This document shows, in pieces, positions 1 through 40,212 of a stretch of 40,212 bases of DNA. The notes beneath the pieces were generated by a model. The model did no database searches. It saw only the letters and a program-made list of their open reading frames with translations, and was not told where the DNA came from. A program made the translations under genes and the position numbers. The stretch is from positions 128,001-168,212 of the IMG/VR virus record IMGVR_UViG_3300032731_000668; one strand, written 5' to 3'. This DNA is from a virus (Duplodnaviria > Heunggongvirae > Uroviricota > Caudoviricetes). Numbering within the stretch: the stretch's first letter is position 1; each line of letters begins with the position of its first letter.

Positions 1-3000
1 ACTTATCAAGAGAAATATAAGTACCTGTAATTTTATTTTGATACATTTCTCTATTGTTATACCATCTTCTTTGATAGTCTGATTGTTTTCCCGTAAGGTC
101 GGCAGAAGCGGCAGCCATGGCATTGGCGGCAGCAGAACCATAACTATTTGCCGAATTAGTTGCATTATTCCATTTTTGCGCAAGATCATCTATGCCTGAC
201 CCATACTGTCTATTCCATTCCATCAAATTATTATAAAATTCTTGATTTCTACTTTCTAATAATGAAATAGCTTCTGCGCGAATAGCCCCTTCTCTTTTTA
301 AATAATCATCAAGAGCATCGATTTTCTTACTTAATTGATCTTCATATCTATCATACTCTTCATCCAATGCATCTTTTTGAATATCTACACTTCTATCGGC
401 CTGAAATTGATCTATTTCAGTGATTTTCTTAGCTTTTTCATCTTCAAGTTCAAGTCGACGTCTTTTAGCTTCATCACTATTATCAAATTGTATTTGTAAT
501 AATTCATTTTCAATATCAGATAAATCTTCATTCTTTTCAGCAAGTTCATCCTGATATTTATCTTCTTCTTGCATTTGATCGAGTATTTTTTTCTTTGCAT
601 CTATAATTTTTTTATAACCATCAAGTTGTGCTTTTAATGCATCTTTTTGATCGTTTGCTTGTTGTTTAAGCATTGAAATAGTGTCTTTGAGAAGATCATT
701 ATAAGTTTTTTGGGCATCACTAACGCCACTAACTCCAGCAGATACTTTTGGCAACCAAAACGACGTACTTTTAACTTGTGTTAAATACCCCTTAGCTAAC
801 GCCAACATTCTTTGTAGTGCAACATTTTCAGTATCAAGAGCAAGTGCATGTTCCGCCGCTTTAAATGCCGCTTGTGCTTTTTCTACAACCAATGCTTTTA
901 ATGCTTGAATATTTAGATAAACCAATCCAGTTGTTTGATCAATCATCATGGCTTCTTGGTATTCTAATGGGAACATTGTTTGAAGCGACTGAGCCTGTTC
1001 TATGGTCATGCCATTAAGTTCATCGTAGCCATTTATAAGATCACGAACCGCAGTTGCATTTTGATAAATAGCATCCATATGAGCAAGAAGTGATTCGGGG
1101 CTTGCAGCCTGTTCCATTTCTTCGCCAATATTTGCGGCAGCTATGGCTAAATCATTTGCATATAGTAAAACTTCTGTTAATAAAGTTTTTCCGTCTTCGG
1201 CAGAATCTATAATCATTTGCATAAAAGCATTGGATGCAACTTCGCCTTCTTTTTGAGCAACCATGTATAATTCTGTAAGCATTTGTATAGTTTCAGTTTT
1301 TATATTTTGTTGTTCTTTTAATTGAGACTGTAAATCTTTTTCATATCCGGTTTGAAAATCGCCTTGATATGCTCTACTTTTACCGAATTCTCCGGCAATT
1401 TCAATTGAACCAACTAGTTTTACTTCTTTTTTAGTAGCTAAATTATATGCTTCAATAGATAACTGAGCTTGTCTTTCTTTATCTAATACTAATTGATCTT
1501 TTGCCAACTGAATTTCTATCATTCTTTGCTTGTTTAATTCGGTTAAATTAATTCCAGCCGTTAAAATAAAGTTGCCTTGTTCGTCATAGAATCCAGAAAT
1601 GTTTGGCATTAATGCTTTTAATTCATTTTGTAAATCATAAAATCTTTGTTGTTCTTCATTATTTCTATTAGTATTATTTCTTAAATTTTCAAATTCATCA
1701 CTTAGTTCTTCAACTCTTTTGATGATACCACTCAAACCAGAAATAGTTGATTCTGTTGCCGATATTGATTTATTAACTTCATTTATACTATCAACATTCT
1801 TTTGAATTGTTCTATCTAATGATCCAGACAAATAGATTAATCCACCTATCGCGGCAGTTATAGCAACAATTGCAAGCGCATATGGATTCCAAAGAGCTGC
1901 CCCCAACGCCCCAGCTTTTGTTAAACCTCCCGCTAATCCCGACAAGTTGGCGGCAAAAGACGCTTTAGGAATAGTTGATAAAAGTGCAATAACTACAGTT
2001 AAGACAGGAATAAGTCCCCCCATAGCCGCAATTAGATTATATATGCCAGTCGTTGCATTTATACTCCATTTTACTAAACCAGAACTAATAGTAGTCTGCC
2101 ACATTCTTTCTAAAGCAGCGGCATTTTTATTGGCAGTAGCCTCTATGCTTCCAAGATATATTTCGTATCTTTGTAATGCCAATCCTGCCGAATTTAATTC
2201 TACTGCCTGTGCTATCAAAACTTCGTTATAATTATTCATTAAAACTAAGAAGTTTTCTCTTTGGCGAATACCGGCAATAGTAGTTGCAAGAGCACTTTGT
2301 TCTGTAGTACTCAAAGTAGACCATTTTGAGGATATCTCGTCTAGTACATCTCCCATAGGTCTAAATGTATCACTTGTTTCTCTAAGTGTTATATCTACTA
2401 ATGATAAAGCTTTTTCAACATCGTTTATATTGGTTGCTTCATCTTCAAACATTTTTCCTAATTTGATGTTTTGCATTCTCGCAAACATAGTTCGAAGGGA
2501 TGTGCCAATAGATTCTCCCGATTGTCTTGTTATTGAACTGATAACTGTGATATATGATGCTAATTCATCAAAACTAACTCCCGCTTGTTGTGCAGAGTTA
2601 CTTGATTTTTGAAGAGCTTCTGCTATTTCTGCAACACTTGTAGCATAATCATTATCCAAAGCTACTAATTTATCTATAACCGTAGTTGCATCTTCGGCTT
2701 CAAGTTTAAAACCATTTAAAGTTGAAGTAAGATATTCTGTTGATTGCGCTGCCTCTACATTGCCTAGTTTGCTCATCATTATAGAAGCTTTTGTTAATTC
2801 AACCGCTTCTTGAGCAGTTTTACCTTGTCTAAACCATTCCAAACTACCTTTGGCAATTTCTAGAGTAGTGGCGCCCATTTGTTGAGCCAAGTCACTATAG
2901 TCAGTGATTAAGGATTTGATTTGTTTGCCATTCATTCCGGTAACAATTTGAATATTTGTCATTTCTTTATTCAAATCTTTGACATACTGAATTCCTTCTT

Positions 3001-3484
3001 TTAAAGCGCGTAAAGTTCCATAAATTACGCCAGTGACAAGACCCCACTGCACAACCTTGCGAAAAGCAACACCTAGATCTTTGATAAGTCCTTGTCCATC
3101 TTTTTGAAGATTTTGAAATGAAGTGTTTGCTTTTTTTACCGAACTAGTTACAGTAGTAAAAGCTGTATTAATTTCATAAACGCCTTCGGCTGTTTTCTGA
3201 TAATGCGCAAAAAGAGGTTCCAACTTGTCTAGTTCTTTTTGTACTTCCGGCATAGCGGCTGCCGCTGGATGCAGTGTTTTTATGTCTTTTATTCTATTGC
3301 GCCACCGAGTCATTTGTTGTTCTATATGTTCGGTGTCAAGTTTTAATTTTATCCCTGTTTTAGTAGTTCCTGCGCTGGATAATTTTTTATTGGCTTTATT
3401 CTGTACTTCTGCAATTTGTTTTAAAAGGTCAGCGTCAGCTAATTTAGCATAAATCAATACTTCATATCTATTTGGTGTTGCCAT
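1..3484 (-). CDS. Phage tail tape measure protein (TP901/SPbeta YomI-like), 3' end outside window
   Basis: Absent from the ORF track because it has no stop in the window. ATG at 3482-3484 follows AGGAGG and translates MATPNRYEVLIYAKL...DLAQQMGATTLEIAKGSLEWFRQG...STLNGFKLEAEDATTVIDKLVALDNDYATS...SGESIGTSLRTMFARM, a typical TMP core. The same frame is still open at position 1; I did not check every codon in between. Confidence 0.92.
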   Translation of the reverse strand, partial: MATPNRYEVLIYAKLADADLLKQIAEVQNKANKKLSSAGTTKTGIKLKLDTEHIEQQMTRWRNRIKDIKTLHPAAAAMPEVQKELDKLEPLFAHYQKTAEGVYEINTAFTTVTSSVKKANTSFQNLQKDGQGLIKDLGVAFRKVVQWGLVTGVIYGTLRALKEGIQYVKDLNKEMTNIQIVTGMNGKQIKSLITDYSDLAQQMGATTLEIAKGSLEWFRQGKTAQEAVELTKASIMMSKLGNVEAAQSTEYLTSTLNGFKLEAEDATTVIDKLVALDNDYATSVAEIAEALQKSSNSAQQAGVSFDELASYITVISSITRQSGESIGTSLRTMFARMQNIKLGKMFEDEATNINDVEKALSLVDITLRETSDTFRPMGDVLDEISSKWSTLSTTEQSALATTIAGIRQRENFLVLMNNYNEVLIAQAVELNSAGLALQRYEIYLGSIEATANKNAAALERMWQTTISSGLVKWSINATTGIYNLIAAMGGLIPVLTVVIALLSTIPKASFAANLSGLAGGLTKAGALGAALWNPYALAIVAITAAIGGLIYLSGSLDRTIQKNVDSINEVNKSISATESTISGLSGIIKRVEELSDEFENLRNNTNRNNEEQQRFYDLQNELKALMPNISGFYDEQGNFILTAGINLTELNKQRMIEIQLAKDQLVLDKERQAQLSIEAYNLATKKEVKLVGSIEIAGEFGKSRAYQGDFQTGYEKDLQSQLKEQQNIKTETIQMLTELYMVAQKEGEVASNAFMQMIIDSAEDGKTLLTEVLLYANDLAIAAANIGEEMEQAASPESLLAHMDAIYQNATAVRDLINGYDELNGMTIEQAQSLQTMFPLEYQEAMMIDQTTGLVYLNIQALKALVVEKAQAAFKAAEHALALDTENVALQRMLALAKGYLTQVKSTSFWLPKVSAGVSGVSDAQKTYNDLLKDTISMLKQQANDQKDALKAQLDGYKKIIDAKKKILDQMQEEDKYQDELAEKNEDLSDIENELLQIQFDNSDEAKRRRLELEDEKAKKITEIDQFQADRSVDIQKDALDEEYDRYEDQLSKKIDALDDYLKREGAIRAEAISLLESRNQEFYNNLMEWNRQYGSGIDDLAQKWNNATNSANSYGSAAANAMAAASADLTGKQSDYQRRWYNNREMYQNKITGTYISLDK

Positions 3485-3524
3485 AGTTAGCCTGCCTCCT
3501 TTTATAAAGAATTAGTATTGATAT

Positions 3525-4544
3525 TTAAATATCATTATCCAAAGAATCTTTTAATTTGTCTAAATCCTTCCATTCTCTATCCTTTGCTGAAAGGTCGTTA
3601 TAAATCTTATACATCTCTACCGAAGACCAGCCCATCAGTTCTATAATAAGATCTGCATTAATTCCTATCCGAGAAAGATATGTAACGATAAAATGTCTCG
3701 AACAATGAGGATAAAAAGGTATTTCTAGATACTTTTCTATTCGAACACACCAACTACGAACAGTACTTTCCTTCGCAATATCTCCATTATTTTTGATAAA
3801 AATAGAATTATGTTCTTTATTATTTTTTAACATTATCTTTTGTCTCTCAATAAGCCAGCGCCCATAATGTGGTAAAAATATATCTTTGACAATATATTTC
3901 TTGAGCATCTTACCGTTTTTTGTTCTGCCTTTTGTCTTTATTGCTTGAGTTGTTTCCAAAAAAATATCGTTGAATACTAGATTATTCTCATCAATAATAT
4001 CTGTGGTGAATCTTAATAATTCAGCAAAACGTGCCCCTGAACCAATAGCTAAACTTAGCCAACAAACCAATTGCCATTCTTTCTTTTCAGAAAAATGTCT
4101 AAGTAAATCCCATACTTGTTCTTCTGTTAAAATGGTTTTCTCGCGCCTTATTTCTTTAGGCATTGAATCTACTGCGCGAAGTACAATATTCCTAAAATCC
4201 GTATACACGTCGTCGTAAAACTTTTCAATAAAGTTACTAAAAGACGATAAGGTAGATTTAGTTCTAGCAAATTTTGCGCTCCCCCACCTCAACTCTTCAG
4301 TAGCATAAGAAAAGAAATTTGAAAACTCAATTTTTCGAATGTCTGTAAACAACTTGTTTTCGCAATGCTGTAATAACCATGTAAAGAATATTAATAAGTC
4401 AGAACGATAATTTTTTATTGTTAAATCAGCACATCTAATGCCCTTTTCTCTCAGAAAACCTTCCATTAACGAAATATTTTTAGGATTAATTTTTGAGATT
4501 AATTCATTGCTAGTAATAATTTTTTTAAATGTTTTTCTAGGCAT
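3525..4544 (-). CDS. Tyrosine recombinase/integrase-family protein (YomM-like position next to TMP)
   Basis: Catalytic set GARFAE (R), KTKG (K), HCSRH (HxxR), MGW and YKIY (Y); probable N-terminal SAM-like core-binding region (TIKNYRSDL). Confidence 0.88.
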   Translation of the reverse strand: MPRKTFKKIITSNELISKINPKNISLMEGFLREKGIRCADLTIKNYRSDLLIFFTWLLQHCENKLFTDIRKIEFSNFFSYATEELRWGSAKFARTKSTLSSFSNFIEKFYDDVYTDFRNIVLRAVDSMPKEIRREKTILTEEQVWDLLRHFSEKKEWQLVCWLSLAIGSGARFAELLRFTTDIIDENNLVFNDIFLETTQAIKTKGRTKNGKMLKKYIVKDIFLPHYGRWLIERQKIMLKNNKEHNSIFIKNNGDIAKESTVRSWCVRIEKYLEIPFYPHCSRHFIVTYLSRIGINADLIIELMGWSSVEMYKIYNDLSAKDREWKDLDKLKDSLDNDI

Positions 4545-4558
4545 TAAACAATCTCCTT

Positions 4559-5017
4559 TTATATAATCCCCGCCTCAATGAAATAGCATAATCCCACCGC
4601 AAAACTATCGCTTTGGTCGTCGTTTTCAAATGACACACTATATTTTTTTTCAATAATTCCCCGTAATTCAGCCTTCTTCATGTGTCCGTGTCCACCTACT
4701 ATTTTTTTTATTGTTGCTGGCGAATAATATATCGTTTTACAGTCATGAAATATATAATTTGCTACACCTATTGTTTTAAACAAGGCTTGTGTTGAATTAT
4801 TGTATCTGGTGAAACCCCTTTCAAAAACCGCTACATCAATATCATATTGATGTCGTAGATCCGATAAAACATCTGCAATAATTTTTAGCCTTTCACCATG
4901 TGAATTTTTACTTTTTGTAGCTATACTGCCTATTTTTAAAGGATTTCCTTTCGTATCAAAAACACAATATCCTGTATTTGACAAACTTGTATCTAATGAT
5001 ATTACATATTTTTCCAT
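4559..5017 (-). CDS. ruvC: RuvC-like Holliday junction resolvase
   Basis: ISLDTSLSNTGY (D), VFERGF (E), PATIKKIVGGHG..KK, DDQSDSFAVG (D/D); 152 aa. Confidence 0.85.
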   Translation of the reverse strand: MEKYVISLDTSLSNTGYCVFDTKGNPLKIGSIATKSKNSHGERLKIIADVLSDLRHQYDIDVAVFERGFTRYNNSTQALFKTIGVANYIFHDCKTIYYSPATIKKIVGGHGHMKKAELRGIIEKKYSVSFENDDQSDSFAVGLCYFIEAGII

Positions 5018-5070
5018 AAAATCCCTCTTTTATTGTGTTTTGTCATAAGTTTTACACATTGATAAAATGC

Positions 5071-5107
5071 AAAAAAAAGAGGACACCTAAATAATTTAAG
5101 TATCCTC
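5071..5107 (-). terminator. Intrinsic terminator after holin-like gene
   Basis: Minus strand GAGGATAC-TTAAATTATTTAG-GTGTCCTC followed by a T8-9 tract. Confidence 0.6.
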
Positions 5108-5152
5108 CAATTTTTTTGTTTTTATTGAATTTATTTATTGGGCGATACGAAA

Positions 5153-5410
5153 TTATTCTCCTACAATTGCTTCGCCAACAGTATATCCAATAGCACTCGC
5201 AACAATAGAATAGACTGCTGCAACAACTATAATAACCAACTGAGGTGCTTCAAAACTAAATTCCGCCAATAAAGCAATAGCCATCGCTCCTAAAGCCGAG
5301 AGGACAATATTTGCTATACGAGCATGATCACCTGTGACAATAATCCCAACCTTTTTTAATAACTCAACTAATAGTCCGACTATCGCCGGAAGGCTCAATC
5401 CAAATAACAT
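5153..5410 (-). CDS. Small membrane protein, probable holin
   Basis: 85 aa, about three hydrophobic segments, LVELLKK motif, AAGGAG RBS, late-operon location. Confidence 0.6.
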   Translation of the reverse strand: MLFGLSLPAIVGLLVELLKKVGIIVTGDHARIANIVLSALGAMAIALLAEFSFEAPQLVIIVVAAVYSIVASAIGYTVGEAIVGE

Positions 5411-5434
5411 TTTTAAATCTCCTTTTTATTTTAA

Positions 5435-5935
5435 TTATTTTTTTATACTTATAATCCCGCGCCTTATAAAAGCCTCTTCAATAAACTTATTTCCATTTTT
5501 ATTTAATTCTTTTATAAACGGCTCCCAAAAATCTCGTGGTTCTCGCCAAAATCCCTTTTTTCCAAACCTCGGTCCACTTTTCCCCTCAATAATAATTTCT
5601 GCAAGAATATCTCTTATATCATTTCGATACCAATCATTACTTCCATGAACATAATTATCTACATCGAGTTTCATTGACATAGGATCATGATCAATTTTAG
5701 AATTTACGGCTAATCCAGCGGTTTGCGCATCTTCTTTTTCGAAACTTCCTTGCAAACCACCGTCCATACGGTTTCTTTTATACGTTGTTGGTTCTCCTGC
5801 ACCATAAACTATTGTTTCAATGGAGTCCTGCAGGTTCTTTAATAATTTTTCTGTAACTTCATCGATAATACTATTTAAATCATTTATCATTACTTGTTGT
5901 AACTGCATATCATTAGTAATAGCCATAATAATCAA
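5435..5935 (-). CDS. Hypothetical virion morphogenesis protein (possible tail-completion/neck)
   Basis: 166-aa ORF in tail module; YKR..GGL and PRDFWE segments are reminiscent of HK97 gp10-like proteins. Confidence 0.45.
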   Translation of the reverse strand: MIIMAITNDMQLQQVMINDLNSIIDEVTEKLLKNLQDSIETIVYGAGEPTTYKRNRMDGGLQGSFEKEDAQTAGLAVNSKIDHDPMSMKLDVDNYVHGSNDWYRNDIRDILAEIIIEGKSGPRFGKKGFWREPRDFWEPFIKELNKNGNKFIEEAFIRRGIISIKK

Positions 5936-6132
5936 TCCATATAGTTAACCCTTTTATGTTTTTTTTTAGCTCCAGTATATTTTAAATATTCACATATTTC
6001 ACATTCTATAAACTGTTCAATATATGCGAATCCCTTTTTTTCAGTTGTATAACCAACTATATTTAAACTTGCCCCACACTCAGGACATTTTTTATGTAGT
6101 CTTTTTTGAATACGTCTTTTTTTGTATGACAT
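5932..6132 (-). CDS. Small zinc-ribbon protein
   Basis: CPEC...CEIC; basic termini; overlaps downstream gene by 4 nt. Confidence 0.6.
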   Translation of the reverse strand: MSYKKRRIQKRLHKKCPECGASLNIVGYTTEKKGFAYIEQFIECEICEYLKYTGAKKKHKRVNYMD

Positions 6133-6144
6133 AACACAAATATC

Positions 6145-6672
6145 CTATGGTTTTTTATATTTTTCGTCAAAGTCTTGTGATACTTCCTGAAATTGTTTTA
6201 TAATTTTTTGAACACCTTCTGAAGATAAATCAATACCTTGAATAAACTCAAGAATCGCCATCGATAACTTATCAAAAGCAACTCCCATTGATTTTTCTGC
6301 AACTCTTTGTTCAGAACATAGTTTAATAATATTATATAGATCACCTTGTACTTCTTGATAATTAACTATTTTTGATTTAATTTTAACCCACATACCACTA
6401 CTAATAAAATCATTCATATCTAACTTCTCTACACTAATATTGGTGCAAAGATCAACAACACCCAACATTAATCCATAAAACGCATTTATATAATTATCAA
6501 CAAAATCATCTGAAGCAAAATATGAAGAAGCATAATTTTTAAATAATATCATTTTATTTTCTAATGATATATATGGATTTACTTTAATGTTTGGATTTCC
6601 CTCATCCATCATTTCTACCCATTTAATAGGTTTAAATTCTAGTTGAATCTTATCTCTAGTTTTTTTGGCCAT
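6145..6672 (-). CDS. Hypothetical protein (possible tail assembly chaperone)
   Basis: 175 aa, AAAGGA RBS, position downstream of major tail gene. Confidence 0.5.
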   Translation of the reverse strand: MAKKTRDKIQLEFKPIKWVEMMDEGNPNIKVNPYISLENKMILFKNYASSYFASDDFVDNYINAFYGLMLGVVDLCTNISVEKLDMNDFISSGMWVKIKSKIVNYQEVQGDLYNIIKLCSEQRVAEKSMGVAFDKLSMAILEFIQGIDLSSEGVQKIIKQFQEVSQDFDEKYKKP

Positions 6673-7354
6673 GATACGATCCTTTTATTTTTTTAGGCGG
6701 GGTTTTGTCCCCGCCCATTTTTATATTTTTTTTAACTTCATCCCCAACTGTAAATTTTATTTTAAATTCAGCATTATCATTTGATTCGGACTGTTTAATA
6801 AAATTATTGATTATTTCATCAGCAATTTTATCCGCTAACTCTTCGGCTGTCTCTTCAATGTTTTCTTTAACGCTTGTTTCAATAGGTTCTTTGATGTTTT
6901 TTTTTATGGGGAGTTCAATGTTTTTTTTAATAGATTGTTTGACCTTTTTCTTGATAGGTTTTTCAACTATTTCTTCAATAGGCTCTTTAACTGATTCCAC
7001 AACGACTTCTACAACAGGTGCTTCAATAATAGACTTTTCTATGGGGTCTTCGGTAATTTTTTCAATAACTTCTTCCACTATTTGCTCTGGTTCTTTTTCT
7101 TTACTACATTCACCAGGATTAGCAAGAATTTCTTGAATACGCTCATCCATACTTTTTTGTTGTTCAATGCTTTCCTCTGTTGAAAAATCAGGACAAGCGT
7201 TGCCGTATTTGTCTGTTTGAACTATATATGAGCGAGATTCAGCACACCATTTTGAATAACGACAATGATTTCCCTTATATTGTCCGTATTGGCAGATAAA
7301 ATAAATTCCACTTTGTCCAAGCGGACTTACCTGTTCACCATGTATACAAATCAT
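6656..7354 (-). CDS. Hypothetical protein, Cys-rich N-terminus and E/K/P/I low-complexity body
   Basis: Five spaced Cys in the first ~55 aa; repeated KEPIEE/EKPIKK-type motifs. Confidence 0.6.
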   Translation of the reverse strand: MICIHGEQVSPLGQSGIYFICQYGQYKGNHCRYSKWCAESRSYIVQTDKYGNACPDFSTEESIEQQKSMDERIQEILANPGECSKEKEPEQIVEEVIEKITEDPIEKSIIEAPVVEVVVESVKEPIEEIVEKPIKKKVKQSIKKNIELPIKKNIKEPIETSVKENIEETAEELADKIADEIINNFIKQSESNDNAEFKIKFTVGDEVKKNIKMGGDKTPPKKIKGSYHGQKN

Positions 7355-7367
7355 TATTTCTCTCTTT

Positions 7368-8429
7368 CTATGCAGTAATACTCACATAAACAGTATCAGT
7401 TATACTTCCCGAAGTTACATCCCAATAAGCTACACCAATAACCGCATCATCGCCATCGGCCATAAGTGAACCACTAACAGTCACCAAACCAGTTGCCGCA
7501 CCAACATCAATACATGTGGCAGAACTAGAACTACACCAAGACCCAGCCGTAAGTGAATAAACACAATCGGTTGTTACATCCGTAGTTGAATGTATTGGTC
7601 CACGATAACCAAGGACCGAGATTTGCTGTGTTGCACTTCCTGTCGCATCTGAAAAAGACATAGGCGATGGCGTAGCAGCAATAATAGTATATGGAGAAGT
7701 CGATGAGTCGACATTAATATATCTTGCTTTGTAGTAATAATCACCACTTGCACAGTCCGCCGAAGTTGAAAGCAAGGCTTTACCACTTAAAGTTTGTTTA
7801 CTAATATCGTTTGCCACCATAGATAGACTATAATTACCGTCCAATTTAAATTGGGGCACAATAACTTGGAAGTTTTGTATTACTGTTGTATGATCTTGAT
7901 CGTATACAGGTGCAGTCATAACTAATTCAACTACAGAAGGTTGTGTTGTCCCTTCAACCAATATTTGATCTGCCGCTGCTAAATAATCATAAACAGCATA
8001 TCCTTTTCTGTTAACACCTGCGGCTACTGTAATATTACTCCCACTAGGCGTTACTAAAACCGAAGCACCTGTGTCATCAAAGAAAAATGTTACATCACCA
8101 GTTGGAGTATTGTCGAGTTGTCCTGAGCCACTAGAAAGCACTAAACAATCTGTGGCGACAACTGAATAGTTGCCACTACTAACGTCAACGCCAGTCTGTA
8201 AGGCTAAAATCCAAGTATTCCACGTTGGCATCTCAATTGAAAATTCTACTGCTCGGTCTGTAGCATAAGTATAGAGTAGTTGATTACCTATGCCACCACG
8301 AGCCTCTACCGCCGACATTGTTTGAGTTAACGAAGTGGTGGTGTTAGTTCTGCCGTGAGCTATTGCTTCGTAAGTGGTTGCGTCGCGCAACACAACATCT
8401 GCAACAGACGTTTGAAATTTGTTTGTCAT
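7368..8429 (-). CDS. Major tail (tube) protein with C-terminal Ig-like extension
   Basis: 353 aa, S/T/G/V-rich beta composition, EARGGIGNQLLY motif, strong AAGGAG RBS, position in tail module. Confidence 0.65.
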   Translation of the reverse strand: MTNKFQTSVADVVLRDATTYEAIAHGRTNTTTSLTQTMSAVEARGGIGNQLLYTYATDRAVEFSIEMPTWNTWILALQTGVDVSSGNYSVVATDCLVLSSGSGQLDNTPTGDVTFFFDDTGASVLVTPSGSNITVAAGVNRKGYAVYDYLAAADQILVEGTTQPSVVELVMTAPVYDQDHTTVIQNFQVIVPQFKLDGNYSLSMVANDISKQTLSGKALLSTSADCASGDYYYKARYINVDSSTSPYTIIAATPSPMSFSDATGSATQQISVLGYRGPIHSTTDVTTDCVYSLTAGSWCSSSSATCIDVGAATGLVTVSGSLMADGDDAVIGVAYWDVTSGSITDTVYVSITA

Positions 8430-8502
8430 AAATTTATTCTCCTTTTTTAATTTTTTTTATTTTTACTGTCCCAATATTTGTTGATATTATTAAAATAAGA
8501 TA

Positions 8503-9303
8503 TTATTTAAAATAAGATGTATCTTCTTTAAATTCATCAACAGTCTGTAATATTTCGTCATATCTACCCCTAATTTTTAAATTCTTCATGTAATGCTTAA
8601 CATCATATTCTTTTCCTACCTCTGTCAACGGAATCGTTTGCATACGATATGTTTCAACTGCACCTTTGCTGTCCAATAAATTTTTCATTTGGAATAATGT
8701 GCAATCTTTTATTTCTTCCATTGTCTTATTAAATAATGCCGCAAATGAAAATATTTGATCACTAAAATTATATTTTTCAATGTTGCGCATTGCAAACTGT
8801 AAATCTTTTTCCAATTCCGGCCTATAGGCTTCTACATATTCAGTACTAGAACCGTTTTGTTGTAAAATAATATCTCGAATAATGCTAAAGTCTGCCTCTG
8901 TAAAAATTTCAGAATCCTCACCTATATATAGGCTGATAATTAAATTTTCTATTTGATCATCTATTCGATCATCTCTATTCCTGCTACTCAATTCTATATC
9001 TTCTACATCTGTTTTCGTAACATAAGCTAAAAATATTCTTAAATCTTCTCTAAAGTCTATATTTTCTTTATTTTCGCCCAGAAGATAGGGCAACACGTAA
9101 ATGAGAAATTTTAAGAAAGACATCTTGTATATTACAGGATTGTCATTTGTTGCTGATTTTGGATATGAAAATAATTTGTTAAATTCATTTATTTGTATTT
9201 CATCTGATATTTTTAATGGATGGAATTTAATACCTTTATAAGACTGGGGGAGTCCCCACACATCAGCGTTTTTTTTATAAATCTGGTCAAATTTATTAGT
9301 CAT
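8503..9303 (-). CDS. Hypothetical phage protein (tail module)
   Basis: 266-aa ORF translationally coupled to upstream gene (TAATG). Confidence 0.6.
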   Translation of the reverse strand: MTNKFDQIYKKNADVWGLPQSYKGIKFHPLKISDEIQINEFNKLFSYPKSATNDNPVIYKMSFLKFLIYVLPYLLGENKENIDFREDLRIFLAYVTKTDVEDIELSSRNRDDRIDDQIENLIISLYIGEDSEIFTEADFSIIRDIILQQNGSSTEYVEAYRPELEKDLQFAMRNIEKYNFSDQIFSFAALFNKTMEEIKDCTLFQMKNLLDSKGAVETYRMQTIPLTEVGKEYDVKHYMKNLKIRGRYDEILQTVDEFKEDTSYFK

Positions 9304-9869
9304 TATGTTATATTATTACCGAAGAGTATTCTTCGTCCTTTGAATGGTATGGTGCCTATCACCGTTGCGCCACATTGACGACTTGCCTTCCTGTCAAAAT
9401 AAAGTTTCCCAATGCCATCTATGTTGGCACCATTTAGAGAAGAAATTATTAGTTGGGTTATGGTGTCCGTTCTCGTTTGATATGAAGATAAAGTATTTAC
9501 CTTAAAATGTGAATAAATTTCTACAGCCAGTATGATTTTCCCAATTATATGATTTGTAGGTTCTAATAAAGCAGGCGAAACTCTTATTTGAGAAGACTCT
9601 ACCATCCATGGGTCTGATATTCCTATATCCATAAATACTCGATAATCAATTTCGTCTATTGAACCATCATATACCAGTGCGCCTTTTTGTACTCGTGTTA
9701 AGTCAGGATGAGCAGCATTATCTTTCCATGCGTTATTATCATTGTAATATAATAATTTCCAGAGAAGTTCTATATTTTCATCGTCAATCAAGTGAGATAT
9801 ACAACGATATGCAAATAAGGGAAAATCAGAATAATCATTATAAGAATATGTAGAATAATCAATAGACAT
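9303..9869 (-). CDS. Putative tail terminator/head-tail joining protein
   Basis: 188 aa, AAGGAG RBS, lies between head-closure-like gene and tail tube. Confidence 0.5.
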   Translation of the reverse strand: MSIDYSTYSYNDYSDFPLFAYRCISHLIDDENIELLWKLLYYNDNNAWKDNAAHPDLTRVQKGALVYDGSIDEIDYRVFMDIGISDPWMVESSQIRVSPALLEPTNHIIGKIILAVEIYSHFKVNTLSSYQTRTDTITQLIISSLNGANIDGIGKLYFDRKASRQCGATVIGTIPFKGRRILFGNNIT

Positions 9870-9890
9870 TTGTATCTCCTTTTATTTTAG

Positions 9891-11171
9891 TTACCAAGCG
9901 CCACGTAAATCGATAGAAATATCCTCTGTGTAAGAACCACTCGTGGCAGAAATTATTAACGGATACGCTAAGTACATGCTTACATTCTGCACGGAAAAAC
10001 TATTATCGTTTATTGTCGTCAACGTATAATTTGCTGAAGGAACATTGGTGTTCTTGAGAGCGAACGTGTACAGATTTGCCTGTTGCACGCCTCCCACATA
10101 ACCATAGACTGTAAATGTAGTTGTCGTTCCTTCTAAAATTGTATCATTCGCAGGATCAATTCTTGTCTCATAAGAGGCTGTTGAACTTGCTGAAACTACA
10201 ACGGAACATGTAGCAGAAGCTGAAGTAGTATCTGTCGCGTATGCCAAAATATCTGTGCTACCATTTCCGGTCAGTACAACGCCACCAGAACCAGATACAG
10301 TTGCTATTGCACTTGAACTACTCACGTAACTCATATCCTTAGTTACAGAAATATCGTTGATTTCTAAATTAGAAGCCAACAAAAACGAATCTCCTATTGT
10401 TCCCGTAATTGAAGAAGGAGTTAGTGTAAGAGCATAAACAGACTTGTTCTTGTCGGCTACGCCTAGCGTAATATCGTCAGTGTTTTCGTTCACGGTGTCT
10501 GCGCCCATCTCTAACATAAGAAGTTTACAAGAATCATTGTCTTCTGTTTCTTGATTTAAGAAAGATCTTACGCCGTTTCCAAATATTTTGAATGCCTGCC
10601 AATTATTACTATTCCCAAATAAGAATCTTTGTCCCGATTTTATTTGTCTCGAAACACTGTTGAGTTGTGTGTAAACTATAATAAATCCTTGAGAAGTTAC
10701 TGGATCTTTTTTCCCAACACTATCAGAAGGCCTTTTGATAGAATAATCTACGATACAGTGCTCAGATAAATCATTTCCGTCATTGTCTGTCCATCTTAAA
10801 ACGTTATTACATCTCCGAACAGTAATAGATGAAACAAAACTTTTAGTTATCTCAGTATTAACTGCTAAATAATAATTATTATCAAAATAATATTGATAAC
10901 CTATTTCTGTAGTGTGTTCCAAATCCTGAAATATGATCTTCTTAAAATCATCAATTAATTTAATTCCCGTTTCACTATTGATTGCACTATTAATGCGTAC
11001 ATTTACATCAATATATGACCCCGTAGAAAATGGAACTTCTTCTTGTATTGTATATATATCGGGGGCAACTGAAAATTCGGCATCTATATTTGCCTGAAAA
11101 TCTGCTAAAATTGATTCTTTGGGAGTCTGAAAAGTTGTGGCTGATGCAGAGGTAAAATACTTATATGGCAT
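9891..11171 (-). CDS. Putative head-closure/neck protein with C-terminal Ig-like (Big_2-like) domains
   Basis: Start reassigned to MPYKYF (GGAGG RBS 8 nt upstream). N-terminal IGYQYYFDNNYYL..RRCNNVLRW; C-terminal YVSSSSAIATVSGSGGV..GNGST resembles Ig-like group 2. Confidence 0.6.
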   Translation of the reverse strand: MPYKYFTSASATTFQTPKESILADFQANIDAEFSVAPDIYTIQEEVPFSTGSYIDVNVRINSAINSETGIKLIDDFKKIIFQDLEHTTEIGYQYYFDNNYYLAVNTEITKSFVSSITVRRCNNVLRWTDNDGNDLSEHCIVDYSIKRPSDSVGKKDPVTSQGFIIVYTQLNSVSRQIKSGQRFLFGNSNNWQAFKIFGNGVRSFLNQETEDNDSCKLLMLEMGADTVNENTDDITLGVADKNKSVYALTLTPSSITGTIGDSFLLASNLEINDISVTKDMSYVSSSSAIATVSGSGGVVLTGNGSTDILAYATDTTSASATCSVVVSASSTASYETRIDPANDTILEGTTTTFTVYGYVGGVQQANLYTFALKNTNVPSANYTLTTINDNSFSVQNVSMYLAYPLIISATSGSYTEDISIDLRGAW

Positions 11172-11207
11172 TTTCAGCACCTCCATTTATCTAATTTTTA
11201 AATCATG

Positions 11208-12080
11208 TCAATCATCATAAAAACCATTTCGAATTTTATAAACAGTGGCTATATTGATACCAAGTTCTCTAGCAATCTTTGGGCCAGATATTTTTTTCTT
11301 CAATAATTTTTTTGTTTGCAAAATTGTTTCCTTTTTCAAGGCATTAGATTTAACCCATTTTCGACTTGGCAAACTATATATTTCATTATAAAAACCTCTA
11401 CTGGCCCTACTCACAACGCTCTTGCTGATTTTTAAATTTTCAGCAATTTCTTTTTGGGATAGCCCTTTATCAAGATATTTTATAATTCTTAATATAATTT
11501 CTTTTTTAAAAATTTTAGACATTCTCATTTTCTTTTTTGTTTCTAGGGAAGGTGTTTTTCCATACATGCCATTTAACTTGCCACATAGTCTGACTCCCCA
11601 CATCGGATTGTTTTCATTTTTATGTGCCTTAGACATTTTTTCAATTGTTTCTGGAGAATGTGTTCTGCCATAATTTGGATTATCTTTTCCTAGTTTTCCA
11701 TAGTTAGGATTATTTTTGCCACTTTGAGCAGCACACATTTTCTTAATAGTTTCAGGAGAAAGTTTTATTCCCCTATTGCTTTCAACACACTCACGAATAT
11801 TATAGGATAAGCCATGTGCTTTGTTTATATCACAAAATAATTGCTCATAATAAGTCAATTTTTCTGGTATACAATATATCAATATTTCAAAAATAAAATT
11901 TGTTTCTCCATGTTTATTAAAAGAACTTTGCAAATAAGGATTATGATGTTGATTTCTTCGTAAATCACCCAAATGGTCATTTTTCCTAGATTTTAAATGT
12001 ATGCTCTGTCCAACATAGCACTTTCCATTTATAAGATTTCTAATTTGATATATTCCGCAATTAAAATCAGCTTTTTTCAT
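11208..12080 (-). CDS. GIY-YIG homing endonuclease with NUMOD3 repeats and C-terminal HTHs
   Basis: GIYQIRNLINGKCYVGQS..R..H; HSPETIEKMS, NNPMWG repeats; SQKEIAENLKIS and IARELGINIATVY HTHs. Confidence 0.9.
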   Translation of the reverse strand: MKKADFNCGIYQIRNLINGKCYVGQSIHLKSRKNDHLGDLRRNQHHNPYLQSSFNKHGETNFIFEILIYCIPEKLTYYEQLFCDINKAHGLSYNIRECVESNRGIKLSPETIKKMCAAQSGKNNPNYGKLGKDNPNYGRTHSPETIEKMSKAHKNENNPMWGVRLCGKLNGMYGKTPSLETKKKMRMSKIFKKEIILRIIKYLDKGLSQKEIAENLKISKSVVSRASRGFYNEIYSLPSRKWVKSNALKKETILQTKKLLKKKISGPKIARELGINIATVYKIRNGFYDD

Positions 12081-12165
12081 TTTTTCCTCAACCTCTAAGA
12101 TAAGAGATAAGAATGGGGAGGTTTCCCTTTCATTTCAGTAATTAATTGAAACTATCTTATCTCTT
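12081..12165 (-). promoter_or_regulatory. Structured leader RNA, copy 1 (endonuclease-associated pseudoknot element)
   Basis: P1 AAGAGATAAGA/TCTTATCTCTT; TAG; P2 TTTCA/TGAAA; GAAAG; P3 GGG/CCC with loop AACCTC complementary to downstream GAGGTT at the RBS. Confidence 0.7.
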
Positions 12166-12178
12166 TTTTAATATCATT

Positions 12179-12646
12179 TTAACTATAGAAAATTTGGTTT
12201 CTCCAGCTTGACCAACTATTTTTGCGATATGAATAATCATTTAGTTTCTGGGAAACATCTTCTTTTATTGAATTATAATAACTTTGTTTTGCTCGAAGAC
12301 TGTTTGCTTCAGAGTACATCTTAAAATCTCGGTCTTGGAGCATATTTCGACTTTGTAAAATATCATTGATTTCTTTCTTCATCCAATATTTAACCATAAT
12401 GGCCGAAAGCATTAATTGGTTTTCAGTTGTAAGATCTACGTCAAAATATCCTTCAATGACACTTCCGGAGACAGTATATGTTAGTGATTGATTGCATTCA
12501 TTAAATTCTAAAATACTGTTAAGCAAAAATGGTTCTAAATAAATGTCTAACACGAGACTGCCAGACGTAGTATAAATATTTGTAAGTCTATAGTCCGTAA
12601 TATTGGTCAAAAAAAAGTCAAATATTGTTGACGATAAAGTTCCCAT
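12179..12646 (-). CDS. Putative head-tail connector/adaptor protein
   Basis: 155 aa, AGGAGG RBS; FDVDLT.E..ML...MV.YW...I and DFKMYSEAN.L pattern recalls SPbeta-like head-completion proteins; synteny. Confidence 0.55.
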   Translation of the reverse strand: MGTLSSTIFDFFLTNITDYRLTNIYTTSGSLVLDIYLEPFLLNSILEFNECNQSLTYTVSGSVIEGYFDVDLTTENQLMLSAIMVKYWMKKEINDILQSRNMLQDRDFKMYSEANSLRAKQSYYNSIKEDVSQKLNDYSYRKNSWSSWRNQIFYS

Positions 12647-12733
12647 TAAGTAACCTCCTATTTAAATGCAAAATCCCACTACTTATAGAGGGAATATTTT
12701 ATATATGTAAATAAACTTATTAAACATCAAAAT

Positions 12734-12813
12734 TAGACAGGTAGGGAGTCGAACCCTATTTAATCGGAAGTATGAATCCAATGATTGCACCAATTACTAC
12801 AATAGGCCTATCT
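12734..12813 (-). tRNA. Atypical tRNA-like RNA, anticodon CAU (Met/Ile2-like or pseudo-tRNA)
   Basis: Acceptor AGATAGG/CCTGTCT plus A; T arm TAGGG-TTCGACT-CCCTA; anticodon arm ATTGGA-TTCATACT-TCCGAT (8-nt loop, or 7-nt loop with a bulge); D arm ATTGTA-GTAATTGG-TGCAAT; no encoded CCA. Confidence 0.6.
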
Positions 12814-12976
12814 ATTTATAGGTGTTCAGGTCACTCAATTGTCCGATGTATCGGGCTTCTTGGGAATATTCCCGCACCCTTACCCCAGACGCATCGCCCT
12901 CAATGTACCTATTTCTTCAATCCGTCAATTTATCACGCCGACGGAAAGCGTTTTCTTTTACGATAAAATGCCCATT

Positions 12977-13633
12977 TTATGGGACAAGAGGCATTTTTCT
13001 GTAAGAACCAGAAAATTCAGCCTCTTCAATTATTTTTACGCCAGAAATACGAGCGAATTTGTCTACAATATTCAAATCTAATTTTTCACCATTTATAATA
13101 CGTTCTATTATCATTCTACTAACATGTAGTTGTTGAGTTTTATTAGTAGTTTCAAGTAATTCAGCGCATTTTTCAGAATCACATTTGAGTACTTCTTGCA
13201 TTTGTTCAAAATCAAGGAGGTTTTCGTAGATTTCGTTGAATCCAGATTTCTTTACAACATCTTTATCGTTAATATACACATATCCTTCGCGGAAAAAATC
13301 AGTATAAAGACCGCTACCATGACTTTTTATTAGAAGTTGTAAATCTGAATAAACTATTTGTGATACATCTCCAAAATTAACCCAAGTATATGGAAAACCC
13401 ATGCCTTTTGTTTCGGTGGTCATTGTCAGCATGTTTGGACACAATGAGATTACTTCAATGTAATCGTCTTGACTTACACTATCTCTTTTAGATCTAGGTG
13501 CATCACTATCAATTTGTCTTTGCATGTTTCTTATCTGTATTTGTGATTCCAGAATCAATTTTTCCATTTTGTCGATCTGCGAATCTTTAGGAACCTGTCT
13601 TGTTGTAGTTCTTTTCTTAGGTTGTTCAGCCAT
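12977..13633 (-). CDS. Hypothetical head-module protein (SPbeta YonA-like position)
   Basis: 218 aa, GAGGA RBS; YTWVNFGD...YSDL...FFREGYVYI.D; first non-nuclease gene downstream of major capsid. Confidence 0.6.
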   Translation of the reverse strand: MAEQPKKRTTTRQVPKDSQIDKMEKLILESQIQIRNMQRQIDSDAPRSKRDSVSQDDYIEVISLCPNMLTMTTETKGMGFPYTWVNFGDVSQIVYSDLQLLIKSHGSGLYTDFFREGYVYINDKDVVKKSGFNEIYENLLDFEQMQEVLKCDSEKCAELLETTNKTQQLHVSRMIIERIINGEKLDLNIVDKFARISGVKIIEEAEFSGSYRKMPLVP

Positions 13634-13716
13634 AAAATCCTCTCAATTATTTTTTATACTATTATTATTACCAAATCAATTTGTTAGATTATCTAATTAA
13701 TTAATTTATTAATAAT

Positions 13717-13745
13717 ATTATACCATATAATTCTTTTTAAGTCAA
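13717..13745 (-). promoter_or_regulatory. Sigma70/SigA-type promoter
   Basis: TTGACT-17 bp-TATAAT with extended TG; nearly identical to the promoter at 36184-36212. Confidence 0.8.
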
Positions 13746-13782
13746 GGGTTAATTAGAGATATTTATAATTAATTTTATTTAG

Positions 13783-14826
13783 TTATTGATCTTTAATTTT
13801 ACCTGATTTAATTTTTTCTAAAAATTCATACCACATTTCGGGAGTTGTATCTCCATACCCATAAATATTATGAAATTTCATATGCCAATCACGAGTCAAA
13901 CATGCTCCAAGAGGATATCTCATATGAAGTTCTCTTAATTTTTTTAGAAGTAATTTTAAATCATCTTTTTTATAATCACCAGCATTTTCTTTTAATTCAA
14001 AATTCAATTCTTTTATAGATTCTTTAAATATTGAGTTGAAAGAATATACATGATGTATATCATCATATTTTTCTCCGCTAATAACGCATTTTCCACCACA
14101 TTGTTTTATAGATTCTTTTTTCCAGCGAGTTATTCTATTTTGCAAATAATCTCTAATATTTGTTAGTCCTCCCCGCCAATTACTTGCATTAACTCCACTT
14201 ATTCTCTCTATTAAGTCTATTCTTGAACAAACAAAACATTTATGCCACTTTAAAAAACTACTAAATGCCACATAATTAATATGATTATAATTACAAGTAT
14301 ATTTTATTTTAGAGTTTCTATTGATATACTCATCAGGAAAATCTATAAAGATTAGATTGTTGTCTTCCATTATCTTATTTATTCTTTCCATGGAATATTT
14401 TCTAGAAACTTTTGATTTTTCTAATCCACATATCCTACATCTTCTTCCTCTTTTAAAAGACTCAAAGTTTGTCTTTTTGCCGATATGACTACATTCAAAT
14501 TGTATTATCAATGGTATTTTGCTATTTTTATATTCGATTGAAAGCAATTTGCAATTTTTTAATTTAATATATTCTTTTACATCTTCAAATTTAAAACTAT
14601 ATTTCTCACTAAATATACGATTTCGACATTCTGTACATCCATTACCGCTCCATACAGACCAAGTATCAGCATTCCATTTGTTACCACATATTTTACATTC
14701 AAATAAACTTTTTCCGTGAGATCCTTTAAATTCTAGTAAGGCAATTTTATCTCCATGGGTATCAAAAGTTCTTTTTATTGCAACTTCATTTGTAATTGTA
14801 TCTTTTCTTTTATAGTAGTCTCTCAA
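13783..14826 (-). CDS. Free-standing HNH-type endonuclease with N-terminal Cys-rich repeats
   Basis: Start reassigned to TTG at 14826 (AAGGAGG RBS). CKIC..CTEC, C.H..RCRIC repeats; ASNWRGG; C-terminal CVISG...DIHH...GACL...H..FH..YG. Confidence 0.75.
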   Translation of the reverse strand: MRDYYKRKDTITNEVAIKRTFDTHGDKIALLEFKGSHGKSLFECKICGNKWNADTWSVWSGNGCTECRNRIFSEKYSFKFEDVKEYIKLKNCKLLSIEYKNSKIPLIIQFECSHIGKKTNFESFKRGRRCRICGLEKSKVSRKYSMERINKIMEDNNLIFIDFPDEYINRNSKIKYTCNYNHINYVAFSSFLKWHKCFVCSRIDLIERISGVNASNWRGGLTNIRDYLQNRITRWKKESIKQCGGKCVISGEKYDDIHHVYSFNSIFKESIKELNFELKENAGDYKKDDLKLLLKKLRELHMRYPLGACLTRDWHMKFHNIYGYGDTTPEMWYEFLEKIKSGKIKDQ

Positions 14827-14928
14827 TTCATCCTCCTTTAGATGATTATTTAATATTAATAGGTAGAAAGACAACTAAGGAAAGTTATCTTTATCGGTAA
14901 GTTAGCAAAATTCACCTATCTACCTATT
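14827..14928 (-). promoter_or_regulatory. Structured leader RNA, copy 2
   Basis: P1 AATAGGTAGA/TCTACCTATT; TAG; P2 GGTGA/TTACC; GATAA; P3 AGATAAC/GTTGTCT with loop TTTCCTTA complementary to SD AAGGAGG. Confidence 0.75.
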
Positions 14929-14933
14929 ATTAT

Positions 14934-14962
14934 ATTTTATCACATAATGTTATTCTTGTCAA
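14934..14962 (-). promoter_or_regulatory. Sigma70/SigA-type promoter for leader RNA copy 2 and HNH gene
   Basis: TTGACA-17 bp-TAAAAT with extended TG; predicted +1 (~14927-14928) coincides with the start of P1. Confidence 0.75.
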
Positions 14963-15007
14963 GACCCAATTTAATAATATCAAATCAAATCGGACAATTT
15001 TTATCCA

Positions 15008-16099
15008 CTATAACGTGATGGTTCCGGCCGTTGAGTTTGTCGCTACCCCAACTCCCCAACTCTTCCAAAGGGTAGTTGTCTGTTTTAGATCGGCTTTTTC
15101 AAATTCTCGCGTTGTATTGGCGAGTGTATTACCTTCCAAAACTAGTTTTACGATTTTATTTACCGCCGGTGAAACAAGCCAAAGAACCGTGTCACTTAAA
15201 ACTCTGCCCCAAGGCGTATAAATGTCAGCAACCTGTGGTAATCTCATTATATCAATACCTGAGATTGTAGGAATATGTCCAATAGAAACATACTTAGATT
15301 CTAAATCATATCTATAGTTTGCATCATTTGGTAGCACGTTTAACAAACCGACTGCCGTTCCTAAAAGCACGGCTTTTGCTCCACCGTTCCAAGCAGCAAC
15401 TTGTTCTGAAAGTCTAACTAGTCCAGCTTGTGTATAGCCAGAAATTCGCAGTCCAGTCGTTGCCGTAGTGGGCAGCGCGGCCATAGCAGATGCCATTGAA
15501 TTATAAACATCTACTGTCATCTGAGTTTCAATGGATTTAATAGCCTTTGTTGTAAAAACTGCCAGACTTTCTTTTCCAGACAAAACTCTATATAGCGAAA
15601 CGCCAGTTGTAATAGCATGAACATCGGGAATAATGGTTACTTGACCATTCCACTGCTTTTTTACTTCAGCTTCTCGTTTTCCTAAAGTTGCTTTGCTTAC
15701 CACAAACAAATCTCTTGGTTCAATATCAAAAGAGGCACTATCTCCCCATCCAATCACGCTCACATCAGCATATGTGCCAATGGTGTCTATAATACTATCA
15801 GGAAGAATCATATCTATTAGCGAACCAACAACGGAAAATGCCGCTGGTGCAACATTTGGAAAAAAGAACCATTCTTCAACGGGTTTTTCTGCCATATTGC
15901 CAAGATTGGCGCGCATAATAATCTCTTCTTTTAAAGCTTTATTAAGTATTGCTTCTTTCTCGTCTAAACTAATATCGGTACTAAATCGTCCTGCCACATT
16001 GGTGCTGTGGTACCAATAGTCGAGAAAGCAACGAGCTAAATCCTCATTGTTTAAGGATTTAGTTGAGAACGAAACTAAATTATCTACTGTATTTTTCAT
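15008..16099 (-). CDS. Major capsid protein (SPbeta YonB-like)
   Basis: 363 aa; follows protease/scaffold and decoration genes; capsid-like composition; AAGGAG RBS; function from synteny. Confidence 0.75.
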   Translation of the reverse strand: MKNTVDNLVSFSTKSLNNEDLARCFLDYWYHSTNVAGRFSTDISLDEKEAILNKALKEEIIMRANLGNMAEKPVEEWFFFPNVAPAAFSVVGSLIDMILPDSIIDTIGTYADVSVIGWGDSASFDIEPRDLFVVSKATLGKREAEVKKQWNGQVTIIPDVHAITTGVSLYRVLSGKESLAVFTTKAIKSIETQMTVDVYNSMASAMAALPTTATTGLRISGYTQAGLVRLSEQVAAWNGGAKAVLLGTAVGLLNVLPNDANYRYDLESKYVSIGHIPTISGIDIMRLPQVADIYTPWGRVLSDTVLWLVSPAVNKIVKLVLEGNTLANTTREFEKADLKQTTTLWKSWGVGVATNSTAGTITL

Positions 16100-16114
16100 T
16101 TTCTCTCCTTATCC

Positions 16115-16684
16115 TTAGTTATCCACACATACAAGTTTGTATGCGTCTACGCGCTGATTGTTGATAGCACCAGTACCTATTGAAAAATAGGTTGTTGCCA
16201 AATACAGGAACGACATTCTGCTACCACTTCCAACAGCACTATCCCAATATAGGGTGTAAACATTACTGCCAGAATTAGCATGGGTATGCGAACTAAAAGT
16301 ATTTACAAAACAATCTGCACTTAGTTCTATAACATCGCCAACTTGTGGCTTGAAAGCACTAAACACATTGCCTCCAATATTATAAAAGTTTCGTGGATCG
16401 TCGTTTAGTCCTTTATACTGATAAGTGCCGGAAACTGTTGTATTACAATTTTCTTCACTTGCCATCCATAGACCGTCCATATTTGAACCAGATGGGCTAG
16501 GCGCAGAGACATCCCATACTTCTGAGTATCCAGATGAGCCCGATGAGTTCCACATATTCTGTGTATCTAGACGAAAAACATTTCCGTTATCGATATCAAC
16601 AGAACTTGCAGTTATAGCATATCTATTATATGCAACTACATCGTTAGCCGCACACGATTTCTGTAATAGAATTCCTTGTGACAT
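16115..16684 (-). CDS. Capsid decoration/cement protein (YonC-like position)
   Basis: 189 aa between scaffold and MCP; DIDNGNV and F.PQVGD.IELS motifs; AAGGAGG RBS. Confidence 0.6.
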   Translation of the reverse strand: MSQGILLQKSCAANDVVAYNRYAITASSVDIDNGNVFRLDTQNMWNSSGSSGYSEVWDVSAPSPSGSNMDGLWMASEENCNTTVSGTYQYKGLNDDPRNFYNIGGNVFSAFKPQVGDVIELSADCFVNTFSSHTHANSGSNVYTLYWDSAVGSGSRMSFLYLATTYFSIGTGAINNQRVDAYKLVCVDN

Positions 16685-16703
16685 ATTTTTATTCCTCCTT
16701 TAA

Positions 16704-18674
16704 TTATTTTCTACTTAAGTTTGCCCAAATAGATTTTTTTTGATTTACTTTTCCCCACGGGAAAGCAACTTTGCCTTCTGTAGGTTCAACGTCGGTTTTT
16801 TTGATTGCATAAGAAAAAGCTTGGGCCTTACAATCATTTTTCCATTCATCGATTGTTTCTAAATTATGTTCTAAAGATTTTTCGCGCATTGCCTTGATTG
16901 CATTTTCGGGAATATCGACAGTCGCCTGTAACTCTTCTAATGCGGCATCAACTTCGAAATTAAATCTTTCTTCTTCGATTACATCTTTAAATTCCTGTAA
17001 TTTTTCATTTAACGAAGCAAATTCTTTATTTGAATCAAATAAAGCTTTCATTTTTGCTAACATCAAATTTATAATCACAGAAAAATCTTTATCTTCCTTG
17101 TCGAATTCAGATTTAAGCACATCGCTTATTTCTTCTTCTTTGTCAAACAATGACATGAGTTCACTAATATCAACTTTCTCACTCATTGGGACAAAATCCT
17201 CTTCGTCTCCGACAACCTTATAATCGCTTTTTATAACTTCTTCTTTTTTATCCAAATGTACCTCGCCTACTTCTGCGTCAATAGTATATTTGGCGCGATA
17301 TTCTTTTTCATCTTCTTGATCACGTAAGTAAACATATTCTTTATCAACAGATTCTACCCAATATTTGGCAAGTTTTTGTTCGCCGTATTTGAATTCCGAT
17401 AAAGAGCTATTGAGCACTTCAATGGTCTGTAAAGAATCAAAAGAAGTTTTATCTTGATCTACTTTTTGATTTTTCACACTATTTTCGTCCTCCTTTTCTA
17501 TTTTTTTGTCTTTATCTACGGATATGCCGCCATCAGGATCTTCCGCAGAAAAATCATCTTCTTCTTTTTTGACCCATCGCTCATCTATAACCACATGAGA
17601 TTTTTCAAAGTTAGCGATTGCAATAGCCCACCCATTTTTATCTTCATCAACACCGATGGCGTCGGCTTGCGCAGATATCGAGTTAGCCTGCCCAAGAGTA
17701 ACTGGTGGATCAACATTTTTTAAAGCACCATTAATTTCACCTAAATTTTTATAAGGCATAATGTCTCCTTCTTCTTCAAAATAAGTTAGATTTTTCTCAT
17801 CTTCTTCATCTAACAAACCTTCTACATTTTCAATCCATTCATATCCTTCATTTCCCCCATATAGCATAAATCTAATGTAAGAATCAGAAATTGAATCTTC
17901 ATCAATATCTTCAAACTTTTTGCTTGAAAAAATTTTATACATATGTCGGATTTTTAAATGATTGGTTTTTCCGTTTTTAACTAAATGACGTGCCAGCGCC
18001 AAAGAAACAGGATTTCCGCCTCTTCCAAGTTCTTTATATAAATCAAGTCCTTTTTGTGCGTTTGTTTTCACTTTTTTTGGAACTGAAAAATCAATTGACT
18101 CATATTTTTTTGAAAACTCTAATTCATAATCACGTTTGTAATCTTTCGCAAACTTTAATACTGTGGCATGAGCCAAAGGAATTGCGGGTTCGATTTCACT
18201 ACCTAGAATTGTGATTGCCTGAAATTTATAATCGCATAATTCTATAACGTCATCCTCTAATTCTTCAAAATCAATGACTTCAATTTCAACACTGACAGGC
18301 TTATCTCCATCTCTTTTGAAAAAGTCCAGCAATTTTCCGGAATAGTATTTCCACACAAAAGTCTTTACAGACAACATAGTTCTTCCGTCTGGCATCTTTT
18401 TTTCAATAATTTCCGCATCTTTTGGAACAAACCCGCCAGGAATCTGGTCGGGACCGTGACCACCAATATCGTCATGCAATCTATTATATTGCCAGACCAA
18501 AGGACAGTTTTTTATTGTTGACGCCGTTTTACGCAAAGTTTCTTCGCTAACATAAGTATTATGTAAGTTCCTTCCAGATGCAAAAAAGTCAAGCAATAAT
18601 ATACTAAAACGTGAATCTGGATTTTCTTCTAATAATTCTATGTTGTCAATAGCAAATAACATTTTATTGTTCAA
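16704..18674 (-). CDS. Prohead protease/scaffold fusion (YonD-like) with inserted domains
   Basis: TTG start at 18674 behind AAGGAGG; protease-like N-terminus (GRNLHN..., GGH, VSVEI, AITILG...PA); acidic coiled-coil C-terminus. Confidence 0.75.
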   Translation of the reverse strand: MNNKMLFAIDNIELLEENPDSRFSILLLDFFASGRNLHNTYVSEETLRKTASTIKNCPLVWQYNRLHDDIGGHGPDQIPGGFVPKDAEIIEKKMPDGRTMLSVKTFVWKYYSGKLLDFFKRDGDKPVSVEIEVIDFEELEDDVIELCDYKFQAITILGSEIEPAIPLAHATVLKFAKDYKRDYELEFSKKYESIDFSVPKKVKTNAQKGLDLYKELGRGGNPVSLALARHLVKNGKTNHLKIRHMYKIFSSKKFEDIDEDSISDSYIRFMLYGGNEGYEWIENVEGLLDEEDEKNLTYFEEEGDIMPYKNLGEINGALKNVDPPVTLGQANSISAQADAIGVDEDKNGWAIAIANFEKSHVVIDERWVKKEEDDFSAEDPDGGISVDKDKKIEKEDENSVKNQKVDQDKTSFDSLQTIEVLNSSLSEFKYGEQKLAKYWVESVDKEYVYLRDQEDEKEYRAKYTIDAEVGEVHLDKKEEVIKSDYKVVGDEEDFVPMSEKVDISELMSLFDKEEEISDVLKSEFDKEDKDFSVIINLMLAKMKALFDSNKEFASLNEKLQEFKDVIEEERFNFEVDAALEELQATVDIPENAIKAMREKSLEHNLETIDEWKNDCKAQAFSYAIKKTDVEPTEGKVAFPWGKVNQKKSIWANLSRK

Positions 18675-18706
18675 TACATGCCTCCTTTCTAAAGACAATC
18701 ATGCCC

Positions 18707-18898
18707 TTAAAATAATTTTGCAACTTTTAACCATAAAGGAATATCTTGTAAGATCTCTTGTAATAATGAAGTGTCTGAAAAATAATAATCTTTTCCAATA
18801 ACACTCAAAACCGGAAAATGTTTATCATAAACGAGATAATCAGCCATTATTTTATTGCATCTATACTTGCGTTTTATAAAATCTGGATTTACAAACAT
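18707..18898 (-). CDS. Small hypothetical protein
   Basis: 63 aa with AAGGAGG RBS. Confidence 0.6.
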   Translation of the reverse strand: MFVNPDFIKRKYRCNKIMADYLVYDKHFPVLSVIGKDYYFSDTSLLQEILQDIPLWLKVAKLF

Positions 18899-18930
18899 GT
18901 CATCCTCCTTTCATAGTTAAATTTCATTAG

Positions 18931-18976
18931 ATAAAAACACTTGTCAAACAATATTGTTAACAAGTGTTTTATTTTT
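18931..18976. terminator. Inverted repeat, probable (bidirectional) terminator
   Basis: AAAACACTTGT...ACAAGTGTTTT with A/T tails. Confidence 0.5.
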
Positions 18977-19003
18977 AATGGTTTTTAATTTCGTTATAAA
19001 ATA

Positions 19004-28641: not shown

Positions 28642-28741
28642 GGGTATGATATATATTGATTATAAATTATATTGTTACAACTTCATTAGCTTGTAGTCCT
28701 TTTTCTGTTTGTTCAATTATAAACTCTCCGCCAATAGTTTT

Positions 28742-29521
28742 TTAAAAAACATTTAATGGATTTGAAAGATTGTTTTCGATGATGTATTCGTTATATGCCT
28801 TTGCGGCATCCATTTCTTTTCTAAAACACCCTAATCGTTTTAAATTTCCGTTTGCTCTTATTCGGCTCTGCCATTTTAGACCACCGTCTACATACTTATC
28901 TGTGTGAAGACATACTCCACGGTATTTAGAAGTAGAATTTACTCTCTTTTTTCCAAGATTTAAAACCGATATTTTTTTACATGTTTCTTCTGTCATTGGA
29001 GATCTATTTTTAGCAGTTATAGACATATTTTTACGAGTTTCTTCAGTGGGATTTTGGCGTGCTTCGGACATCTTTTTACATGTTTCTTCTGAAAGTTTTC
29101 TTCCTTTGTTTGCTTCAGAAATTGCTTTTTTGGTTTCATCTGAGTGTGTTTTCCCAAGCATTCCCACATGATTTTCAGATATCAATTTTTTAGACTTGTC
29201 TGAATGGATTCGGTTTTTCATAGGAGATTTTCCTCCCCACGAAATATTATAACCATTTTCGGAAACATGGGAATGTAATGTTTTTATCCAATATATTTCC
29301 TTTTCATCTAATTGCTCGATTGTACATTTCTCGACTATCCAAAATTTAAAGTTTTTTTCACCATAATTGTTCCAAGCATTTTGAAAATACATACTGTCTT
29401 TTTTCTTTTTGCTTTTTAAAACATATAAATGACTTTTTTCTCTATTTTTAATGCGTTTTGATTGTCCGACATACTTCTTTTTATCGGCTAAATTCTCAAA
29501 ACAATAAATTCCACTTTTCAT
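28742..29521 (-). CDS. GIY-YIG endonuclease with NUMOD3 repeats and C-terminal AP2-like domain
   Basis: SGIYCFEN...KYVGQS; HSDETKKAIS repeats; SKYRGV...KWQSRI...LGCF..E.DAAKAYN. Confidence 0.88.
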   Translation of the reverse strand: MKSGIYCFENLADKKKYVGQSKRIKNREKSHLYVLKSKKKKDSMYFQNAWNNYGEKNFKFWIVEKCTIEQLDEKEIYWIKTLHSHVSENGYNISWGGKSPMKNRIHSDKSKKLISENHVGMLGKTHSDETKKAISEANKGRKLSEETCKKMSEARQNPTEETRKNMSITAKNRSPMTEETCKKISVLNLGKKRVNSTSKYRGVCLHTDKYVDGGLKWQSRIRANGNLKRLGCFRKEMDAAKAYNEYIIENNLSNPLNVF

Positions 29522-29525
29522 ATTT

Positions 29526-29735
29526 CTATAGAATTACAACATCTGTAGCTTGTAATCCTTTGTCTCCTTCTACTACAGAAAATTCTACCTGTTGTCCTTC
29601 ATTTAATGACTTGAATCCCTCTTGTAAGATACCGGAATAATGTACGAATACATCTTCACCTTCTTCGCGTTCTATAAAGCCGTACCCTTTTGTGGCGTTG
29701 AACCATTTAACTGTACCTTGTTCTTTTTCTGACAT
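29526..29735 (-). CDS. cspA: Cold-shock domain protein
   Basis: [15 protein letters not shown] (RNP1), DVFVHYS (RNP2), [13 protein letters not shown]. Confidence 0.95.
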
Positions 29736-29809
29736 TTTTACTTTTTTCCTTTTTTTCTTTCTGCTGTTATTATATTAATATTACAATATTCCGATTAAGA
29801 AATATAATA

Positions 29810-30058
29810 TTATCCTTCATACTCATGTAATCCTATAAAGAAGTCTATTTGAAAAGGGTTTGATGTTATCCCGATTCTGTCTGCAAAATGTGTAGCTGTT
29901 GGTGTACCAGCTAATCCTAACCACCTACCGCCACTATGGATATGGCGTTCAATCATATGCACCTTATACGCTAATGAATTTGAAACACCTGATAATCCAT
30001 TGACCGCCAAAGAATCTATTTTTTCTATATTGGTGCTTAATCCATTGATAATAGGCAT
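29810..30058 (-). CDS. Hypothetical protein (82 aa)
   Basis: AGGAGG RBS; IERHIHS..RW motif; ends GLHEYEG. Confidence 0.55.
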   Translation of the reverse strand: MPIINGLSTNIEKIDSLAVNGLSGVSNSLAYKVHMIERHIHSGGRWLGLAGTPTATHFADRIGITSNPFQIDFFIGLHEYEG

Positions 30059-30067
30059 TTATCCTCC

Positions 30068-30922
30068 TTATATATATTGAGCGTAATATCGAAGACTAAT
30101 GTCGGATGCTCCCATGATAGTTATATCTGTAATAATTTGTCCATTTATTGCTACATTATTGCTTGGTGCAATATAGATACAATGACTGCCACTGTTTATT
30201 TTTGCATAAATAGGCGAAGCGCTTGCGTAAATTGTAAGAGCATTAACTTGTTCGGCAAAAGTAATTACTTGACTAGCTGAAGAAGTTATCATCCATGGTG
30301 TAAGATCTCCAATATTTACGCTAGACATAAATCCGTTACTAGTTATGTTTTTATCCTCTATCGCGACTATAGAACCACCTGCGACAAGACTTGCAGAGAT
30401 TACATTATCAATTGTGATGTTTCCGTCGTTAACCCAAACTGCACTTCCTCCATAGGCAAGCGAAGCCGAAATTACATTATCAATTGTGATGTTTCCATCG
30501 TTAATCCAAACTGCACTTCCTCCATAGGCAAATGATGCCGAAACCACATTAGTTATTGAACCACTATAAACCGTAGGATAAGTTACATTTGCGTCATGCA
30601 CAGCGATAGCCATATCATTCAATGTTATCGAACTTCCCTGAATTATTTTCGCACGACTATCGGTAGTACCATCTTTTAATTCAACTGCACCTATTTCAAT
30701 ATCTCCACTCGAAAGAGATACTGTAATAGAACCCGAAGAGGGAGGGTTGACAAGAGGTACGAGATACATATCTGGTATAACTCTGTACCACTCTTTTGTA
30801 TCTGTTACAAATAAATTTGCCCCTACCCATGAAATTCCATCGACTGGTGTAGACCCACTCATGTCTGTTGAAAGACATTGATAATCAACACCATTCCGCT
30901 TAGGTATAAAGGTTACACTCAT
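30068..30922 (-). CDS. Putative virion-associated protein with 24-aa repeats
   Basis: GDIEIGAVELKDG motif; SAS.AYGGSAVW.NDGNITIDNVI repeats; AAGGAGG RBS. Confidence 0.6.
   Translation of the reverse strand: MSVTFIPKRNGVDYQCLSTDMSGSTPVDGISWVGANLFVTDTKEWYRVIPDMYLVPLVNPPSSGSITVSLSSGDIEIGAVELKDGTTDSRAKIIQGSSITLNDMAIAVHDANVTYPTVYSGSITNVVSASFAYGGSAVWINDGNITIDNVISASLAYGGSAVWVNDGNITIDNVISASLVAGGSIVAIEDKNITSNGFMSSVNIGDLTPWMITSSASQVITFAEQVNALTIYASASPIYAKINSGSHCIYIAPSNNVAINGQIITDITIMGASDISLRYYAQYI
30399..30531. repeat. 72-bp-period in-frame tandem duplication
   Basis: attacattatcaattgtgatgtttcc(g/a)tcgttaa(c/t)ccaaactgcacttcctccataggcaa at 30399 and 30471. Confidence 0.85.
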
Positions 30923-30986
30923 AAAAATTCCTCCTTTTCATTTTCATCATCTTCTATATGAAATAATTCCTCCAAAAGGAGGGAAC

Positions 30987-31292
30987 TTATTCTTCTTTTT
31001 CTTCTTCAAATAAGTCAAGCAATGTTCTACTTGCCTTAAAAACGATACGTTGTGATTCTGGTATTTCTATTTCTTTCTTTTTATTTGGGCTCCATCCTTT
31101 ATGTGACTTAATTGTTGTTACATAAAGTTTAAAAAGACCCATAATTTTTAATTCACTTCTATCATAAATAATATCTTTAATGATTTCTTCAAATGTTTCC
31201 CATATAATTAGAATATCGTCTCGTGTGAAACTTGCTCTATGGGCTAATTCCCGTATAAGCCATTCTTTGTTATAGACAGTTTTTTCTGACAT
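30987..31292 (-). CDS. HU/IHF-like DNA-binding protein (YonN-like position)
   Basis: NKEWLIRELA..., LKIMGLFKL, G.SP.KKKEIEIP....IVFKAS..L. Confidence 0.8.
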   Translation of the reverse strand: MSEKTVYNKEWLIRELAHRASFTRDDILIIWETFEEIIKDIIYDRSELKIMGLFKLYVTTIKSHKGWSPNKKKEIEIPESQRIVFKASRTLLDLFEEEKEE

Positions 31293-31408
31293 TCTTGTTC
31301 CCTTTTATAATATTTATTGATGTAGAGATAAACACGCGTTGAAAATCGTGTAAGTCTCTCTATTATATAAGGAGAACGATGGCTGTCCAAATAATCTTGG
31401 AATTGTTT

Positions 31409-32176
31409 CTATATTTTTTTTGATTTTTGGTATATTTTTTGAGCACTTTCCTTTTTTACTTGAATTCTTTGTTTTTCATAGCATTTATCGCATATTTCCT
31501 TAAGCCTTTTTGTTTGCGAAGACATCTCTTCTCCACACTCAATACATTTTTGGGGATAAAAAGAAACTATTCTGTTCATATCAGTAACAATTATTCCGTC
31601 AGGTGATTCTTCGCCTATAAAAAGCAATTCAAACATCTCACCATGTCTGTTATACTCTGATTTTTTGTTTGGGTTAGGAGCACAAATCATACCTAATTTG
31701 AAAAGATCGTGCTTAATTTTGTTTCGCTCTTTTTTGTTAGCGTGAACTTTGGCTATTTTCAGTATCTCGGAAAAGTTTACATTAAGGTAATATCGAGATG
31801 ATTTGCTATTGAATGCTTTTCGATTTGAACGCGAAATTGTAAGCATGACAAAGCAGATTTTTTCAAACTTGTAGTTTTTTAGTGCACGAATGGCGGTTAT
31901 TTCAGATTCGGTAATTACAACCGAAGTACTAATGCGCAAAGGATACTTTTCACTTTTTTTGATAGCGTTATCCAACTTGTTTCCAACGATAGATTCGTTG
32001 TAGTTGGAAAATTTTGTGTAAAATTCAATTATAGATTTCTTGATTTGGGGATTATTCAAGTTTTTATAGCGAAAATATTTAGAGAGAATCTTTAAGTCGT
32101 GCCAGACAAGGTAGTCGGTAAAGCCGTCGTGTAATAATTGTTCGGCGTATTCTAGTTCATTGAAAATTATATTCAT
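31409..32176 (-). CDS. Hypothetical protein with C-terminal Zn finger, downstream of RNAP
   Basis: 255 aa; CIEC...CDKC; start overlaps upstream stop (ATGA). Confidence 0.65.
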   Translation of the reverse strand: MNIIFNELEYAEQLLHDGFTDYLVWHDLKILSKYFRYKNLNNPQIKKSIIEFYTKFSNYNESIVGNKLDNAIKKSEKYPLRISTSVVITESEITAIRALKNYKFEKICFVMLTISRSNRKAFNSKSSRYYLNVNFSEILKIAKVHANKKERNKIKHDLFKLGMICAPNPNKKSEYNRHGEMFELLFIGEESPDGIIVTDMNRIVSFYPQKCIECGEEMSSQTKRLKEICDKCYEKQRIQVKKESAQKIYQKSKKI

Positions 32177-33132
32177 TTTGTGATGTCTTTTTCGGGTAAG
32201 TCATAAATGTCGTTATACCAACCGTTTTTGACTTTGTAAATTGTATTTTTACTAACCTCTATTTCTTTAAATATTTTTGTTACAGATAGACCATTTTCTA
32301 ATAATTTTAAAATTTCTAAAACTATTTCTTTTTTAGTTATTCCTGGATTATTTGTCCCACTGTTTGCCTTAGACAATTTCTTACGTGTTTCATCTGACGG
32401 ATGCTTTCCGAAATTATGATTTTTTTCACCCTTTTTCGATTCAGACATTTTTTTACACGTTTCTTTAGAATGTGGAGGTCTATTTTTAGCGGAGATGGAC
32501 ATTTTCTTGCACGTTTCTTCAGAAGGATTGCTATTTGCTTTGCTTATTTTCTTACATGTTTCTTCCGTATGATGTTTTCCGGACATAGGGTTATTTGTAA
32601 GCATGAATTTTCTCTGATCTGGCCTAATCATTCCTGTTTTACTTTTTGACATTCTGTTGCGTGTTTCTTCAGACGGATGTTTCCCATACATTGGGTGGTT
32701 TTCGCCCTTTTGTGCTTCGGACATATTTTTACGTGATTCTTCAGTGCGGCGTTTTCCAAAATTAGGGCTATCTTCTCCTCGTTTCCCAAACATAGGATTG
32801 TTTTCACCTTTATGTGCTTCCGACATTTTATTACGTGTTTCTTTGGTGGCTTTATGCCCAGAATTACCGCTTCTTCCACCTTTACTAAGATTATAGCCAA
32901 TATCAGGATTAGTAGAATCATAGAAATTAATCCAATAAATTTCCCTTTCACACAAGTAATCATGATCTGTTATTCCGTCTTCTAAAGTTATTCTTGAGAA
33001 ATTTTCTTTACCGTATTTTTTGATAGCACGTTTAATATATTTTCCAGAACCCAAATATTTTTCATCGTTCCCGCAATGTTTTCCAACATATATTTTTTCT
33101 TTTATATTATTTGTTGTAAGGTATATTATCAT
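32173..33132 (-). CDS. GIY-YIG homing endonuclease with multiple NUMOD3 repeats (paralog of 25938-26726)
   Basis: Near-identical N-terminal domain MIIYLTTNNIK...RITLEDGITDHDYLCEREIYWI and C-terminus YKVKNGWYN.IYD. Confidence 0.9.
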   Translation of the reverse strand: MIIYLTTNNIKEKIYVGKHCGNDEKYLGSGKYIKRAIKKYGKENFSRITLEDGITDHDYLCEREIYWINFYDSTNPDIGYNLSKGGRSGNSGHKATKETRNKMSEAHKGENNPMFGKRGEDSPNFGKRRTEESRKNMSEAQKGENHPMYGKHPSEETRNRMSKSKTGMIRPDQRKFMLTNNPMSGKHHTEETCKKISKANSNPSEETCKKMSISAKNRPPHSKETCKKMSESKKGEKNHNFGKHPSDETRKKLSKANSGTNNPGITKKEIVLEILKLLENGLSVTKIFKEIEVSKNTIYKVKNGWYNDIYDLPEKDITK

Positions 33133-33134
33133 AA

Positions 33135-35858
33135 TTAATTCTTTTCCACATCAATTTTTTGTAGCGAATATTTTTTTCCCAAATAATCTATATCTCCCGT
33201 ATCACTTACTAGTGGGATGAAATTTTCTTTCTGCTTATTTTCTGTAATATTCGCCAAAAGCCCATCCTCAAAAATTGACCACAAAAAATTTTTTCCATCT
33301 CCGGGATGTTTTACATAGCAGATTTCAACAGCAAGATTTGCAAGTTCCTGCATATTATTCGATATCTTCGTGGCTTTGTTACGGATGTATATGTTGTAAT
33401 GCTGCAATGTTCTGTAAGACCGTTCACCGCTATTATTTTTAATATTTGCAAAATTTCTTTTTCCTGTCTTAAACTCTTCATATAGTTTGTACAATTTTTT
33501 AAATTTTTGTTCATCAAATTCATATTTAGATGTTTTTAATAAAGAAATGTTGAATTTTTTACTTCTTGCCCGCATGTCGAACTTAATAACTTTTACTGAT
33601 TTTTCCATGAAACGACACACTTTGTTCATGGCACAAGGACTATCTAACAAAGGTGAATACCTATGGTACTTTTCAACAACTTCTTTTTCTTGTTCTGTTT
33701 GCGGGCTATCTAACATTTCCTCTAAACTTTTGCCGTAGTTAGTTTGACAGAAATTCTCGTATGTTTTTTGATAATTTTTATAACGCTTATTATAATTTTG
33801 GTAACGATAGCGGAAAAAATAAGGTCTTTGATTTATTCTAATACTATTGTTGAAATTACATAAGTCAATTTCTTCGCTCATATTGTCATTATCGGCTGTG
33901 ATATATTTTGTCCAATATTTTGGAAGCGGCACTACTTCTAAACCCTTTGCGTGATCTATATTTAGCCCCTGTAGTTTTCTACATAGTTTTAATCTTTTTT
34001 CGATTTCTATGAATTCATGTGAACCAACGTCGTAGGAAGCCTGCATGGCAAACAAAGTTGTAGAAATGTTTGTGATAAATCCAATTTTTGAATTGAACCC
34101 AAGTGTATCTATCTTCCACAAATTGTTCTCTATAATAGGTTCCTTTTTAGCGGTTTCTCTACTATACGTTATCGGCAGACCTCGAAAAGCGCCTTCTATT
34201 ATTTGTTGCTGATCAGTTGTTGCAATTAAGTCGCCATCAAAGTCAGCATCGGCATGCAGCATCATGTCAGTTCCATGAACATCATAGATAGTGCATCCGT
34301 TTTGCAAATGTTTATACCATTTGTCGGTTTCATCATTATCAACAAGATTTAAAACATTAACTTCTGATCGCCATGTAAGAGGCGCACGCATTGCGGCAAC
34401 TTTAGAAACATTTCTTTTATTCCAAAATCCGCTATAATGCTGCCACTCATCTAAAAGCCCTTTTATTGGTTTGTCAAATATGTACTCACAAAAAGCGACG
34501 GGGTCCGCTACTATGAAAGAATAATTCCCATTTACGATGAGACTTCCAACATAACTTTCTTTAATCTTCTTATTGAGACTTTTTATTAAATAATTTTTTA
34601 CATGCGGATCTTGAATAAGCGAGTTGTTAAGGATTATTGCCTTAGTCACTGTATCATTAATACTATTAAACAGGTTGTCATTGTTATCTACGTCGGCAAG
34701 AGACCCCATTAAATAAAGCGCGGCGAAAGTCCAGTCACTATTTACAGTTTTATCAAAATATTCAACCGTTTTCTCACATAGTAATTCTATTTGTTCGTCA
34801 TCCAGATCGAGTGCCTGTAGAAACTGGTAATTTGTAGTTACACTTGTTTTATCTGTTTCTGGTGCTACTCTTACTACTCCGAAATGGAAATCGTTTTCTT
34901 TACAATTTCTTTGATATTCTTGTAATGAGTCATAGTTCTGCCATGCCTTAAATTGGCTCGTTGTCAAAATAAGATCCATGTCACGTATATTGACGGAATT
35001 TCCCCAAGCATCTTTAAAAATATGTTTTTCGGCTACTTCTTCAGAATACATGTGAAAATCGAATACACACACTAAACCTTTCAAGAATGATGATCGTATT
35101 AAAAAAGAACTGGGTATGTAGTCAAGCCGCAGATCTTTCGCCCATTTCTTCGCCATTTTTGGTGACACTAGCCCCATTCCATCAAAAATGTTTCCGGACA
35201 ACTCCATTTCTTTTACAGACACTTCATTATTATCATCAATAAATTCAACTTTGGTGTCTTTTTTAATCTCGCAGTCCTGAACCACACAAAAATAAGGATC
35301 ACTTACTGGAATTGTCCCGCTATAAGAAAGAGCAAAATAAGCGTTATTCTTCGCTAAGACTATATCGTCTAGTCTTCGCCCATTATTCAGCATTCTTTTC
35401 AGCTCTTTTTCAATGTGTTTGGAGCAGAAAATTACTGTATTTCTTCTGCTATGCCCTGCACCGCATAATAATCTCGTAAACTCCACCCCATTTATTTTGA
35501 ATCCTTTTTTTATTATTTTTTTGTACTGCGATTTACTATCTACCGTTAAAGAAACAATATCTGGCACAAATAATATGCCATCAATAGTTGTCTGGATATT
35601 AATTAATTCTTCAATATTCTCTGTACATGACTCTAATTTTCGTATATCTCGTCTGTTCTGAATTAGGACGTCCAGATAACTTTTATCGAATAACTTACCT
35701 TTTATCTTAAATACAGATAAAATAACTTGATTTTGTGAAATCGATATCAGCTCTGCATTTTTTCGTGCTTGAGAAATACTGAGTTCGACATTATAATTTG
35801 CTTTTTTGATCCTACTAGAAGATAACTTAAAAACAAAAAACTGTTGATTTTTCTTCAA
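33135..35858 (-). CDS. yonO: YonO-like single-subunit double-psi-barrel RNA polymerase (RdRP-related family)
   Basis: 907 aa; catalytic HADADFDGD (DFDGD at ~34230-34244), FDGMG, IRSSFLKG, MRAP, IGFITN, IDHAKG; upstream of HU and the late module as in SPbeta. Confidence 0.87.
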   Translation of the reverse strand: MKKNQQFFVFKLSSSRIKKANYNVELSISQARKNAELISISQNQVILSVFKIKGKLFDKSYLDVLIQNRRDIRKLESCTENIEELINIQTTIDGILFVPDIVSLTVDSKSQYKKIIKKGFKINGVEFTRLLCGAGHSRRNTVIFCSKHIEKELKRMLNNGRRLDDIVLAKNNAYFALSYSGTIPVSDPYFCVVQDCEIKKDTKVEFIDDNNEVSVKEMELSGNIFDGMGLVSPKMAKKWAKDLRLDYIPSSFLIRSSFLKGLVCVFDFHMYSEEVAEKHIFKDAWGNSVNIRDMDLILTTSQFKAWQNYDSLQEYQRNCKENDFHFGVVRVAPETDKTSVTTNYQFLQALDLDDEQIELLCEKTVEYFDKTVNSDWTFAALYLMGSLADVDNNDNLFNSINDTVTKAIILNNSLIQDPHVKNYLIKSLNKKIKESYVGSLIVNGNYSFIVADPVAFCEYIFDKPIKGLLDEWQHYSGFWNKRNVSKVAAMRAPLTWRSEVNVLNLVDNDETDKWYKHLQNGCTIYDVHGTDMMLHADADFDGDLIATTDQQQIIEGAFRGLPITYSRETAKKEPIIENNLWKIDTLGFNSKIGFITNISTTLFAMQASYDVGSHEFIEIEKRLKLCRKLQGLNIDHAKGLEVVPLPKYWTKYITADNDNMSEEIDLCNFNNSIRINQRPYFFRYRYQNYNKRYKNYQKTYENFCQTNYGKSLEEMLDSPQTEQEKEVVEKYHRYSPLLDSPCAMNKVCRFMEKSVKVIKFDMRARSKKFNISLLKTSKYEFDEQKFKKLYKLYEEFKTGKRNFANIKNNSGERSYRTLQHYNIYIRNKATKISNNMQELANLAVEICYVKHPGDGKNFLWSIFEDGLLANITENKQKENFIPLVSDTGDIDYLGKKYSLQKIDVEKN

Positions 35859-35868
35859 AATACTCCTT

Positions 35869-36126
35869 TTAATTATCTTCTATGTAATTGTATAATTTAT
35901 CTACATATTTATTCCAGCTCATCTCCCGCCATATATTTTCTTCATCTGTTCTGTTCCAAGCATCTTCATCTTCATCATCTATTTCGTCAAGATAAAAATT
36001 ATTTATATTTGTAAAGTTACTGCATCCATTGTCTAAAGAGTTATCTAATAATTTTTCCCATGGCGTGCACAATTCTCGGAATACGCATTGGTTACAACAT
36101 TGATTGCATATGCACTGCCCGCTCAT
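35869..36126 (-). CDS. Small Cys-rich, acidic protein co-transcribed with RNAP
   Basis: CICNQCCNQC..C...C; AAGGA RBS. Confidence 0.55.
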   Translation of the reverse strand: MSGQCICNQCCNQCVFRELCTPWEKLLDNSLDNGCSNFTNINNFYLDEIDDEDEDAWNRTDEENIWREMSWNKYVDKLYNYIEDN

Positions 36127-36183
36127 ACTGTTTTCCTTTCATTTAATTATAGTTTTACTATTATCGTTCTTTTCGTAGTGATA

Positions 36184-36212
36184 ATTATACCATATAATTC
36201 TTATTAAGTCAA
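36184..36212 (-). promoter_or_regulatory. Sigma70/SigA-type promoter upstream of RNAP operon
   Basis: TTGACT-17 bp-TATAAT with extended TG. Confidence 0.82.
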
Positions 36213-36347
36213 GGGTGTAAATTTTATTCTTTGCCATAATTGCCATAAGATAAAAAGCAAATGATAAAGTATTCTACAATGTAATTATACCCCCTAATAA
36301 TCGTTTCTAATCAATGTAACTCCTTTTTATGATAGATTACATGTGTT

Positions 36348-36578
36348 TTAGGTAGAATCCAAATTACCTCTAATTAACTTAAGTTCTTTTAGTGAAACAA
36401 GTACATCTACATATTCTTTATTGATCTCAGGATCTCCGTCACATAAAGGAAGAGTTTTTTGAACGAGAAATTCGTGTATTGCTATTAATTCATCTAACCT
36501 TTTACTAGATACCCTACTTAATAATATTCCTCCTTCCTTCATACTTTCTACTAGTTTATCAAAATCTTTTTTGTTCAT
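36348..36578 (-). CDS. Hypothetical protein
   Basis: 76 aa; AAAGGA RBS contributed by the dyad repeat. Confidence 0.55.
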   Translation of the reverse strand: MNKKDFDKLVESMKEGGILLSRVSSKRLDELIAIHEFLVQKTLPLCDGDPEINKEYVDVLVSLKELKLIRGNLDST

Positions 36579-36645
36579 GTGTTTTCCTTTATATTTTTAA
36601 ACGTTTAGTATTATATTTGTTTGAAACAGTCAAAATGTAAAGCAT
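36579..36645 (-). repeat. ~66-bp dyad repeat, copy A (inverted relative to 39022-39087)
   Basis: Minus atgctttacattttgactgtttcaaacaaatataatactaaacgtttaaaaatataaaggaaaacac vs plus aagctttacctttgactgttttaaacaattacaataactaacgtttaaaaaggtaaaggaaaacac. Confidence 0.8.
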
Positions 36646-36771
36646 ACTTGTCCTTTTATGTTTTAAATAATTTGTATTATAATCGATTACTTTAGTCGAA
36701 GTAAAGCATTTTCAACTCTTTCCTTTTTGGATATAGTTCATGTTCTCCTGATTATTTACTGTGTTTTACTG

Positions 36772-37362
36772 TTATTTAAGATATTCAATGGCGTTTTGCA
36801 ATATTTTGGGACTATCTTGGGCATACCCTAACATCATATTACATCTAGAACATAATAAACCTCTAATGGCACCACTTGTATGATTATGATCTACCGCCAA
36901 AGATTTCTTAAATTCATTAAAATGTCTTCCGCAAATTGCACAACAACCATTTTGCTCTTGCAACATTTCATCATATCGTGTCGGTGTTATGTCAAACATT
37001 CTTTTTAATCGTTCTTTTCTTGATTTAGCATAATCATAATTATTTATAGGAATATATTTAGTAAATGATTTCTTAAAAGTTCTTTCTGTCTCGTTGTTTA
37101 ATTTTTTCACTATCCAATATGTCTTTCCCCTATTTTTTGCCATTCTTTCTCGAAAACTATTTACTTCATATAATAACTCATCTTCCTTCAATAATAGATT
37201 TATTTTATTCAATCCCTTTGTTCTAAATGTAATTTCAGAATTATTTTCCGCTAGAGAAAGAAGCATATTTATAAAATCTTCTTTTTCTTTATCACAAATA
37301 TATAATTTTTTCCCTATATATGATTCTAATATCTTTTTTAGTTTTGTGTTCTTTTTTTTCAT
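36772..37362 (-). CDS. Endonuclease VII-like (HNH) nuclease with N-terminal domain homologous to helicase C-terminus
   Basis: Q.GCCAIC...LAVDHNH.SG.IRGLLCSRCN..LG..D. Confidence 0.88.
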   Translation of the reverse strand: MKKKNTKLKKILESYIGKKLYICDKEKEDFINMLLSLAENNSEITFRTKGLNKINLLLKEDELLYEVNSFRERMAKNRGKTYWIVKKLNNETERTFKKSFTKYIPINNYDYAKSRKERLKRMFDITPTRYDEMLQEQNGCCAICGRHFNEFKKSLAVDHNHTSGAIRGLLCSRCNMMLGYAQDSPKILQNAIEYLK

Positions 37363-37385
37363 TTTATTCCTTTATCAAAAATGTT

Positions 37386-38822
37386 CTACGGTTTAATCAA
37401 CACCCAATAGGTTTTTCCTCTAAATGGTTTTTTCCCATCTTGGATGCTGGTCAATCTAAAAGGTAAATTGTCTTCTTCTAATATAGAGTTAATACAATTG
37501 ATTCCTCTGTGTCTAACATCGATATTTCTATGTAGATTGAATATGTTTGCAAAGAAGACATTTTTAAATTCCCTTTGTTCTTCCTTATATAGTCTTTTCC
37601 CCATATAAGATTCTAAAATATCTGATAAGTTTTTCTTTTCAAATACATCTTCTGCTTGCAAAAAATCATTTATTTCAAATAATTCTATGATATGAGACTT
37701 ATACCCTTCACTATTCTCCATCATTTTAGAAAATATGTTTTCAAGATATTTTGCATAATACATTTTTGCCCAATTGATTTTCCCGTCGTTCATAATAATA
37801 CTGTCTATTTGTTTTCGCGCATACTTTTCTTGAAATGATTCTTTTCCTAATTCTTGAAATTCTTCAACCAGTTTTAGTTTTTCTCTAACGTTTTTAAGGC
37901 GAGGATAGATATTTCTTCCGTTTTGATTCTTTATATATAAAGTTATTTGTTCATTATCAATAATTCTCTTTCTGCCTAAGCATTGAATAACGTCTATGGG
38001 ATCTATCATATCTATAATAATATGTTTCAATTCAGGCATTATGATGTTAACCCCATTATCTAATACTTTTGTGGAAAAAAGTATTCTACTGGAAAACTTG
38101 TTTTCAGAAACTATCTCTTTTATCGTTGCTTGAGAAGATCTGCGCCTGAAAGCATTGTTGCTGTTTGAACATATGAATTGTGAATCAAGTCTCTCCATAG
38201 AAAATTCAAATCCGTCTAAGGCATTACCAAAATACAATATTTTCTCATCTAAAGGTATATTATCAATTATATTATTGATTATTTCATTTTTATTATAAAA
38301 ATAAAGTTCTTTTATAAATGAATAATCTGGCTTCAAAATATAGGAGTGTTCAAATATTTTATTATATTTCAGAACTGCTTGTGGAGTTGCTGTAAGGAAG
38401 ATGCTTATTTTATCTTTTAAAGGAAATTTAACACTATCTAATAAAATATCGGTATTCCTATTGAAGGAACTATCTGACATCAGGTAATGTACTTCATCAA
38501 AACAAATATAATCATAGTTCGAAAAAAGATTCTTTATCTTATTCCCCATCAATACATTGGATTCTAACCCTTGATAATTCTTTAGAGTGATAATATCTAT
38601 TTTACTGTCTGATAATTCTGCTAGGTTTTGATTTTTTAATAGATTTCTATTACTCAGTAATAGAATTTTCTTATCTCTCTTTTGACAATAATCATACAGT
38701 ACGTCTTTAATGAACTGACTTTTTCCTGTACCTGTCTGACTATGGATGAGTATCCTGTCACCGTTTTCCCACAAAGCTATTTCTTTTTGATCTATAACGT
38801 CTGATATAAATTGTTTTGACAT
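37386..38822 (-). CDS. Superfamily 2 (DExH) helicase, candidate replication/origin-binding protein
   Basis: SQTGTGKS, DEVH, LTAT, STKVLDNGVN, QCLGRKR. Confidence 0.88.
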   Translation of the reverse strand: MSKQFISDVIDQKEIALWENGDRILIHSQTGTGKSQFIKDVLYDYCQKRDKKILLLSNRNLLKNQNLAELSDSKIDIITLKNYQGLESNVLMGNKIKNLFSNYDYICFDEVHYLMSDSSFNRNTDILLDSVKFPLKDKISIFLTATPQAVLKYNKIFEHSYILKPDYSFIKELYFYNKNEIINNIIDNIPLDEKILYFGNALDGFEFSMERLDSQFICSNSNNAFRRRSSQATIKEIVSENKFSSRILFSTKVLDNGVNIIMPELKHIIIDMIDPIDVIQCLGRKRIIDNEQITLYIKNQNGRNIYPRLKNVREKLKLVEEFQELGKESFQEKYARKQIDSIIMNDGKINWAKMYYAKYLENIFSKMMENSEGYKSHIIELFEINDFLQAEDVFEKKNLSDILESYMGKRLYKEEQREFKNVFFANIFNLHRNIDVRHRGINCINSILEEDNLPFRLTSIQDGKKPFRGKTYWVLIKP

Positions 38823-38834
38823 AAGTTTTATATA

Positions 38835-38863
38835 ATTATATCACATAACTGTCTTTAAGTCAA
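38835..38863 (-). promoter_or_regulatory. Sigma70/SigA-type promoter giving a near-leaderless helicase mRNA
   Basis: TTGACT-17 bp-TATAAT with TG; -10 ends 12 nt before ATG; no SD. Confidence 0.75.
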
Positions 38864-39021
38864 TAGGCTTTACCATAGGAATGTGCTTTTAAATCGGTAG
38901 CCGTGTGTATGTAATACATATATAATGTAAATTGCTTAAAAAATCACAATCTCTTCTTATATACTCGTTGTGGAAAAATATGCATTTTTAAGTTCTTTTG
39001 ATCTCTCCCTATAATGGTTTG

Positions 39022-39306
39022 AAGCTTTACCTTTGACTGTTTTAAACAATTACAATAACTAACGTTTAAAAAGGTAAAGGAAAACACTATCTTTTCTGGA
39101 AACGGTCGAGATGAATTTTTTAAAAAAAATTTTTAAATTTTTAAATGTTTTCACTTTTACATTTTTAAACATTATATTATTCTATATTTAAAGCGTTCAA
39201 AGTAAAAGCATTTTATTCTCTCCATAATGGCTTCTATATTGATGCTTTATTTTTTATTGTTAAACCTTTTAATATTGAAATTGTTTAAAACAATAAAGGT
39301 AAAACT
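39022..39306. repeat. Cluster of dyad repeats (copies B-D) in AT-rich non-coding region; candidate origin
   Basis: Units TTTAC..TTTAAAC-N-GTTTAA..(G)TAAA at 39022-39087 (+), 39154-39208 and ~39242-39306 (-). Confidence 0.6.
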
Positions 39307-40041
39307 GTAATAGCCTATAAACTATATCATTTGTAATGTTACTTGCCTTATAATCATATAATTTATTTTTTAAATATATTATTATTCAACACTATATTTA
39401 TGTCTTAAAAGTAGTGTCTAATCCTATCAATCATATTGTTAAAAGCATTAATTTATTGTATTACACATTAATTTTATAATAATAATAAAACATATAATAC
39501 CTCTTTTAAAGTATGATTCGTAAGATAATAAGGCATTTATTGTGTTATTGATGAAATAATATGGTTCTAAAACATTATGAATGATATATGTAGCATACAA
39601 TTATATAGGGGAAAAATTTATAGTTTAATGATTTTTTTTAATAATTTTAATAAAGTGTGTTTATATAATGGCTAAGCACGTTTTTCTCTGTCCCTGATTA
39701 TTCGAGTATGTAAAATGGGGGGATTGGTGCGTCAATCTCTGGGTTTATTATTATATATAGTTAGACAATCACGTTAAAAATGTTAAAAAATTTATGTATG
39801 AGTTATTAATAGATATGCTTAAAATCTTGTTTTTTTTGGTGGTTTCTCTCTCTTATAACATGCGGTTTTTTGTATCTCGATTATTATTAATATTTATCAT
39901 TATATATTATTATTATTTTTATTAATCAATAATTATTATTAATAATTGTTCAGTCAATCATTTATTTATTTTATTATTACCAGTCAATGACTGTTTATCT
40001 TTTAGAATCTTACGGCTGACTATAAAAATATATATGTGAGT

Positions 40042-40212
40042 GAAGGAACCTTCCAGCAGGCAAGCTTGAGAAGGAACCTTCCGGCAGGATAGCTTGAGAA
40101 GGAACCTTCCGGCAGGCAAGCTTGAGAAGGAACCTTCCAGCAGGCAAGCTTGAGAAGGAACCTTCCGGCAGGCAAGCTTGAGAAGGAACCTTCCAGCAGG
40201 CAAGCTTGAGAA
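40042..40212. repeat. 28-bp GC-rich tandem array (6 full copies, continues past edge)
   Basis: gaaggaaccttcc(a/g)gcaggcaagcttga at 40042, 40070, 40098, 40126, 40154, 40182; copy 2 has gat in place of gca. Confidence 0.95.

Follow-up and report, generated by a model that had tools for sequence, protein, structure and literature searches.

How should we read a short stretch of phage DNA, lying between two structural genes, whose transcript would fold into a cloverleaf with the acceptor and T arms of a transfer RNA and an anticodon arm of unusual dimensions? A first-pass annotation of this locus described a non-canonical tRNA(CAU)-like RNA, and suggested a frameshift or quadruplet decoder, a tRNA that resists anticodon nucleases or acts as a decoy for them, or a tRNA-like processing signal within the late transcript. 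The element lies in an IMG/VR record of 168,212 bp, complete by CheckV, of which the window, that is, the whole stretch of 40,212 nucleotides analysed here, comprises bases 128001-168212. The closest relatives of its major capsid protein, at 37% identity, belong to Enterocloster phages, and contigs identical across the region are present in runs of one viral-metagenome and one freshwater-metagenome study. Every gene around the tRNA-like structure (TLS) lies on the minus strand, and the 330-nt gap between the genes for a 218-aa and a 155-aa protein contains both the TLS and a second structured RNA upstream of it. The features of the neighbourhood, in window positions, are these:

15008-16099, minus strand: homologue of the major capsid protein.
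13783-14874, minus strand: HNH-type endonuclease gene, between the capsid homologue and the 218-aa gene.
13745-13717, minus strand: promoter-like TTGACT-17-TATAAT sequence 5' of the 218-aa gene, from a consensus scan.
12977-13633, minus strand: gene for a 218-aa protein of unassigned function (phrog_5329), the upstream neighbour and second gene after the major capsid gene.
12969-12986, minus strand: terminator-like hairpin and U run at the stop codon of the 218-aa gene, from a consensus scan (fold energy -5.9 kcal/mol).
12820-12910, minus strand: conserved structured RNA without a named family, 91 nt, 6 nt upstream of the TLS.
12814-12819, minus strand: spacer of 6 nt, AUAAAU, that separates the TLS from the upstream RNA and places a U at position -1.
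12734-12813, minus strand: the TLS, 80 nt, from its minimum-free-energy fold, six other complete copies at the same locus and our own covariance model.
12723-12696, minus strand: weak promoter-like site in the TLS trailer, from a consensus scan.
12694-12704, minus strand: conserved TATAAAAT-like box directly 5' of the next hairpin.
12670-12693, minus strand: hairpin UCCC(U)CUA-UAAG-UAG(U)GGGA with UUUU after it, some 10 nt 5' of the ribosome-binding site of the 155-aa gene.
12179-12646, minus strand: gene for a 155-aa protein of unassigned function (phrog_3853), the downstream neighbour.
11208-12080, minus strand: GIY-YIG homing endonuclease gene, downstream of the 155-aa gene.

Homing-endonuclease genes (GIY-YIG/NUMOD3 and HNH) thus flank the locus, and they are also scattered throughout the genome, with at least a dozen Pfam matches; an intein that contains a LAGLIDADG domain interrupts the gene for ribonucleotide reductase (L170:16843-19788). 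Elsewhere in the genome there are two adjacent small ORFs, L167:18750-18989 and L167:19041-19253 (plus strand), with the Acb2/Tad1 hairpin domain (E = 1e-18 and 3e-21), which we take to mark an anti-CBASS/anti-Thoeris sponge family, and two pairs of EcoRI-type adenine methylase and GmrSD/HNH genes (L166:3723-6088 and L169:4881-6901).

The reverse complement of the element folds at -22.1 kcal/mol into the cloverleaf of the first-pass annotation, which is both its minimum-free-energy and its centroid structure. A 7-bp acceptor stem (AGAUAGG/CCUGUCU, with one U.G) is followed by a 3-nt linker, CCU, in place of U8-A9. The 6-bp D stem (AUUGUA/UGCAAU) closes the loop GUAAUUGG, which has GG inside it; one C then leads to a second 6-bp stem (AUUGGA/UCCGAU) with the 8-nt loop UUCAUACU. 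After a 4-nt variable region, UAAA, come the T arm UAGGG-UUCGACU-CCCUA and the discriminator A, and CCA is not encoded. The suspicion of an indel error in the 8-nt loop, raised in the first-pass annotation, can be set aside, because the same sequence occurs in contigs of two studies: Logan contigs of three runs (X1, X3 and X7) span the TLS with no differences and no gaps, although the record may itself derive from some of these runs, and the contigs of a further run, X8, do not reach the element. The fold energy alone is mildly unusual (z = -2.39 against 200 dinucleotide shuffles, of which 4 fold at least as well), and a loose descriptor, consisting of a 5-bp T stem, a TTYRA loop and a 7-bp acceptor, finds between 0 and 4 matches, about 1 on average, in each mononucleotide-shuffled genome. 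Given this modest z score and the matches in shuffled sequence, the significance of the TLS rests on its conservation with compensatory changes.

Programs that look for standard tRNAs do not accept the element. ARAGORN in default mode calls no tRNA at the TLS, and a call of mtRNA-Met(cat) comes from its permissive mitochondrial mode only. With introns allowed or thresholds lowered it offered tRNA-Ser(act), Leu(cag) on the other strand and Pro(tgg) with an intron; these calls are inconsistent and low-scoring and were disregarded. The Rfam tRNA model (RF00005) gives the TLS 13.3 bits (E = 7) against a gathering score of 29, and among its orthologues L128 receives 21 bits and the rest are unreported at E up to 10, so that none reaches the cut-off. 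ARAGORN found no tmRNA in the window or in the whole genome, nor was there an Rfam match to one. The idea of an antisense target was also dropped: the TLS is complementary to other parts of the genome over at most 13 nt, and shuffled versions reach 11-14 nt.

The relatives of the locus are more informative. Using the 218-aa protein as the anchor for locating orthologous loci, we obtained one IMG/VR contig and nine metagenome loci, to which a pattern for the T arm and the 3' acceptor strand added L161 (complete) and L158 (cut at its 5' end). Two of the metagenome loci, L122 and L129, are too short past the gene to judge and L123 ends inside the upstream RNA; L126 is identical to L127, and L125 to the IMG/VR copy, L004. 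There are therefore seven distinct complete copies, all within one phage clade: those of the window, L130, L124, L125, L126, L128 and L161. N-termini homologous to the 155-aa protein (MGTLSSEIFD...) follow 3' of the TLS in L124, L126, L130, L158 and L161. Beyond this clade, an exact 38-nt TLS pattern has no match in IMG/VR, blastn of the region (801 nt) finds none among GenBank phages, and no prophage relatives were found in 185,579 species genomes with the alignment of the 218-aa protein as query. In the Enterocloster phage PMBT24, on which our TLS covariance model finds no match, the two flanking genes are 23 nt apart with no RNA between them, and the operon evidently does not need such a signal.

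All seven copies have a 7-bp acceptor stem (AGAUAGG, AGAUGAG, AAGUAGG or AAAUAGG, each matched by its partner strand), a T stem of 5 bp in which L128 has one U.U, the invariant T loop TTCGANT and an invariant A73, so that the UUCRANN loop and discriminator of a canonical tRNA are present throughout. Six of the seven have a hairpin of D type, its loop containing the GG or GGG that serves the tRNA elbow, and this hairpin covaries (GUGUG/CACAC against GUAUG/CAUAC); a U precedes the acceptor stem in six of seven family members. On an alignment fitted to our model, 76 of 77 cells pair, a figure that leans to the model but with which the raw copy table agrees; sliding the partner by 1-3 columns as a control lowers pairing to 29-51%. 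Compensatory changes on both sides are seen in 6 of 11 tested pairs, and none of 500 shuffles reaches the covariation score. Between the window and L130, its closest copy, the T stem shows compensatory replacements of A-U by C-G and of G-C by A-U. The covariance model, trained on six copies with L161 left out, scores the window at 98.5 bits and the untrained L161 at 51 bits.

It is on these data that two readings which deny the RNA a function are to be judged. A decaying, functionless tRNA pseudogene would account for a lower half that breaks tRNA rules differently in every copy, and for the absence of the TLS from Enterocloster phages. It would not account for the compensatory double changes, for a T loop and A73 that stay invariant beside a flanking protein only 56-77% identical in the metagenome copies, or for a position fixed in all seven evaluable loci, and we consider it very doubtful. 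The first-pass argument that four paired stems speak against decay stands for the acceptor and T arms, which covary, and finds no support in the anticodon stem. The other reading is that selection acts on DNA, the element being a remnant or mimic of a host tRNA gene used as an integrase attachment site. It is common for the attP sites of phages to copy the 3' halves of tRNAs, and the genome has two integrase-family genes. The nearer of these is about 8 kb away, however, attP function would require the core to match a canonical host tRNA exactly, and no match was found in bacterial genome contigs. We reject this reading as almost certainly wrong because both acceptor strands covary, which indicates selection on RNA pairing.

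No second strong copy of the TLS was found in the phage genome with our model. The gap that follows an SPFH-domain gene contains a miniature tRNA-like group of hairpins, 57 nt long (L166:8223-8279, plus strand; genome 27223-27279). It has an acceptor of 7 bp (GGGAAGG/CCUUCCU), a T arm GCGAG-UUCGAAU-CUCGC and 25 nt between them; as a second TLS it scores 23 bits (E = 0.23) with a fold z of -1.07, which is chance level. Of 34 IMG/VR loci that match a pattern of T arm and 3' acceptor strand, 20 are without an ARAGORN tRNA. Three of the 20 belong to the TLS family, and the remaining 17 appear to be additional tRNA-like elements of non-standard form in unrelated phages; they include L132, L134, L137/L142/L156, L139/L144/L145/L148-L150, L143, L147, L152 and L153/L157/L159, and of these L132, L153, L137 and L139 score 25-32 bits with our TLS model.

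The part that relatives do not keep is the anticodon arm. Total TLS lengths are 68, 70, 80, 80, 95, 121 and 155 nt, and the distance from the 5' acceptor strand to the T stem ranges from 36 to 123 nt across the seven copies. Only L130 shares the architecture of the window, with its CCU linker and both long stems, and even here the closing pair of the 'anticodon' arm has changed from A-U to C.A and the first two loop bases from UU to AA, which means that neither the equivalent of U33 nor the 8-nt loop is maintained. In the other copies the arm is replaced by anything from 13 nt to more than 100 nt. The stem of L124 is 3 bp long and carries the loop UGUCAUG; in L125, L161 and L126 hairpin domains, about 40 nt to over 100 nt in size, fill the position; and in L128 the D and anticodon regions are fused into one arm. 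Retention of the 8-nt loop in homologues, which the first-pass annotation proposed as a check, is thus seen in none of the six other copies. The string CAU(A/G) does occur in the loops of the window, L130 and L124, and from this the TLS probably descends from a tRNA(CAU) gene.

These observations bear directly on whether the TLS decodes. A working tRNA(CAU) with an 8-nt anticodon loop might read quadruplets or shift frame, or might be a Met or Ile tRNA reshaped against an anticodon nuclease, and in its favour are the four paired stems of the window copy, the recurrent CAU(A/G) and the confirmation of the loop by contigs of two studies. But a canonical tRNA keeps a 5-bp anticodon stem and a 7-nt loop with U33, where the window has a 6-bp stem and an 8-nt loop, and a quadruplet or frameshift suppressor is an otherwise canonical tRNA with a conserved 8-nt loop, where the body of the TLS is itself non-canonical. 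The sub-threshold Rfam score and the silence of ARAGORN point the same way, and tRNA geometry suggests that a 6-bp D stem and a 6-bp anticodon stem would lengthen the limb from anticodon to CCA. L130, moreover, has an A in the place of U33. Any decoder, quadruplet reader or nuclease-resistant tRNA needs a conserved loop, and this loop is not kept; from sequence comparison, then, the TLS is a non-decoding tRNA-like structure and not a standard tRNA. We regard the decoding proposals of the first-pass annotation, the frameshift or quadruplet version as well as the nuclease-resistant or decoy version, as highly improbable, since the anticodon arm is the one part that varies freely among relatives, with 36-123 nt between the 5' acceptor strand and the T stem and no U33 equivalent in L130.

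In proposing a function for the TLS, we need to explain why its upper half is conserved and its lower half is not. The stacked acceptor and T stems, the elbow, A73 and the U at -1 are the parts of a tRNA used by RNase P, RNase Z and the CCA-adding enzyme. Selection most likely keeps just what these maturation enzymes read, namely the 12-bp acceptor/T stack, the T loop, the D-type hairpin with its GG, A73 and U-1. Our preferred reading, to which we give about an even chance, is that the TLS acts in the manner of the plant mitochondrial t-elements, as a substrate for RNase P, RNase Z and the CCA-adding enzyme. The processing signal in a transcript that the first-pass annotation listed last fits the conserved acceptor stem, T arm, elbow and A73, and the cleavage itself is what we predict from them. 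Like a t-element, the TLS has a non-canonical cloverleaf, a paired acceptor and the GGTTCRANYCC T-arm motif, which reads GGTTCGACTCC in the window and is present in all seven copies; it also lies on the same strand as the 218-aa and 155-aa genes, as in the relatives, and would be co-transcribed with them.

The mechanism would run as follows. Host RNase P would cut at the 5' end of the TLS, between 12814 and 12813, and RNase Z or an equivalent would cut after the discriminator at 12734, whereupon the phage CCA-adding enzyme could tail the released RNA. The TLS would in this way punctuate transcripts that span the gap from the 218-aa gene to the 155-aa gene, separating upstream from downstream RNA. 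The same cut would give the structured RNA that lies 6 nt upstream its 3' end, in the manner of mascRNA and MALAT1. Transcription, both cleavages, CCA addition and any effect on neighbouring RNAs are all put forward here as predictions. The position of the TLS on the same strand between two structural genes supports the t-element-like reading, as does the upstream RNA directly 5' of it in four of seven loci; against it, L130, L128 and L161 carry the TLS without that RNA, and forming its 3' end cannot therefore be the sole role.

The upstream RNA is itself a conserved structure. It has a closing helix, P1 (AGGU.../...ACCU), and two invariant strands, CAUUGAGGGC at 12896-12905 and GAGUGACCUGAA at 12825-12836, the latter appearing across the family as GAG(C/U)GACCUGAA; between the two lies a variable hairpin domain of 48-128 nt. 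P1 covaries fully (AGGUG/CACCU, UCGGUA/UACCGA, CCCGCCCG/CGGGCGGG and GUGUCGGUGGUGG/CCACCACCGACAC), and its alifold pair counts are to be taken as lower bounds. The RNA is present in a single copy in this genome and in ten distinct instances in phage-like contigs. Four of these stand directly before a TLS (the window, L004/L125 at L004:392-515, L124 and L126/127), and six are without one (L005, L019, L022, L062, L173, which is Bathyarchaeota-binned, and L174, binned to a Gemmatimonadota MAG), hairpins or a U run coming next instead. Chance matches in the pattern scans were dropped by eye or by a second motif (3 of 6, 47 of 51, 57 of 62 and 2 of 4 loci), the last two being L172 and L175, which lack the closing helix. 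Since each RNA is found with and without the other, we regard them as separable modules. In L005 and L022 a TATAAT box, of the sigma-70 -10 type, lies about 7 nt before the closing helix, and the upstream RNA therefore looks like a primary transcript.

No Rfam family matches the upstream RNA at E up to 10. Neither the HDV-like/theta, hammerhead, twister, pistol and hatchet ribozymes nor Y RNA, SRP RNA, 5S RNA, RNase P segments and several riboswitches offered a convincing fit. Skipping-rope, DUF2693-FD and salivarius-1, the three tRNA-mimic families of a 2026 preprint, are Rfam motifs and gave no match either.

How the RNA region is transcribed bears on the choice between mRNA punctuation and a free-standing product. 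The terminator-like hairpin at 12969-12986 is also present in L123, L124 and L130. On the other side, the stem of the 12670-12693 hairpin is kept despite differing sequence in L124, L126, L130, L158 and L161, with fold energies of -7.3 kcal/mol in the window, -14.6 in L130 and -11.1 in L126, and the same five loci have the TATAAAAT-like box. This hairpin either terminates the RNA unit or forms a stem at the 5' end of the downstream mRNA, and the box could be the -10 element of a promoter for the 155-aa gene that overlaps the terminator of the RNA unit. Flanked by terminator-like hairpins, and with what may be a promoter in its trailer, the TLS would be a small, separate transcription unit, which favours a stand-alone RNA product over mRNA punctuation. 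A 907-aa protein (window 33138-35858, minus strand) matches the cellular-type RdRP family PF05183 (E = 3e-18), presumably the family of the YonO/crAss-type single-subunit phage RNA polymerases, and part of the genome may therefore use promoters that a sigma-70 scan does not see.

The main rival to the t-element-like reading is a stand-alone tRNA mimic. On this account, which we think possible, if tentative, the working RNA is the TLS itself: stable, small and CCA-tailed, it would act in trans by binding or titrating some protein that reads the top half of tRNAs. It might be aimed at a tRNA-targeting defence or toxin of the host, or at the set of RtcB, RlaP and CCA-adding enzyme that the phage itself carries. 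The two accounts share their processing steps and the same enzymes. The rival explains why the TLS persists in the three loci that lack the upstream RNA and suits a region that may be its own unit, and the elbow between D and T loops is kept in six of seven copies. There is, on the other hand, no Ro60/TROVE partner among the 218 phage ORFs annotated with Pfam (E up to 1e-5); the sequence of the acceptor stem varies, so that no fixed identity set is evident; and a decoy for an anticodon nuclease would need the conserved anticodon loop that is absent here.

The genes that bear on both accounts lie elsewhere in the genome:

L169:1954-2892, plus strand: RlaP (Pfam).
L169:3429-4808, plus strand: CCA-adding enzyme with PolyA_pol head, RNA-binding, tRNA_NucTran2_2 and HD domains.
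L169:11450-13513, plus strand: RtcB, 688 aa, the Pfam match covering residues 368-688 only.

This is the kit expected where tRNAs are attacked, a further point for the stand-alone mimic. CCA is encoded in none of the six tRNA genes of the phage that Rfam detects, and a phage CCA-adding enzyme beside tRNA genes without CCA means that the RNA-finishing machinery is partly phage-borne. A tRNA gene of 112 nt (L168:11251-11362, plus strand; genome 68251-68362) scores 56.6 bits in Rfam; its acceptor, D and T arms are canonical, but about 40 nt are inserted inside the anticodon loop. ARAGORN with introns reads the gene as tRNA-Gln(UUG), placing an intron at 34/35. This insertion falls well below the size of a group I intron, and RtcB is encoded in the same genome. 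A 126-aa ORF (L169:8348-8725) matches the tRNA-binding arm of ValRS.

A broader proposal brings these parts together. The TLS and the upstream RNA might form a small-RNA unit matured wholly by tRNA enzymes, in which the CCA-tailed mimic, with the phage CCA-adding enzyme, RtcB and RlaP, would counter host defences that attack tRNAs by serving as a decoy or sponge for a reader of the tRNA top half, and the upstream RNA would represent a new structured family with members in diverse phage-like contigs. Taken whole, we hold this to be unlikely, though were the decoy or sponge part true it would define a new class of phage anti-defence RNA.

The usual view of phage tRNA genes is that they help with codon usage or, lately, that they replace tRNAs destroyed by host defences. 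What this locus offers is a conserved phage 'tRNA' in which selection would act only on the half that processing enzymes recognise. Both tRNA-like processing signals and tRNA mimics are already known; what is new is a conserved, anticodon-free one in a tailed phage, together with its setting beside an unnamed RNA family and the backing of a phage CCA-adding enzyme. A search of titles and abstracts found none on anticodon-less tRNA mimics as processing signals in DNA phages. If the TLS is cut as we predict, tailed phages would share with organelles and MALAT1 a logic of tRNA punctuation that shapes transcripts and matures other small RNAs, and a layer of phage RNA biology would be escaping notice wherever gene finders discard such elements or give them the wrong label. 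The analysis has also revealed a conserved structured RNA without an Rfam family and a phage with a full tRNA end-repair kit.

The structural features of the TLS have analogues in several known systems. With canonical tRNA-Met or tRNA-Ile2(CAU) it has in common the acceptor stem, the T arm and loop, the GG of the D loop, A73 and a loop with CAU; it differs in its sub-cut-off score, 3-nt linker, 6-bp D and anticodon stems, 8-nt loop and unconserved anticodon arm. Phage RNAs matured by host RNase P have precedents: the review PMC11143913 names the C4 antisense precursor of P1 and P7 and the tRNA-like molecules of T-even phages, describes RNase P as processing phage and mRNA substrates, and notes that some T4 tRNAs need CCA addition. 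These RNAs have no relation to the TLS in sequence or structure, however, and C4 is an antisense regulator, whereas the complementarity of the TLS is at chance.

A closer likeness is the bacterial Y RNA YrlA (Chen et al. 2014, PMC4201824), which is also a mimic with T arm, D arm and acceptor and with no anticodon function; the YrlA of M. smegmatis is cut by RNase P and CCA-tailed, and YrlA has been linked to RtcB loci, also in phages. YrlA differs in its Ro60-binding stem with the motif GNCGAAN0-1G and in its place beside rsr, whereas here the motif was not seen in the TLS or its flanks and there was no Rfam match to Y RNA and, as above, no TROVE protein. The mascRNA at the 3' end of MALAT1 resembles the TLS in lying directly downstream of a structured non-coding RNA, and cleavage by RNase P at mascRNA makes the 3' end of MALAT1 (PMC8457004). 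That system is a eukaryotic nuclear lncRNA, and with the TLS standing alone at three of seven loci it is not the whole story here.

The system nearest to our preferred reading is that of the t-elements of plant mitochondria (Forner et al. 2007, PMC1920247), which share with the TLS a non-canonical cloverleaf, the T-arm motif, an acceptor stem and a place beside protein genes. They were found through the GGTTCRANYCC motif and are substrates of RNase P and RNase Z at least in vitro; their ends coincide with mRNA ends, cutting by these two enzymes being either proposed or shown in vitro, and some carry an added C or CA (PMC1920247). The t-elements of that account are organellar and have mapped transcript ends, whereas the TLS belongs to a tailed phage and is known from DNA. 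Unlike them, the TLS family has an anticodon domain that can exceed 100 nt, and its CCA-adding enzyme is carried by the phage itself.
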